DNA of 64,000 nucleotides. It comes from Desulfobacterales bacterium. GTDB lineage: Bacteria > Desulfobacterota > Desulfobacteria > Desulfobacterales > UBA5852. Made by a program: the position numbers and the translations under genes. The DNA lies in assembly GCA_963674755.2 (NCBI GenBank), contig CAXXVS010000001.1, forward strand, positions 352,001 through 416,000, given 5' to 3'. Of the stretch, positions 1-64,000 are shown piece by piece (within the stretch, counting starts at the first letter, position 1; each line of letters opens with the position of its first letter). Under the pieces are notes generated by a model that saw only the letters and a list, made by a program, of their open reading frames with translations, was not told where the DNA came from and did no database searches.

Positions 1-773
1 ACCAGGCGGAAGCGCCCCTCCAGGCTTTCCAGAAACATCTGGTTGATGGCCTGGTAGATGCCCTTGTGGGCCGGGCAGCCCTTTTCAAAATGGATTACCA
101 CGGTTTCCTCATCCAGCGGTTCGGCGATGGTGTAGGCGACAATGATCTCCTCCACCATGATGACCCCGCCCAGCAATTCCGGGAAGGCGTTCCAGTGGAC
201 CAATACCCGCTGAATGGCGCGGTTTTCGGCGGAGAGCACCTCCGACCCCTCGCAGTCTCGCCAGGTACACCAGTCATCCTGCAGGGCCAGGGCTTCATCG
301 ATCATGGCGTCTGAAAAAGGTACGAAGCGGTAGTCGTTTTGCTTTTTAAACTGGTTGAGCAGGTTTTTCTTCTTGTGAAACCGGTTGCCGCTCAAGGTCA
401 CCAATTCCCCCACATCATAGATATAGTCCCAATTGTCCCGGTCTTCCTCGAAGCGCAGGGCCTCGCCGGTCTGCGCACGCCAGAGGTCGGCCAGCGCTTC
501 GGGTACGCGCTTGAAGCCCGGTGAAAAATCATGCCCGGCCAATACGCCGGGCCAGTCGATGCGGTCCCAGGGGCCGACCGGCGCCCAGTAGACCGGTTGG
601 GGGTCCTTCTGCCGCAGCCATACCAGATCGTTGCTGAAGGCCCACTCCAAGCCGTATTCCCGGGCCCAGCCCCAGATATTGGCGAAACTGTAGTCCGAGG
701 TCGCCTGGGGGGTCAGCCTGAGATGGTGTTGATAGTCTTCGGCCCTTTCAGTTTGAATGGGTGTGAAATCCAA
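1..773 (-). CDS. DUF2156 / phosphatidylglycerol lysyltransferase-like GNAT domain protein (3' end beyond window)
   Basis: Hand translation from TTG at 773 (AAGGA upstream): MDFTPIQ..TSDYSFANIWGW..DRDNWDYIYDVGELVTLSGNRFHKKKNLLNQF..VIHFEKG..GIYQAINQMF; open to the window edge. Confidence 0.8.
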   Translation of the reverse strand, partial: MDFTPIQTERAEDYQHHLRLTPQATSDYSFANIWGWAREYGLEWAFSNDLVWLRQKDPQPVYWAPVGPWDRIDWPGVLAGHDFSPGFKRVPEALADLWRAQTGEALRFEEDRDNWDYIYDVGELVTLSGNRFHKKKNLLNQFKKQNDYRFVPFSDAMIDEALALQDDWCTWRDCEGSEVLSAENRAIQRVLVHWNAFPELLGGVIMVEEIIVAYTIAEPLDEETVVIHFEKGCPAHKGIYQAINQMFLESLEGRFRL

Positions 774-840
774 GCGTGTAATCCTTTCATTTGGTTTGGT
801 GATTCATCGCACGGGGCGAAGGATTCGTAGAGGCGGTGTA

Positions 841-1434
841 TCAGGCGGTGCCCTTCAGAGAAGCGGCCAGCGCTTGTCCCGCCGTGTAAGACTCCTGGAG
901 ATAGTCCGGGTGTTCGAGAACATCCTCCTCAAAATCCAGCCCGCGGTAGAGAAGTGATTTCCAAAGGGTCGTATCGATGACATCGAAGAAATAGCGGACG
1001 GTCAGCAGGGCGCCGTCAAAGAGCTTTTTGCCATGGGTGGCGCCGACGGAAATAAACATCCCCTGGCGCTTCGATACCCATTGCCCTTTGGGCAGGTCGT
1101 CAATCCAGTATTTCTTGACCCATAGGGACTGGCAGCGGTCCATAAAGATCTTGGTGTGGGCGCTGACCGTGTAGAAGAAAATCGGGGAGGCCAGCATGAT
1201 GCCGTCGGAGGCCAGGATGCTGTCCCGGATTTTTTGGAAGCCATCCTGGATGACGCATTCGCCGATTTCGGTGCAGCCGTAGATTTCCATGCAGGGGGTG
1301 ATTTTGAGGTCCCGCAGGACGATTTCGGTCACGGTGGCGCCCTGGTCGCGGGCGCCGGCCACGGCCTGCTGGAGAAGGCGGCTGGTGTTGCCCTGTCGTC
1401 GCGGGCTTCCGTAAATAGCGGTGATCAGTGTCAT
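841..1434 (-). CDS. Flavodoxin-family / iron-sulfur flavoprotein (NADPH-dependent FMN reductase-like)
   Basis: GSPRRQGNT motif, ASPIFFY, KIFMDRCQ. Confidence 0.85.
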   Translation of the reverse strand: MTLITAIYGSPRRQGNTSRLLQQAVAGARDQGATVTEIVLRDLKITPCMEIYGCTEIGECVIQDGFQKIRDSILASDGIMLASPIFFYTVSAHTKIFMDRCQSLWVKKYWIDDLPKGQWVSKRQGMFISVGATHGKKLFDGALLTVRYFFDVIDTTLWKSLLYRGLDFEEDVLEHPDYLQESYTAGQALAASLKGTA

Positions 1435-1449
1435 GGCATATGCGGTTTT

Positions 1450-2238
1450 TTAAGCGGCTTCGACCGGCAAGGCCAACCGGATGCCCACCGGGCAGTGGTC
1501 GGACCCGAAAATATCATTGTCGATGAAGGCTTCGGTGATCTCCTGGTTTTCAATGAGGTTGCGGGTGGCAAAGAAATAATCGATCCGCCAACCGGCATTG
1601 CGTTCCCGGGCCTTGAAACGATAGGTCCACCATGAATATTTTTCAACCCCGGGGTAAAAGTAGCGGAACGTATCCACATAGCCGTCGGCGATGATGCGGT
1701 CCAGCCAATCCCGTTCGATGCGCAAAAAGCCGGACCGGTCGGCATTGGCCCGGGGGTTTTTAAGATCGATGTCATTGTGGGCCGTGTTGTAGTCGCCGGT
1801 GATGATCACACGGCGCCCCTCGTCCTTGTATCGATTCGTATAGGCAAAAAAGGCCTCGTAGAAATCCAGCTTGTACTGCAGCCGTTCGGGGCTCATCTGG
1901 CCGTTGGGAAAATACACATTGAAAAAGACGAAGGTGCCGAAGTCCAGCTCCAGGATGCGGCCCTCATCGTCGAAGCGGGGCTGACCGATGCCGTAGCGCA
2001 CCGTGATAGGCTCACGGCGGGTGTAGACGCCCACCCCGCTATAGCCTTTTTTGGTGCTGGCATGGGACCAGTAGGCCTGATAGCCGGCCAACTCCCGCAT
2101 GGGCGCGGTCAACTGGTGCTCTTGCAGTTTGGTTTCCTGGAGGGCCAGAATGTCGGCGTCCAGACGGCGCACGGAGGCCTCAAAGTCTTTCTTCATGACG
2201 GCCCGCAGGCCGTTGACGTTCCACGATACAAGTTTCAA
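1450..2238 (-). CDS. xth: Exodeoxyribonuclease III
   Basis: SWNVNGLRA, LQETK, YFPNG, GDYNTAH, GWRIDYF, GSDHCP; TTG start after GGAGG. Confidence 0.95.
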   Translation of the reverse strand: MKLVSWNVNGLRAVMKKDFEASVRRLDADILALQETKLQEHQLTAPMRELAGYQAYWSHASTKKGYSGVGVYTRREPITVRYGIGQPRFDDEGRILELDFGTFVFFNVYFPNGQMSPERLQYKLDFYEAFFAYTNRYKDEGRRVIITGDYNTAHNDIDLKNPRANADRSGFLRIERDWLDRIIADGYVDTFRYFYPGVEKYSWWTYRFKARERNAGWRIDYFFATRNLIENQEITEAFIDNDIFGSDHCPVGIRLALPVEAA

Positions 2239-2413
2239 GATTCGGTTATTCCTCCGGGGTTGCGGGGCCATTCGAAAATCGTTGGATGCGGCAGGGCCTT
2301 CTCCGGTGCGAACGCATTTGACAATCGCTGCCGGGGTGATCACCTATTAAAAATAAGCGCATGATCATAACGACCATGCAGACGGTAAACAGTTATGCGC
2401 TCGGAGCGCGCCC

Positions 2414-2815
2414 GTGATTGTTTTTGACGGTAAATACACCTGGAACGGCAATACCACCCAAAAGAGGCGTCCCATCAGCTGGTGGCGCAGCGCTTATCGT
2501 CTGCGGATTGTCGACATCGCCCACGATGCACCGGACGTCCTTTTCCTCAAGCCCTTTATCGTCTTCTTCAGCGATACGGGGGAGGGCGCTTCGGTGACGA
2601 ATTGTCTGCCCGATCTGGCCAAAAAAATATGTGAAGACTTCGGGCTCGATATGAACCGTGTGGCCTGGATCGAAGACCGTCCCGACCGGGAAGAGCGGTT
2701 CCGCGTGGCGGTATTTCAGCCGGTGGCCCGTCTCGGCCATGACCGTTTCTACCAGGTTGCCTGGCGGCCGGCCGCGCCGCGGGAACTGGATCTCATCAAA
2801 ACCCACTGCGCCTGA
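2414..2815 (+). CDS. Hypothetical protein
   Basis: 133 aa ORF with host-like codons, divergent from xth. Confidence 0.65.
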   Translation: MIVFDGKYTWNGNTTQKRRPISWWRSAYRLRIVDIAHDAPDVLFLKPFIVFFSDTGEGASVTNCLPDLAKKICEDFGLDMNRVAWIEDRPDREERFRVAVFQPVARLGHDRFYQVAWRPAAPRELDLIKTHCA

Positions 2816-2881
2816 GGGCGTTTCCGCATCCCGGATCCAAGCGCGCCCGCTCTCCCACAGCGATCGCTGATGCGCTTCCCG

Positions 2882-3415
2882 CTAGGCCAGGAGGCGTTCC
2901 AGGAGCTGCTGCCATTCTGTCTGCCGGGCGTCGCGGGCGGCATCCCGCAGCGAACCAAAACAAGCCCTGACGATCATGGTCTTGGCTTTCGGGCTGGCCA
3001 GCTGGGCTTCGATGCTGCGAATATCCGCGATCATTTCCGACAGGGTTTCAAAGGGCAGACCGCGTTCGCCGAGGTCGGTCTTGAGACGGGTCAGCGTCCG
3101 CTCGACCACTTCGTATTGCGGCGGACTGAGGGGCGAGGCCGTGCCCAAACGGTCGGCGGCATGGCTTTCATCCGTTTCCGCCAGAAGGCTTGCGCCTTCT
3201 TCGCTCAGCCCGATGCCGCCGGACAGGGTGCGGATTTCAACCAGTCCCTTGGCGATCAGGTCTTCCGCGGCCCGTGCACTGTCTTCCCGGTCCAATCCGA
3301 CGGTTTCCCCCATGGTGTACATGGAAGCCTGGACGGCCGGATTTCCTTCCGTAAGGCGGATAAGTTCCTGAAAGAGCGCCTGGGCGGCTGTATCAAGATC
3401 CGGTGGATGGGTCAA
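2882..3415 (-). CDS. Hypothetical protein (possible N-terminal winged helix)
   Basis: 177 aa ORF with upstream AAGGGG; EDLIAKGLVEIRTLSGGIGLS resembles a wHTH wing. Confidence 0.65.
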   Translation of the reverse strand: MTHPPDLDTAAQALFQELIRLTEGNPAVQASMYTMGETVGLDREDSARAAEDLIAKGLVEIRTLSGGIGLSEEGASLLAETDESHAADRLGTASPLSPPQYEVVERTLTRLKTDLGERGLPFETLSEMIADIRSIEAQLASPKAKTMIVRACFGSLRDAARDARQTEWQQLLERLLA

Positions 3416-3692
3416 TCCAGTCCCCTTTGTCGTGGTTAAAGGTTATCGGGCGTTCAGGCCGGCCGCCACCCGTTCGTCGCAGAAGGGTTTCGATCGGCCG
3501 CGGGCCGCCATCCATTGTCTGGATGGACCCGGCCATGCCGGACGGGAGATGGTCCCGCGCCCTCATTCGTTAGCGCATCAGTGTCAAGGGTAACCACATA
3601 TGGGCGGGAGGCAACCCGGCCGGCTCCAACGGTCTGGCCGCCGCCCCGGGCCGCGGAAGGGCGGGGCGGCGCAACATCATCTCGGTTGCGGG

Positions 3693-4100
3693 CTATTCGG
3701 GATCTTTTTCGGCCTGGCATGCCGGGCAGATGCCGACGAATTCCAACTGGTGACTCAGGATGCGGAATTCGGTTTTGGCCTGAAGGGCGCGTTCCAGGGA
3801 ATCGATCACCTCGATGGGCGCATCCACCAGACGGTCGCAGTGCAGGCAGCGCATGTGATAATGATTGTGGGGGATGCCGTCGAAGCGCTTCAGGCTGCCG
3901 GCCAAACCGATCATCTGGATTTCACCCAGCTCGGTAAGGATTTCCAGATTGCGATAGACGGTTCCCAGGCTGATGCGGGGCAATTTGCGCTTCACCCGGC
4001 CGTAGAGATCGTCGGCACTGGGATGCTGGTCGGTGGCGCGCAATTCCTCCAGAATAACCTGGCGTTGGCGGGTCATGCGTAGGTTGCGTTCTTTCAGCAA
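3693..4100 (-). CDS. Fur-family (PerR-like) transcriptional repressor
   Basis: RMTRQRQVIL, HPSAD, ISLGTVYRNL, HYHMRCLHC, GICPAC; TTG start after GAGGAGG. Confidence 0.92.
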   Translation of the reverse strand: MLKERNLRMTRQRQVILEELRATDQHPSADDLYGRVKRKLPRISLGTVYRNLEILTELGEIQMIGLAGSLKRFDGIPHNHYHMRCLHCDRLVDAPIEVIDSLERALQAKTEFRILSHQLEFVGICPACQAEKDPE

Positions 4101-4149
4101 AAAGTTCGGCCTCCTCGTAAACAGGCGCTGCGGTTTCCGAAACGCTGGA

Positions 4150-5331
4150 TCAGCGGTCATCCATGGGCACAAAGCTGCATTCATCCGGGCCGCAGTAGTC
4201 GCCGATATAGTCGGACTTGGGGCGGTACAAGGCCGGTTTCGGGGCGGCATCGGCATATTGCTCTTCGATGACGTGGGCGCTCCAGCCGGCCACCCGCGAC
4301 ATGGCAAAGAGCGGCGAGAACAGATCGATGGGAATGCCCATGGCATAGTACAGGGAGGCACTGTAGAAATCGACATTGACATAGATGTCGATGCCTTTGC
4401 GTTCCTTGAAGATCGCCTTGCCGCGCTTTTCCAGGACGCGTGAAATTTCATACCACTGGGGCTGGCCGGTGCGCTCGCCCATTTTTTTGGACATGGGGGC
4501 CAGGATGTGGGCCCGGGGGTCGTCGGTCTGATAAACGGCATGGCCCAGGCCGAAAATCACGCGTCCGGCTTCCAGCTCGCCCTTGACATAGGCATCCACA
4601 TTTTCCACGGAACCGATTTTGAGCAGCATCTCCATGACGCGCACATTGGCGCCGCCGTGCAGCTCGCCCGAAAGGGAGCCCACCGCGGCCGCCACCGCGC
4701 TGTAAATATGGGCACGGGTCGATGCCACCTGACGGGCGGAAAAAGTGGAGGCATTGAACGAATGCTCGGCATGGAGCACCAGGGCGGTATCGAAGAAGCG
4801 CGTCAGTTCCGCGTCCGGTTTTTCATCATTGAGCATGTAGAGAAAATTGGCGGCATGATCCAGGTCCGGGTCCGGCGATACGGGCGCTTGGCCGTTGCGG
4901 ATCCGGTTCCAGGCGGCAATGATCGTCGGGAATTTGGCAATCAGACGGCCGGCTTTGCGGAGGCTGGCTTCGCGGTTGCGATCGTTCAGGTCGGGATCGC
5001 CGACGGCCATCAGGGAAACGACCCCCTGCAGGATATCCATGGGGTTGGTCTCGGGCGCGCAGCATTTCAGAACGTTTAGAACGGATTCCGGCAGCGCGCG
5101 GTTGGCTGCCAGAAAGGCCTTGAAGGACGAAAGCTCCCGGGTCGAGGGCAGATGCTCGTAAAGCAGCAGATGGGCGACTTCTTCGTAGCTGGCGTTTTCG
5201 GCCAGGTCCTTGACCAGATAGCCTCGGTAGATGAGCTTGCCGGCCGCACCATCCACACGGCTGATCTTGGTGCTGGCCACGGTAACGCCTCGTAGTCCGG
5301 TATTGACCGTTGGGGTGCATTCTTCCATCAT
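4150..5331 (-). CDS. gltA: Citrate synthase (or 2-methylcitrate synthase)
   Basis: GLRGV, LIYRGY, HAEHSFNASTF, LHGGAN, FGLGHAVY, DPRA, NVDFYS. Confidence 0.92.
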   Translation of the reverse strand: MMEECTPTVNTGLRGVTVASTKISRVDGAAGKLIYRGYLVKDLAENASYEEVAHLLLYEHLPSTRELSSFKAFLAANRALPESVLNVLKCCAPETNPMDILQGVVSLMAVGDPDLNDRNREASLRKAGRLIAKFPTIIAAWNRIRNGQAPVSPDPDLDHAANFLYMLNDEKPDAELTRFFDTALVLHAEHSFNASTFSARQVASTRAHIYSAVAAAVGSLSGELHGGANVRVMEMLLKIGSVENVDAYVKGELEAGRVIFGLGHAVYQTDDPRAHILAPMSKKMGERTGQPQWYEISRVLEKRGKAIFKERKGIDIYVNVDFYSASLYYAMGIPIDLFSPLFAMSRVAGWSAHVIEEQYADAAPKPALYRPKSDYIGDYCGPDECSFVPMDDR

Positions 5332-5580
5332 ATCGATCTCCCTTGGCATCTGGTTTTGGCCGGAAATAGCTAAAACGGCTGGTGAACAAGCGTGCTACAT
5401 ACGGACATCCTACCGAATCTCTTTGATATATTTGCTGTAAGATGGAAGTTGCGCGGTGAAAAGTCAAGTCCGAAATTTTCTGTCAACAGCCATGCCACGC
5501 CCCCGGCCGGGGGGGCGCGATCAAGCATCACGGGTTGCGATGCAGCTTCGGGGCAATCGTTTCATCTGTCGGACAGGGTT

Positions 5581-5916
5581 TCAGAAACCGATCTTTTCCG
5601 GCGGGCGGCGCTCGGGAACGAATTCATGGGGGATCGTGCCCTCGTTCCAGGCTTTGGATACATAGAGATTGCAGTAGCAACTGCCGTACTCGGCCACGTC
5701 CGGTTCCCGGTAGACACAGGGGCAGATGATGTCCCTGTCATTTTCCTTGTCGCCGGAAGCCAGACGGCAGGGGCAGGCCATGTAGCCGTAGCGCTCCTTG
5801 TTTTGCAAGAGGGCTTCCAGCAGTTCCATGGTGCGATCCCGATCGGCGTTGAAGTAATAGCCCTTGGCCGCTTGCGTCTTCTCCAGCATTTCGTAGAGTT
5901 TTACGGCATCCATCAC
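5581..5916 (-). CDS. Ferredoxin:thioredoxin reductase catalytic subunit
   Basis: CPCR..CPCVY..CYCNLY motif triad. Confidence 0.93.
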   Translation of the reverse strand: MMDAVKLYEMLEKTQAAKGYYFNADRDRTMELLEALLQNKERYGYMACPCRLASGDKENDRDIICPCVYREPDVAEYGSCYCNLYVSKAWNEGTIPHEFVPERRPPEKIGF

Positions 5917-6167
5917 AGGCCCAGCGCCTCCTTGATTTCTTTTTCCTTATAGCCGACGATGGTCTTGTCGCCGATGATGATGGTGGGAAACGAACAGCGC
6001 TCATTGACGGCTTTGACTTCTTCGATCATGGCCTTGCGCTCCTCGCCCTGGAGCAGGTCGACGTCGACGAATTCAAACTGAATGGTGCACTCGTCGAGCA
6101 GTTTTTTGGTGGCTTTGCAGTGGCTGCAGGTGCTTAAAGAATAGACTTTGACTGGTTTGTCGGTCAT
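5913..6167 (-). CDS. Glutaredoxin (NrdH-like)
   Basis: STCSHCK, SFPTIIIG; overlaps the FTR start. Confidence 0.9.
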   Translation of the reverse strand: MTDKPVKVYSLSTCSHCKATKKLLDECTIQFEFVDVDLLQGEERKAMIEEVKAVNERCSFPTIIIGDKTIVGYKEKEIKEALGL

Positions 6168-6597
6168 ATTGGCACATCCTTTCGCTGGGAGAGAAGGCAA
6201 CCGCAGGGTGTGGCGGGTCTTGGCCGGCCCGCATGCGTTTCGTGCATAGTATAATCACGGTGGTCTTTCAATCCCAAATTCCCCCTATTTTTCATCCCCA
6301 TACCCCCCATCCGTCAATCAGGACAAAGGCTTGTGGGCGGCTACGGTGCCGACGGCCTCTCCCACTAGGGCGAACAGTTCAGATGTGGCGGTTAGGGGGG
6401 CGCGGCAGCTTCGATTGATGCAGACATCGGCGGCGGGCCGGCCTCCGGGGGGGCGTCGCTTTTTCCGCGGCTTATTCCCGTGCGCCGGAATCCTAAGCGC
6501 TAACCCGGGATCCGTTCCAGCGCCCGATTCGCCCTAATGTCTCGTACTTCTCGTGAGACAGTATTGTATTATCAAGACAATTGGAGCCATTTGCCGC

Positions 6598-6646
6598 TTG
6601 ACACGGTCCAGGCAACCCGTTAATCTACATAAGAATAATTATCATT
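6598..6646 (+). promoter_or_regulatory. Sigma-70 promoter followed by a Fur/Per-box-like site
   Basis: TTGACA(6598)-17 nt-TAATCT(6621), then AATAATTATCATT (6634-6646). Confidence 0.5.
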
Positions 6647-7071
6647 AGTGGTAAAGGGGCGATTTTGGGAAATCACTTGCAAGCGACCAGAAAAGACCTG
6701 CCCCATGGCGCCCCCGGCGAAAGCCGGCCCAACATGTGAATTTGGAGGTTGTTTTCAACGCCTTGGTCAGGGCATGGAAAGACAAGCCGCTGGTGGATTT
6801 AACCCAACATCTATTTGAAACATATTGATATTCTGCCAAAATGGATCCCGACGGGACCTGTCCTGGGGTGTATCAGGCCATTGTCTCACAAAACCGTCGG
6901 TCTTGAAGGCCGAAGCGTGTCTAACCAGCAAGCGCCCTCCAAGCCGGGCTGTGCCCAAATTGGTTGTTGACTTTGAATATGGTTTTAATTTAAGGGGTTG
7001 GAAGGCCTTTGGCCATCGAGCTGATTTCCTATTTCCCCTTGCATCACCTCGGCGTTGTCTGAATTCTCACT

Positions 7072-7087
7072 TGGTCTGAAATTTGCT
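7072..7087 (+). promoter_or_regulatory. Putative sigma-54 -24/-12 promoter upstream of cooS
   Basis: TGGTCTG-AAAT-TTGCT: GG-N10-GC with TTGCT, ~190 nt before the cooS start. Confidence 0.5.
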
Positions 7088-7278
7088 TGGATATTCAGTT
7101 ATCGATGTCGTCGCATCCCCTCAAATGAGAATGACGGCTTTTTATGACGCGTTGTTCCCTGTCCGCAAAAAGTGCCGGAGTGGTGCTACAGGGAACATCT
7201 CTTTCAAATCTTGCCGATTGAAGATCAACTTTTACGATAAACCGGCAATTGCCACCCTGCTTCAGGAAAGGAGCCAAA

Positions 7279-9246
7279 ATGGAAAAGAAGGCAACCGTCT
7301 CCAAGAAGGAGATTGTCACCAAAGATGTGACCATTTGCGAATCAACCGCCCAGATGCTCGAAAAGGCCAAACGCGACGGCGTTGAGACCGCTTTCGACCG
7401 TGCGGCGAATATGAAAGCCTGCCCCATCGGGGCGGACTCGGCCTGCTGCAAGCACTGCTCCATGGGACCCTGCCGGCTGAATGCCAAAGCACCTTACGAC
7501 AAGGTGGGGGTCTGCGGGGCGACGATCGATACCATCATGGCCCGCAACTTCGCTCGTATGGTGGCTTCCGGCGCCGCGGCGCACACCGACCACGGGATGA
7601 GCATGCTGGATCTCTTCCGCGAGGTGGTCAACGGCAAGATCCTGGACTACGAGATCAAGGACGTCCAAAAGCTGGAAAGCGTGGCCCAGGAAATCGGTAT
7701 CGAAACCGAAGGCCGCAGTGCCAAGGAAATCGCCACCGATCTCTATGAGGAACTCGAGCGCACCTATGTCCAGGTGGAAGGTGAAATTCCTTTTGCCAAG
7801 CGGGTACCGCCTAAAACCCTCGAAACCTGGCGCAAGCTGGGCATCGTCCCCCGGGGCGCCATGCGGGAGATCATGGAACTCATGCACCGCACCCATATGG
7901 GCGTGGACCAGCACTATGAAAACATCACCAAACAGTGCAGCCGCACCGCTCTGGCGGACGGCTGGGGCGGCTCCATGGTGGCCACCGAGATTTCCGATAT
8001 CCTTTTCGGTACGCCTACGCCGGTGGCGGTGGACGTCGATATGGGCTGTCTCAAGGAAGATCAGGTCAATATCATCGTGCATGGCCACGAACCCAACCTG
8101 TTCGAATCCATGCTCGTATCGGTCAGCGACAAGGATCTGGTGGCCAAGGCCAAGGCGGCCGGTGCCAAGGGCATCAACCTGGTGGGCATGTGCTGCTCCG
8201 GGGCCGAAATGATGTCGCGCCACGGGGTCCCCCATGCCGGAAACTTCATGTCCACCGAAGCGGTGCTGGTGACCGGGGCTGTGGATGCCATGTGCGTCGA
8301 CGTCCAGTGCATCAAGCAGGGCCTCGTGGCGGTGGCGGACTGCTATAAAACGCCTTTGATTACCACCAACCCGCGCTGCCACATCGAGGGTGCCGAGCAT
8401 GTCGAGTTCCACGAGCATGATCCGCGCGATTGCACCGACACCATGGTCCTCAAGGCCATTCACCGTTTCGGGAACCGCACCGCCCAGATCGAAATCCCCA
8501 AACACAAAAGCACCGGCGTGCACGGGTTCTCCCACGAATACATCAACTACATGCTGGGCGGGACTTTCCGGGGCTCCTACACCCCGCTCAACGACAACAT
8601 CATCAACGGCCGCATCCGCGGCGTGGCCGGGGTCGTGGGCTGCACCAACCCGCGGGTCAAGCAGGACTGGGTGCATGTCGAAATGGTCAAGGAATTGATC
8701 AAGAACGACGTCCTGGTGGTCCAGACCGGGTGCTCCCAGATCGCCCTGGCCAAGGCCGGCTTGTGTACCCCGGAGGCCGCGCACCTGGCCGGCGCCGGGC
8801 TCAAGGAGGTCTGCGAGACCGTGGGGATGCCCCCTGTTTTGGGATTAGGCTCCTGCGTGGACAACAGCCGCATCCTGATCGCCTGCGCGGAAATGGTGAA
8901 AACCGGCGGCCTGGGCGAAAGCATTGCCGACCTGCCCGTGGCGGGCGCGGCACCGGAGTGGATGAGTGAAAAGGCCATCAGTATCGGCCATTATTTCGTG
9001 GCGTCCGGTGTTTTTACCGTCTTCGGGGTGACCTTCCCCATCGTGGAAGAAACCAAGTTCCACAAGCATCTGTTCCAGGGCCTCGAAACCCAGGGCGTCG
9101 GCAAGTGGGGCTTCACTCCCGATCCCTATGAGATGGCCCAGATGATGATCGACCATATCGATGTCAAGCGCAAAGCCCTCGGCATCGACAAGGCCCGCGA
9201 ACGGGTCCTGATGGACATGAGCGACCGGCAGCAATTGTCGGCTTAA
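7279..9246 (+). CDS. cooS: Anaerobic Ni-Fe carbon monoxide dehydrogenase catalytic subunit
   Basis: CPIG..CCKHCSMGPC, CGAT, HTDH, HGHEP, MCCSG, VDVQC, GCTN, TGCS, GSCVD, SEKA. Confidence 0.97.
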   Translation: MEKKATVSKKEIVTKDVTICESTAQMLEKAKRDGVETAFDRAANMKACPIGADSACCKHCSMGPCRLNAKAPYDKVGVCGATIDTIMARNFARMVASGAAAHTDHGMSMLDLFREVVNGKILDYEIKDVQKLESVAQEIGIETEGRSAKEIATDLYEELERTYVQVEGEIPFAKRVPPKTLETWRKLGIVPRGAMREIMELMHRTHMGVDQHYENITKQCSRTALADGWGGSMVATEISDILFGTPTPVAVDVDMGCLKEDQVNIIVHGHEPNLFESMLVSVSDKDLVAKAKAAGAKGINLVGMCCSGAEMMSRHGVPHAGNFMSTEAVLVTGAVDAMCVDVQCIKQGLVAVADCYKTPLITTNPRCHIEGAEHVEFHEHDPRDCTDTMVLKAIHRFGNRTAQIEIPKHKSTGVHGFSHEYINYMLGGTFRGSYTPLNDNIINGRIRGVAGVVGCTNPRVKQDWVHVEMVKELIKNDVLVVQTGCSQIALAKAGLCTPEAAHLAGAGLKEVCETVGMPPVLGLGSCVDNSRILIACAEMVKTGGLGESIADLPVAGAAPEWMSEKAISIGHYFVASGVFTVFGVTFPIVEETKFHKHLFQGLETQGVGKWGFTPDPYEMAQMMIDHIDVKRKALGIDKARERVLMDMSDRQQLSA

Positions 9247-9273
9247 CACCTATATTCCAGATAAACACCTCAC

Positions 9274-9308
9274 CCGCAGGCGGAGCGCTCTATCGGCTCC
9301 GCCTGCGG
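9274..9308 (+). terminator. GC-rich hairpin after cooS
   Basis: CCGCAGGCGGAGC / GCTCCGCCTGCGG 13 bp perfect stem; weak U tract. Confidence 0.55.
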
Positions 9309-9433
9309 TCGTCTGAAAGGCCTCGCAGGCCGGTGTCGCCTTGTACCGGTTGCCGTGCGTGCTTATGGTAGGGGCCATTCTGAGCATTCAGTATTCTCCC
9401 TGGGGGATAATCCTGAGAGGAAAGGTGCAGATA

Positions 9434-9784
9434 ATGATGACGTTGGAAGAATTGCGGGGCGACCAGGCGATCATCGATGAAATCGACTGGAACATGACGC
9501 CCGAAGAGGCGGTGCGGCTCTACCTGGAGTGGGGCAACAACTGGGCCCGCGGGGACGGCTATGTGATCGCCTCCAAAGCGGACTACACGACCTATTTTGT
9601 GGTGAACTGCTGGCAGCGGCCCTACATGATCTATCTCATCAAGCGGAATTCCGAAGAAGCCCGGGAGCTGGCCCAGTTCGAGCTGCCGGCGCGTTTCGAA
9701 AAGGACGTCTGCGAGCTGAAAGGCGTCTACGCCCTGGACGAGGATGTCAAGGCCTGGCTGAAGGAAGAACTGGGCGTACGGTAA
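9434..9784 (+). CDS. DVU0772 family protein
   Basis: IDWNMTPEEAVRLYLEWGNNW..YFVVNCW signature. Confidence 0.8.
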   Translation: MMTLEELRGDQAIIDEIDWNMTPEEAVRLYLEWGNNWARGDGYVIASKADYTTYFVVNCWQRPYMIYLIKRNSEEARELAQFELPARFEKDVCELKGVYALDEDVKAWLKEELGVR

Positions 9785-9905
9785 GGCTTGGGGCCGGTAG
9801 GCGGGATCGGCGGATGCTTCCCATTCGTTTTGAAGCCCCCTTTTAGGAGGCTGCCTGATGCCTCCCGCTATGCGGGAGGAGGCTCACGGGCTGCCGGCCG
9901 AGCCT

Positions 9906-11276
9906 TTATTCGCCTTGGGGATCGTCGGCCGCCAACCCGGGGTGGTCGCTTAAAAAACGATACAGGGTGGCCCGCCCCACCCCCAGCAGCCGGGCGGCTT
10001 TGGACTTGTTGCCCCCGGTCTGGGCCAGGGCACGCTGCACGGTGACGCGGTTGAGCTTGCGCGAGGGGCCCCGCCGCAAGGTTTCAGGCCGGGAGGCCCG
10101 GATCTCCATGGGCAGATCGTCGCGGGTGATAAGGCGGCCGCTGGATTTGACCAGCGCGAATTGAATGGCATTTTGGAGTTCACGCACGTTGCCCGGCCAG
10201 TCATAGTCCATCAGAAGGGACATGGCCTCCTTGGCAATGCGCAGGGGCGCCTGGTTGTGCTTGAGGGCGGCTTCGTGCATGAAGTGGTTGACCAGCAGGG
10301 GGACGTCCGTACGGCGCTCCCGCAAAGCCGGAATATGGATGGGAATGACGCTCAGACGGTAGAATAAATCTTCCCGGAAGCGGTTGTGCCGGACCTCTTC
10401 CTTCAAGTCCTTGTTGGTAGCGCTGATGACCTTGACGTCAACGGTAAGCGTCTTCTCGCCCCCCACCCGCTCGAAAGTGCCCTCCTGTAAAAAGCGAAGC
10501 AGTTTGACCTGCATATTCTTGGAGAGTTCGGCCACCTCGTCCAGAAAGATGGTGCCCCGGTCGGCCAGCTCGAAGCGGCCTTTCTTATCGCGGATGGCGC
10601 CCGTAAAGGCACCTTTGACGTGGCCGAAGAGTTCGCTTTCGATCAGACCCTCCGGCAGGGCGCCGCAGTTGATGGGCACAAAAGCCGTGCCGGCCCGGCG
10701 GCTTTCATTGTGAATGGCGGTGGCCACCAGTTCCTTGCCGGTCCCGGTTTCCCCGAAGATATGCACCGGATAGTCGTAGGCGGCCACATCGCTGATTTGC
10801 TGGAACACCTGGAGCATTTTGGCGTCCCGCCCGACGATATTGGAAAACTGGTTCAGGTTGCCGGATTGCAGTTGCAGCCGCAGCTCGTCGGTGATGTCGC
10901 GGAAAAGGGCCAGCACGCCCACATCCCGGCCGGCGGCATCCCGCATCATGGTGATGCTCATCTCGATGCGCCGCGTTTCACAGGTTTTGGTCGTGATATT
11001 GAGGGTGTATTCTTTTCGGTCGATGCTGCCGGGCGCAAGCTCGGCGTGGTCGCAGAAAGAGCAGCGTTCGCCGCAGAAGGGAATCCCGAAGGCATCGTGG
11101 CAGTCTTTGCCGATAATCTCTTCCCGGCTGAAGCCGGTAATGATCTCGGCCTGCTGGTTGAAGAAGAAAATGCGGCGTTTCAGATCGTGGGCGATAACCC
11201 CTTCTTTGAGATTATCCAGGATGCGGGCCAAGTTCTCCCGGGGGGCCAGAATTCGGTTCAGATGGGTTTCCGCCAT
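9906..11276 (-). CDS. PAS-domain sigma-54-dependent activator (OrpR-like Cys motif)
   Basis: PAS with C-x8-C-x3-C, GETGTGKE, ESELFGHVKGAFTGA, LDEV, WPGNVREL, Fis HTH. Confidence 0.93.
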   Translation of the reverse strand: MAETHLNRILAPRENLARILDNLKEGVIAHDLKRRIFFFNQQAEIITGFSREEIIGKDCHDAFGIPFCGERCSFCDHAELAPGSIDRKEYTLNITTKTCETRRIEMSITMMRDAAGRDVGVLALFRDITDELRLQLQSGNLNQFSNIVGRDAKMLQVFQQISDVAAYDYPVHIFGETGTGKELVATAIHNESRRAGTAFVPINCGALPEGLIESELFGHVKGAFTGAIRDKKGRFELADRGTIFLDEVAELSKNMQVKLLRFLQEGTFERVGGEKTLTVDVKVISATNKDLKEEVRHNRFREDLFYRLSVIPIHIPALRERRTDVPLLVNHFMHEAALKHNQAPLRIAKEAMSLLMDYDWPGNVRELQNAIQFALVKSSGRLITRDDLPMEIRASRPETLRRGPSRKLNRVTVQRALAQTGGNKSKAARLLGVGRATLYRFLSDHPGLAADDPQGE

Positions 11277-11399
11277 GAGCTTCCACTAGTCGACGCAGGG
11301 TGGCAAGATGCGCATATGAATACTGCATGCGATTCGGAATGTCAAACCATATAGGAAATCAGATCAACATGTTACACGATTTTTTTCGGTTTCGGGCGG

Positions 11400-12143
11400 T
11401 TACAGCCGGCAGGGCAGGCGCCGGTTCAGGCGGATGGCCTGCCGGTCGATATGGACATCGTAGGCCAGGATCTCCACTCCGCTCGCCAGCGCGCTGCGCA
11501 GGGCCTTGCCATAGGCCGGATCGATGTCGTCGGCCGGAGCGAAGACCTCGGCATCCATGCGTTGGATGAAATAGAACATGACACTGCGGTGACCGGCGGC
11601 AACCTGCGCGCCGAGTTCCTGCAGATGCTTCAAGCCGCGGGCGGTGACCGCATCCGGGAAGCGGGCCACGCCGTCGCGGACCATGGTACAGTTTTTGACT
11701 TCCACGTAACAGGTGCCCTGCCGTGCATCCTGCAGCATGAGATCAACCCGGGTATGATCGCCGATGCGCACTTCGGATTGCACGGCGGCGTAGCCGCGCA
11801 GTTCCTCCACCTGGCCGGTTTGAAGGGCATGCTTCACGAGGCGGTTGGGCACCAGGGTATTGACGCCCACCAGGGAGTCCGGCATCCGGATGAGCTCCCA
11901 GGTATACTTCAATTTCCGTTTGGGATTGTCATGCACCGAAAGGTAGACCGGGCGGCCAGGTTCACAGCAGTCCGTCATGCGGCCGGTGTTGGGGCAGTGA
12001 GCCGTGACCGTGCGGCCATCTTCCAGTTTCACATCCGCCAGGAAGCGCTGGTAGCGTTTAAGGAGCGTTCCCTTGACCAGGGGCGGCCAGGCCAGCCCCG
12101 TCGGTTCTGCGGCGGTGGGCTTGGATGTCGCGGCAGGGCCCAT
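11400..12143 (-). CDS. sfsA: DNA/RNA nuclease SfsA
   Basis: RYQRFLADV, HCPNTGRM, YVEVKNCT, FPDAVTARGLKHL. Confidence 0.95.
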   Translation of the reverse strand: MGPAATSKPTAAEPTGLAWPPLVKGTLLKRYQRFLADVKLEDGRTVTAHCPNTGRMTDCCEPGRPVYLSVHDNPKRKLKYTWELIRMPDSLVGVNTLVPNRLVKHALQTGQVEELRGYAAVQSEVRIGDHTRVDLMLQDARQGTCYVEVKNCTMVRDGVARFPDAVTARGLKHLQELGAQVAAGHRSVMFYFIQRMDAEVFAPADDIDPAYGKALRSALASGVEILAYDVHIDRQAIRLNRRLPCRL

Positions 12144-12691
12144 CAGTGATCGTCGGTGGCGGCGGGCGGTTTCAGGAAGCGCGCCACGATCAGGTCGACC
12201 AGGGCCGGAATCTCTTCCAGTCCGAACACGGCAAAGCGGTTGTCGGCCGGCAGGGCAAGGTCGATATCCGTCACCAGGGCAAAAAGGTCGGGATCTTCGA
12301 GAAACAGGGGATTGGCATGCGCGGCATGCCGCAGGATTTCCACCTTGGGCAGGCGCTCCGATTTGAAGCCTTCGGCGATGATCAGATCCACCCCGGCCAT
12401 CAGGGGGCGGATCTCTTCCAGACGCGCGATGGGCGTATTGACGACCATGGCCGTCTTCTCGGGTCCGGCAATGGCGGTGATATCGGCGCCGGCCTGCTGA
12501 TGGCGCCAGCTGTCTTTGCCCTCCCGGTCAATGGCGAAGCCGTGGTGGGCGTGTTTGATCGTACCCACCTTGAATCCGCGTCCCTTCAACTCGGGCAGCA
12601 GCTTTTCGATTATGGTGGTCTTGCCGGCGTTCGAAAAGCCCACCACGGTGATGATCGGCGGGTGGGCCGCAGTGTCGGGTGCGGGGTGCAT
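12143..12691 (-). CDS. mobB: Molybdopterin-guanine dinucleotide biosynthesis protein B
   Basis: GFSNAGKTT, IKHAHH, DREGKDSWRH, EGFK. Confidence 0.93.
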   Translation of the reverse strand: MHPAPDTAAHPPIITVVGFSNAGKTTIIEKLLPELKGRGFKVGTIKHAHHGFAIDREGKDSWRHQQAGADITAIAGPEKTAMVVNTPIARLEEIRPLMAGVDLIIAEGFKSERLPKVEILRHAAHANPLFLEDPDLFALVTDIDLALPADNRFAVFGLEEIPALVDLIVARFLKPPAATDDH

Positions 12692-12935
12692 AGACGATTA
12701 AACGCCGGCCAACCGGCGCTTCTCCCTTCGGTCAGTTTGGCAAAAGCAGGCGCAGATTATGCGTGTATGCCCCGGTTGTCAAGGCGTATGGCGCTGTGTG
12801 CGGGGATGATAAAACGATATGCCTGAAATTGCGCAAAGTCAGGTTGCGGATGCTTGACGTTGGTTTGCATGCGGGGAATTCTGGGGGGATTCGCGCAGAT
12901 TGCTTGATAACGGCAATTGGCGCCGGCGGCACCCA

Positions 12936-14852
12936 TCATTCGGCACCCAGGGCCATCCTGACGGTTTTGGCCAGATCGGCATAGGTTACCGGCTTCATCA
13001 GGAAAGCGCTGACACCGATGGCTTCTCTCACCCGGGCATCGATCCGGTCGCTGAAGCCGCTGCAGAGAATGATCGGGATATCGGATCGGATGGCTTTCAT
13101 TTCACGGGCCAGTTCGTCGCCCGACATTTTGGGCATGGCCATGTCGGTAATGATTAGATCGTATTTTTGGGGGTCTGTGCGAAAGGCCTCGATGGCATCA
13201 ATGGAACTGGCCCTGGTTTCAACGCGGTACCCCAGCCTCTCCAGCAAAGCCCGGCCAAGGTCGATCAGCGGCTTCTCATCGTCCACAAAAAGAATGCGCT
13301 CACTGCCCGTGGGTAGCTGCTCCGGCTGCTTGGCAGCGGCCTCAAGTGATGCCTCAACGACCGGCAAAAAGATATGGAAGGTCGTGCCCACTCCGGGCTC
13401 GCTGTAGACTTTGATACTTCCGCTGTGGTCCTGGACGATGCCGTGCACGGTGGAAAGGCCCAGGCCCGTGCCTTCGCCGGTGGGCTTGGTGGTGAAATAG
13501 GGCTCGAAAATGCGGTTAATCAGATTCGGTGCGATGCCAGGACCGGTGTCAGCGATGGATAGCTTGAGATAATCTCCCGGCGCCATCCCTGGATAGTTCT
13601 GCGCATCCTGCTCCTGGATGGCAACGGCCTTCAGGCTCACATCCAAAGTTCCGCCTGTGTTATTCATGGCATGGCGGGCATTGGTGCAAAGGTTCATGAC
13701 GACCTGGTGGATTTGCGTTTCATCCGCGAATACCGGTGCGAGATTCGAAGGAATGTCTTCCCGGATTTCAATATTTGCGGAAAGGGTCGCCTTGATGAGT
13801 TTTAAAGCCTCCTCAATCGCCCGGCTAATATCAAGCGGTCCTTTTTCGGAACGGCTCTGGCGGCTGAATGTGAGAATCTGTTGAACCAGGTCCTTGGCGC
13901 GGCGGCCGGCCTGGGAGATCTGGGAGACATATTGCTTCGCGTTTGAACCCGTCGGACATTCGAGCTGTGCCAGTTCGGTAAATCCTAAAATGGCCGCCAG
14001 AATATTATTGAAGTCGTGGGCGATCCCGCCGGCGAGGGTCCCCAGCGCTTCCATTTTCTGGGTCTCGCGCATTTGCGCTTCCATTTTACGGCGCTGCTTT
14101 TTGGCCTCCTTCCAATCGCTGATGTCCTGGACAAAAGAGACGCTGTAGAGTTTATTGTTAAATTCAAAGAGATTCCCCGTGATCGCTACGGGGATCTCAG
14201 TGCCGTCCTTTCGACGGTGGAGGGATTCAAAATGGATAACCCCCTCTTTTTGCAACTGGCGCCATAACTGTGCGTTTTCCTCCGGGGAATTACCCCGATC
14301 GATATCCAGGATATGCATCCGGCAGAGTTCTGCCTTGGTATAGCCAAGATATCGGCAAGCATGATCGTTTACATCGGCAATATGTCCGCTGGCCCTGGCC
14401 AGGAAAATACCGAAGGAAGCCTTGTCGAACATGAATTGGGATAGCCGTAGCGATTCGGAAAGGTGCTTGCGTTGCGTGATGTCCTTTATGAGCGCCATGG
14501 AGTAACCACGGCCTTCGAATTCGAGATAGGTCGCCGTCACTTCAACCGGGAAAACCGTACCGTCTTTTCGCCGATGGGCGCCCTCGACGGTGACGTTTTG
14601 CTCGGTGCTTATCTGTCGCCACGCATCAGGCCACATTTCCGGTGTAACCATGGGATCGATATCGGATACCGACATCCCCAGCAGCTCCTCCCGTGAATAG
14701 CCGAGAGATTCACAAGCTTTGCGGTTGGCGTATAGAATGCGGCCGTCCCGGTTCAACCTGAGGGCGCAGACCGAGGCGTTGTCCAAGCAGAATTTGTCCA
14801 GTCGACTTTCCTGGCTGTCCAAATTTGCGGAATTGTCCCCAGCGCTTCCCAT
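12936..14852 (-). CDS. Hybrid PAS-PAS histidine kinase / receiver
   Basis: Two PAS-PAC repeats (HRRKDGT), GIAHDFNN, MNLCTNA, DTGPGI, FEPYFTTK, GTGLGL, receiver VDDE..TDMAMP..KP. Confidence 0.93.
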   Translation of the reverse strand: MGSAGDNSANLDSQESRLDKFCLDNASVCALRLNRDGRILYANRKACESLGYSREELLGMSVSDIDPMVTPEMWPDAWRQISTEQNVTVEGAHRRKDGTVFPVEVTATYLEFEGRGYSMALIKDITQRKHLSESLRLSQFMFDKASFGIFLARASGHIADVNDHACRYLGYTKAELCRMHILDIDRGNSPEENAQLWRQLQKEGVIHFESLHRRKDGTEIPVAITGNLFEFNNKLYSVSFVQDISDWKEAKKQRRKMEAQMRETQKMEALGTLAGGIAHDFNNILAAILGFTELAQLECPTGSNAKQYVSQISQAGRRAKDLVQQILTFSRQSRSEKGPLDISRAIEEALKLIKATLSANIEIREDIPSNLAPVFADETQIHQVVMNLCTNARHAMNNTGGTLDVSLKAVAIQEQDAQNYPGMAPGDYLKLSIADTGPGIAPNLINRIFEPYFTTKPTGEGTGLGLSTVHGIVQDHSGSIKVYSEPGVGTTFHIFLPVVEASLEAAAKQPEQLPTGSERILFVDDEKPLIDLGRALLERLGYRVETRASSIDAIEAFRTDPQKYDLIITDMAMPKMSGDELAREMKAIRSDIPIILCSGFSDRIDARVREAIGVSAFLMKPVTYADLAKTVRMALGAE

Positions 14853-15185
14853 GGCGTCCCTCCGGGTTGTCAACAATCGGATTCAGTTTACGGGATATCC
14901 CGTTAATGTCAATTACTAGACCTTATTTATGGGATAACGATTTATAGGGGAAGGACCGTTTTCTTACTTGAAGAAGTGTTGCTGGATGGGTTGACCGGTT
15001 TTTTCTGATTCGTGCGCGGGGTGCTGGTTGATGTCGCCCCGGTGTCGGTTGCGAGGTAATAGATGATCCAGGCGGCGTCGGCTTTTTTGGTGCCTGAGTA
15101 TTTGGCGTTTCTAACGATGCCCTTAATTAAAAATTAAGGTGCGACCCTCTTAGTCCTCTTTTAGTCCTCCAATGTCTTTTTGATC

Positions 15186-16244
15186 CTAATCCTTGCCGCG
15201 TTCTATGGCCATATTCATGAACGCTTCATATGTATTGGCCGGAGGAATGTACTGATCGGGCATTTCTTTTTGTTTATAGAGCATGGCGCCCGTGGAACAA
15301 CCCGTAACGCACACGCCGCACCCAATACACCGGTCAGAATTCACCGATGCCGTCTGCTCCACTGTGATGGCGTCCATATGGCAACGGTCCGCACAGACGC
15401 CACAGGCGATGCATTCTTCCTCATCCACTTGGGCGTAATAACTGGTGTGCACATACCGTCCCGGTTTGTCCATGGCCTTTATATTTCTCAAAAAAAGGCA
15501 GCAACATCCGCAGCACATGCACAAAGTGGAAGGGTTTTGGCTGTTATCGGGCTGCAACACCAAACCGGCTTTTCTACCTCTTTCCAAGGCCTCCAGAGCT
15601 TCCGCCACGCCGACACCTCGACCCAGATCGTTCTCTTCAAAGTAATCGGTGATATCGCCGAAAAACAGGCATACATCCAGGGGGCCGGCACACCCTTCAC
15701 CCATAAGTAGTTGTTCCTTACGGCAGATGCAGGTTCCAAGCACAATCTTTTTTTGGCTTTTGATGAGCGCCTCGGCGTCATCATAGGAAAAAATGCTCAG
15801 GTCCGGAACGATCTTCCTGGACACGGGTATTACCCTTTTGTGATTGGTTTTGCTTTTCATCCAGGATTTCAGGTGGATTTGCGGCAGGTACGCGTTGTAA
15901 TCCCGCACCAGGTCCTCGGTTAGGTCGTTGCAATGGTACTCCCAAATTCCCATGATAAACATGGCCGCTGAATAGGCCTTTTGGTTACCCTTTCCGGAGC
16001 GGTAAATGAGTCCTTTACGTGACATTTCCTCCAGCCTAGTCGCTATCTCCTTTGCATCCATTCCGGTACGGGCAGCGATCGCTTCGGGATCCTCGGGAAT
16101 CACATTCAAGCAGACAGTCAGTTCTGCCTCTTCCGGCAAAAAAAGGTGCTTAAGTATGCGTATTTCCACACCGCTTTCCGTGGCGGGAAATCCGCCGGGC
16201 AATCTGTCCAAATGCTTTGCAAGGTTTTGATAAACATCAGGCAT
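15186..16244 (-). CDS. 4Fe-4S dicluster-domain protein with N-terminal HTH-like region
   Basis: CICRK, CMCCGCCC, CIACGVCADRC, CIGCGVCVTGC. Confidence 0.88.
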   Translation of the reverse strand: MPDVYQNLAKHLDRLPGGFPATESGVEIRILKHLFLPEEAELTVCLNVIPEDPEAIAARTGMDAKEIATRLEEMSRKGLIYRSGKGNQKAYSAAMFIMGIWEYHCNDLTEDLVRDYNAYLPQIHLKSWMKSKTNHKRVIPVSRKIVPDLSIFSYDDAEALIKSQKKIVLGTCICRKEQLLMGEGCAGPLDVCLFFGDITDYFEENDLGRGVGVAEALEALERGRKAGLVLQPDNSQNPSTLCMCCGCCCLFLRNIKAMDKPGRYVHTSYYAQVDEEECIACGVCADRCHMDAITVEQTASVNSDRCIGCGVCVTGCSTGAMLYKQKEMPDQYIPPANTYEAFMNMAIERGKD

Positions 16245-16471
16245 AAAATATCCCCATTGACATTTTTAATATCGACGGCAGGGGCTTCGTTTTCGACACC
16301 GAGATACAATTCTCCATACGCGTGTAGCCCAATGCCGCGGTCTGGGGCAGCAAGGGCTTTCTCTTTCCTTTACAAGTGGCAAATGGTTAATTTACGTTCG
16401 ATTTTTAAAGCGGCGCGGCTCTTGATGTCACCTGCAAGGGTTATATTTCTTGCTATTAATGAAATATGATA

Positions 16472-16918
16472 TCACTTTTCAGATAGTGTCCATGGCTTTG
16501 TAAAGTAGGTTTCGCGGACTTCAGACGCCTTTGAGTTCGCCCAATTTTCCAGCCCCATTTTATTGATTAAACACAGATTATAGACCTTCATGTTATGGGG
16601 TAGCTCAGTAGCTCTGTCTGCATAAGGGTGTAGATTATCACATGGAAATTCGTCACAGTCCCCACAAAAAGCAACGCCCTTTTTTTTAGAACATTCATAC
16701 GCGGCACAGCTATGCGAATCTCCGAAAATATGCTTTTGCAATGGTATTTTGCCATCGTGATCCCGGCACCCTTTGCATAGCATGATTTCAACTGGCACAT
16801 TATATTCTTCGGACATTTTTTCAACAGCGGCTCTTGCTTCCTTATTTTCAAGGGCCAAATGAAAATGGCAGTTAAAACAGTCCAAGCCGCAGGGAGCGGT
16901 CATTTGAAAATAATCCAT
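16472..16918 (-). CDS. DUF3795 Cys-rich protein
   Basis: APCGLDCFNC, CKGCR, C..KKGVAFCGDCDEFPC. Confidence 0.85.
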   Translation of the reverse strand: MDYFQMTAPCGLDCFNCHFHLALENKEARAAVEKMSEEYNVPVEIMLCKGCRDHDGKIPLQKHIFGDSHSCAAYECSKKKGVAFCGDCDEFPCDNLHPYADRATELPHNMKVYNLCLINKMGLENWANSKASEVRETYFTKPWTLSEK

Positions 16919-17029
16919 AGTTGATTCTCCTCACAATTTTAAAATTGATATGAACAGGTAAAATCATAATTCGACTATAGACAATAAAACATCACCCATT
17001 TGGGGGATATTTGGAAAAATTAAGGAAGC

Positions 17030-17065
17030 ATCGGTGGTAGGAACGCCCGTTGCCGGGCGCCTCCC
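17030..17065 (-). other. Group II intron domain VI / 3' end relic
   Basis: Minus strand reads GGGAGGCGCCCGGCAACGGGCGTTCCTACCACCGAT: D6-like hairpin, CCT(A)CC and terminal AT; no D5 or RT. Confidence 0.5.
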
Positions 17066-17074
17066 AAACTCTCC

Positions 17075-17406
17075 CATCCTCGGCGATAGTGATTTCGTCA
17101 AAAAAATGCTGGCACAAAGCGAGGAGGCTTTGGAGCGAAAGGTTGCGCTTGAAGCGAAGGGCATCGGCATCGAGGATATTGCCGCGCGCGTGGCGCAACT
17201 TCTCGAAATGACCTACGATGCGCTATGGCTTCCCGGCAAATACCAAAAGCAGGTTGCCGCGCGCAGTCTGCTGTGTTTCTGGGCGGTAAACGAATTGGGA
17301 TGCAGCGTGACCGCAATTGGGAAAAAGTTGGGCATTTCCGCACCGGCCGTCAGTAAATCGGTGCGGCGCTGCGATTATTCACGAAAGAGGTTATACGCTA
17401 GAGTGA
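17075..17406 (+). pseudogene. C-terminal relic of a REP-associated (RAYT-like) tyrosine transposase with HTH tail
   Basis: ILGDSDFV..ARSLLCFWAVNELG..IGKKLGISAPAVSKSVRR, then frameshifted AIIHERGYTLE*; HUH domain missing. Confidence 0.75.
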
Positions 17407-17445
17407 AGTTAAGAGAGAAAGGGCGTCCCCAAAACTCCCCCAAGC
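17406..17445 (+). repeat. RAYT-type end motif copy 1 (AAGTT..GGGCGTCCCC plus micro-duplication)
   Basis: aagttaagagagaaagggcgtccccaaaactcccccaagc directly after the transposase stop. Confidence 0.6.
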
Positions 17446-17536
17446 TTGATTTTGTCTTGGGATCAAGCACTGAATTTGCCCTTGTTCTGATCAAATCAGC
17501 CATCGAATAAAAATTGTCTATTTTACCGATTTCCAT
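17437..17536 (-). pseudogene. N-terminal stub of an Eco57I/BsuBI/PstI-type DNA methyltransferase
   Basis: MEIGKIDNFYSMADLIRTRANSVLDPKTKSSLG(EF), truncated at the end motif; resembles the R..AN..LDP..KS.LGQF.TP start of this family. Confidence 0.5.
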
Positions 17537-17814
17537 GTTCTCTGTGTATCTACCCTATATATTGTCTATAGTTTTATGATGGGAGTTCTGTTATAAAGAG
17601 CCATATCTCTTGTTGTTAATTGTTTGAATCATAGTATACGAAACATCACTTACATTATGGCGTGACAGCCTTTATCTTCAAAAGCCCAAAGGTTTAACAA
17701 TCCTGTCAAATGAAAGGCGTGGAAGAATTATTTTAAAAGCTCTTTAGTACCATAGAAGCTTCCAAATGTTGGGATCTGACTCCAGCTATGTTTTTATCTA
17801 TCATTAATTTAGCT

Positions 17815-18255
17815 TTATATTTTTAAAAATTTTAGAAAGTTATCAATATTATTCATAATAGTAGTACGGTCGTAGGATTCGGTTGTGCAGCTTATGGAGT
17901 TAGATGATTTTATAGTATGAACTTCTCCAAACAATGGCACAAAATCTTCATGCCCGCCTTTATAAGCTCGCCAAATATTATCAAGTTTTTTGCGTTTAAA
18001 AATCCCATAAATACTACGTAGATTTTGGTAGGATTGAAAAACTTCAAGCAAGTCGTCACTCAATCGTTTTTGTGCGTTTTGCGTGTTTAAAAACCTAATG
18101 GCCATTCGCTGAGCCACTAGTAAATTACGAAAATTGGCTTCGCACTCTAAAATACGTGAAACTCGAACAGCGCGAATAGCAATAAGGCCTCCGATAATTG
18201 CGCCTGCAAGGCCTGATGTAAGCGATAAAATGATAGTAAGAAGTTGATTTGTCAT
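17815..18255 (-). CDS. Hypothetical protein with N-terminal transmembrane helix
   Basis: 146 aa AT-rich ORF, hydrophobic N-terminus. Confidence 0.65.
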   Translation of the reverse strand: MTNQLLTIILSLTSGLAGAIIGGLIAIRAVRVSRILECEANFRNLLVAQRMAIRFLNTQNAQKRLSDDLLEVFQSYQNLRSIYGIFKRKKLDNIWRAYKGGHEDFVPLFGEVHTIKSSNSISCTTESYDRTTIMNNIDNFLKFLKI

Positions 18256-18538
18256 TTATAAATTCGAACGATCCCTTGCTATATTTTGTTTAGATTGTGC
18301 CGGAAGCTTACCAGCGGTCGACGAAGGCTTGAATACCAGATCGAAATGCGTTTGTCAGGTTTCCTTTGGTCTTATAGGAATTCTTGCATCTATTATCGCT
18401 AAGTTAATTGATGGCTTAAAAAATGGCAAAAATGAGCCACAACATGGTTTTTTGCTCATACGCAATGTGTAAATCAAGTGCTATCCTGCAGCCTGCATTA
18501 AAATAAATAGTGCGGATGCACCCCTTTGGAACCGTTTT

Positions 18539-19510
18539 TCAACCTTCCACTTCCGGCACTGGTGGCGTTATCGTAAATTTGTCGTCTTCCTTTAGAACCT
18601 TCGGGATGGATTTGAACGAACTGCGCCATTCTTCCAAAAATTTCCTGCCGAAGGCAGCAATTTCCCCGGGTCGATACCTTTCGAGTATCGATCTGTATAT
18701 TCGAAAAGCAAAGGTAAGCGTCATTCGATAGACTTCGTCGATTGATTGCAGCGTTCTAATGTGGTCAAAGACCAGCTCGCTTTGTGCCGGGTTAAAGTGC
18801 AGCTGCCGATCAAAGCTCAGACCGTGTGTCGCCTGGGAGTATTGCGTGTAAAAAATCTTGTACATGGCCTCTTCCCCAAGGCGGACGGCCATATCGCGGA
18901 TGGAGTTAACACCGAAAGGCTTGTACCATTCCACGTCTTTTCCCGATCGGGCCATGCGGGATTCGAATAGATCATTAACGGCATCAAGCTCAGGGTTGTT
19001 CAGTCTTGCTGTTTCATGGTCTATGTTTCTCTGGATTTCCTCCTGGTTATGAGGTACGATAAGGTTCTCGGCAGTCGATCCTGACAAATGAGCAATATGT
19101 GCGGCTCTCTCGGGTGTCCCGTCCAAGTAGCAGCGAAACCAGTAACGTTTTTGGCGGATATTCCAGACAAAGTAGGCCTTTCCCCGGCGGTCATAGTCCT
19201 CTTGAAAAATCCACTTCAGATAGAGGTGAATCTCAAATAGCGATCGGATATGTGGGAAACAGGCAAGTGCTGCACCCTCACGTGCGAGAATGCTTATGGC
19301 GTCAAGGTTGGCAACCGCATGTTTAAGAAATGACAGGATGGCTACAATTTCAGGTATTTTACGGTCTGATGTTAGAAAACATCGCGGAACAAGATTGGTT
19401 CCATAGTTTACGACCTGTTCAAGAAGTGCAATCTGGTCTGCGAACGAGTCCCTGATCTGCGCGCTGAAGAGCTGACGGTCCAGAATATTTTTATTTGCTT
19501 CATCCGGCAT
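18539..19510 (-). CDS. DUF5677 (HEPN-like) protein
   Basis: IRSLFE..YLKWI, WY..FG..SIRDMA, Y..YSQATHG. Confidence 0.7.
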   Translation of the reverse strand: MPDEANKNILDRQLFSAQIRDSFADQIALLEQVVNYGTNLVPRCFLTSDRKIPEIVAILSFLKHAVANLDAISILAREGAALACFPHIRSLFEIHLYLKWIFQEDYDRRGKAYFVWNIRQKRYWFRCYLDGTPERAAHIAHLSGSTAENLIVPHNQEEIQRNIDHETARLNNPELDAVNDLFESRMARSGKDVEWYKPFGVNSIRDMAVRLGEEAMYKIFYTQYSQATHGLSFDRQLHFNPAQSELVFDHIRTLQSIDEVYRMTLTFAFRIYRSILERYRPGEIAAFGRKFLEEWRSSFKSIPKVLKEDDKFTITPPVPEVEG

Positions 19511-19647
19511 TGTCCATAATATCCCAGGCAAAGGTCTTGACACTTAAAGCCGAGGTGATAATTAAGCAGCTGTTCTCTGCCCGTGGCAGTAGAATGTACA
19601 AAGGATTCCGCTGAGCCCGCCTGGCAAATCAGCGGTATGCCACCTGG

Positions 19648-19678
19648 CAAAAAGGGGCCCATTTCGGGATCCTTTTTG
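19648..19678. terminator. Probable bidirectional terminator
   Basis: caaaaaggggccc-atttc-gggatcctttttg imperfect stem with A/T tails. Confidence 0.5.
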
Positions 19679-19781
19679 TTTTGATCGAAGTCGGCTGGCT
19701 ATTAAAACCATATCCAATCATCTCTATCCATCTGAACGATAAACAACAAAGATGCGGCCTTTTTGTTAAGTCGATATTTTA

Positions 19782-19805
19782 AAGTTTATAAGTTCAGGGC
19801 GTCCC
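19782..19805 (+). repeat. RAYT-type end motif copy 2
   Basis: aagtttataagttcagggcgtccc. Confidence 0.6.
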
Positions 19806-19947
19806 GCTGATGCCCCCTCGAAGTCTTTGTATAGTGATCTGAGATTTTCAACTATGTCATGAGGAAATGGATAGTCGGCTGTGTCTGGTTCTGTCAGTCA
19901 TTTTGCTATCGAACTCGCACGAAGTATGTTTCAAATGGTTAGGTTTG

Positions 19948-19971
19948 AAGTTTAAAGTTTCAGGGCGTCCC
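19948..19971 (+). repeat. RAYT-type end motif copy 3
   Basis: aagtttaaagtttcagggcgtccc, near-identical to copy 2. Confidence 0.6.
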
Positions 19972-20010
19972 TCGGAAGCACATAATCAGGTTTAATAAAA
20001 TATTGTTTGG

Positions 20011-21336
20011 TTAAGAATATTTTAATAACAAGTTATATTGCCTTAGCTCTATGTTTACAGCATTTACTTTTTTTATAAGACTTGTTTTTCTTGCAGATTC
20101 GTTAAAAAGATTCTCTAAAAGTTCTTGTTTATCAGGATCATCAATAAGAGTATATTGTCCTTTTTTGTCACCATACATAATGCCAACTGGGGTTCCTTCT
20201 TCAGATATCATTAGAATACAGATAAATGTACTTTTCCCTTTTCCCGCTTTTTCTGCTTCGTCAATAGTCATTCCCCAACCTTTAACAAGCTCACTTACCT
20301 CAGTAGGAACATTTCCGTTAAATTGACTCTCTTTAAGCCTCCAAGTTAGGCCAATTATACCAAACCTGATGGGATTAGTTCTCCCCTTACCGCCCTCTCC
20401 TTTTTTATAATAGTCTAATAATTGATAAAGCTTGTCTTGGAAAAGGATATCAGGAACATGAATGGTAAATCGGAAATCAGATAGGCAAATATTATTCGCC
20501 TTTGCTTTAAGAATTAATTCATCAATGGTAGTCCTGAAGGAATCATTAAGTTGGTTGACATAAACGCTATTATCGTATGCTCTTTGCACTTCCTTGCGAG
20601 TTTCATCTATGGTTGATTCCAGGTTTTTTCTCAAAGCTTGAGTCTCATCTTTATCGAGAACAAACTCGGTTCCGGGAAGTTTTATTGATTTAAAAGGTCG
20701 AAATAAGCTTGCTAAGTTTTTTGTAGCACCTCTATTAAGTAGTAGGACAAATAATAAGATAAAAGTGACAGCTGGCCAAGTAAATAATTTATCAAAAATA
20801 TTGCTAGCATTTTCGGAATTAAAACCAAATATTTTATAGGCATATTCATTAGAAAATTGGGAAGTGTCTAAATTGTTATTCATAAATCGAATAGAATTAT
20901 AGAAACTTTTAATCTCTTCACATGATTGAAACAGTTTTGTTTGGATAGCTGCTATTTTACTTGCTCTGTTTGCTTGGCTTATCGAGAAATAGCTGTCTAT
21001 GCTATTCAGATAATGAATTAGCTTTTCTTTGCTGCCTTTATCGCTAAAATTAAGTTTGTTTTCACCTGCAAAGAGCTTCTGCTTATCAACGATCAATGCG
21101 TCCCAATCAATATTCACATTAGTACCGTTAGCGAGCATATTTATAGACGGACTTTCTATGTTAAATAAGTCTTGTTGTGCTTCATTGATAAGATTTGTTA
21201 CTATCTCTATTTTATCATTATCAACCTTTTTCAAGACAAAGAGATTTATCATTAGCATGGTTAATAACGCCGATGCAAAAAAAACCAAAATACACATAGT
21301 CCTTTTTGATAAGTGGATACGTGTCATATTAGTCAC
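20011..21336 (-). CDS. Membrane protein (2 TM) with C-terminal GAF-like domain
   Basis: Hydrophobic segments near aa 15-35 and ~185-200; C-terminal GIIGLTW..FICILM..PVGIMYGD pattern reminiscent of GAF. Confidence 0.7.
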   Translation of the reverse strand: MTNMTRIHLSKRTMCILVFFASALLTMLMINLFVLKKVDNDKIEIVTNLINEAQQDLFNIESPSINMLANGTNVNIDWDALIVDKQKLFAGENKLNFSDKGSKEKLIHYLNSIDSYFSISQANRASKIAAIQTKLFQSCEEIKSFYNSIRFMNNNLDTSQFSNEYAYKIFGFNSENASNIFDKLFTWPAVTFILLFVLLLNRGATKNLASLFRPFKSIKLPGTEFVLDKDETQALRKNLESTIDETRKEVQRAYDNSVYVNQLNDSFRTTIDELILKAKANNICLSDFRFTIHVPDILFQDKLYQLLDYYKKGEGGKGRTNPIRFGIIGLTWRLKESQFNGNVPTEVSELVKGWGMTIDEAEKAGKGKSTFICILMISEEGTPVGIMYGDKKGQYTLIDDPDKQELLENLFNESARKTSLIKKVNAVNIELRQYNLLLKYS

Positions 21337-21347
21337 CCATATTTATC

Positions 21348-21701
21348 CTATTTCCATTGCTCAATAAAATAGTTGCTTTCATTTTTAGGGTATTTAATCT
21401 CATTTTTAGTTAATTTATTTTCTGCAATTTTACCGAGATTAAGATTCAAAATATTCGCTAAGGAGGCACATAATATTACTACGTCAGCTATTTCATCAGC
21501 AGCTTTATTTATAAAGTCTTCTTCTTCGCAATCACTTTTTGATTTTAAATCGGATTTCCATACAAACATTTTAAGGAGCTCATTTGCCTCAACGGATATC
21601 GCAAGTGCTAAATCCTTAGGGTTGTGGAATTCTTCCCATTTCCTTTCAGAAACAAATTTATGAACTTCCTTCTGTAATTGTGAAAAATTTTCGAATGGCA
21701 T
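21348..21701 (-). CDS. MazG-like nucleotide pyrophosphohydrolase (dCTPase-1 type)
   Basis: FVSERKWEEFHNPKDLALAISVEANELL, DEIADV, KLTKNEIKYP. Confidence 0.92.
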   Translation of the reverse strand: MPFENFSQLQKEVHKFVSERKWEEFHNPKDLALAISVEANELLKMFVWKSDLKSKSDCEEEDFINKAADEIADVVILCASLANILNLNLGKIAENKLTKNEIKYPKNESNYFIEQWK

Positions 21702-21719
21702 AATAACCCCATTATTGTG

Positions 21720-22652
21720 TTATAAATTTAAATTGTTGACTGAAAAAACTTCAGTCTTAAAAATTTTATGAATATCTTCCACAAGCGGCAATTTTTCGCG
21801 CATCCCAAATTGCGACGCGACAAATGCGCCTATCGCATTCCCATATTTTAATGAATCTGATGGAGACAAGCCCGAAAGTATGGCACCCACAAACCCTGCA
21901 GAAAAGGCATCCCCGCAGCCTATTGTTGATTTCGTTTTCACCTTGAAACCAGGGAGGTATATATTTTCGCTTTCTGAGCAATAGTAAGAACCTTTTTCAC
22001 CAAGCGTAATCGCTACAGATTTGACACTTTTATTTAAAAAGAAATTTGCAGCCTTTTTAATGTCAGTTTGATTTGAATAATTCTTTGCTTCGAGTTCATT
22101 TACTATTAGCATTTTGGTCACTTCCAACATGGATAGGAATGATGAATTGTCTTTGAAAAAAGAAGAACCTGGGTTGAAGAAGAGTGAAGTTTTATTATTT
22201 TTCAAAAAATGGTAGAGTTCCATTGCTGTTTCCGGTCTTGTCGGAGCCAGATAGATGTTTTTATGCTTATTAAATATATTATTATCATATAAACTTAGAC
22301 TAAAATTCGACATGGAACCCGAAGATACATACGTTATTCTATTACCATAATCATCAACAGCTATTATATGCTGTGTATTTTTAGAGTTAAGGGCAGTGCG
22401 TATATAATCAGTCTTGATATTTGAAGCAGAGATCTTTTTGAATAGGTCTTCCCCTATTAAATCAGAACCGATACTGCACATTAAATAGGTGTCAATTTTA
22501 AAAACTGAAGAAAGTAAAACTGCTACATTTGCCCCAGCGCCACCACCAACTTCAGTATAGCTTTTGCAAAAAGTTTCTTCCCCTGGTTTTGGAAAATAAT
22601 CGGTTTCTATTATTATGTCTTTTGATGCGCTTCCAATTATAATAATATCCAT
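21720..22652 (-). CDS. PfkB/ribokinase-family kinase
   Basis: GGGAGANVA, IGSDLIG, VNELEA, ITLGEKG, TIGCGDAFSAG. Confidence 0.92.
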   Translation of the reverse strand: MDIIIIGSASKDIIIETDYFPKPGEETFCKSYTEVGGGAGANVAVLLSSVFKIDTYLMCSIGSDLIGEDLFKKISASNIKTDYIRTALNSKNTQHIIAVDDYGNRITYVSSGSMSNFSLSLYDNNIFNKHKNIYLAPTRPETAMELYHFLKNNKTSLFFNPGSSFFKDNSSFLSMLEVTKMLIVNELEAKNYSNQTDIKKAANFFLNKSVKSVAITLGEKGSYYCSESENIYLPGFKVKTKSTIGCGDAFSAGFVGAILSGLSPSDSLKYGNAIGAFVASQFGMREKLPLVEDIHKIFKTEVFSVNNLNL

Positions 22653-22667
22653 AGAATACCTTCTATA

Positions 22668-23426
22668 TTATTTTTCTGCTTTATAGCAGTACAAGATTGG
22701 CAAATGCCGAAAATTTATGTTTTTATGTTTCGCTATGTTAAAGATCGTGTTGGGTATCTCTTGAAGTTTAATTTCGTTAGGAATATATATACAATCTATA
22801 ATAACTCTTCTAAAACATGCAGATAGCAATTTGTTCTGTAAATTTTCAATAGTATCTATTAATGAGGGCAACTTTACTGAAATACCAGATTGGGTTTTGA
22901 AAGCAGCAATAGTTTTATCCCTATAGTTAAATCTAGCTCCTGAGGCCCAATCAAACGAAGGTATTGTGCCAAACATAATGCCGTTTTTTGATAGAACGCG
23001 GTATGACTCTTTATAGAAGTCAAAAATATTATATGGATCTGATAAAAAAGAAAAAAGTAAATCAATACCACTATTCTTTATAGGTATTTCAAGTGATGAT
23101 GAAACAAAAAAGTTAGCCAAAATATTATTAATTTGAATCGAGTGTTGTAACATTTTAATGGATATGTCTGATAAAAAAATATTTTTAGTTTTGAACCTCC
23201 AAAACTCAACTAATTTAGATTTTCCGCAACCCACCTCCAAGATTTTAATATGTCTGTTATTCAAAAAATTTTCCAAATCCCAATTCAATACCGCCACCGA
23301 ATTAAGGTTATCAAACAACTTACATGTTCTATGAAAACTTTCATAATATTCGTGGGAAATTAAGCTGTAGCCTAATTTTGACTTAGCCTCAATCTCTTTA
23401 ATATCATTTGAGGGTTTAACAATCAT
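22668..23426 (-). CDS. Class I SAM-dependent methyltransferase
   Basis: ILEVGCGKS, LSDISIKML, YRVLSKNG. Confidence 0.85.
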   Translation of the reverse strand: MIVKPSNDIKEIEAKSKLGYSLISHEYYESFHRTCKLFDNLNSVAVLNWDLENFLNNRHIKILEVGCGKSKLVEFWRFKTKNIFLSDISIKMLQHSIQINNILANFFVSSSLEIPIKNSGIDLLFSFLSDPYNIFDFYKESYRVLSKNGIMFGTIPSFDWASGARFNYRDKTIAAFKTQSGISVKLPSLIDTIENLQNKLLSACFRRVIIDCIYIPNEIKLQEIPNTIFNIAKHKNINFRHLPILYCYKAEK

Positions 23427-23526
23427 TTGATAAAGCCAGTTAAAAATTTTCTACAAGGGAGTAGCTATGAGGCTATTTTGACTATTGAGTCATTACTAAA
23501 TTAATGCCGCTAGTATCAATATAATT

Positions 23527-24003
23527 TTATATTTTATTCGGAGAGCTAAGTGTGAGTGGTTTAATGTTTCTATTTTGCCTAACAAAACTACACCCCGCAT
23601 AACAATGAAACCCGGGCTGATCCTGGATTGCACCCAACTGGTTGGCGTCATCGTCAAGTTCGGCTGCCTGGACGTCGGGTTTCTTGGCCGCAGTGATTAC
23701 GGCCTCCGACCCGGCGGCATTTGTTTCGGGTGGCTCAATTTGCTCCACGCAGAATAGGAGGGACGCGAACAGGGCGACGAGGCACATACGACGCAGGCTT
23801 TTCGCCTTGCGTGGCGGGCTTGCCTTTTGGGTGGGATGGCCGCCGTTAATGACAACATTATCGTTGCCGATCACGACCTGGTTGCCGTTGCCGGTGATGT
23901 TGCCGACGGATGCCGGCTTTTGATCCTCGCGGGTTTTGTCTATAATTGGTTCAGCTTCCTTCAGTATATTTTCGATCTTTTCCCTTCGGTTACCAGCGCT
24001 CAT
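23527..24003 (-). CDS. Hypothetical phage-like protein with Gly/Asn-rich repeat and TM segment
   Basis: GNITGNGNQVVIGNDNVVINGG, AAGGGG upstream; follows the repressor-like tail. Confidence 0.55.
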   Translation of the reverse strand: MSAGNRREKIENILKEAEPIIDKTREDQKPASVGNITGNGNQVVIGNDNVVINGGHPTQKASPPRKAKSLRRMCLVALFASLLFCVEQIEPPETNAAGSEAVITAAKKPDVQAAELDDDANQLGAIQDQPGFHCYAGCSFVRQNRNIKPLTLSSPNKI

Positions 24004-24034
24004 AGGTCCCCTTTCCCAAGGGCGGCGTTTGCCA

Positions 24035-24130
24035 TCACGCCACGAGCTTCAACAGCCTCTCCACTGTTGCGGTTGCCGGCATTTCCTCTCTCTCCAGGTG
24101 TTCCTCATACAAATACAGCACGGCTTCGGC
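24035..24130 (-). pseudogene. C-terminal relic resembling a Mu-like prophage repressor tail
   Basis: RAEAVLYLYEEHL..TVERLLKLVA*; no HTH upstream. Confidence 0.4.
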
Positions 24131-24464
24131 CCTTGTTGCGCTCCAGCCGCTCCAGCATGAAGCGGATCGTATCGTCCCGGAAGCGGTCGCCGGGAAATCA
24201 AAAGTTTCGATGGTGAGTGTGTCGCGGGTGATCGGCCGGCTGAGCGTGTCGGACGCCATCATGAGCGCGGTAGTCCGGGCTATGTGTAAGCCGAAAACCG
24301 AGGTGCTCCCGGGCAGTTGTTTCGGGCTGAAATTGTGACATACTTCCAGGGCCTTGGGCCGCAATCAACCTTTAACGGGACAGGGTGCGAAAGTCAATGT
24401 CTAAGCGATCCCGGAAAATTGATCGGCGGCGGGTTTTCGTAACTCGCTTAGGTTCCCCGTCGAG

Positions 24465-25466
24465 CTATGGCTTGCGGGGTTTGGTCTGCATGACGGCCCG
24501 GTAGGCTTCCGAAAGGCGGATGAAGTCGCGGGGGCGTCCGCCCTGATCCGGGTGCGCGGCCATGGCCTTGCGCCGGAAGAGGCGGGTAACCTCCCGCCGG
24601 TTCATTTGACGCAGGGCTTCCTCGGCCACGCCAAACACCCGGCCGGCCTCCTGGAAGGAAACCCCGGCCGTGCCCTGGGGCCAGCGGTGACGGCGGTGGG
24701 CGTTGCGGAACTGCTGAAATAGGTTTTCCAGGAAGTCGCTCTGGCCGTAGTCCTGATCGAAGTACATGATCAGGTAGCGTGTCAGATAGTCCTGGAGGTG
24801 ATCGCGCATGGGGAGGCCGGCCCAGAAGGCGGCATCGCGGTTGAGGCGGCAGATTTCCCGGACGAACCAGGTGTCCACCGCTTCCTGGTCGAGGGCCTGG
24901 GGCATGGTTTTGGCGCACAGCTCGCTGAAATGGCGCTGCAGGTCGAAGATGACGTAGACATAGGCCTTGCGCTCGTGGGGCTTCAGGATGCGCTCGGACT
25001 GCAGGAAATACTGCTCGATTTCGTCCCGGGAGCGGTCCCGGACGGGGCGGAAGATCTTGGACGGCACGCGGCCGATGGGGCCCTGGTCCATGCGGCCGAA
25101 GCGCAGGAAATGTACCCGCCGCTTGTCGAAAAGATGCACCGGCAGACGGCGGTCGGCAGGGTTTGGATCTTCCGGGGGCCGCTGCCGCCGGCGGAAGCTG
25201 CCCACGGCATGGCGGATGTCCCGGTCCACGAAGGGCCACAGCAGGTCGTCCAGTTCTTCCGGTCCGGGGTGGCCGCCCCTGGTAAGTATGCGGTCTTCGA
25301 GTTCCGGGTCGATGTAGTAGCTGCGCCCCCCCGGATAGACGATGTGCTGGGCCGGATCGTGCCCCAGGTCCGCCAGCGGGCGGCTGCGGTAGCAGGCCCC
25401 ATCCCAGTAGGATTCCCGAATTTCGAAGCGGTACCATCGATTTTCGTGTATGGCGGCCAGGTACAT
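24465..25466 (-). CDS. Protein with C-terminal J domain
   Basis: FRRKAMAAHPDQGG..FIRLSEAY. Confidence 0.85.
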   Translation of the reverse strand: MYLAAIHENRWYRFEIRESYWDGACYRSRPLADLGHDPAQHIVYPGGRSYYIDPELEDRILTRGGHPGPEELDDLLWPFVDRDIRHAVGSFRRRQRPPEDPNPADRRLPVHLFDKRRVHFLRFGRMDQGPIGRVPSKIFRPVRDRSRDEIEQYFLQSERILKPHERKAYVYVIFDLQRHFSELCAKTMPQALDQEAVDTWFVREICRLNRDAAFWAGLPMRDHLQDYLTRYLIMYFDQDYGQSDFLENLFQQFRNAHRRHRWPQGTAGVSFQEAGRVFGVAEEALRQMNRREVTRLFRRKAMAAHPDQGGRPRDFIRLSEAYRAVMQTKPRKP

Positions 25467-25486
25467 GGGAACACGTCCGGCGTGGG

Positions 25487-25984
25487 TTAGAGGGCTTGCA
25501 GAGCAGCCTCGTAATCCGGCTCGTCGGCGATTTCGGGAACCAGTTGATGGTAGGCCACACGGCCCTTTTCATCCACGACCACCACCGCCCGCGCGAAGAG
25601 CCCCGCCAGCGGTCCATCGGTGATGCGCACCCCGTAATGATTGCCGAATTCCGGCTGACGGAAGGCCGAGGCGGATACGACGTTTTCGATGCCTTCGGCC
25701 CCGCAGAAGCGGGCATGGGCAAACGGCAGGTCCATGGAGATGCAGACCACGACGGCATTGTCGCGTTGGGCGATTTCCGTATTGAAACGGCGGACGCTCA
25801 TGGCGCAGGTGGGGGTGTCGACGCTCGGGAAGATATTCAGGACGACCTTCCGGCCGGCAAAATCCTGCAGGCGGACTTCCTTGAGATCTTTATCCACAAC
25901 GGTGAAGCCGGGGGCGGGTTCGCCGACGGCGGGCAGGTTGCCGACGGTGTTGACGGGGTTGCCTTTCAATGTGACTTGGGCCAT
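25487..25984 (-). CDS. tpx: Thiol peroxidase
   Basis: LNIFPSVDTPTCA, SMDLPFAHARFCGAEG, EPDYE. Confidence 0.96.
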   Translation of the reverse strand: MAQVTLKGNPVNTVGNLPAVGEPAPGFTVVDKDLKEVRLQDFAGRKVVLNIFPSVDTPTCAMSVRRFNTEIAQRDNAVVVCISMDLPFAHARFCGAEGIENVVSASAFRQPEFGNHYGVRITDGPLAGLFARAVVVVDEKGRVAYHQLVPEIADEPDYEAALQAL

Positions 25985-26080
25985 GGAAGTTCTCCTTTAG
26001 CAATAGTGGTGAATTGAACGCGTTCCATGACCATAAGACATCCTGGCCGAAAATAAAGCATCTGCATGGATTCCCCTGCG

Positions 26081-26584
26081 TTAGTCGCACTGCCCGGGAT
26101 CGTCCCCGCAGGCATCCTCCCGCGCCTTTTCGGCCAGGCGCAACTTGCGGCGGGCCTGGGCCATGCGCAGGCGGCGCTGTTGCAGCGCCGTCTCGGCCGT
26201 CAGGGGCGGCACCGGCGTGGGGCGCCCGTTTTCATCCAGGGCCACGAAGGTGAGATAGGCGGAGGCCACATGGCGTCTTTCGCCGGTCAACAGCATTTCG
26301 GTCTCCGCCCGCACGCCCACTTCCATGGAGGTCCGGCCGGCCATGTTGACGCTGGCCTTGAGGATCAGCAGGTTGCCCACATAGGCCGGGTGGATGAAGT
26401 CCAGGCGGTCGATGGAGGCGGTCACCACATTGCAGCGGGCGTGGCGGAAGGCCGCCACCCCGGCCGCGCTGTCGATGTGCTTCACAATGACGCCGCCGTG
26501 GATGTTGCCGGCCGGGTTGGCATCCTCGGGCAGCAGAAAATGGGTTAAGGTGGACTGGCTTGCGGTGACGGTCTTGGCATTCAT
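26081..26584 (-). CDS. Acyl-CoA thioesterase (hotdog fold)
   Basis: DANPAGNIHGG, VVTAS, GRTSMEVGV, YLTFVALD; ATGA overlap with upstream gene. Confidence 0.92.
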   Translation of the reverse strand: MNAKTVTASQSTLTHFLLPEDANPAGNIHGGVIVKHIDSAAGVAAFRHARCNVVTASIDRLDFIHPAYVGNLLILKASVNMAGRTSMEVGVRAETEMLLTGERRHVASAYLTFVALDENGRPTPVPPLTAETALQQRRLRMAQARRKLRLAEKAREDACGDDPGQCD

Positions 26585-28587
26585 GGGTGCGGGCCTCCAT
26601 GGTCTTCTTCCAACGGTTCGATACGGCAAAAGGATTCGTGATAGGCGGCATTTTCGCCCATGTCCGAAAGGACGTCGCCGGTCAGGCGGTTGACGGAGCC
26701 ACTGCGGTGCCACCAGCCCTGGTGGATTTTGACGATGCCGGGAAGCAGGCCGGCATCGGTTGCCAGGCGGGCCGCAATATGGCCCCGGGGGCTGGCAATC
26801 CGCATCATCCGGCCGGGGCTCAGGTGGCGACGCGCGGCCTCCGCCGGGTGGATGGATGCCACCGGCGGGTCGCTGCGAAAGGCGAATTGCTGGGAGTGCA
26901 TGGCGTGGGGATGATGGGGGGTCAGCAGACGGAAGGGATAGTCCGCCGGCGCGCTATGGACCGGTTCATACGTCGGCAGGGCCCGTCCGCCGTCCGCCAG
27001 GGCTTTCGCCGAATAGAATTCGAAGCGCCCCGAGGGAGTGCGGAAACGGCCGTCGCGCCAGGGCACGTCCCCATCGGGGATTTTGAAGGGGGCCGCCTGC
27101 AGATCCTCGATAGTGACCCCGAATTGCCGGGTCAGGGGCGCCAGGGCGTTTTCCAGGAAGACCCGGGCCGGCACATCGGGATAGCCGTCGAGTTCCATGC
27201 GCCGCGCCAACCGTCGAAAGAGTTCGTATTCGCCCAGCAGACCGTCGGGGGGCGCCACCGCCGGAGCGGCGTAGTTCAGGTAGGGCGAAAACATGGAACT
27301 GTAGACCAGATCCTCTTCTTCCAGAATGCTGGTGCAGGGCAGCACCAGGTCGGCGGCGCGGGCCGTGTCGGTCATGAACATGTCGATCACGACTTTGAAG
27401 GGGACACGGGCCAGGGCGCGCTCCAGGGCATTGATATCCGGCATTTGAACCAGCGGGTTGGCCTTGGCGAACATGGCGACCTCAATGGGCGGATCGTCGG
27501 CCGAGGCCAGGAAGCGCGCCATGCGGGCCAGGGGGAAGGTCCGGGGCGGATGGGCGGGCAGGCGCGCGCCGGCGCCCCCCGTGCGGTCGATCCAGGGGGC
27601 GATGGCGCGGTTGGCAAAGTTGACCCCGCCCCCCGCACGGCCGATATTACCGGTCAGGGCGGCCAGGGCGTCGATGCAGCGCACGGTGTTGCCGCCGTTG
27701 GCATAGCGCTGGAGCCCCATGCCGATGATGATGGCGGCGGGCGAGCGGTCGGCGTAACGTTCGGCCAGGCGGCAAATGACATCTTCGGGAATACCGGTGA
27801 TTCCGGCGGCGTGCGCCGGTGTAAAGGCTTGCAGGGATTCCCGGAAGCGTTCGAAACCCAGGGTGTGTTCGGCAATGAAGGGTTGATCGATGCGGCCGGT
27901 GGCCAGCAGGTGCTGGGCCATGCCCAGGGCCAGGGCGCCGTCGGTGCCCGGCTGCGGCTGCAGATGGAGATCGGCCTGGGTCGCGCTGAGGGTTTTACAG
28001 GGATCGATGACCGTCAGGTGCGCGCCCTGTTGGCGCGCTTGCTGCAAAAACGGCACGCTATGGGGATTGGTGGCCACCGGGTTGCGGCCCCAGATCAGGA
28101 TGCAGCCGGCATGGGCCAGGTCCTGGATGGCGTGGCCGCGCACATCGCCGAAATCATAGCGCTGGGCGGCGATCCCGGCCGACCAGCAGAGACTGCCCCG
28201 GGGAACTGAAACGCCCCCCAGGTGATCGAAAAAAAGACGATCGACGGATTTGATCAAGCCCCCATAGCCGCTGTCGGCATAATATAGAATGGACTGGAGG
28301 CCGTGGCTTCGAATGGCATGGCGGAAGCGCTCGGCCAGGAGGTCGAGGGCGGCGTCCCAGGCGAGGGGCTTCCAGCGGCCGTTTTCCTTCAGACGGGGTT
28401 GGCGCAGGCGTTGGGGATGGTAGAGGCGTTCCAGCAGATTTTTGCCTTTGACGCAGATGCGGCCCCGGGTAAGGGGATGGGCCGGATCGCCTTTGAGCCC
28501 CACCACCCGGCCATTCTCCACTTCGGCCAACAGGCCGCAGGCATCGAAGCAGTCCAGGGGGCAGGCGCATTTCACCAGACGTTTCAC
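26581..28587 (-). CDS. Molybdopterin-dependent oxidoreductase (bis-MGD family)
   Basis: CPLDCFDAC..GRICVKG, WGRNP, PGTDGALA, TDTARAADLVLP, C-terminal MGD-binding domain. Confidence 0.92.
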   Translation of the reverse strand: MKRLVKCACPLDCFDACGLLAEVENGRVVGLKGDPAHPLTRGRICVKGKNLLERLYHPQRLRQPRLKENGRWKPLAWDAALDLLAERFRHAIRSHGLQSILYYADSGYGGLIKSVDRLFFDHLGGVSVPRGSLCWSAGIAAQRYDFGDVRGHAIQDLAHAGCILIWGRNPVATNPHSVPFLQQARQQGAHLTVIDPCKTLSATQADLHLQPQPGTDGALALGMAQHLLATGRIDQPFIAEHTLGFERFRESLQAFTPAHAAGITGIPEDVICRLAERYADRSPAAIIIGMGLQRYANGGNTVRCIDALAALTGNIGRAGGGVNFANRAIAPWIDRTGGAGARLPAHPPRTFPLARMARFLASADDPPIEVAMFAKANPLVQMPDINALERALARVPFKVVIDMFMTDTARAADLVLPCTSILEEEDLVYSSMFSPYLNYAAPAVAPPDGLLGEYELFRRLARRMELDGYPDVPARVFLENALAPLTRQFGVTIEDLQAAPFKIPDGDVPWRDGRFRTPSGRFEFYSAKALADGGRALPTYEPVHSAPADYPFRLLTPHHPHAMHSQQFAFRSDPPVASIHPAEAARRHLSPGRMMRIASPRGHIAARLATDAGLLPGIVKIHQGWWHRSGSVNRLTGDVLSDMGENAAYHESFCRIEPLEEDHGGPHP

Positions 28588-29837
28588 AGGGGCACGCTCC
28601 CGATGGCCAGCCAGACCGGATGTCCGCCATGCATGGTGCGATGGGCGGCAACGTCGAAGGGGAACTGCCGGAGAAGACGCTCTTCCGGCAGCACCAGAAT
28701 CACCCGCCAGCCGCGAAAATTCCGTTGCAGTTTGTGCAGGATTTCACCCACCAGGCGGGGGGTCGCTTCTTTTTTACCCAGGCGCTGCCCGTAGGGCGGG
28801 TTGAGGGCGATCAGCCCCCGATGGGGGCCGAGGGGGGGCGCGCTGAGATCGAAGAAGTCCTGCTGACGGAGATCGATCATTTCTTCCAGGTCCGATCCCC
28901 TCAGCAGGCCGGAGAGCCGATCGATAGCCGTCCGGCTGCGGTCGGCGGCATAGATCCCGGGCCCGGCCGGCGATGGGAAAACGGGTGCCGCCTGTTGGCG
29001 CAGATAGGCCCAGTGGGACGCCCGAAAGGCCGGCCAGTCCATGAAGGCGAAGGGACGATACCAGCCCGGCGGGATCTGCCCGGCCAGCATGGCCGCTTCG
29101 ATGGCAAAGGTACCGCTGCCGCACATGGGGTCGCAAAGCACGGTATCGGCGTCATAACCCGCCAGCATCAGGGCGGCCGCCGCCAGGGTTTCCCGCAGGG
29201 GGGCCGGACCGCCCTGGGTTTTGACGCCGCGCTTGTGAAGGTGGTCCCCCGAGCTGTCCAGGGAAAGGGTCAGCCGGTCGTTCTCCAGGCGTGCCCAGAT
29301 GTGCTGGGCAGGGTTGTCATCGCGGTCTGCGACGGTGCCGCCGGATGTGTGATGGCCGGTTAGGCGATTCTTTACGGCCTGCGCGATGCGGTCAGCCACG
29401 GCATCACTGTGATAGAGCCGTGATTTGTGTGTGCTGACCCGCACGTGGAGCGCCGTGTTGTCTTTGAGGTAGAGTTCCCAAGGGATGGCGTTGGTGTGTT
29501 TTTCGAGGGTTTCGAAATCACGGGCCTTGAAGCGCTGGATGCGCATGAGAATGCGGCTGGCGGTGCGGCACATCAGGTTGGCCTGGTAGCCGGTGGTCAG
29601 CCGGCCGGTAAACGCCACGCCGCCCCTGCGTGGAACCGCTTCGCCAGGCGGCACGCGCAAGCCCGTCAGCTCGCTGTGGCAGAGGGATTCCAAGCCCGGC
29701 GCAGTTATGGCGAAAAACCGCTGTTCGCGGCCGATCAGATGCTGTTTGATGCGGCGTTCAAGCGCCTTGGCGACAGCGCCGGGCCGGCCTGGTGCAAGGT
29801 GGAGGGCCGTATTGTCGGTCGGGTTTTGGTTCATCAT
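28584..29837 (-). CDS. THUMP-domain RNA m2G methyltransferase (RlmL-like)
   Basis: LSLDSSGDHLHKRG, APLRETLAAA, DPMCGSGT, NPPYGQRL. Confidence 0.9.
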   Translation of the reverse strand: MMNQNPTDNTALHLAPGRPGAVAKALERRIKQHLIGREQRFFAITAPGLESLCHSELTGLRVPPGEAVPRRGGVAFTGRLTTGYQANLMCRTASRILMRIQRFKARDFETLEKHTNAIPWELYLKDNTALHVRVSTHKSRLYHSDAVADRIAQAVKNRLTGHHTSGGTVADRDDNPAQHIWARLENDRLTLSLDSSGDHLHKRGVKTQGGPAPLRETLAAAALMLAGYDADTVLCDPMCGSGTFAIEAAMLAGQIPPGWYRPFAFMDWPAFRASHWAYLRQQAAPVFPSPAGPGIYAADRSRTAIDRLSGLLRGSDLEEMIDLRQQDFFDLSAPPLGPHRGLIALNPPYGQRLGKKEATPRLVGEILHKLQRNFRGWRVILVLPEERLLRQFPFDVAAHRTMHGGHPVWLAIGSVPL

Positions 29838-30023
29838 AAACTCCCTGCCTCGGCAGATTCGTCCTGCCAACCGGGCTGAGGGGTTGCCAATCGATCCGGA
29901 ATCGTCTTTATGTCGCAGAGATCGGCCGTTCAGGCAACACTCTTTCGCGGTCGTTCCCCGATCGCAGGGAAAGGGATAGGGGCGGGGATGGACCGGCAGA
30001 TGAGGTGCATTGAGGAGGATAGG

Positions 30024-31118
30024 ATGAACGTTGCGATTTCCCGCGCGGCTTATGACGATGCCTTGAAAGGGACGCTCTACGCGCTCCTGCAACAGGAAGG
30101 GCTCGATCGTGAGGTCCGGGGGCGGGTGCTGATCAAACCCAACCTGCTGTTGGCGGCCCGCCCTGAGCGGGCCATTACCACCCACCCGCTGGTGGTGCGG
30201 GCGGTGGCCGAGTTCGTGCGGGACCACGGCGGCCATCCCATGGTGGCCGACAGCCCGGCCGTGGGGAAAATAGACCGAATCTATCGTCTCGGGGCCTACC
30301 GGGAGGCCCTGGTGGGGTTAGACGTCCCTTTTCTGGCCTTCGAGGGAGAAGCCGAAATGGATATCGGCCCCCCTTTCGGGCGGGTACCGCTGGCGCGCCA
30401 GGCCCTCGAGGCGGACGCCGTCATCAATTTGGCCAAGCTCAAGACCCACAGCCAGATGACCCTGACCCTGGGTGTCAAGAATACCTTCGGCTGCGTGGTG
30501 GGACTGAAGAAACCCGAGTGGCACATGCGGGCCGGCATCGACAAAAGCCTGTTCGCCCGCCTGATCGTGCAGATTCACCAGGCCGTGGCCCCGCGCTATA
30601 CCCTGATCGATGGCATCATGGGCCTGGAAGGGCACGGACCAGGCAAGGCCGGCCGGCCTGTGGCCCTGGGGCTTTTGATCGGCAGCCGCAGCGCCCATGC
30701 CGCCGACCACGCCGTCTGCGACCTGATCGGCTGGCCGCACGAACGGCTGCCGACCCTGCGCGCGGCCGAAGAACTTGGCATCCCCCACGTCCCCCGGCAG
30801 GTCGCCGGGAACGGCCCCGGGCGCATCCGCCTGCAATTGCCGGAAGCCGGTACGACCCGCTTCGGGCCGGAATTCCTGCAGCCCGTGCTGCGGCGCCATC
30901 TCTTCCGGCGGCCGGTGGCCGATGCCGATCGCTGCCGCCTGTGCGGCGAATGCTGGAAGTACTGCCCGGCGCATGCCATCCAATCCCGCGGGGACCGGCT
31001 GCACTTCGATTACAACCGTTGCATTCGTTGCTATTGCTGCATCGAAGTCTGCCCCCACGGGGCCATGACGTCGGCCGAAACGGCGGCGGGTCGATTGTTG
31101 CGGCGCCTGCGTTTTTAA
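30024..31118 (+). CDS. DUF362 protein with C-terminal 2x[4Fe-4S] domain
   Basis: VLIKPNL, TTHP, LKTH, GVKNTFG, CRLCGECWKYCP, CIRCYCCIEVCP. Confidence 0.92.
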   Translation: MNVAISRAAYDDALKGTLYALLQQEGLDREVRGRVLIKPNLLLAARPERAITTHPLVVRAVAEFVRDHGGHPMVADSPAVGKIDRIYRLGAYREALVGLDVPFLAFEGEAEMDIGPPFGRVPLARQALEADAVINLAKLKTHSQMTLTLGVKNTFGCVVGLKKPEWHMRAGIDKSLFARLIVQIHQAVAPRYTLIDGIMGLEGHGPGKAGRPVALGLLIGSRSAHAADHAVCDLIGWPHERLPTLRAAEELGIPHVPRQVAGNGPGRIRLQLPEAGTTRFGPEFLQPVLRRHLFRRPVADADRCRLCGECWKYCPAHAIQSRGDRLHFDYNRCIRCYCCIEVCPHGAMTSAETAAGRLLRRLRF

Positions 31119-31234
31119 GGGCGGCGCCGAGGCCGTGGCGACCGGCTGGATTTTCTAAGGCGTTCCTTCTGGGTTCGGAAGGGCGCGATCATCGAGCGCG
31201 CATGATTTCCTGATTCGACAGCACCCGCGCGGTT

Positions 31235-31954
31235 CTAGGCCGCCTGCTTCTTGAGCGCGTAGCTCCGCCACATGGCGTAATATTTCAGGAAGTCCACATG
31301 ACCGATGATGGCAAAACCGGCCTTTTCAAACTCGCCTTCGACGGTTTCAGGCGGCAGGACGACGCGCCGGTCATACACCCCGCGGGGGGGCGTTGCCGTT
31401 TTCTGCGGCGGGGTCGTCTTAGCGCCGTCCCCGGTCCGGGGGCGCCGGGCACGCCGTCGCCAGGTTTTATAGTTGCCCTCCACCCACAAGGAGACCGCCA
31501 CGGTGTCGCGCGTCACGCGGCGAAATTCCCTCAGGAGCGCCAGGCGGTCCTCGGCATGGGCAAAGTGGTGCAGCAGGCGCATGCAGAAGACGTGGTCCAC
31601 GCTCTCGTCCGGCAGACCGGTGTCAAAGGCCGAACACTGGAAGAGGGCGATGCGGTCCAGCAGATCCGGCGGATTGACCTGGCGCGCCACCGCCAGCATG
31701 GGCGCGCTGTTGTCCGCGGCCATGATGACGCGGTCTTTTTGGCGGCTCAGGGTGGGCCAGAAGCGGCCCGTTCCGCAGGGCAGGTCCAGAACGGTGGCCG
31801 GATTTCCCGAGAGCGCCAGGAGTTTGGCGGCCACGCATTGCTCGCGCCAGTTGGAGAGCCGGCGGCCGAGCGTACGGCGATGATGTTCATGGTAGTGGTG
31901 CGCCTGATTAAAATTGTAGCTTGAGGAGGAATGCTGTTGACTCGATGTCATCAC
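31235..31954 (-). CDS. Class I SAM methyltransferase (Orf222-like), paralog 1
   Basis: VLDLPCGTGRFW, FCMRLLHH, LREFRRV. Confidence 0.88.
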   Translation of the reverse strand: MMTSSQQHSSSSYNFNQAHHYHEHHRRTLGRRLSNWREQCVAAKLLALSGNPATVLDLPCGTGRFWPTLSRQKDRVIMAADNSAPMLAVARQVNPPDLLDRIALFQCSAFDTGLPDESVDHVFCMRLLHHFAHAEDRLALLREFRRVTRDTVAVSLWVEGNYKTWRRRARRPRTGDGAKTTPPQKTATPPRGVYDRRVVLPPETVEGEFEKAGFAIIGHVDFLKYYAMWRSYALKKQAA

Positions 31955-32201
31955 GTCACCTCGATATGATCGCTCGCATACGTGGGGATATATCGAGGAT
32001 GCCGCCTGTGGGGTTGGAGCGATGGTTGGATGCTATACATTACACAAAGGATGGACCGGTTTCAAGCATTTCATGTTAGCTGACGGTAAGATTTTCATGA
32101 GGTATTTTTCGGTGGATCGGGCGTTGTCCGTGCATAGGGCGCGGGGGCATCGATCCCCATCGATCCAGGCCGTGGCGGAGAATGTAAGCGGCGCCCTGGT
32201 A

Positions 32202-32279
32202 CTAGGTCGTCAGCTCCCGGGCCAGGGGGGCTCCCGCCGGCAGGGAGCGGCTTTTAGGCCGGCTGTTTTTGCAGGACAT
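32202..32279 (-). pseudogene. 5' stub of InaA-like kinase co-duplicated with the methyltransferase
   Basis: MSCKNSRPKSRSL matches MSCKKSRPKGHSL of 47208..48080, then early stop. Confidence 0.7.
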
Positions 32280-32911
32280 AGAGTCTCCACATGGCGTAGC
32301 ATTTGAGGAAATCGAAGTGCCCGAGGATGGTGAAGCCGGCCTGCTCGAATTCGGGTTCGATCCGGCGGCGCTCCAGAACGATGCGGTTTTGATAGGTCTT
32401 CCGGGTGCGGCGGGCTTCCAGCTTGCGCCGCCGCCAAGCCTTGTAGTTGCCGTCCACCCAGAGGGAGAGGGCCACGGTGTGGCGGGTGACCCGATGGAAT
32501 TCCCTTAAAATGGCCAGGCGGTCTTCCGAACGGGTGATGTGGTGCAGCAGGCGCATGCAGAACACGTGGTCCACGCGGTTGTCCTCCAGCTGGATATCGA
32601 AGGCGGAGCTCTGGAACAGGGTGATGCGTTCGAGCAGGGAAGGCGGGGTGACTTCCCGGGCGACGTCCAGCATGGCGTCACTGTTGTCGGCGGCCAGGAT
32701 GGTCTGTTGGGTGGCATGGCTCAGCAGGGGCCAGAAGCGTCCCGTACCGCAAGGCAGGTCCAGGATCACGGCGGGCTTTCCGGCCAGGGCCAGGGCGTGG
32801 GCGGCCATCTGCTGCTCGCGCCAGTTGGAAAGCCGGCGGCCTATGGTGCGGCGGTGCTTTTCGTGGTAGTCGCGCGAGTGCTTCAGGGTGTATTTGGCGG
32901 AAAATTCCAGC
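32240..32911. repeat. ~670 bp direct repeat, copy A
   Basis: Near-identical to 48041..48712 (offset 15801; on the order of 20 mismatches by eye). Confidence 0.95.
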
Positions 32912-32925
32912 GTATAAGTACCCAT
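32254..32925 (-). CDS. Class I SAM methyltransferase (Orf222-like), paralog 2
   Basis: LEFSAKY, ILDLPCGTGRFW, SLWVDGNYKAWRR. Confidence 0.9.
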   Translation of the reverse strand: MGTYTLEFSAKYTLKHSRDYHEKHRRTIGRRLSNWREQQMAAHALALAGKPAVILDLPCGTGRFWPLLSHATQQTILAADNSDAMLDVAREVTPPSLLERITLFQSSAFDIQLEDNRVDHVFCMRLLHHITRSEDRLAILREFHRVTRHTVALSLWVDGNYKAWRRRKLEARRTRKTYQNRIVLERRRIEPEFEQAGFTILGHFDFLKCYAMWRLYVLQKQPA

Positions 32926-32957
32926 CGGATTTCCCTATATCCGTCTTCTGGTTTTTT

Positions 32958-33356
32958 TCAGTACCGGCTGTTCGCGAAAAGCAATAACAGGACAGTATAG
33001 AGGTTGCGGCGATGTGTCTTGGGAGACATTCTCTCCGCAGGAGGGCGTTGTGATTGGCCGCCGATGCGGGCCGTCGGGTGACGCATGGCAAGATGGCCTG
33101 ACGTCCCGGGCCGGTTCACGACAAGGGCATGGCCGCCGGCGGGGCCTGCCGGCGCACCTGGCAGGTTGGCCTTTCCCCGGGGTGGGGTTGACGCTTGGGG
33201 ACCGCCGGTAACGGTGAATGGATGCTTATCCGACAAGCCATGACGGAACGCATTGGCATGGGGTAGATATAGGGTGCCTAGAAGCAACGCCGTCAGCAGC
33301 ACAATTCCCACGCCGACCGTTAAGCCGATATTGCGGCCGTTCTCTCCCTCTTGCAT
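32958..33356 (-). CDS. Hypothetical membrane-anchored protein
   Basis: N-terminal hydrophobic helix, GAAGG upstream; low-complexity middle. Confidence 0.4.
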   Translation of the reverse strand: MQEGENGRNIGLTVGVGIVLLTALLLGTLYLPHANAFRHGLSDKHPFTVTGGPQASTPPRGKANLPGAPAGPAGGHALVVNRPGTSGHLAMRHPTARIGGQSQRPPAERMSPKTHRRNLYTVLLLLFANSRY

Positions 33357-33585
33357 AACCTTCTTTTCTCTCTGGCACTCTAATGCCGGTCCCGTCCCGG
33401 GAACATCGGCAGAGGGCGTTATGGTCCTGTTACCGTCGCGCTCGTTTAGGGGGCAGCCTACGCCAGAGGATATTACCGTCTCATGGCGGTAACATTACCG
33501 ATGGGTCATCCTGGCGGTCTTTGCCTGGGGAGGCATGCCGTTCCGGCATGAACGGGGTGTCGGGAAGGAGTTGGCGCGCGGGACG

Positions 33586-35001
33586 TCAGGCGTTGCGTAC
33601 CCGGGGGAGGCTGACCGTGACCAGGGTGCCTCTTCCGTACTGACTGGAAACCTGAATATTGCCGCCCAGGTCCTGAACCACGGCTTTCACCAGGCTCAAC
33701 CCCAGGCCCGTACCGCTTTGCGGACGACTTTTGTCGCAACGGTAGAAGCGGTCGAAGATGCGCGGCAGGTTTTCATCGGAGATGCCGATGCCGTTGTCTT
33801 CGAATACGAGGACCGCTTCATTGCGGTGGGCCTTGAGGGCAACGGAAACGCGGCCGCCCTCGGCGGTGTATTTCAGGGCGTTGTCCAGGAGATTGGCGAT
33901 CATGCGCTGCAAAGTGGCGGGTTCGCCCCTGACGCGGCAGGGCGCGCTGTGCGGCTGCACCGACAAGGCGATGTGCTTGTCTTCCGCAATGGGCTGGAAC
34001 AGGTCGCAGGCTTCCTCGAGAAGGGGCATGAGGTCGACATCCTCCATCCGGACCTCCCGGATGCCGGATTCGATTTCGGAGATGAACAGCATGGTTTCCA
34101 GCAGGCCCAGCAGGCGGTCGCATTCGTTGATGGTCGTGGCCATGACGGCCGGGTATTCTTCCGGATCCCGGGCGGTTTGCAGGGCAAGTTCGGCGGCCGT
34201 GCGGATGCGGGTGATAGGGCTGCGCAGGTCGTGGGCGATATTGTCCGTCACCTCCTGCATGCTGGTGATCAGGGCCTGAATGCGGTCGAGCATGGTATTG
34301 AAGGCCACCGCCAGGGTGGCGACCTCGCCCTTCAGCTTGAGGGGGGGAACCCGGGTGCCGAACTGTCCTTCCGTGATAATGTGGGCCGCCTTGGTAATCT
34401 CGTTGATGCCGGCCGTGGCCCGCCAGGAAATCAGTCCGCCGCAGACCAGGCCCACCAGGATCGCACCGCCGCCGAATCCCGAAAGGATATCCTTTAAATC
34501 ACGCAGAAAATGTTCTTCTGCTTTCAGCGAGTGGCCAATCTGCATGAGGTAGCCCCGGCCCAGGCGACCGGCCAAAATCCGGCTGTGATGCCGGTGCCCC
34601 TCGATAAGGATGGTCTCGATCCGAAAGGGCGCTCCGTCGGGCAGGCCTTCTGCGGGAGCCTCGGGCGCCGCCAGGCCGCGCCAGCCCAATAGATTGGAGT
34701 GCGCCACCATCTGTCCATCGGGGGCGAAGAGCCTGAAAAAGACGTGCTGGATGCCTTCGGATTCGGATTCCAGGACGGCTTCGCGCTGAATGGCCGGGAT
34801 GCCGCCTTCCTGGAAAAGCGCATGGAACTCGCGGTATTCGGTGAGAAGGGTTTCATTGATGCGGTTTTCGAAATAGGTCCGGACCGTCGAATACAAGACG
34901 AACAGGGCACTCAGGAGGGTCAGGGTGAGAACGCCGGTATACCACAGGGTCAGCTTGACCTTGAGGTCGTGGCGCAGCCGGTTAAGGCGCCTTAAGAACA
35001 T
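33586..35001 (-). CDS. Sensor histidine kinase (HAMP-HisKA-HATPase; CusS/ColS-like)
   Basis: 2 TM, HAMP, IAHDLRSP, NLLDNALKYT, DNGIGI, GTGLGL. Confidence 0.95.
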   Translation of the reverse strand: MFLRRLNRLRHDLKVKLTLWYTGVLTLTLLSALFVLYSTVRTYFENRINETLLTEYREFHALFQEGGIPAIQREAVLESESEGIQHVFFRLFAPDGQMVAHSNLLGWRGLAAPEAPAEGLPDGAPFRIETILIEGHRHHSRILAGRLGRGYLMQIGHSLKAEEHFLRDLKDILSGFGGGAILVGLVCGGLISWRATAGINEITKAAHIITEGQFGTRVPPLKLKGEVATLAVAFNTMLDRIQALITSMQEVTDNIAHDLRSPITRIRTAAELALQTARDPEEYPAVMATTINECDRLLGLLETMLFISEIESGIREVRMEDVDLMPLLEEACDLFQPIAEDKHIALSVQPHSAPCRVRGEPATLQRMIANLLDNALKYTAEGGRVSVALKAHRNEAVLVFEDNGIGISDENLPRIFDRFYRCDKSRPQSGTGLGLSLVKAVVQDLGGNIQVSSQYGRGTLVTVSLPRVRNA

Positions 35002-35656
35002 AGCCCGCCCCGCGGATGGTCCGGATCAATTTGGGGTCATAGCCCTTGTCGATCTTGTCGCGCAGACGACAGATGCGCGCTTCGACCACATTGGTCTCCG
35101 GGTCGAAATTGTAGTTCCATACATGCTCGATGATCATGGTTTTGGTCACCACCCGGCCTTTGTTGCGCATGAGGTATTCGAGCAGGGCGTATTCCTTGGG
35201 CTGCAGTTCGATGGTGTCGGTGCCGCGGGTGACCGCGCGGGTCAGGAGGTCGATTTGCAGGTCGGCGGCGGTCAGGGTCGTGGGTTCGGCGGTGCCGGTC
35301 GACCGCCGGATGAGCGCATGCAGGCGGGCCACCAGCTCGGAGAAGGCAAAGGGTTTGGTGAGGTAATCGTCCCCGCCGCTTTGCAGGCCCCTGATGCGAT
35401 CATCGAGGGAGCGCTTGGCGCTGAGGATGATCACCGGGGTCGTAGCGCCCCTTGCGCGCATGCGCGCGAGAACGGTGAGGCCGTCTATCCTGGGCAGCAT
35501 GATGTCCAGGATCGCGGCATCGTAGGGCTCGCTCAGCACCATATGCAGCCCGTCCTCGCCATTGATGGCATGGTCAACCGCAAAGCCCTCTTCCCGCAGG
35601 CCCTTTTCAATGAAATGAGCGATCGTGTTGTCATCTTCGACAATGAGAATTCGCAT
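34982..35656 (-). CDS. OmpR-family response regulator (CusR/ColR-like)
   Basis: MRILIVEDD, LDIMLP, DDYLTKPF, KEYALLEYL, TIRGAGY. Confidence 0.96.
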   Translation of the reverse strand: MRILIVEDDNTIAHFIEKGLREEGFAVDHAINGEDGLHMVLSEPYDAAILDIMLPRIDGLTVLARMRARGATTPVIILSAKRSLDDRIRGLQSGGDDYLTKPFAFSELVARLHALIRRSTGTAEPTTLTAADLQIDLLTRAVTRGTDTIELQPKEYALLEYLMRNKGRVVTKTMIIEHVWNYNFDPETNVVEARICRLRDKIDKGYDPKLIRTIRGAGYVLKAP

Positions 35657-35712
35657 TTTCGAATCTCCCGCACACCCTCATCTTTGCACGAGACCCATCG
35701 ACGGGGGATGGG

Positions 35713-35848
35713 TGTGTCCCGGCCGCGGCAGGAATACCGGTGGAACGGGACGGCATCATCATGGAAGACGATGCTTCCGGCCAGCATGCGGCGGAAGTAT
35801 TACGCTGTCCGCGTAATGCGCTATACGCCGATGGTGAGGAGCCCCGTC
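35713..35848. repeat. Degenerate copy of the flippase 3' end and downstream DNA
   Basis: Aligns with ~37960..38098; shared core catgcggcggaagtattacgctgtccgcgtaatg. Confidence 0.85.
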
Positions 35849-37653
35849 TATTTGCCTTCCGGCGGTCCGAACCGGGCTAGCCAACGATCCCTGTTAAGCT
35901 GTTCTACCTGAAGCGTTTTCGCCGCCGGCATATCGTTGCCGATATGGATGCCGGGCCGCTTGGAAGCATAGACCACCGAGCGATACGTAGGGTCTTTGCC
36001 CTCCAGGATCAGTGCTACTTGGCGACGTCCGTTCGCCAGTTCTGTTTCCCGGTCGCCCCCCATGGTATGGGCATCCAGGCGATCAATGGACCAATCGGCA
36101 TAATAATAGAAGATCGCGCGCATGGTCTCATTGAGCCCGAAAGACGCAACGCTGCTGCGTTCCGCGACAGGAATTGCGTCCACGAAGGCCAGCAGTCCGT
36201 CACGCATACTTTTCTCGCGATCCAAGGCGGGCTGCGCCAACAAACAGACCCCCCCCAGGAAAAGCGCCGTCGCGAAAATCATGGCGGTCGGCCGAAATTC
36301 CCTGCCGCGGGTCGCAAAATGAATACCGAGAAGTATGGCGCCAAGCAGCAGGGCGACCATATGCAAGCTGCCGAAAGTCAGCAGCACAGCACCCGAACGC
36401 GGTGGGATAATATCCGCGAAGGCCGGGACCAGTTTTCCCAGCAACGGCAGACCACCTAAAACCAACAATACAACAGCCATCAGGATCTGCCAGGCCCGCG
36501 TATAAACAGGCAGCCATTTGTCTTTGTAATTGATCAACTGATCCGCAACAATCAGTGCAAAGACCGGCATCATCGGCCAGATGTAAATCGAGCGTTTCGT
36601 TGCCGAACTGGTCAATATGGCAAGGCCGACCACTGACCAGCCGGACAGGAATATTTCCAGAGGGCTCAGCGGCTGTCGTTTAAACCATTTTTTCAGTTTA
36701 TCCCAAAACCAGGGAATCAGCAGTGGCGTCCACGGTAAACTGTATAAAAGCAGCGTCGTGACGTAATAAAGTGGATTTCTACGAATATGGGACAGGTTTT
36801 GGGCCGTTCCCGTCAGCCGGCCGACCTGATTGTCCCAAAACCATTCCTGCCAGATGCCCTTGCCGCTGGCATGGATCAAATAGACCCAGGGCGCCACCAA
36901 GGCCAGCAAAACGACAACGGCCAGCAGATGCGGCACAATCCCGACGGACAGGAACCTTCTCCCAACCCCTTTGAGTCGGATCCCCAGCCCCTGTTCCCCG
37001 CCGAGAAACAGGGTTTGCATAAACATGACGATCCAGGCGGCGGCGATCATGATCAATCCGATCGGTCCCTTGGAAAGAAACGCGCCGGCCGCGAAAATTC
37101 CCGCCAAAACCGCAGCCCAACGCCGCTGCTTAAAATAGACTTCCACCAGTGCCCAAATGGCCGCGATCACGAAAAAAGACAGGGCCGCATCCACCCGGAT
37201 CCAATGGGCATTCTCAAAGAAACCCTCCATCGTCGCCATCACACCCAAGGCTAGCCAGGCCTTGCCGGGCGCCAATAACCGCCGGCCCAACAGATAGGTC
37301 ATCAACAAAATCCCCAGCGCCCAAAACGTCGTCGAGAGCCGAATCGCCCCGGTATCCCCAAAAACCGGGCCGAACACCTTAATGAACCATCCGGCCACCG
37401 CAAAATACAGCGGTGGTTTCTCAACAAACGGCTGGGAGGCCAACATCGGCACCACAAGATTGTGCGAACGGCTCATCGCCAAAGACACCGCCGCGACACG
37501 TGGCTCATCCGGCGTCCACAAGTCATGATTCACAATGCCCACGAAACAGAGCAGCAGACATGTCAGCACGACGACACGGACGCTGTATTTGGCACCCCCC
37601 TGATTTGGATTTTCTTTACGGTTTTGCATCGCTTTCTTTCCGTTGAGATTCAT
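35848..37653 (-). CDS. ArnT-family (GT83/PMT-type) lipid-carrier glycosyltransferase, second copy
   Basis: WTPDEPR, EKPPLYF, LSKGPIG, many TM segments. Confidence 0.88.
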   Translation of the reverse strand: MNLNGKKAMQNRKENPNQGGAKYSVRVVVLTCLLLCFVGIVNHDLWTPDEPRVAAVSLAMSRSHNLVVPMLASQPFVEKPPLYFAVAGWFIKVFGPVFGDTGAIRLSTTFWALGILLMTYLLGRRLLAPGKAWLALGVMATMEGFFENAHWIRVDAALSFFVIAAIWALVEVYFKQRRWAAVLAGIFAAGAFLSKGPIGLIMIAAAWIVMFMQTLFLGGEQGLGIRLKGVGRRFLSVGIVPHLLAVVVLLALVAPWVYLIHASGKGIWQEWFWDNQVGRLTGTAQNLSHIRRNPLYYVTTLLLYSLPWTPLLIPWFWDKLKKWFKRQPLSPLEIFLSGWSVVGLAILTSSATKRSIYIWPMMPVFALIVADQLINYKDKWLPVYTRAWQILMAVVLLVLGGLPLLGKLVPAFADIIPPRSGAVLLTFGSLHMVALLLGAILLGIHFATRGREFRPTAMIFATALFLGGVCLLAQPALDREKSMRDGLLAFVDAIPVAERSSVASFGLNETMRAIFYYYADWSIDRLDAHTMGGDRETELANGRRQVALILEGKDPTYRSVVYASKRPGIHIGNDMPAAKTLQVEQLNRDRWLARFGPPEGK

Positions 37654-37879
37654 AGCGACCGACGAATCATTTGTATTAAAGCAGGTGTATTAAAGCAGGC
37701 CAAGATGAAGATTTGATGATGATGGCGTTGCGGGTCAAAATTTTCAGTTCTCTTCCGAAGGGCGTCGGGGAAAAGGAGCCGGCCCCTGGCTGCCAAGATG
37801 TCGATCCGCCCGCGGGGATTCAACGGTTCAAGTCTGAGAGGGGCAAGCATTCATCCCGGGGTTCGCGCCTTCTCCGCCG

Positions 37880-37952
37880 GGGGGGCGCAGTTCCCGTGGA
37901 CCCCTGGCGCTACCGCCACCGTGTGGCGCGTCACGCGAAGAAATGCCCTGGG
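37880..37952 (-). pseudogene. Short relic of a fifth Orf222-like methyltransferase
   Basis: RAFLRVTRHTVAVAPGVHGNC aligns to REFHRVTRHTVALSLWVDGNY. Confidence 0.6.
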
Positions 37953-38045
37953 AACGATCGTGCCCCGGCCGCGGGAGACATCGCGCTGGAATGGGGCGGC
38001 AGCCTCATGGAAGACGACGCTTCCGGTCACCATGCGGCGGAAGTA

Positions 38046-38417
38046 TTACGCTGTCCGCGTAATGAGATAGACGCCGAAGCAGATGGTGACGATCCCCATC
38101 CAGCGGACCAGATCCACCGGTTCCCCGAAGAAGGCCTTCCCGGCCAGCGCGGCGACGATGTAGCCGATGCTCAGCATGGGGTAGGCATAGCTGACATCCA
38201 CCCGGGACAGGACCAGGAGCCACACGACGACACTGACGACGTAGCAGCCCAGCCCGAGCAGGACGAACGGGTTCATCCCCACTCTAAGACCGATGGGCAC
38301 GATGTTCTCCAGGGAAAACGTAAATGTCCCGATCGAGCGCATGCCGCTTTTGAGCGCAATTTGGGCGGCGGCGTTCAGCAGTACACCGGTGAGAATCAAC
38401 GGCAGATATTTATTCAT
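38046..38417 (-). CDS. SMR/EamA-type L-Ara4N-undecaprenyl phosphate flippase subunit (ArnE/ArnF-like)
   Basis: AAAQIALK, W..VLSRVDVSYAYPMLS, 4 TM; in arn operon. Confidence 0.85.
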   Translation of the reverse strand: MNKYLPLILTGVLLNAAAQIALKSGMRSIGTFTFSLENIVPIGLRVGMNPFVLLGLGCYVVSVVVWLLVLSRVDVSYAYPMLSIGYIVAALAGKAFFGEPVDLVRWMGIVTICFGVYLITRTA

Positions 38418-38439
38418 GTCGCGGGCACCTCTCTGAGAG

Positions 38440-40089
38440 CTAATATTGAGCAAAGACAAAACCGCCCGGACCGGTATGATCCTCGTAGATCGGCGGCGGC
38501 AGATGCACTTTCCAAAGCTGGTATTTTTCATATGTGCCGACCAGGACGACCTTCCCCTTGTGGGCGTTCATGAGCGCCCTGAGTTGCTTCAGGCCCAACA
38601 CGCGCCGGCGCGCTTCAGGATAGCTTAGTCCGTAGGCCAATTCACCGCTCTGCGTTACAAAGATATTGTCGCGCTTGTAATACCAGCAGGCGGCCTTTAC
38701 GATATGGCTCAGTGATACCAATTGGGTGTCCGGCTGAACCCGGGAGGCATTCCGCAGCAATAATGCGCCCGGCGATTTGTGATCGATGATTTTATCCGGC
38801 AGGCTCAATTGGGCGGCCGCCAATAAAAAGGCCGTTCCGAGGCCGATCAGCAGCACCTTGTCCAGAAGTTGTTTTTTAACCAGCGATGTTATCAAAGCGC
38901 CGACGAGCACTATCAATATGGCCGCTAGCCATAACGTTTTCCACCACGTCTTGTTAGGGGCGAGGCCTCCGATGTCGGTCGCCTGGATGACGACGAGCCC
39001 CACGAGCAGGACCGTGAAAAGGCCTGCCAGGAGCACCTCGCCCGCCTGAAAAAGCTTGCGATGCGGTTTTTCGAAGTAGGAGGCCAGGCCTAAGGTCAGC
39101 AATATGGCAAACGGCGGGAAGCACGGCAGGATATAGGTGATCAGCTTGCCTCGCGCGGCGGAAAAGAAAAGCAGGGGGAAGACAAACCAGCAGAGGGCGT
39201 AACGGAAAAGCGTCGACCGCCGTTGTGAACGGTCCAGACCCACAAGCGCGGCCGGCAGCATAGGGCTCCAGGGAAGCGCTGCAACGGGGAAGGCCAGAAG
39301 GTAGGTCCAGAAAGGCGCCTGGTGCTGGGCATCCTCAGCCAGGAAGCGCCTGACATGCTCTTCCCAGAAAAAATAGTTCCAGAAATCGGGCTCTCTCGCA
39401 TGGATGGCGACGGCCCAGGGCAGGGATACGAGCAACGCGGCGGCAATGGGGATGGCGGCCATACGAAACAGGTCCTTCCAGCGTCCGGACCAGAGCATGT
39501 AGGGCACGATGGTCACCACCGGCACGGCGAAGGCCAGAAAACCCTTGGTCATAAACGCCATGCCGCAGAACATGCCGAACAGCGCCAGCAGGCCCTTTTC
39601 CTTGCGGGTTCCGGGGGGGGCCTGCGAAGCCCAATAAAAGGTCGCCATGGCCATGGTGATAAACATGGCCAGCATGCTGTCCAGCACGTTGAACACCCCG
39701 ATGCCCGCCACTTCGAAGGTGGTCAGGAAAATCAGGGCGGCCATGACGCCGCTGTTCGGGTTTCCGGCGGAACGCCGTATCAGCAACCACACCATCAAGG
39801 CGGCAAGCCCGGCCGCCATGGCGGACGGGAACCGGGCGGCGAACGGATTCTCACCAAAGGCAAGCATGGCGAGTGCATCGAGCCAGTACCCCATGACCGG
39901 CTTTTCAAAATAGCGCAGACCGTTCAAATGGGGGACGATCCAGTCGCCGGTGGCGATCATCTCGCGGGGAATTTCGGCATAACGCGTCTCATCCGGTATG
40001 ATCAGCGGACGGAATCCGAGGGGAATGATATAGATCAGCAGAAACCCCATCAATACCAGGGCGTGCAGGCGTCCGGAACGGGAAACCAT
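38440..40089 (-). CDS. arnT: Lipid A 4-amino-4-deoxy-L-arabinose transferase
   Basis: PDETRYAEIPREM, GLRYFEKP, FMTKGFLA, DAQHQAPFW, KGKLITYILPC-like motif. Confidence 0.93.
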   Translation of the reverse strand: MVSRSGRLHALVLMGFLLIYIIPLGFRPLIIPDETRYAEIPREMIATGDWIVPHLNGLRYFEKPVMGYWLDALAMLAFGENPFAARFPSAMAAGLAALMVWLLIRRSAGNPNSGVMAALIFLTTFEVAGIGVFNVLDSMLAMFITMAMATFYWASQAPPGTRKEKGLLALFGMFCGMAFMTKGFLAFAVPVVTIVPYMLWSGRWKDLFRMAAIPIAAALLVSLPWAVAIHAREPDFWNYFFWEEHVRRFLAEDAQHQAPFWTYLLAFPVAALPWSPMLPAALVGLDRSQRRSTLFRYALCWFVFPLLFFSAARGKLITYILPCFPPFAILLTLGLASYFEKPHRKLFQAGEVLLAGLFTVLLVGLVVIQATDIGGLAPNKTWWKTLWLAAILIVLVGALITSLVKKQLLDKVLLIGLGTAFLLAAAQLSLPDKIIDHKSPGALLLRNASRVQPDTQLVSLSHIVKAACWYYKRDNIFVTQSGELAYGLSYPEARRRVLGLKQLRALMNAHKGKVVLVGTYEKYQLWKVHLPPPIYEDHTGPGGFVFAQY

Positions 40090-40979
40090 TATGCCGGCAC
40101 CTCGTTTTGGCAGGCGACCCAGCCCTCCCGTCCGACGATTTCCGACCGTTCCAGATGCCCGGGGCCGATGGGTTCCGTTTCCAGAAAAGTGCACAGGGGG
40201 ACGCAGGCGATGCCGCGGGCCGTTGCGGCCTTGATGAAATCGGAAAACATGCCGTAGCAGACCCCCCCCTCCACTTCGGCATGGATGGTGAGCACGTTGA
40301 GCCGCTCCGGATGGATCAGGGAGAGCAGATGGGCATTGAAATTGTCATTGGAAACCCCCTGCCGGCCGATGATTTCGTCATACGTCGGAAGCGTCACAGG
40401 AACCTGGGGCTGCGGCAGGATGCGGCCGTTCACTTCGGGCGAAAACAGGCTCCGGCCGCGGCAATCGCTGTTGTAGACAAAGGGGAAGCGCGCTTTTTCC
40501 TCCAGGACGACGGGCGTACACTTCCAGCCGGCAACCGCCGAACAGGTGGGGGGATGGCCGGTAATGTCGGTGAGCCGTTCGTACCCCCGCTGGAGGGTCA
40601 TCCGGATGGCGCGGCGGTCCATGGTGTCGAGGCGGGCCTGCCAGGCCTGGTGGTCCCAGGCGTGCAGGCCGATCTCATGGCCGTCGTCCCGGGCCGAGCG
40701 GATCATGGCCGCCCCCTTGCGGCCGATGTCCGGTCCGGGCCAGAACGTGCCCCGCAGCAGGATGTCCCACCCGTAAAGGCTGGCCGCCCGTGTGCGCATC
40801 ATTTTTATCAGAAAGGCCGGGCGCAGCAGGCGCCAGATATGGCGCCCCATGTTGTCGGGGCCGACTGAGAAAAAGAAGCTCGCCTGGATGCCGTGGCGCC
40901 GGAACAACCGGCACAGCGCCGGCACCCCCTGTTGCGTGCCGGTCAACGTGTCCACATCCACCCGCAATCCGAGCATCAT
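40089..40979 (-). CDS. arnD: Undecaprenyl-P-L-Ara4FN deformylase
   Basis: GLRVDVDT, SVGPDNMGRH, GLHAWDH, TLPTYDE, TIHAEVEG. Confidence 0.95.
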   Translation of the reverse strand: MMLGLRVDVDTLTGTQQGVPALCRLFRRHGIQASFFFSVGPDNMGRHIWRLLRPAFLIKMMRTRAASLYGWDILLRGTFWPGPDIGRKGAAMIRSARDDGHEIGLHAWDHQAWQARLDTMDRRAIRMTLQRGYERLTDITGHPPTCSAVAGWKCTPVVLEEKARFPFVYNSDCRGRSLFSPEVNGRILPQPQVPVTLPTYDEIIGRQGVSNDNFNAHLLSLIHPERLNVLTIHAEVEGGVCYGMFSDFIKAATARGIACVPLCTFLETEPIGPGHLERSEIVGREGWVACQNEVPA

Positions 40980-41049
40980 GGCCGAGTTCCATCGCTATGC
41001 GGACCGGGGAGGGGGATACAATCCCGCCGGCCAAGGACATGTCGGCCCA

Positions 41050-43026
41050 TCATGCTGATCCCACGGCCTCCTTGAGGAAGAAATCCAGGGTCTCTTCCAC
41101 GGACTGCTCCAAAGGAATCACCGGCTCCCATTTCAGGCAGCGGCGCGCGTTTGTGATGCTGGGTTTCCGGTGCTGGACGTCCTCGTAGCCGGACCCGTAA
41201 TAGGCGCGGCTCTCCACCTTGCGGATGCCGGCCAGGGGCGGGAAATGGTCTCGCAGGGGATGCTGCTTGAATTTATCGATGAGCAACAGCGCCAGGGCTT
41301 CAATGGAGGCTTCATTTTCCGGGTTGCCGATGTTGAAAATCCGGCCGTTGCAGCGGTTGTCCTGGTTTTCGATGATCCGGAACAGGCATTCGACGCCGTC
41401 CTTGACATCGGTAAAGCAGCGTTGCTGCCGACCGCCGTCCACCAGTTTGATGGGGGTTCCCTCGGCCAGGTTGAGGATCAGCTGCGTGATGGCCCGGGAA
41501 CTGCCGATGCGGGCCGACTCCAGGCTGTCCAGGCGCGGTCCGATCCAGTTGAAAGGCCGGAACAGGGTGAACTGAAGGCCCTGGGTGGCGCCGTAGGCCC
41601 AGATGACCCGGTCCAGCAGCTGTTTGCTGCACGAATAGATCCAGCGCTGCTTACGGATCGGCCCCAGCACCAGCCGGGAATTGTCTTCGTCAAAGTGGTC
41701 GTCCCCACACATGCCGTAGACCTCGGACGTGGAGGGGAAAAGAATGCGTTTGCCGTACTTGGCGCAGTAGCGGACCACCCGCAGGTTCTCTTCGAAATCC
41801 AGTTCGAAAACCCGCAGGGGATTGCGCACATATTCGATGGGCGTGGCGATGGCCACCAGGGGCAGGACAATATCGCATTTGCGAACATGGTACTCGATCC
41901 ACTCCCGGTGAATGGAAATGTCCCCTTCCGAAAAATAAAAATCCGGATGATCCATGAGGCGTTCCAGGGATCCGGCGTTCAGATCCATGCCGTGGACCTC
42001 GTAGCGGCCGCTTTCCAGCAGACGTTCGCTCAGGTGGTTGCCGATGAACCCGTTCACCCCCAGGATCAGCACGCTTTTCTTGCGGGCCTTTTGAATCTGG
42101 ATATCCGGTGCGCTCCCGAAGCGCATCCCCTCCACCAGCCCCAGCTCTTCGGCCAGCTGCAGACCGCTTTGGGTGATGCCGCCGTCGCTTTGGCCCGACA
42201 GCACCTCCACGGCCCCTTCGCCGCAGGCGATCACAAAAGGCGCTACGGAAAGCACCGTGCCCGGGCGTCCGCGACCCCCTCGGGATTCGCGGACGGACCA
42301 CAACAGGCATTTGCGGCTGCCGATGTGGCTGAAGGCTCCGGGATAGGGGCGCGTCACGGCGCGTACCAGGTTTTTGACGGCGGCCGCGGGCTGTTCCCAG
42401 TCGATTTCCCCATCTTCGGGTCGGCGTCCCCCGAAATAGGAGGCCTGCTGTTTGTCCTGGGGTGTCCGGGGCGCTGTTCCGGCGATGATCTGCGGCAGGA
42501 GATCGTCCAGTAAGGCCGTCGCGGCGGCGGCTGCTTTGTGGTGCAGGTGCCGGGCCGTGTCGTCGTCTTCGATCGGGATCCGACGCTGGCCGACGATGTC
42601 GCCGTCATCGGGTTTGGGGGTCATGTAATGCAGGGTCACGCCGGTTTCGGCCTCGCCGTTGACGAGAACCCAGTTGATGGGGCATCGGCCCCGGTAGCGG
42701 GGCAGCAGGGAACCGTGCAGGTTCAGGCAGCCGGCGGGAGGGATGCTCAGAATCGGTGCCTTGACCATGTCCCGATAGTAAAAGGAGAACAGGATATCCG
42801 GCTCCAGGGAGCGGATTTTTTCCTCCCAGAGGGGATGGTTGATGTTGTCCGGCGCAAAGACCGGCAGACCCAAAGCCGAGGCCCGTTCCGCCACCGAGTC
42901 GAACCACTGGGATTCGTTCGGATCGTCGCGGTGGGTGAAAACCGCCGCAATTTCGATACCGCTCTTCAGCAGCGCTTCAATGCCCACGCAGCCGATGTTG
43001 TGATAGGCCAGTACAATCGCTTTCAT
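41050..43026 (-). CDS. arnA: Bifunctional UDP-GlcA decarboxylase / UDP-L-Ara4N formyltransferase
   Basis: [50 protein letters not shown]. Confidence 0.97.
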
Positions 43027-43987
43027 TGAGTTTCTCCTCGCACTGATTCCGGCAGATGACCCGTTGGACAAAATAGCGGGGCCGGGCCCGGACGTCGTGG
43101 TAGACGCGTCCCAGATATTCGCCCAGCAGTCCCATGCCCACGAACTGGGCGCCGATAAACATGAACAGGATGGCAAAAAGGGTAAAGACGCCCTCCGCCG
43201 CCCACTGGGCGCCGAACAGCAGGCGCATGAACAACAGAAAAAGGCCGAAGCCGATCCCCAGGGTCGAGACGACGGCGCCGGCCACGCTCAACAGCCGCAG
43301 GGGGAAAGTGGTCATGGAGGTGACCAGGTCGAACATGAGGGAGATCAGACGGGAAAAACTGTACTTGGAGTCCCCCCTTTGGCGGGCATCGTGCCCGACC
43401 TCGATCTCGGCCGTCTTGCGGGCAAAACTGTTGCCAAGCACCGGGATGAAGGTGCTGCGCTCGTGGCACATCAGCATGGCGCGCACGATGTGGCTGCGAT
43501 AGGCCCGCAGCATGCATCCGTAGTCGTGCATCTTCACGCCGGTGGCTTTCTGGACGGCGCGGTTGATCAGGGCCGAGGCGACCCTCCGAAACAGGGTGTC
43601 CTGCCGGTTGGCCCGCACGCTGCCCACGACATCGTACCCCTGATCCATGGTCCGGGCCAGCCGGGGAATTTCCTCCGGCGGGTTTTGCAGGTCGGCGTCC
43701 AGGGTGATGACGGTTTCTCCCCGCACCTGCTCGAAACCGGCCATGATGGCGGCGTGCTGCCCATAATTGCGATTGAGAAAAACCGCCACGATTTCTTCCG
43801 GGTGGGCGGCCGCGGCCTCCTCCAGCATGTCGGCCGAGCGGTCGCTGCTGCCGTCATCCACCAGGATGATCTCGAAGGGCCGCTGCGCTTCGCGGCAGGC
43901 CGTCAGGCACCGTCGGATCAGCTCCTCCAGGTTGGGTTCCTCGTTGAAGACGGGGATCACCACGGAGATCATATCGTTCGTTTTCAT
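42977..43987 (-). CDS. arnC: Undecaprenyl-phosphate L-Ara4FN transferase
   Basis: [47 protein letters not shown]. Confidence 0.95.
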
Positions 43988-45135
43988 TGGGCCAGGACCT
44001 CTTTGATGGCGTCGACGACCCCGTCCACATCTTCCGGGGTCATGTCCGGGAACAGGGGCAATGAACAGATGCGTGCCGAGTTCCACTCGGTATGGGGGAG
44101 CGTGCCTTCGACCTCGGGAAAGGTCGTCCGGTAGTAGACCTGCAGGTGCGCGGCCCGGAAATGAATGCCGGTGCCGATATTGCGCGCTTTGAGGGCGGCC
44201 ATGAACCGGTCCCGGTCCATGCCGCGCCTTTGGGACGTTACCCGTACGATAAAGAGGTGCCAGGCATGCTTCATGGGGTAGTCCGGCAGGGCCAGGGGGC
44301 GGATTTCGTCCACGCTCCGCAGCTTTTCACGATAATATTCGGCCAGAAGGGCTCTTTGGGCGTTCATCTCCGCCACCCGGTCCAACTGGCGCAGGCCGAG
44401 TACGGCCAGGATGTCCGGCAGGTTGTACTTGAAGCCGGGCTCGATGACCTCGGCCTGGGGGGATCGGCCCTGGGTCCGGCGGTCGTAGGCATCCACCCCC
44501 AGGCCGTGAAACTTCAGGCGGCGAATGCGCGCGTCGAAATCCGGGTCTTCGGAACACACCATGCCCCCCTCGCCGGTGGTGATGTTTTTGATGGGGTGGA
44601 ATGAAAAAATCGAGGTTCCGGTCCGTCCCACAGGGACACCTTTGTATTCGGTGCCGACGGCGTGGGCGGCATCCTCGATCAGGGCCAGGCCGTGCCGGTC
44701 CGCCAAGCGGCGGATGGGGTCCATGTCCGCCGGGGCGCCGGCGAAGTGGACGGGAATGACCAGCCGGGTGCGCCCGCTGATCTTCTCCGCGATGCGATCG
44801 GCGCTGACCATTAGGGTGTCCCGGTCCACGTCGACGAACACCGGTTTCGCCCCGGCCAGAACGATCAGATTCACGGTGGATACCCAAGTCATGGAAGGCG
44901 TGATTACTTCATCGCCGGGGCCGATGCCCAGGGCCTGCAAAGCGATGTGCATCCCGGCGGTGGCCGATGAAACGCAGGTGGCCCCACGGCAGCCCGTGTA
45001 AGCGCGGAAGCGATCTTCCAGTTCGGCGTTTTGGGGGCCGGTAGTGATCCAGCCCGAGCGCAGCACATCCGCCACCGCGGCGATGTCGGCTTCCGTGATA
45101 GAGGGACGTGAAAAGGGGAGGAAATCCGTTCGCAT
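43984..45135 (-). CDS. arnB: UDP-4-amino-4-deoxy-L-arabinose aminotransferase
   Basis: [39 protein letters not shown]. Confidence 0.96.
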
Positions 45136-45342
45136 GGTCGTTTTAACATCCTTACCTGAATGATTCGAATCTACCCTAATCCGAAACCCGGGCAAATCAA
45201 CGCTAGTGGCGATCTCATGGTTGCGGGGGCCCTGGAAATGCGGCTAGCGTTGTTTCACATTTCGGCGATGATTTGCAAGGGTTTCTGACGGTGAACCGGA
45301 AACGCGGCACGCCCGGTTCCCTGCGGCCGCTTTCGTATTTCC

Positions 45343-46038
45343 TCAAACCGCCACGACATACCAGTGCGGCGAGATGCCCCAGCGTACGGCGATTTTTCGT
45401 TGAACCCGGAAGCCGGTCGTCAGGAGTTCGCCATGAAAGACGGGGTAGGGAATAGGGATGCGATCCCGGGGCGTTCGTCCGCGCGCCTTGTTGACGAGCT
45501 TGCGGTAAGCCGCATCGAGGGCGAAGCTGTTGAAAAAGGATATGATGACGGGCCCGCGGCTGATGCGGCGCAATTCCTTGAGAGCCCTTAGGCGGGTGCT
45601 CGACTCCGTGAAGTGGTGGAACAGGCGGTTGCAGACGACGGCGTCGAATTGATTGTCGGCATAACCGGTCTGCATGACGTCCCGGACTTCGAAATCGACA
45701 TGCGGAAGATGCCCTTCCGTCGGCGATTGAGAGGCCGCAATGTTCGTGCGGGCGAGGCTCACCATGGCTTCGGAAACATCCGCCGCGGTGACGCGAAACC
45801 CCTGGTCCATCAGCAGCCGGGTCAGTCGGCCGGTGCCGCAGGGCAGATCCAGGACGCGGCTTCCGGGGGTGATCCCACGTAGCGCCTTTGTGATACAATT
45901 TTTTTCGCGGCGGTCGCGCCAATGGCGAGGGCGGAATTGGGCCGGATACTGCGAGGCGACCTGCGGTGCGGAAAAGCGTTTGATGGCCTGCTGGTAGGAA
46001 CTGCCCAGTGTGGAATCCTGTGTTGCCTTTTGTGCCAT
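45343..46038 (-). CDS. Class I SAM methyltransferase, paralog 3 (divergent)
   Basis: VLDLPCGTGRL, AADVSEAM, CNRLFHHF, LKELRRIS. Confidence 0.88.
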   Translation of the reverse strand: MAQKATQDSTLGSSYQQAIKRFSAPQVASQYPAQFRPRHWRDRREKNCITKALRGITPGSRVLDLPCGTGRLTRLLMDQGFRVTAADVSEAMVSLARTNIAASQSPTEGHLPHVDFEVRDVMQTGYADNQFDAVVCNRLFHHFTESSTRLRALKELRRISRGPVIISFFNSFALDAAYRKLVNKARGRTPRDRIPIPYPVFHGELLTTGFRVQRKIAVRWGISPHWYVVAV

Positions 46039-46857
46039 TATCCCTCGCTTGTGTTGTCGCGCCGCCCCTCGGTGTGGGCCGCGTGGGGTGAGTGGGGCGG
46101 ATTCCCCGTCTTGCCGGTGACAAGGCGCCCTGGCCTGTCATGATCCGTTGAGGATACGATCCCTGCAGGATGATCGGAACCGGACGGGAAAATGGTTTGG
46201 GGGGCGGATGGGACAGAGGCCTGTCCGTAGTTTGCCGGAAGGGGGCGCGGCGCCTTGCGGGGTCGCGTAAAGACATCCATCCGGTCGGGCTCGGAGCAGA
46301 CATAGAGGTCCCCGGCCGGCCTCACCGCCAAGCCCTCCGCACGGATGATTTCAGGCATGGAGCGGGAAAGGTTGAGGCTTCCCATTTCCTGCCCGTCCAG
46401 GCGGTAAGCTTTGATCTTGCGGGAGTTCCGGCTGAGAACCAGCACCCGGCGGGTGGCGCGATCGAAGTACAGGCCGGCGTAGCCGCCAAGTTTGAGCCAG
46501 GGCAGATTATGCAATGCAGGCCGTTCAACCGGCTTTTCCGTGCCGCTGGAAGAAATCGCATAAACGGCGCGCGAAAAACGGTTCAGGCTGCCGGGGCCTT
46601 TCGTGAAAAAGGTGAGTGGCATGGTCAAGGCATCATTTCCGGCTGTCGGTCGGCATCACGGGGGTCAGGGGGACGAACAGCGGAAGCCCGGAGTCCGCGT
46701 CCGCCGATAAACGGAACGATAGCGGTGGCAAAGATAAAGGTCGTGCCCCCCAAAGCATAAACGCCGGCAGCACCAGGCCGATCAGACCATAGCACTTGGC
46801 CGCCCGCTTGGTTTTGGAGGGATGCGGGCTCCCTTCATGACGGAATCGCTGGATCAT
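46038..46857 (-). pseudogene. Disrupted SdiA-regulated (YjiK-like) beta-propeller protein
   Basis: C-terminal GLYFD..LVLS..EGLAV..GDLYVCSEP in 46038..46628; TM-bearing N-terminal piece in separate ORF 46633..46857. Confidence 0.55.
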
Positions 46858-47207
46858 AAAGAGCGACGGGTTAACCTTTTATGGATGGACACCATTTACA
46901 AAAAAAAGCATCCTAATACGTATCAAGTTACAGGAAGATGATGGCAATATTACCAATTAATTATGTTCGCCGGATCCCGGGAGAAACATGCCACGTGAGG
47001 TCGGTCCAGGGTGCCAGGCGGGAGGGCGTAAGCATTGTGCGAGGCCATCATCCGCAGCCCGGGTCATGGCTGCCGGCGTCCATCCCTCTTTGCCATCGCG
47101 CCTGGCAGATTGCCGCCGGGTTATGCGGATGAATGCACAACTTATTTATTTCGCTTAAAATAAATGAAAGAATGCTGGAAATCAAGCCCTGACGGTCAAA
47201 TGATGCG

Positions 47208-48080
47208 TCATACGCGGTGCGTGTCCTTCAGCGGCCGCTCCCCGGCCGTCCTGCGGTCGGGTTGTTTGCGGCGCACTTTGCGTTGAATCAGCCACCCTAG
47301 CAAAGACCTCAGTCCCTTCATACGACAGGCGATGACATAATGGTCCAGAAAGGCTTCCCATTGCGTATCGGTCCAAGGGGCGTGGCGGAAAAATTGGTTC
47401 AGATCCCGCAGGGCGATGACGAGGCGTGACGGTCGGCGCCGGGTCTTTTCGACATCGATCAGGTAAGGCCTTAGCTGCTGTTCGGGAAGTGCTGCGGTCG
47501 GCTTGCCCCTCTGGTACCCGCTGATGAGGACATGCTTGCCGTACAAGGCGCAGTGTTGGAGGCGATGGCGGTGCAGCCGGCCGATGAGGCTTGCCGTGTC
47601 CTGGAGGACCTGGCGGACTTCGGATGCAGGGCGTTTGCCCGTCAGCTGCATATAATCCCCGAAGGCGATACTCTGGGGCACTTCCCGGGTGATCAGAATG
47701 GCCTGCAGCGCTTTACCGGTCTGGCGTTCTCCATAATAAAGGACCTCCGGTGCGGCGACGGCGGCGGCATGCATATCCTTGAGGCGCTTGTATTCACGAA
47801 AGGCGGTCGGCCGGAGGCACCAGGGGCTCAAAAGGCTTCGGTAGGCATGATTCTCCTGGCGTTTGAGGTAGACGACGACGGGCTCCCCGGCCGATCCGGT
47901 CAACGTCAGGCTGCATACGCCGCTCCAACCCTGGCGGCGAAAATTAGGTTCCTCGACCCAGGGCGCGTCCAGCGACCAGATCGTTTCAAAGCTGTCGAGT
48001 CCATTGTGTTGCAGCAGGCCGCCGCCGGCAGATGCTTCCAGCAGGGAGTGGCCTTTAGGCCGGCTTTTTTTGCAGGACAT
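47208..48080 (-). CDS. InaA-family lipopolysaccharide kinase
   Basis: WVEEPNFRRQGWSGV, YLKRQENH, PTAFRE, HCALYGKHV, IDVEK; overlaps methyltransferase 3' end. Confidence 0.9.
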   Translation of the reverse strand: MSCKKSRPKGHSLLEASAGGGLLQHNGLDSFETIWSLDAPWVEEPNFRRQGWSGVCSLTLTGSAGEPVVVYLKRQENHAYRSLLSPWCLRPTAFREYKRLKDMHAAAVAAPEVLYYGERQTGKALQAILITREVPQSIAFGDYMQLTGKRPASEVRQVLQDTASLIGRLHRHRLQHCALYGKHVLISGYQRGKPTAALPEQQLRPYLIDVEKTRRRPSRLVIALRDLNQFFRHAPWTDTQWEAFLDHYVIACRMKGLRSLLGWLIQRKVRRKQPDRRTAGERPLKDTHRV

Positions 48081-48712
48081 AGAGTCTCCACATGGCGTAG
48101 AATTTAAGGAAATCGAAGTGGGCGGCGATGGTGAAGCCGGCCTGCTCGAATTCGGATTCGATCTGGCGGCGGTCCAGAACGATGCGGTTTTGATAGGTCT
48201 TCCGGGTGCGGCGGGCTTCCAGCTTGCGCCGCCGCCAGGCTTTGTAGTTGCCGTCCACCCAGAGGGAGAGGGCCACGGTGTGGCGGGTGACCCGATGGAA
48301 TTCCCTTAAAATGGCCAGGCGGTCTTCCGAACGGGTGATGTGGTGCAGCAGGCGCATGCAGAACACGTGGTCCACGCGGTTGTCCTCCAGCTGAATATCG
48401 AAGGCGGAGCTCTGGAACAGGGTGATGCGTTCGAGCAGGGAAGGCGGGGTGACTTCCCGGGCGACGTCCAGCATGGCGTCACTGTTGTCGGCGGCCAGGA
48501 TGGTCTGTTGGGTGGCACGGCTCAGCAGGGGCCAGAAGCGTCCCGTACCGCAGGGCAGGTCCAGGATCACGGCGGGCTTTCCGGCCAGGGCCAGGGCCTG
48601 GGCGGCCATCTGCTGCTCGCGCCAGTTGGAAAGCCGGCGGCCTATGGTGCGGCGGTGCTTTTCGTGGTAGTCGCGCGAGTGCTTCAGGGTGTATTTGGCG
48701 GAAAATTCCAGC
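48041..48712. repeat. ~670 bp direct repeat, copy B
   Basis: Near-identical to 32240..32911. Confidence 0.95.
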
Positions 48713-48726
48713 TCTGGTTTGCCCAT
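48055..48726 (-). CDS. Class I SAM methyltransferase (Orf222-like), paralog 4
   Basis: 223 aa, almost identical to paralog 2. Confidence 0.9.
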   Translation of the reverse strand: MGKPELEFSAKYTLKHSRDYHEKHRRTIGRRLSNWREQQMAAQALALAGKPAVILDLPCGTGRFWPLLSRATQQTILAADNSDAMLDVAREVTPPSLLERITLFQSSAFDIQLEDNRVDHVFCMRLLHHITRSEDRLAILREFHRVTRHTVALSLWVDGNYKAWRRRKLEARRTRKTYQNRIVLDRRQIESEFEQAGFTIAAHFDFLKFYAMWRLYVLQKKPA

Positions 48727-49143
48727 GGGATTCCTCCGGACCGTTCAGCGGTCTATGGCAATCGGTATCAGCAATCCGTATCAATGGTTGCCAGGGATGC
48801 TGGCATGACGTCAGACGCCACCGCAATCCGATCATGGCGTGCGGCTCGGTTGCATACGGTCGAACCTCGAACCGGTACGCCCCGGGCGGCGCAAATAAAT
48901 GGTCACGACCAACCGGTGGTGTCAAGTTTGATTTTAGCCGGTGCAGTTCCGTCAACGGGGGCTGCAATCGATTCGCTGGCAAGCCTTTGGCGGATGGGGA
49001 CGGTCGGATAGCGCCGTCTGGCGCCCCTTACAGGCGATCCCTTCCATTTTGCCCGAGTCGGCTTGCCCTGGCGGTAAATCGACAGGCGTGCGGATCTATC
49101 TGGCGGATCTCTCTGATGGATTGACAAAAGCTGCCTGGGGGCA

Positions 49144-49776
49144 TCAGGCATCAGACACCAATGCGGGAAGTGAAGCGAGCGCATCCTGAAGCGCATTGCC
49201 CAGGGCCTCCAAATGGACGGCAAAGAAGTGATCCGCGCCGGGCACCACTTCCAAAACCGCAGCGGGATTCCAGATGGGGATCAGGCGTTGCAGCATTTCC
49301 GGCGGGGCAATATCATCCCGGCTGCCGGTGAGGACCAGGGCCAGCCCGGGCAGGTGCTCGATGCCGCGGAAGTCCATGAAGGCCGTGGGCGGGGATACCA
49401 TGGTCATCCGGATGGTGGGCAGGCTGCCCGCGGCAAAGTGGGCATTGACCCATGCGCCGAAGGAATAGCCGGAGAGCTCAATGGGCCCCAGGCCCTGTTT
49501 ATGGAGATAGGCGATCGCCTGGCGTACATCCTCCTGTTCCCCGCGGCCTTCGTCATAGCGCCCCTGGCTGCCTTCCACACCCCGGAAATTGAATCGCAGG
49601 GTGGTGTAGCCGCGCCGGCGAAAGCTTGCGGCGATGGTCTCCACCACCGGGCTGTGCATATTGCCGCCATAGAGGGAATGGGGGTGGGTGACCACTACCG
49701 CCCGCGGGGCGCCTTCATGCAGGCGGCCCTCCAGACGATAGCCGGATGAGGTAAAATGCACTTCGGTTTCCATCAT
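49144..49776 (-). CDS. Alpha/beta hydrolase
   Basis: HPHSLYGGNM, RFNFRGV, GYSFG, ADHFF. Confidence 0.92.
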   Translation of the reverse strand: MMETEVHFTSSGYRLEGRLHEGAPRAVVVTHPHSLYGGNMHSPVVETIAASFRRRGYTTLRFNFRGVEGSQGRYDEGRGEQEDVRQAIAYLHKQGLGPIELSGYSFGAWVNAHFAAGSLPTIRMTMVSPPTAFMDFRGIEHLPGLALVLTGSRDDIAPPEMLQRLIPIWNPAAVLEVVPGADHFFAVHLEALGNALQDALASLPALVSDA

Positions 49777-49788
49777 GCCTCGCAGGGG

Positions 49789-50937
49789 TTAGCGAACCTG
49801 TTGCATGACGCCGACAATTTCGCGGCCGAAAGCCCTGTGGCGCCACTGCCGCAGATCAGGGGTTTCGGACAGGTCGGCAAGGGTTTGGGGATGCCGCAGG
49901 GCGATGGCCTGCATCAGGGCCTTGCTGAGCATCAAGCCGGGATCCAGATCCAGCTCCCGGGCCTTGCGGTCGCGCCAGGTCTTCAAGGCGGTCATGCGCT
50001 CGGGGACGCGGGCCGGCATGCGCGGCGCTTTCTGGCGCGGATAAACAGGGAGTTTTTCCTTCGGCGTATCCTGGGCCTGGCGAATAGCCTTGAGCAGGGC
50101 GTTGCCATGGAGCTTGATCTGCTTCGGGCTCAGGGCCTCGGCCTGCTCCAAAGCGCGGGGCGTCAGCGGCATGGCCGTGGCCAGCATCAGCAGGGACTTG
50201 TTCGAAAATACCTTGAATAGGGGGCGGTCCTTGGCTTCTGCCAGCTGGCGCCGCAGTTGCAGGAGCGCTTCCAAAGCTGCCAGGTGGCGCGGCCGCAGGC
50301 GGCCGGCCCCCTTGAAAGCAAGAAACAGGGGCGCCTGGTTCGGCTCGGGCGGACGCACGCGGCGCAGCCAGTCGCATTCTTCCAGCACCCAGGCAAAGCG
50401 TTTTTTGCGGTGAAGCGCTTCTTCCAGCGTGGCTGCCAGCGGCAAAAGATAGTGGACGTCGTGGGCGGCGTAATCCATCATGGCTTCGGGCAGAGGGCGT
50501 TTGGACCAGTCCCTGCGCTGATATTTCTTATCGAGACAAACGCCGAAGTGGTCTCGCAGAACCGCGTCCAGACCGCTTTCATGGCTGCCCAGAAAGCGTG
50601 AAGCCAGCTCGGTATCGAAGAGATTGCGGACTTCGATTTCAAAATCGCGATACAGGGAACGGATATCATAGTCGGCCCCGTGCAGCACCTTGCGAATGCA
50701 CGGGTCGGCCATCACCGGCTTGAGGGCCGACAAGTCGGCCAGCTTGAGCGGATCCAGCACGAGGGTTTCATCGGGCGTGGCGATTTGGATCAGGCAGACT
50801 TTCTCCCGGAAGTGATACATCGAATCGGCCTCCAGGTCGAAGGCGATTTCGTCGTTTTTATGCAGCTGTCGGGCGGCGGCGGCTAACTCGCGGGGCTGGT
50901 CGATGAGGCGGTATCCGTCCGGGTTGTGATTTATCAT
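49789..50937 (-). CDS. rnd: Ribonuclease D (3'-5' exonuclease plus HRDC)
   Basis: FDLEADS, CLIQI, LHGADYD, FDTELA, DWSKRPL, YAAHDV. Confidence 0.9.
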   Translation of the reverse strand: MINHNPDGYRLIDQPRELAAAARQLHKNDEIAFDLEADSMYHFREKVCLIQIATPDETLVLDPLKLADLSALKPVMADPCIRKVLHGADYDIRSLYRDFEIEVRNLFDTELASRFLGSHESGLDAVLRDHFGVCLDKKYQRRDWSKRPLPEAMMDYAAHDVHYLLPLAATLEEALHRKKRFAWVLEECDWLRRVRPPEPNQAPLFLAFKGAGRLRPRHLAALEALLQLRRQLAEAKDRPLFKVFSNKSLLMLATAMPLTPRALEQAEALSPKQIKLHGNALLKAIRQAQDTPKEKLPVYPRQKAPRMPARVPERMTALKTWRDRKARELDLDPGLMLSKALMQAIALRHPQTLADLSETPDLRQWRHRAFGREIVGVMQQVR

Positions 50938-51036
50938 GATTTTGCTTGACCCATCCTTTGGTTTCCCTTAAGTTTTTAAACTTTCGGCGTTTGCCTGCCA
51001 TGGAAGGCACCCCTGTGACGACAAAGCGAGGATACA

Positions 51037-52953
51037 ATGGTCCATATAACACTTCCCGACGGGAGCATAAAGCAGTTTGAAACACCACCTTCCGGGCTGG
51101 ATGTGGCCAAATCCATTTCCGAAGGGCTGGCCCGTGATTGTGTCGCCATGGAAGTCGACGGCCAGGTGCGGGATCTCTACCTGACGATCGAGCAGGATGC
51201 CACCCTGCGCCTGATCACCACGCGCGAGGACGAGGCCCTCGAGATCATGCGCCACAGCGCCGCCCATGTGATGGCCCAGGCGGTTTTGCGGCTCTATGAC
51301 AAGGCCAAGCTGACCATCGGTCCGGTCATCGAGGACGGTTTCTACTACGATATCGATATGGAACCGATATCCGAAGACGATTTCCCCAAGATCGAAGCCG
51401 AGATGCAGAAGATCGTCAAGGCCAAGATCCCGATCCGGCGGGAGGCCATCAGCAAGGCCGAAGCCCTGGCCTTTTACAAAAATGAACCCTACAAACTGGA
51501 GATGATCGAAGACCTCCCCGACGGCACTATTTCGCTCTACCGCCAGGGGGATTTTGTCGATCTTTGCCGGGGGCCGCACGTGCCTCATACCGGATTCGTG
51601 AAGGCCTTCAAGCTGATGAAGGTATCCGGCGCCTACTGGCGGGCGGATCAGAACAAGGCCCAGCTGCAGCGGATATACGGCACGGCCTACTTCGATAAAA
51701 AGGAATTGAAAGCCTACCTGACGTTTCTGGAGGAGGCCCGCAAACGCAACCATCGCAAGATCGGCGAGGCCCAGGAGCTTTTCAGCTTCCACGACGAAGC
51801 GCCCGGCATGCCGTTTTTCCACCCCCGGGGTATGGTGATGTGGAACCTGCTGCTCGATTTCTGGCGGGAGGAGCATCGCCGCGCCGGCTATGTGGAGATC
51901 AAGACACCGATCATGTTGCAGCAGGTCCTCTGGGAGCGCAGCGGGCACTGGGACAACTACCGCGAGAACATGTACACCAGCGAAGTGGATGGCATCGCCT
52001 ATGCCATCAAACCCATGAATTGCCCGGGCGGCATGCTCCTTTATAAAAACCGCCACCACTCCTACCGGGAACTGCCCCTGCGCGTGGCGGAGGTCGGCTT
52101 GGTGCACCGCCATGAACTGAGCGGGGTGCTCTCCGGCCTCTTCCGGGTCCGCGCCTTCCACCAGGACGATGCCCACATTTACATGATGCCCGATCAGATC
52201 GAGGCCGAAATCCTGGGCGTGCTCCGCCTGGTGGAACGCATCTACGGGGTTTTCGGTCTCGGGTTCCATCTGGAACTGTCCACCCGCCCGGAGAAAAGCA
52301 TCGGCACCGACGAACAATGGGCGATCGCCACCGATGGCCTGCGGTCGGCTTTGGAGGCCTATGGGGCCGACTACCAGCTCAATGAAGGCGACGGCGCCTT
52401 CTACGGCCCGAAAATCGACATTCATATCAAGGATGCCCTGGGACGCACCTGGCAATGCGGGACGATTCAGCTCGACATGTCACAGCCGGAGCGGTTTGAC
52501 CTGACCTTTGTGGATCGGGACAACCAGCGCCGGCGTCCCATTATGATCCATCGCACCGTGCTGGGATCCATCGAGCGCTTTTTCGGCATCCTGATCGAAC
52601 ATTTTGCCGGGAAATATCCGCTCTGGCTGACACCGGTGCAGGCGGTGGTCCTGCCCATCAACGATGACATCGCCCCCTATGCCGGATCGCTGCGCGACGA
52701 TCTGACGGCCGCCGGACTACGGGTCGAACTCGACGACCGCACCGAAAGCCTCAACAAAAAAGTGCGCGAAGCCCAACTGCGCCAGATTCCTCTGATCCTT
52801 ACCATCGGCGCCAAGGAGCAGGCCGCCGGCACGCTGTCGGTACGGACCCTGGACGGTCATGTGCGTTACGGCGTGGCCCGTGAGGTCTTCCTGGAAACCG
52901 TTTTAGGCCATGTCCGGGACCGGCAGTTGGACCTCACGATTTTCAATGAATAG
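51037..52953 (+). CDS. thrS: Threonine--tRNA ligase
   Basis: RHSAAH, DLCRGPH, KPMNCP, FHQDDAH, FYGPKID, WQCGTIQLD, GSIERF. Confidence 0.98.
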   Translation: MVHITLPDGSIKQFETPPSGLDVAKSISEGLARDCVAMEVDGQVRDLYLTIEQDATLRLITTREDEALEIMRHSAAHVMAQAVLRLYDKAKLTIGPVIEDGFYYDIDMEPISEDDFPKIEAEMQKIVKAKIPIRREAISKAEALAFYKNEPYKLEMIEDLPDGTISLYRQGDFVDLCRGPHVPHTGFVKAFKLMKVSGAYWRADQNKAQLQRIYGTAYFDKKELKAYLTFLEEARKRNHRKIGEAQELFSFHDEAPGMPFFHPRGMVMWNLLLDFWREEHRRAGYVEIKTPIMLQQVLWERSGHWDNYRENMYTSEVDGIAYAIKPMNCPGGMLLYKNRHHSYRELPLRVAEVGLVHRHELSGVLSGLFRVRAFHQDDAHIYMMPDQIEAEILGVLRLVERIYGVFGLGFHLELSTRPEKSIGTDEQWAIATDGLRSALEAYGADYQLNEGDGAFYGPKIDIHIKDALGRTWQCGTIQLDMSQPERFDLTFVDRDNQRRRPIMIHRTVLGSIERFFGILIEHFAGKYPLWLTPVQAVVLPINDDIAPYAGSLRDDLTAAGLRVELDDRTESLNKKVREAQLRQIPLILTIGAKEQAAGTLSVRTLDGHVRYGVAREVFLETVLGHVRDRQLDLTIFNE

Positions 52954-53029
52954 GACGACTAAGACCGCCCGCGCCCGTCACGCTTCGGGAGGCATCGAAC
53001 CGCCGGGCCTTCCGCCCTGGGCAACAACG

Positions 53030-53434
53030 ATGCGGCGTGTCTTCCGCCATCCGGCCATATCCTGGTCTCTGTTGGCCGGCTATTGCCTGCTGATCTTTAT
53101 CCAGTCCTCCTTGCCGTCCGTCGATATGGGCACTGATCTGCCGGGCTTCGACAAGCTCCTTCATTTGGCCGCCTATACGCTTATGGCTGTACTGGCCTGC
53201 CGCGCTTTCGCCACGCGGCCTGGTCTGCAAAGCGCCCTGGCCCTCTTCCTGGCCGGATTTGCGTTCACGCTTCTGTTCGGTTTGAGCGACGAGTGGCACC
53301 AGTCCTTTGTTCCTGCTCGCACGGCGGACGTGTGGGATTGGGCGGCGGACGGTCTGGGCGCCCTGCTGGGGGCCGGTTTCACCAGCCGGCGCCTTCGTGC
53401 GACGGGACGGCGGGGGGGCACTTTCCCTCGTTGA
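53030..53434 (+). CDS. VanZ family membrane protein
   Basis: DKLLHLAAY, SDEWHQSFVPART, DWAAD. Confidence 0.88.
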   Translation: MRRVFRHPAISWSLLAGYCLLIFIQSSLPSVDMGTDLPGFDKLLHLAAYTLMAVLACRAFATRPGLQSALALFLAGFAFTLLFGLSDEWHQSFVPARTADVWDWAADGLGALLGAGFTSRRLRATGRRGGTFPR

Positions 53435-53579
53435 CAAGACGCCTGGTATTCTATAAAAATTCTAATTCCGAATGATATATAATGCCCGCGCAGAACCGGC
53501 CATGATCCTATGGCCCTCGGCGAACCGGCATGACTGAAGTGATGGCCGTTTCCAGTGGGCCATTAAAAAGGGGAAAACC

Positions 53580-56348
53580 ATGACCGATCAGAATCAGTTG
53601 GTGATGAACGGCAATACGTTCACGTTTGAACCGGGTGAAACCATTCTCGAGGTGGCCCGGCGCCACAGCATTGACATCCCGACCCTGTGTCATTTGAAGG
53701 GCACTACCCCGACCGGCGCCTGCCGGGTCTGCGTGGTGGAGGTGGCAGGGGCCCGGACCCTCCTGCCGGCCTGTGCCACCCCGGCCGGCAAAAATATGGT
53801 CATCCAGACGGAGTCGCCCAAAGTGGTGGAGGCGCGCCGCACGATTATCAAACTACTCCTGGCCTCGGGCAACCACAATTGTGCGGCCCGCGGGTCGGAC
53901 GAGGGCGATTGGACCGCTTTCCAGCTGGCCGTGGAAGAAGGCGATCGGAGCGACCAGCTCTGCCCGGTATGGGGAGACTGCCGGTTGCAGGATCTGGCCT
54001 ACCGCTACCAGGTGACCGGCGAAGGACTCCCGGGGACGGTGATTCCTTATCCCATCGAAGATGTGAATCCCTTTATCGTGAGGGATTTTTCACGCTGCAT
54101 CCTCTGCGGGCGCTGTGTGCAGGCCTGCAACGAGGTCCAGGTCAACAAAGCGATCAGTTTCGGATTCCGGGGGTCGGAGAGCAAGATCGTGGCCGCCGGC
54201 GACAAGCCCCTCAAGGATTCCGATTGCGTTTTCTGCGGGGAGTGCGTTCAGGCCTGTCCGGTGGGGGCCCTGGTGGAAAAAAAGGTCCGCTACGAGGTGC
54301 GGCCCTGGGAAACCCGCAAGGTGCGCACCACCTGCACCTACTGCGGTGTCGGCTGCCAGATCCATCTGCATGTGCGCGACAACCATGTGGTGAAAGTAAC
54401 CGGTGTGGAGGACGTGGCACCCAACTACGGCAGCCTGTGCGTCAAAGGGCGCTTCGGATACCCGTTTATCGATGCGCCTGACCGGCTGACCAAGCCCCTG
54501 ATCAGGAAAGACGGCGAATTCAAAGAGGCTTCCTGGGACGAGGCCCTGGATTTCGTGGCCGGCAAATTGGCGGCCATCAAGGACAGCCACGGACCGGAAA
54601 GCATCGGCCTGCTGACCTCGGCCCGCATTACGAACGAAGAAAATTATGTGGCTCAGAAGTTTGCCCGGGCGGTGTTGCAAACCAACAATGTGGACCATTG
54701 CGCCCGTCTCTGACATAGCTCCACCGTGGCCGGTCTGGCCGCAGCCTTCGGCAGTGGGGCAATGACCAACACCATCGCCTGTGTCGAGGAAGCCGATGTC
54801 ATTCTGATCACCGGTTCCAACACCACCGAGAATCACCCGGTGATATCGGCCGGGGTCAAGCGGGCCGTATCGTCCGGACGGGCCCGCCTGATCGTGGTGG
54901 ATCCACGCCGCATCAAGGTTGCCGAGTTCGCCGATTGCTATCTGCGGCCCAATCTCGGTACGGATGTGGCCTGGATCAACGGTATGCTCAACGTCATCAT
55001 TAGCGAGAATCTGCAGGATGCGGCCTTTGTCGCGGAACGCACCGAAGCCTTCGAAGAAATGAAGGCCCTGGTGGCGAAGTATACCCCGGACTACGTGGAA
55101 AGCATTACCGGCATTCCGGCCGCGCAGCTGATCGAAGCCGCCCGGCTGTACGCCAAGGCCAAGGTGGGCAACATCATCTATTGTATGGGAATTACCCAGC
55201 ACACCTGCGGCACGGACAACGTCAAATCCCTGGCCAATCTGGCCATGCTGTGCGGCAACCTCGGCATGCGGGGCGGCGGCGTGAACCCTCTGCGGGGCCA
55301 GAACAATGTGCAGGGGGCCTGCGACATGGGCGGCCTTCCCAATGTGTTTACGGCCTACCAGCCGGTGACCAATGAGGATACCAGCCAGAAAATGGCCGCC
55401 GCCTGGGGGGTCGCGCACTTGTCCACCAGCGTCGGCATGAAAGCCACCGACATGATTCCGGCGGCCCACGACGGCCGCCTGAAAGCCCTCTATGTCATCG
55501 GGGAAAATCCGCTGGTGTCCGATCCGGACCTGAATCATGCCGAAGACAGTCTGGCGCATCTCGATTTGCTGGTGGTGCAGGATCTTTTCCTGACCGAAAC
55601 CGCCCGCAAGGCCGACGTGGTGCTGCCCAGCCGGTGTTTCGCTGAAAAGGACGGCACCTTCTCCAACACCGAACGGCGGGTGCAGCGGGTGCGCAAGGCG
55701 GTGGATGCTCCGGGGGAAGCCTGGGACGACTGGAAAATTGTGACGGCCATCGCCGAGCGGATGGGCTATGCCATGACGTATGCCGACAGCGAAGCCATTT
55801 TCGAGGAAATCCGCCAGGTGACGCCCAGCTATGCGGGCATTACTTATGACCGTATTGACAAGGAGGGGCTGCACTGGCCCTGCCTGAACGAAGAACATCC
55901 CGGCACGCCGGTCCTTCACAGCCTGCAGTTCACCCGCGGCAAGGGCCTGTTCCATGCCATCGAATGGCAGCCACCGGTGGAAGTGCCCGACCAGGAGTAC
56001 CCGCTCTATCTGACCACCGGGCGCATCCTTTACCACTACCATACGGGTACCATGACCATGCGTTCGGAAGATCTCATGGAGAGGGCGCCGGAGAGTTTTG
56101 TTGAAATGACGCCCCAGGATGCCGCCGCCCATGGTCTGGCCGATGGCGGCCGGGTCAGCATCGCCTCCCGACGGGGAGCCATCGAAGCCCGGGTGAAGGT
56201 TTCCCGCAAAGCCGTGGCCGGTACGGTGTTCATCCCCTTTCACTTCGCCCAGGGAGCGGCCAATAAATTGACCAACGCCGCCCTGGATCCTGTGTCGGGG
56301 ATTCCCGAATACAAAGTGTGTGCCGTTAAATTGACCCCGGCTCCCTGA
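53580..56348 (+). CDS. fdhF: Cytoplasmic formate dehydrogenase alpha subunit, selenocysteine-containing (UGA at 54711-54713)
   Basis: 2Fe-2S and 4Fe-4S N-terminus, CTYCGVGC, DHCARL-TGA-HSSTVAGL in frame, LRGQNNVQGACD, PEYKVCAV. Confidence 0.95.
54711..54752 (+). promoter_or_regulatory. Sec codon plus putative bacterial SECIS hairpin
   Basis: TGA followed ~15 nt later by GGCCGG-TCT-GGCC hairpin. Confidence 0.75.
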
Positions 56349-56372
56349 CGCGCCGGCCGCATGGAAGAACCA

Positions 56373-56410
56373 AAAAAGCCCCCGGCTTGAATTCAAGCCG
56401 GGGGCTTTTT
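56373..56410. terminator. Bidirectional intrinsic terminator (perfect 38 bp palindrome)
   Basis: AAAAAGCCCCCGGCTTGAA|TTCAAGCCGGGGGCTTTTT between convergent fdh and metV. Confidence 0.9.
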
Positions 56411-56487
56411 GATTTTGGGGGCGCCAGCCGTAACATTCCTCAATCGTTTTGCCGTGCCGGGCCGCAGCAGATGTGAGATGCGAAGCG

Positions 56488-57162
56488 CTATTTTTCTTTG
56501 TAACGGGCCGCGTATTCGTCCTGCACGATTATGCGGCGGGTCTGGTTTTGCCACTGCATGGCCGGTTTGATTTTTTTGATGTCGTTCAGACGGTTTTGTG
56601 CTTTCAGGCGGTTGTAGATATCCTGCCATGCGCAGGGGATCTCGTTGCTGACCTCACAGTTGCCGTTATTCGTGCCGCCGCAGGGGCCGTTGAACAGGCC
56701 CTTGGCACAGCGGGTGATCGGGCAGATGCCGCCGGTATAGCCCAGCACGCATTCACCGCAAGCCCGGCAGCGCTCTTCGTAGACGCCGATATTACGATCG
56801 ATGCCGATGGCGATGGTGTTGACCGCCGGAAAGACGGGCTTGTCAGGATAGCGCTCCGCCAGCAGTTGTACGCCGGCGCCGCAGGCCATGGACATCAAAC
56901 CGTCGTAGCGGGCGACGCGCTGGTCCAAATCGGTCAGGAAAGCCTCGTTGCACTGCCGCTCGACGGTAAATCCGTCCACACGGGTCTGGCGATTATCGTT
57001 TTTCAGAGCCAGATTCAGTTTAGCGTTCAGCAGGTTGACTTCCTTCTGGCCGCCGGCCAGGCAGACGGATACGCAGCCCCCGCAACCGACATTCAGCACG
57101 CGGGTATAATTTTCAATCGCCTGCTTGATTTCTTCCAGGGGTTTTCTTTTTGCTTTTACCAC
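56488..57162 (-). CDS. metV: Methylene-THF reductase small subunit MetV (MTHFR_C domain)
   Basis: KPLEEI, GCGGCVSVC..GG, ERQC, CGAGVQ, CRACGECVL..TGGICPITRCAKGLFNGPCGG; GTG after GGAGG. Confidence 0.92.
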   Translation of the reverse strand: MVKAKRKPLEEIKQAIENYTRVLNVGCGGCVSVCLAGGQKEVNLLNAKLNLALKNDNRQTRVDGFTVERQCNEAFLTDLDQRVARYDGLMSMACGAGVQLLAERYPDKPVFPAVNTIAIGIDRNIGVYEERCRACGECVLGYTGGICPITRCAKGLFNGPCGGTNNGNCEVSNEIPCAWQDIYNRLKAQNRLNDIKKIKPAMQWQNQTRRIIVQDEYAARYKEK

Positions 57163-57199
57163 TTGCGACCTCCAAGGTGGATGAATTACGGATGCGTGT

Positions 57200-57613
57200 T
57201 TAGTTTCCCGCCCGGTGGCAGTCACCGCACATCTCGGGCCCGGACGGCTGGCCGGATTTGCGGACCGCGATATGGCACCCTATGCATTGGCGGTGAAACG
57301 CGTCCTGCAGATCAGGGTCCGTCTGGTCGTTGTGACAATTTGCGCACTGAATGGCCGGATTGCCTTCTTCCAGGGTATCCTCGTCCAGCACGTTCACCCC
57401 ATCCTGGTAATCGTGGTGGCAATCCAGGCACTCATAAAGTCCCATGTGCACTTCATGAGGGAAAATCACGGGTGACCGTTGCGCTTCCCCGGGGTTCCCC
57501 ATGCTCAGCTCGATTTCCTCCTCCTGGGCTAAGGCGACGGTCACCGGAATCAGGCCGATGATGGCGATAATGGCGGCTGCCGCCCATATCAGGGATCGCT
57601 TGTTCCACGTCAT
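57200..57613 (-). CDS. Acidic tetraheme cytochrome c3 (TmcA-like)
   Basis: Signal peptide, FPHEVH, four CxxCH (CLDCH, CANCH, CIGCH, CGDCH). Confidence 0.92.
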   Translation of the reverse strand: MTWNKRSLIWAAAAIIAIIGLIPVTVALAQEEEIELSMGNPGEAQRSPVIFPHEVHMGLYECLDCHHDYQDGVNVLDEDTLEEGNPAIQCANCHNDQTDPDLQDAFHRQCIGCHIAVRKSGQPSGPEMCGDCHRAGN

Positions 57614-57694
57614 TGCTGTTGCCGTACCTTTCTTTGCGGGCTTACCGTATGCTGAAGGCGCTTTCAATCGACTTGCCATTCGCAGGGGGCTCTA

Positions 57695-58090
57695 TTAAGC
57701 CGGTTGCTCAAGTTCGCTCCACTGGAAATAGACCTCCTGGGAGCGGCAGATGTCGCGCGCCAGGGCGATCATCTCGGGTATGTCGATGCCCAGCGGACAG
57801 TAGCAGCGTGTGCACAGCACGCATCGCCGCCACACAATTTCTTTGATTTCTTCGAGACCCGCCCGATCCACCGCGCCTTTTTTCTTGTAGAGCCTCCCGA
57901 TGGAATTGATAAACTTGTGGGAGGGCATGTAGCGGGGGTCCTTGTCGTTGACATGGTATAAAAAGCAGCTGTCCGCACAGAGGCTGCAGTGGGCGCACAC
58001 CCGCAGTGCGGTTTTCATTTTGTCCTTGTGCTGATCCAGCATGCGCCGGATTTCGTTCTGATCAACGGGAGCTTGTTCGTTTGCGCTCAT
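57695..58090 (-). CDS. 4Fe-4S dicluster protein (TmcB/DsrK N-terminal domain only)
   Basis: CAHCSLCADSC, CVLCTRCYCPLGID; 131 aa, no CCG domain. Confidence 0.85.
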   Translation of the reverse strand: MSANEQAPVDQNEIRRMLDQHKDKMKTALRVCAHCSLCADSCFLYHVNDKDPRYMPSHKFINSIGRLYKKKGAVDRAGLEEIKEIVWRRCVLCTRCYCPLGIDIPEMIALARDICRSQEVYFQWSELEQPA

Positions 58091-58115
58091 TGCTGTCTCC
58101 ACGGGTCGGCGGTGC

Positions 58116-58799
58116 CTATCGCCAAATGCGGCTTCCGCCGGCACCGAGGGTGTTCTCGTGTACCAGCACGAACCGGTTGATGAAAAAATAGGGCATATGC
58201 ACCAGCTTGGTGAATGGTATGGCCATCAGCATGATTTCGCCGGCCAGCATGTGCAGCACGATGACCGTGTCGTAGTCGAACAATTGATGGTAGGCCAGAA
58301 ACCCCGTCACAAACGGTGCGGTCGCTATGAGCAGCACCAGATAATCGTAGGGTGTCGAAATGGCGCGCACGCGGTCCAGGAAAATGCGGCGCAGGAGAAA
58401 GAAAATGCCGCCGGCGATCACCACGACGGTGAAGCCGTCGCCCAGCACTTCCGGCAAGCTGGGCAGGCTGGCATGCCAGGCCACGTCCAAGAGAACATTA
58501 TGTCCCAGAACGAAAAAGGGGGTCAAAACCAGGAACAGGTGGAAGATGGTGGTAACTGCCGTCATGATCGGGTTGACACCGACCACGCTCAGCCGCACCT
58601 GCTGCCACCATGTTAACACGGGTTCGGCCGGGGTCTCGTCTGGCTCTTTGGGCGGTTTGCCGAACGGGATCCGCAGGCGGAAAGGCTCTTTCGGCCGGCT
58701 TAAACGGTAAAAGCGGTAGATTTGATAAGCCGTGCCGAAGATGAAAACCAGAAAGGCGACCCACACCAATGGTCCCCTGATAAAATCGTACATGGACAT
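58116..58799 (-). CDS. Membrane cytochrome b of the NarI/TmcC/HmcE family
   Basis: GPLVWVAF, IFHL, LGHN, PFVTGFLAYH, LHMLAGE, PFTKLVHM. Confidence 0.88.
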   Translation of the reverse strand: MSMYDFIRGPLVWVAFLVFIFGTAYQIYRFYRLSRPKEPFRLRIPFGKPPKEPDETPAEPVLTWWQQVRLSVVGVNPIMTAVTTIFHLFLVLTPFFVLGHNVLLDVAWHASLPSLPEVLGDGFTVVVIAGGIFFLLRRIFLDRVRAISTPYDYLVLLIATAPFVTGFLAYHQLFDYDTVIVLHMLAGEIMLMAIPFTKLVHMPYFFINRFVLVHENTLGAGGSRIWR

Positions 58800-58881
58800 C
58801 TCCCGAATCGTTCAGCCCTTATGGCCGGGCGAAAAGGGCGCGCATGGCAAGACAGCCCGCTGCGATGCGGCGCCCCGATGG

Positions 58882-59802
58882 TTAGACTTGCGGTCGGGGG
58901 AGGACGCCGGCGCGCTCGGCGATTTCCGGAACCCGGTGCTCCCACTCGATGGCCATGAGATGCACGCCGGCAACGCCTTTCATTTCCTTGAATTCTTCAA
59001 TCTGTTCGCAGGCCATTTTGATGCCTTCATCGGCCTGTTTTTTCTTGTCCACTCCCTGGAGGCGCTTGATGATGTCATCGGGCACATCCATGCCCGGCAC
59101 CTTGCTCTTCATGTAGCGCGCCATACCGAGGCTCTTCATGGGGGTGACGCCGGCCAGGATATAAACTTTTTCGGTGAGCCCCATGTCGTTGGCCTGACGG
59201 ACCCATTCCCGCATCTTCTCCATGTTGTAGATGCATTGGGTCTGAACGAAATCCGCCCCGGCTTCCACTTTTTTGGCCAGGCGGTGAACACGCCACTCGA
59301 AAGGTTCCGCGAAAGGATTGGCCGCCGCCCCGATAAACATCTGGGGCGGGCCGTCGATTTTGGCGCCGCTCAGGAAAAGGCCCTCATCGCGCATGCGTTT
59401 GGTCATGCCGATCAATTGGATGGAGTCGATGTCATAGACGCCTTTGGCGTTGGGATGATCGCCGAATTGCTGATGATCGCCGGAAAGGCAGAGCATGTTG
59501 CGAATCCCGTGCGCATAAGCGCCCAGGATATCGGCCTGCATGGCCAAGCGGTTCCGGTCGCGGCAGACCATCTGGTAGTTCGGCTCGAGCCCCTCCTGAA
59601 TGGCGACCAGGGCGGCGGCCCAGCTAGACATGCGCACCATCGCGGTCTGGTTGTCGGTGATATTCACCGAGTCCACCATCCCTTTCAGTGGGGCGGCCTT
59701 TTCACGAACCGCTTCGACATTCGAACCTCGAGGTGGTCCCAATTCCCCGGTAAATGCGAAGTGCCCTGCGTTGAGAATTTTGGCAAGTCTGCTCTCACTC
59801 AT
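58882..59802 (-). CDS. metF: Methylenetetrahydrofolate reductase
   Basis: ELGPPRG, NITDNQ, CRDRNRLAMQAD, LSGDH, KKVEAGADFVQTQ, GVHLMAI. Confidence 0.95.
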   Translation of the reverse strand: MSESRLAKILNAGHFAFTGELGPPRGSNVEAVREKAAPLKGMVDSVNITDNQTAMVRMSSWAAALVAIQEGLEPNYQMVCRDRNRLAMQADILGAYAHGIRNMLCLSGDHQQFGDHPNAKGVYDIDSIQLIGMTKRMRDEGLFLSGAKIDGPPQMFIGAAANPFAEPFEWRVHRLAKKVEAGADFVQTQCIYNMEKMREWVRQANDMGLTEKVYILAGVTPMKSLGMARYMKSKVPGMDVPDDIIKRLQGVDKKKQADEGIKMACEQIEEFKEMKGVAGVHLMAIEWEHRVPEIAERAGVLPRPQV

Positions 59803-59895
59803 AAATTGTCCCTCTGTTCACAATGCGGTCCAGGCGTTGGTGATCAGTTGTTGCGACGTTAGCGGTCACGATGACCCTATAGCAGCTGTCAAGAA

Positions 59896-59931
59896 TTTTA
59901 AAATATGTCACAAGATCCGCCGTAGTGTCAA
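59896..59931 (-). promoter_or_regulatory. metF promoter with overlapping Rex-like box
   Basis: Minus strand TTGACA (59931-59926) then TTGTGACATATTTTAAAA (59913-59896), 15/18 match to TTGTGAAATATTTCACAA. Confidence 0.5.
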
Positions 59932-60317
59932 GACGATGGGGCGATCTGTAATAAGAATATCTGTCCGGAATAAATGAAGCAATATGAACAAGATCCATGT
60001 ATTGAATTGCATTCAATTATTAGGGCGTGACCGGTCCTGCGGGTCGGCGGCAGAGATGTCCCGGCGGTGCTTTTGGGGGCACATGCCGGTATTCCGCCAG
60101 AGCCTTTGCTTCCGGGCGTAATTCTGACCGATAGACCCGTCATGGGGTTTGCGTTCTGATCTATTCGGAAGATGGCGAGAGCGCCGGAAGTCTTGGGGGC
60201 AACTTTTAATGCGGTTTAATCCGCCAAAGGCGGACAAGGGGTTAATATGTCTTCGCTTGCGGCGTTGGATGGCCTTTATCGATACGCAGCTGCTTTGCGA
60301 CGGGGCAGTTCATTGGG

Positions 60318-60617
60318 TTATGCCCCGATGAGTTTGACCAGCACACGTTTTTTCCGCCGCCCGTCGAACTCGCCGTAGAAGATCCGCTCCCAGGTTCCGA
60401 AATCCAAGCGGCCCTCGGTGATGGCCACGACGACCTCGCGTCCCATGATCTGGCGCTTCATGTGCGCGTCGGCATTGTCTTCGCCGACATTGTGCCGGTA
60501 TTGCTCCACCGGTGTATGGGGGGCCAGCTTCTCCAGCCAGACATCATAGTCGTGATGCAGACCGGATTCATCATCGTTGATAAACACCGAGGCCGTAATG
60601 TGCATGGCGTTGACTAA
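60318..60617 (-). pseudogene. yjbQ: Displaced 3' portion of yjbQ (UPF0047)
   Basis: [48 protein letters not shown]-terminal ~40 aa missing, replaced by integrase DNA. Confidence 0.9.
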
Positions 60618-62202
60618 GGCTATCATAAACGGCCTGAGAAAACTCAACCGACAGGCCCATTTCTTCGGCAAGCTGAACGGGATCTAAGCCCCCTTGCCGC
60701 AATAGTCCCTCCAAGCCGCCGAGCACGCCACGGATCGAATAGGCAACCTGGCCATCCTCGGTTTTCGACACATACACGCCCAGGCGTCTCCCCTCGGCAT
60801 CGTGGCCATCAAAAAAGGTTTGGACCAGCTTGCGTTTTTCTTCAAAGGTCATTTTGGCAATACGGCCCGGCCGGTTGAAAATCGATTCAAGCATCCGTTT
60901 GGCCAGGGTAGCCTGCTTTTTGATTTGCGCCTTTGTCGGGACGCCCTGGGTCTGAGTATCAATAGCCTCAACAGCGCTTTTTAGGGATTCAATCTGTTTG
61001 CGGATGGTGGTCATCCGCTCGGTGGCTTCCTCATCGGAGAGGATGCCCTTGCCTATGGCTTTGACAATGTTTTCCTTCTCGGCATTGGCAGTCTTCAATT
61101 CCTTTTGGAGGGTTTGCCGCTGGGCCAGCAGGCTATCAACCTTGGCGGTATCGGGAATGGCGCGGGCCAGGGCCGCCTCCAAACCGGTGGAATCTCCCGC
61201 GAGGGCAAACAGCTTAAAGAATACAGCCGTTTCAAGCTCATCCGCACGCACCCAGAAGCTCTCATCGCACTTCGCCTTACGCCCACGCGGGTGCCGGTAA
61301 TAGCTGGTGGTGGCGTGGTTAGTTTGGCCAAACATGGCATTGCCGCAGTCGGCGCAGAAAATCACACGGGATAAAAGGTATTTGTTTTTGTACTGGCCGT
61401 GATAGTAGGTCTTGTTAGCGGCGGCTCGCTTTTTGATCTTCTCGATGGTTTCCTCGGGCAGAAGCCGTGGAATTTTGATTATGACGGTTTCATCAACGGC
61501 AACCCGTTTAGCCCGATAGCGCACTTCCCAATTGTCGCCGCACCGTCTGGTCAGCGTTTTCCACAAGCTGACGTGATTCATCCCAAGGGTGGCGGCCAGC
61601 TTGGGGATTTGATCCCCTTGGAGGTAGCGCTCGGCGGCCCAGACTATTTTCCCTCGCTTTTCCTCATCAATACCCCAGGTCTCCGTCTCTTTATTGAAGG
61701 TGCGTCCGTAGGGAAGCTTGCCGCTGGTGGGCACGCCCCGTTTGGCGCGGGCGATGCGGTTGTTGATGGATTTGCGGGTTTGTTCCAGCGCCACAAATTC
61801 ATTGATTTCCGTCGCCATCCCAAGAAACAGGGTGTCCGCCGGTTTATAAAGATCGTACTCGCTCTGGCCGGCGAAAAACCGGACGCCGGCCTTGCGCAGG
61901 ATTTCCAAGCCCTGTTTGGAATTTCCGTTGTCACGGCTCCAGCGGGAGGCGTCGCACACAATCACGGCGTCAAAGCGGTCCCGGTCGGCATCCTTTAATA
62001 GCTGATCAAGCTTTTTACGTTCAAAGGTGGCGGTGGCATGTTCCTGGCCGCTGTAGCGCCAGGGGTCGTCAATAAGGTTACCGCCCAGGGCTTTGACCGC
62101 AGCGGTGATTTCTTCCTTTTGGGTCCGTAGCGATTCGCCCCTTTGGGCTTGGCCTTCGGTGCTCACCCTAACCAAGGGGGCGAACCGTAGTGATTTTTGC
62201 AT
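60571..62202 (-). CDS. Large serine recombinase (integrase)
   Basis: RVSTEGQ catalytic Ser, DASRWSR, PYG recombinase domain, YLLS..FCADCG zinc ribbon, coiled coil. Confidence 0.95.
60590..60635. other. Putative att junction of the integrative element
   Basis: yjbQ homology ends at ~60612-60617; AGGCCGT (60590-96) and ACGGCCT (60629-35) form an inverted repeat centred at 60612/60613. Confidence 0.7.
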
Positions 62203-62217
62203 AGTGGCCTCCCCTGG

Positions 62218-62634
62218 TCATTCTCCGATAATTTTCACGAGCACCCGTTTTCTGCGCCGACCATCAAACTCACCATAGAAAATCCGTTCCCAGGTGCCGA
62301 AGTCCAAACGGCCGTCCGTAATGGCCACCACGACTTCACGCCCCATGATTTGCCGCTTCATGTGGGCGTCGGCATTATCCTCGCCAACATTATGCCGGTA
62401 TTGGGAAACCGGTTCGTGGGGGGCCAGCTTTTCCAGCCATACGTCGTAGTCGTGATGCAGCCCGGATTCGTCATCGTTGATGAAAACCGAGGCCGTGATG
62501 TGCATCGCGTTACAAAGTACGAGCCCCTCCTTAACGCCGCTTTCATCGATGCATTTCTGAACGTCGGGGGTTATGTTGATAAAGGCCCGCCGGGTGGGCA
62601 CGTTGAACCAAAGCTCTTTGCGGTAGCTTTTCAT
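62218..62634 (-). CDS. yjbQ: YjbQ (secondary thiamine-phosphate synthase, UPF0047), intact copy
   Basis: [37 protein letters not shown]. Confidence 0.95.
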
Positions 62635-62778
62635 GGTTAAACCTCAATAGTTGGGCTTGGTTGGGGTTTAGCGCCGTCCAGATGCCTAAATCGGCTGCGT
62701 CAGATCGCGCAGGTTAAACGATCGCCAGGCGGCGCGAGGGGTTATATGAGCTAAAATCGGCCCTTAACCAGGGCGATG

Positions 62779-63468
62779 TCAGGCGTTGCCGCCCCAGAGG
62801 CCCTTGACCTGTTCGGCCAATTGTTCCTTTGTCACATCAGCATAAACAAGCGTTGAGGAAATGGAAACGTGGCGCAGTTGTTTTTGGACCGCACGCAGAT
62901 CCCGCTGCCGGGAATAAAGCTCAACGCCATAGGAGTGCCGCAGGGCATGAACGCTTTTGCCCGGCTCGTAAAGGCCGAGGCGGCGAAGGTATTTTTTGAC
63001 GATGAGTTGGATGGCCTGGGCAGTCCACGCCCCCCGCTGCCCGATGAAAAGGAAATCATCGGGGCCGGTGGGCTCGCTGCGGTCAGCCTTCCACCTGATA
63101 AAGGCTTTAAGGTGTTTTTTCAAGCTTTCCGGGATTACCACATGGCCGCTGATGCTGTCCTTCCCGTTGCGGACGAAAATAGCGCTCTCACCATAACCCG
63201 CCTTTACGTCCCCGCAGCGTAGGTCGGCCGCCTCGCTCACGCGCAACCCCGTTGATGTAAGCAAGTCCACCACCATCCATTCGCGCACAGCTGTCACACG
63301 GCCCTTTTGCTGACCCAGCTCAGCGGCATCCCGCACAGTACGACGCAGGAGGCGGATTTGTGGGGCGGTGAAATACTTAATGCCATCCACGTTGCGGGGC
63401 GGGCGCTTGGTTTGGACCGCCCGGCCGCGCAGGGCGCCTGGAAATGACACTACCTTTTGATGCTCCAT
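62779..63468 (-). CDS. Small tyrosine recombinase (catalytic domain only)
   Basis: TGLRVSE, GK, HALRHS, LRH, Y; 229 aa. Confidence 0.92.
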   Translation of the reverse strand: MEHQKVVSFPGALRGRAVQTKRPPRNVDGIKYFTAPQIRLLRRTVRDAAELGQQKGRVTAVREWMVVDLLTSTGLRVSEAADLRCGDVKAGYGESAIFVRNGKDSISGHVVIPESLKKHLKAFIRWKADRSEPTGPDDFLFIGQRGAWTAQAIQLIVKKYLRRLGLYEPGKSVHALRHSYGVELYSRQRDLRAVQKQLRHVSISSTLVYADVTKEQLAEQVKGLWGGNA

Positions 63469-63664
63469 GCCGGTTGCCTCCTTAATTTGATAAGTTTTCC
63501 TTTAAGTTTATGAGCAGTATTTTGCCAGGAAAGCATTGCCAGTTAAGGGTACGCAAATCACTTCTTAAAAGTTTTGGGGTAAATTATTTAGAGTTATAAG
63601 GCGACAAATGAGAGAAGTAAAGTAGTATTTAGAGCATATACCCGGACGGCTGTTTAGAATATAA

Positions 63665-63699
63665 AAGGCGCCGCGAGATAGTGAAATCCCGGGCGCCTT
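63665..63699 (-). terminator. Hairpin terminator after the partial basic protein
   Basis: AAGGCGCC..GGCGCCTT stem with T tail on the minus strand. Confidence 0.55.
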
Positions 63700-63717
63700 G
63701 TGCTGCTATGGGGGCGG

Positions 63718-64000
63718 TTACTTTGCCGGCGCCTCGATCTTGTAGGTGCCGGCTTCGGTTTTTTCCACCGTGCCGCCGCGTGCGGCAAGCTGCTTCAAAG
63801 CGTTGTAAAAAGTGCTACCGAATTTTTCCTTGATCTGCTTCATGGTAAAATTGCCGCTGGCCAAATGGGCTACCGCTTCGCTGGTCTTGCTGCCGGCGAC
63901 AAAACCAAAAATGTCTTTCTCCGGGGCCGGCTTGGCAGCGGCCTTTTTAACGGCGGTTTTGGTGGTGGCTGCTTTGGGGGCCTGGGCCTTGCTGTCTTTA
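63718..64000 (-). CDS. Small basic DNA-binding-like protein (Ala/Lys/Pro-rich arm plus winged-helix-like domain), 5' end beyond window
   Basis: Hand translation: KDSKAQAPKAATTKTAVKKAAAKPAPEKDIFGFVAGSKTSEAVAHLASGNFTMKQIKEKFGSTFYNALKQLAARGGTVEKTEAGTYKIEAPAK*. Confidence 0.7.
   Translation of the reverse strand, partial: KDSKAQAPKAATTKTAVKKAAAKPAPEKDIFGFVAGSKTSEAVAHLASGNFTMKQIKEKFGSTFYNALKQLAARGGTVEKTEAGTYKIEAPAK

Follow-up and report, generated by a model that had tools for sequence, protein, structure and literature searches.

A conserved gene module in a Desulfobacterales bacterium is a strong candidate for linking a predicted MetVF-type methylene-tetrahydrofolate reductase to the membrane

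Whether and how methylene-tetrahydrofolate (methylene-THF) reductase couples to the membrane is a long-standing question. One account of the enzyme (PMC8760232) lists four types, all soluble, and describes MetF and MetV as having no NADH site and requiring an input module; in that account and in a passage of a review (PMC8578096), the MetVF enzymes purified so far are mostly soluble, and the review adds that nothing in genome sequences pointed to a location in the membrane. The reductase has also been placed at the end of a membrane electron chain, both in the Kamlage and Blaut model of acetogens, a hypothetical chain from hydrogenase via cytochrome b to the enzyme (as recounted in PMC8578096), and in the quinone-linked reductase proposed for T. 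phaeum (PMC6895022). Neither model had a dedicated membrane subunit whose gene accompanies metVF; in the case described here such genes are present, and in other phyla. Located in a 64,000-nucleotide stretch of a Desulfobacterales genome (the window), they form a module that we regard, from its predicted content, as a strong candidate for the link between methylene-THF reductase and the membrane, and that would name the missing membrane subunits.

The module comprises five co-oriented genes on the minus strand, in the order metF, cytochrome b, Fe-S protein, cytochrome c3 and metV, with intergenic gaps of 82, 25, 81 and 37 bp along the unit, which confirms the order and tight spacing described in the initial annotation. 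GC3 is uniform across the five genes (0.73-0.75). About 100 bp 5' of metF lies a sigma70-like promoter candidate (59902..59931, minus strand; TTGACA-18-TG-CATATT), a consensus match only, and a candidate bidirectional intrinsic terminator (56373..56410), with a 17-pair hairpin and T-runs on both strands, would be common to the module and the convergent fdhA. Because the signal scan returned three promoter-like sites against 1.8 expected by chance and five terminator-like sites against 5.1, both are graded as suggestive only. An RNA-library contig with two differences over 59678-59871, covering metF and its leader, is a weak hint for the promoter candidate; near-identical RNA contigs from one metatranscriptome run with a small share cover only metF and the leader. 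An assembly artefact was rejected, since contigs of two other public runs span 56510-58975 and 56677-59139, with 14-15 differences.

The two outer genes encode the enzyme. metF (58882..59802, minus strand) specifies a catalytic flavin subunit of 306 aa (PF02219, E=1e-38), which is 64% and 60% identical to the MetF proteins of two Hdr-type metVF sets with hdrCBA and mvhD elsewhere in the genome (contig C2, 1424-1432 kb; contig C3, 1295-1303 kb). metV (56488..57162, minus strand), with a GTG start preceded by GGAGG, specifies an Fe-S small subunit of 224 aa (PF12225, E=6e-37). With a PF02219 MetF and a PF12225 MetV bearing the conserved Cys, the locus encodes a predicted MetVF-type methylene-THF reductase.

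The first of the three inserted genes (58116..58799, minus strand) encodes a TmcC/HmcE-like di-haem cytochrome b membrane anchor of 227 aa (PF02665) with a five-helix NarI fold. Its best NCBIfam match is TmcC (NF045723), at 186.6 bits and under the cut-off of 240, followed by HmcE at 166, and the four His expected of a TmcC-type protein (His87/100/183/201) are invariant in 61/61 relatives. The structural model has a pLDDT of 82.6, and its best fold matches are NarI and EtfD (EtfD structure 9ojn: TM 0.49, E=0.27). The last of the three (57200..57613, minus strand) encodes a TmcA-like cytochrome c3 of 137 aa (PF02085) with four CXXCH motifs and four further conserved His, as in acidic tetrahaem type II c3. 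It scores 82.8 bits against the TmcA profile NF045722, under the cut-off of 114; its N-terminus is hydrophobic at residues 8-26, as a signal or an anchor, and the mature protein has a pI of 4.5 (21 D/E against 5 K/R).

The middle gene (57695..58090, minus strand) encodes a stand-alone HdrC-like dicluster Fe-S protein of 131 aa (PF13183/PF13534, Fer4_8/Fer4_17). It corresponds to TmcB/HmcF with the ferredoxin domain alone and no CCG domain, matching the N-terminal part only, and reaches 84.1 of the 735 bits set as the TmcB cut-off and 41.9 of the 400 set for the DsrK profile NF045796; it is not a full DsrK with a CCG domain. All eight Cys are invariant in 63/63 relatives, and the C-terminus lies 27-57 aa past the second cluster motif in 62/62. 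The initial annotation was thus correct that only the ferredoxin domain is present, and a recent truncation of tmcB was rejected, the gene belonging to one old stand-alone clade with conserved ligands and C-terminal end. A fold search with this protein gave no match at E<=0.001, the top match, to HdrC, being weak (E=0.2). Searching by sequence found no solved structure of MetV or the short Fe-S protein, one search returning only SdhB (E=0.009).

The inserted genes resemble the Tmc and Hmc complexes of sulfate reducers (TmcABCD, HmcABCDEF) in the layout of a conduit from periplasm to cytoplasm and in having a di-haem cytochrome b of the NarI family, an HdrC-like ferredoxin domain and an acidic tetrahaem c3, or HmcA-B-C in a variant. 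They differ in that the module has no CCG domain, whereas TmcB (~430 aa) carries one at its C-terminus, and no tmcD within the unit; none of the three subunits reaches its NCBIfam cut-off, together they form a separate clade, and the module is linked to metV/metF and found in many genomes without dsrA. In this genome an intact tmcDCBA lies elsewhere, its tmcD-like gene being assigned by position and size (contig C1, 1245109-1246386).

A gene order specific to this genome was rejected. Homologues of the short Fe-S protein number about 900. The short Fe-S clade occurs in 21/300 phylum genomes and 83/400 order genomes, about a fifth of the latter, and the module recurs at 21, 46 and 40 loci in three locus sets, the 40 being order loci. 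In these sets a same-strand metV is found no more than 3.5 kb away at 21/21, 41/46 and 40/40 loci, including 30 of the 31 fully flanked loci of the 46-locus set; the cytochrome b gene is present at 20/21, 45/46 and 39/40. metF adjoins the module less often than metV (18/21, 26/46 and 19/40). The set stays together through about six gene orders, and in a parallel version at seven loci HmcA-HmcB-HmcC, with HmcA passing its cut-off, take the place of c3. The module lies in or adjoins an acs cluster at 7/21 and 8/46 loci, and acsB is present in 19/22 carriers. In a quick tree, the short Fe-S and cytochrome b pairs fall on one side of a branch with support of 100, against nine long TmcB/HmcF-type pairs.

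The constant partner of the module is, by these comparisons, MetV rather than MetF. Module MetVs form one clade with support of 100/97 (L096, labelled 'other' in the tree, is a module locus), and Q39 and F157 are found in 95% and 92% of 37 module rows against 0/13 and 1/13 others. In 13/21 carriers no MetV other than that of the module matches at E<=1e-30. The MetF of this locus groups with other module MetFs, and MetF does not belong to the module exclusively, because the 11 genomes tested whose module lacks metF (G418, whose module includes it, was left out) have an orphan module-clade metF (3), one paired with a different MetV (5) or none of more than 66% identity (3). In the five, the other MetV-MetF pair has HdrA-like or Fe-S neighbours; three f9 genomes with a metF-less module carry the orphan elsewhere, and only three of the seven sequences labelled 'ORPH' in the MetF tree are true orphans. 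The proposal of the initial annotation that MetVF replaces the CCG domain as catalytic head is the best inference, because other genomes share the order, the stand-alone Fe-S form is old and MetV and MetF are conserved partners; it is to be amended in that MetV, not MetF, is the constant one.

Gene identities, cofactor ligands, conservation, linkage and a single origin are established at the sequence level. We consider it probable that the operon encodes a membrane electron wire docking on MetV, which would amount to a fifth methylene-THF reductase type. One Tmc/Hmc-type conduit would have lost its CCG domain, which reacts with DsrC or thiols, and recruited MetV(F). On the cytoplasmic side, electrons would pass between methylene/methyl-THF, the MetF flavin, the Fe-S of MetV and the short HdrC-like Fe-S protein, and from there through two haems b across the membrane to the periplasmic acidic c3, which would exchange them with the periplasmic cytochrome pool (hydrogenase, formate dehydrogenase, Qrc/Tmc/Dsr). 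The cytochrome b would bind the Fe-S protein as in TmcCB, and one natural fusion of the two without CCG exists (P0192, a cluster of 4); the Fe-S protein would dock on MetV, and c3 would be the outer terminus of the wire. No Fe-S-MetV fusion was found in a weak search, one search being limited to proteins of at least 413 aa, and complex prediction of MetV with the short Fe-S protein gave ipSAE values of 0.10 and 0.01 against a mark of 0.32, with no controls folded, and is taken as neither support nor objection.

As the couple lies at about -200 mV, electron transfer can probably run either way and is probably electrogenic. During CO2 fixation, an inward flow from periplasmic H2 or formate would generate proton-motive force; during acetyl-CoA oxidation, the membrane potential would assist an outward flow that carries off the electrons of methyl-THF. 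We give outward flow about an even chance of being the main use, and inward flow and use in both directions each half of that. Somewhat less than an even bet is the fuller picture of a transmembrane, electrogenic fifth class in which MetV is an interchangeable adaptor plugging one MetF clade into an Hdr-type or a cytochrome-type wire that ends in c3 or the 16-haem HmcA, and in which the module conserves energy on H2/CO2 and lets methyl-THF electrons leave by reverse electron transport in uncultured Wood-Ljungdahl bacteria that do not reduce sulfate and are probably syntrophic. The earlier suggestion that complete-oxidising sulfate reducers would thereby gain an acceptor for methyl-THF electrons is too narrow in its choice of organisms: 16 of the 22 carriers in the phylum-wide set had no dsrA match, carriers include Spirochaetota and Planctomycetota records, and most of the order is without the module. 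In five of the 16, neither a hydrogenase small subunit of the periplasmic type nor FDH-N was seen, which speaks against the proposed wire, as do the loci without metF or a c-type cytochrome and the mostly soluble behaviour of purified MetVF enzymes.

An alternative that shares the membrane link and differs in its terminus would wire MetVF to the menaquinone pool at the cytochrome b, acting as an EtfD/NarI-like quinone reductase with c3 as an accessory. The anchor does have the NarI/EtfD fold, none of the three inserted parts is as dispensable as the c-type cytochrome (absent from 6/31 and 3/35 fully flanked loci), transfer from methyl-THF (-200 mV) to menaquinone (-74 mV) would be downhill by the values in passages of PMC8578096 and PMC6895022, and mqnA/D occur in 15/22 carriers. 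We nevertheless find it unlikely: a c-type cytochrome accompanies the module at most loci (19/21 and 36/40), another periplasmic cytochrome system replaces c3 where it is lost, and the closest families of the anchor are TmcC/HmcE, not NarI. Moreover, no match to mqnA/D or mqnE was found in this genome and four congeners, or to mqnC, menB or menD in this genome, which does carry QrcD and, as judged by eye, a pair resembling menG-menA. The EtfD/DUF224-type ETF:menaquinone oxidoreductase is alike in joining a NarI-like cytochrome b to an Fe-S domain, which accepts electrons from a soluble flavoenzyme, but it is one long chain of 742 aa, bears CCG domains and has ETF, not MetVF, as its partner; to our knowledge it has no c-type cytochrome.

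No likelier is that the genes are co-regulated but unbound, with a soluble MetVF using a diffusible carrier such as ferredoxin that the conduit feeds. Type II MetVF enzymes are described as taking reduced ferredoxin in vitro and purifying from the cytoplasm (PMC8760232), and metF is often elsewhere in the genome. Such a carrier would leave two observations unexplained, namely that metV has stayed directly adjacent to the module despite repeated rearrangement and that module MetVs form a separate clade with characteristic residues, and no ferredoxin gene recurred among clustered neighbour ORFs of at least 100 aa, a size limit that small ferredoxins would escape. Very improbable, and largely refuted already by distribution, is a second Tmc copy, degenerate or split, that serves DsrC with a CCG domain supplied in trans and is linked to metVF incidentally: the homology to TmcB/HmcF and the D. 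autotrophicum HRM2 annotation tmcB2 speak for it, whereas against it stand the 16/22 carriers without a dsrA match, the conserved end point and ligands of the short Fe-S protein, the intact tmcDCBA in this genome, the near-absolute linkage to metV and the lack of a recurring CCG gene among the neighbour ORFs of that size.

Among the closest known systems are also the Type IV reductases (MetVF-HdrCBA-MvhD; Moorella, Thermacetogenium), which likewise have a co-encoded input module with an HdrC-like protein and a proposed link to energy conservation (passages in PMC8760232 and PMC6895022). The module is not of that type, having no HdrA flavoprotein, HdrB or MvhD; its input is an integral membrane cytochrome b with a periplasmic cytochrome. 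It also differs from Type III, with no rnfC2 ORF between the promoter-like site and the terminator.

In the literature searched, no paper describing a link between metVF and the cytochrome module was found; subscription proteomics papers may mention the cluster. The protein annotated 'TmcB2' in cultured D. autotrophicum HRM2 (ACN17555.1) is the short Fe-S protein (66% identity), which is also present in Desulfobacula toluolica (CCK82375.1), and the question is therefore directly testable. If the proposal is right, acetyl-CoA oxidation and CO2 fixation would have a different energy balance in about one fifth of the sampled order genomes and in several uncultured anaerobic lineages. The module also flags second 'Tmc' copies as a mis-annotation. 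The label 'MetF-ABC' stands unexplained in the legend of Fig. 1 of the HRM2 paper, and we draw no tie from it to the module.

Of the C1 neighbours pointed out in the initial annotation, CooS is indeed in the window (about 7327-9243; contig C1, 359327-361243). fdhA is a putative Sec-formate dehydrogenase gene whose reading frame contains a TGA (54711-54713; context CARL*HSS); it offers no evidence for the role of the module and was rejected as part of the unit, because it is convergent and, among the loci examined, adjoins the module almost only in close relatives of this genome. An upstream integrated element was likewise rejected as part of the unit. The Sec-formate dehydrogenase lies beside the module at 11 loci, ten of them in the run L051-L062 and the eleventh from a spirochaete.

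The operon at 56488..59802 of the window holds five tightly spaced, co-oriented genes on the minus strand, in the order the initial annotation gave: metF, TmcC/HmcE-like cytochrome b, a 131-aa Fe-S protein, tetrahaem cytochrome c3 and metV. ORF and family analysis of the window places them 25-82 bp apart, with a purine-rich stretch upstream of each. By pattern match only, a sigma70-like site lies ~100 bp upstream of metF, and the module ends in a long hairpin, with T-runs on either strand, that separates it from a convergent formate dehydrogenase gene. An assembly artefact is excluded by DNA contigs from two further public runs, which cover most of the module with 14-15 differences. The convergent gene (53580-56348) encodes a cytoplasmic NuoG-like formate dehydrogenase alpha subunit, is kept beside the module mainly in close relatives, and has an in-frame TGA at 54711-54713 (context CARL*HSS) that probably specifies selenocysteine. 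Upstream of metF lies an integrated element (60318-63999), in which two yjbQ-like copies, one partial (60318-60671) and one whole (62218-62634), flank a serine recombinase with resolvase and Zn ribbon (60571-62202); a tyrosine-recombinase-like ORF, judged by eye, follows (62779-63468). Contigs of the other runs have loose ends at about 60608-60614, which suggest that strains without the element exist.

Four histidines of the cytochrome b (His 87, 100, 183 and 201) are invariant in 61/61 relatives and presumably hold two haems b, one towards the cytoplasm and one towards the periplasm, by analogy with NarI. NarI is also the closest fold to the model (pLDDT 82.6), EtfD being weaker. The Fe-S protein carries the motifs CxxCxxCxxxC and CxxCxxCxCP, with 8/8 Cys invariant in 63/63 sequences, and ends 27-57 residues past the second motif in 62/62, a count that omits loci L051 and L086 and open-ended ORFs. 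It matches only about the first 150 positions of the HmcF/TmcB family profiles, and its nearest fold in a fold search is HdrC, with a weak E-value. The module cytochrome has four CXXCH motifs and four further conserved His, and resembles type II c3 in these haem motifs, its N-terminal hydrophobic stretch and its acidic mature pI of 4.5. All three proteins score under the Tmc cut-offs.

Recent truncation of a full tmcB as the source of the short Fe-S gene is ruled out by bimodal lengths, wide spread and a tree. A search of 300 other phylum genomes gave two kinds of match: a short open frame of 134-201 aa at 55-65% identity in 21 of them and, for almost every other match, a long TmcB/HmcF/DsrK-type frame at <=52% identity. 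The short form occurs in 14/16 family relatives and in 83/400 genomes of the order (E<=1e-42); a profile search at E<=1e-30 returned 925 short homologues, which may include fragments of the long type. In a quick tree of 28 short versus 9 long cytochrome b and Fe-S pairs, a 100-supported branch separates all short forms, and the module has a single origin. The gene order is thus no peculiarity of the window's genome (G000), the module being seen in many genomes of the phylum and order; named carriers include Desulfobacterales, Spirochaetota and one Planctomycetota record. G000 also carries an intact tmcDCBA. In one database protein, P0192, the cytochrome b and the short Fe-S domain are joined in a single chain that lacks CCG; a simple stop loss could account for it.

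We mapped three overlapping locus sets by tblastn: 21 phylum loci, 46 named loci and 40 loci hand-picked from the 86 matches of the 400-genome order search so as to span families. metV is a same-strand neighbour at <=3.5 kb in 21/21, 41/46 (30/31 with full flanks) and 40/40, respectively. In the same order of sets, cytochrome b is found at 20/21, 45/46 and 39/40 loci, a c-type cytochrome at 19/21, 31/46 and 36/40, metF at 18/21, 26/46 and 19/40, and acs genes at 7/21, 8/46 and 1/40. With F, C, B' and V for metF, cytochrome b, short Fe-S protein and metV, the order F-C-B'-c3-V of the window is joined by c3-V-C-B'-F, C-B'-c3-V(-F), C-c3-B'-V and V-C-B'(-c3). A sixth order, acs-C-B'-V-F-hmcA-hmcB(-hmcC), occurs at 7 loci (L044, L047, L048, L049, L081, L083, L090), with hmcA of the 16-haem type and hmcC in 5; four lie directly behind cooS-acsB-acsC-acsE. 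The HmcA tested passes its NCBIfam cut-off, and the genomes tested (G202, G289, G261, G108) gave no dsrA match. Although kin loci are not independent, it is difficult to see why the genes would stay together across successive rearrangements unless they shared a function. A fused MetF-MetV protein of ~520 aa lies just downstream of metV at four loci in two families (L041, L042, L043 and L046, the last with two copies).

Across 301 genomes, the 21 module MetVs make up 21 of the 22 best non-self matches, and in 13/21 carriers the module MetV is the sole match at E<=1e-30. A 77-row tree places 60 module MetVs in one clade (support 100/97; L096, labelled wrongly there, is a module locus), whose sister is a MetV type sitting with HdrA-like genes. 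At L129 (3915-8298), L130 (8191-14169), L200 and L209, this sister type and a module-clade MetF precede two short HdrA-like genes, of ~380-405 aa and of 520-530 aa with an MvhD domain, an arrangement that is QmoAB-like on MetVF and unlike HdrCBA-MvhD. The MetF tree group of module type also includes MetFs paired with the sister MetV. Of 11 genomes with no metF in the module, 3, all from a single family, carry a module-type metF as an orphan; in 5 it lies next to a different metV, and the other 3, which are drafts, lack any MetF >66%. Such a pattern argues against a five-subunit complex of fixed make-up in every carrier, and suggests instead that MetV may be the adaptor selecting the electron partner. 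An 882-aa database protein, P0204, fuses a MetV domain to a pyridine nucleotide-disulfide oxidoreductase, possibly another input module for MetF.

acsB was found in 19/22 carriers. dsrA exceeds its cut-off in 5/22; a sixth carrier has it in two pieces on separate contigs, and 16/22 gave no match (drafts 84-100% complete). The module therefore tracks the Wood-Ljungdahl pathway, not sulfate reduction, and the role in sulfate reducers first proposed for it is too narrow. Among the 16 dsrA-less carriers, 11 have an FDH-N or hydrogenase small-subunit match and 5 neither. G000 has dsrA, acsB, QrcD, a periplasmic-type NiFe hydrogenase, nine c3-family matches and an acs cluster without adjoining metVF. 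It also has two Hdr-type metVF sets (C2:1424397-1431745 and C3:1295504-1303455); one has an extra divergent metF-like gene (34% identity) ahead of hdrA, and the other ends in an FrhB-like gene, itself recurrent in several relatives.

MetF and MetV are described as having no NADH site, with types II-IV differing in input module (PMC8760232). We consider the module to be, quite probably, a membrane wire coupling MetVF to cytochromes, and infer the subunit contacts and the terminus and direction of electron flow. On the simplest interpretation, electrons would pass from the MetF flavin via MetV and the short Fe-S protein to two haems b, then to the acidic c3 and on to the cytochromes of the periplasmic pool. 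Reported potentials are -200 mV for methylene/methyl-THF, -74 mV for MK and, as given, -200 mV for c3 (PMC8578096, PMC6895022). If H2 or formate fed electrons inward, the reaction would be exergonic and would separate charge, which is the cytochrome b model that PMC8578096 reviews. In the outward direction the membrane potential would help, and methyl-THF electrons would gain the exit that has been sought in acetate oxidisers (PMC6895022).

That MetVF electrons end on quinone instead is unlikely but, given a menG-menA-like pair in G000 (C2:500920-502532, by eye), conceivable. mqnA/D occurs in 15/22 carriers; mqnA/D and mqnE had no match in five genomes of the genus (G000, G301, G304, G305, G310), nor had mqnC, menB and menD in G000, despite its QrcD. 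One possible reading is that G000 makes menaquinone via ring salvage or an unrecognised ring pathway. We likewise give little credence to a soluble carrier linking MetVF and the cytochrome conduit, and a degenerate Tmc copy is very improbable.

As a membrane wire, the module would resemble Tmc/Hmc in how it works at the membrane and type IV MTHFR in how it works as an enzyme, yet it belongs to neither. The operon is real, old and widespread, and is best read as a cytochrome-coupled variant of methylene-THF reductase; with it, a long-standing question in bioenergetics can be put to the test in cultured strains. D. autotrophicum HRM2 'TmcB2' (ACN17555.1, 133 aa, 66% identical) and D. toluolica CCK82375.1 are members of the short Fe-S family; the portions of the HRM2 genome paper covered count two TmcBCA clusters and do not mention the MetV link (PMC2702500). 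At L068, from a named relative with the order C-B'-c3-V, the Fe-S protein is identical at 113/133 positions. D. multivorans TmcB2 is a different, full-length copy, since it is given as 50 kDa (PMC5109826). A search of the openly accessible literature, with PMC10553843, PMC11887813, PMC6295475, PMC4046663 and PMC13386864 also among the papers covered, yielded no description of metV linkage to a Tmc-like module.

Two further observations were made by eye. A lipopolysaccharide-kinase-like (InaA-type) ORF and a neighbouring class I methyltransferase (47208-48726 of the window) resemble gammaproteobacterial genes. Translations at C3:2731827-2735710 reveal a cytochrome bo3-type oxidase cluster that includes a UbiA gene resembling haem O synthase in G000, a sulfate reducer.
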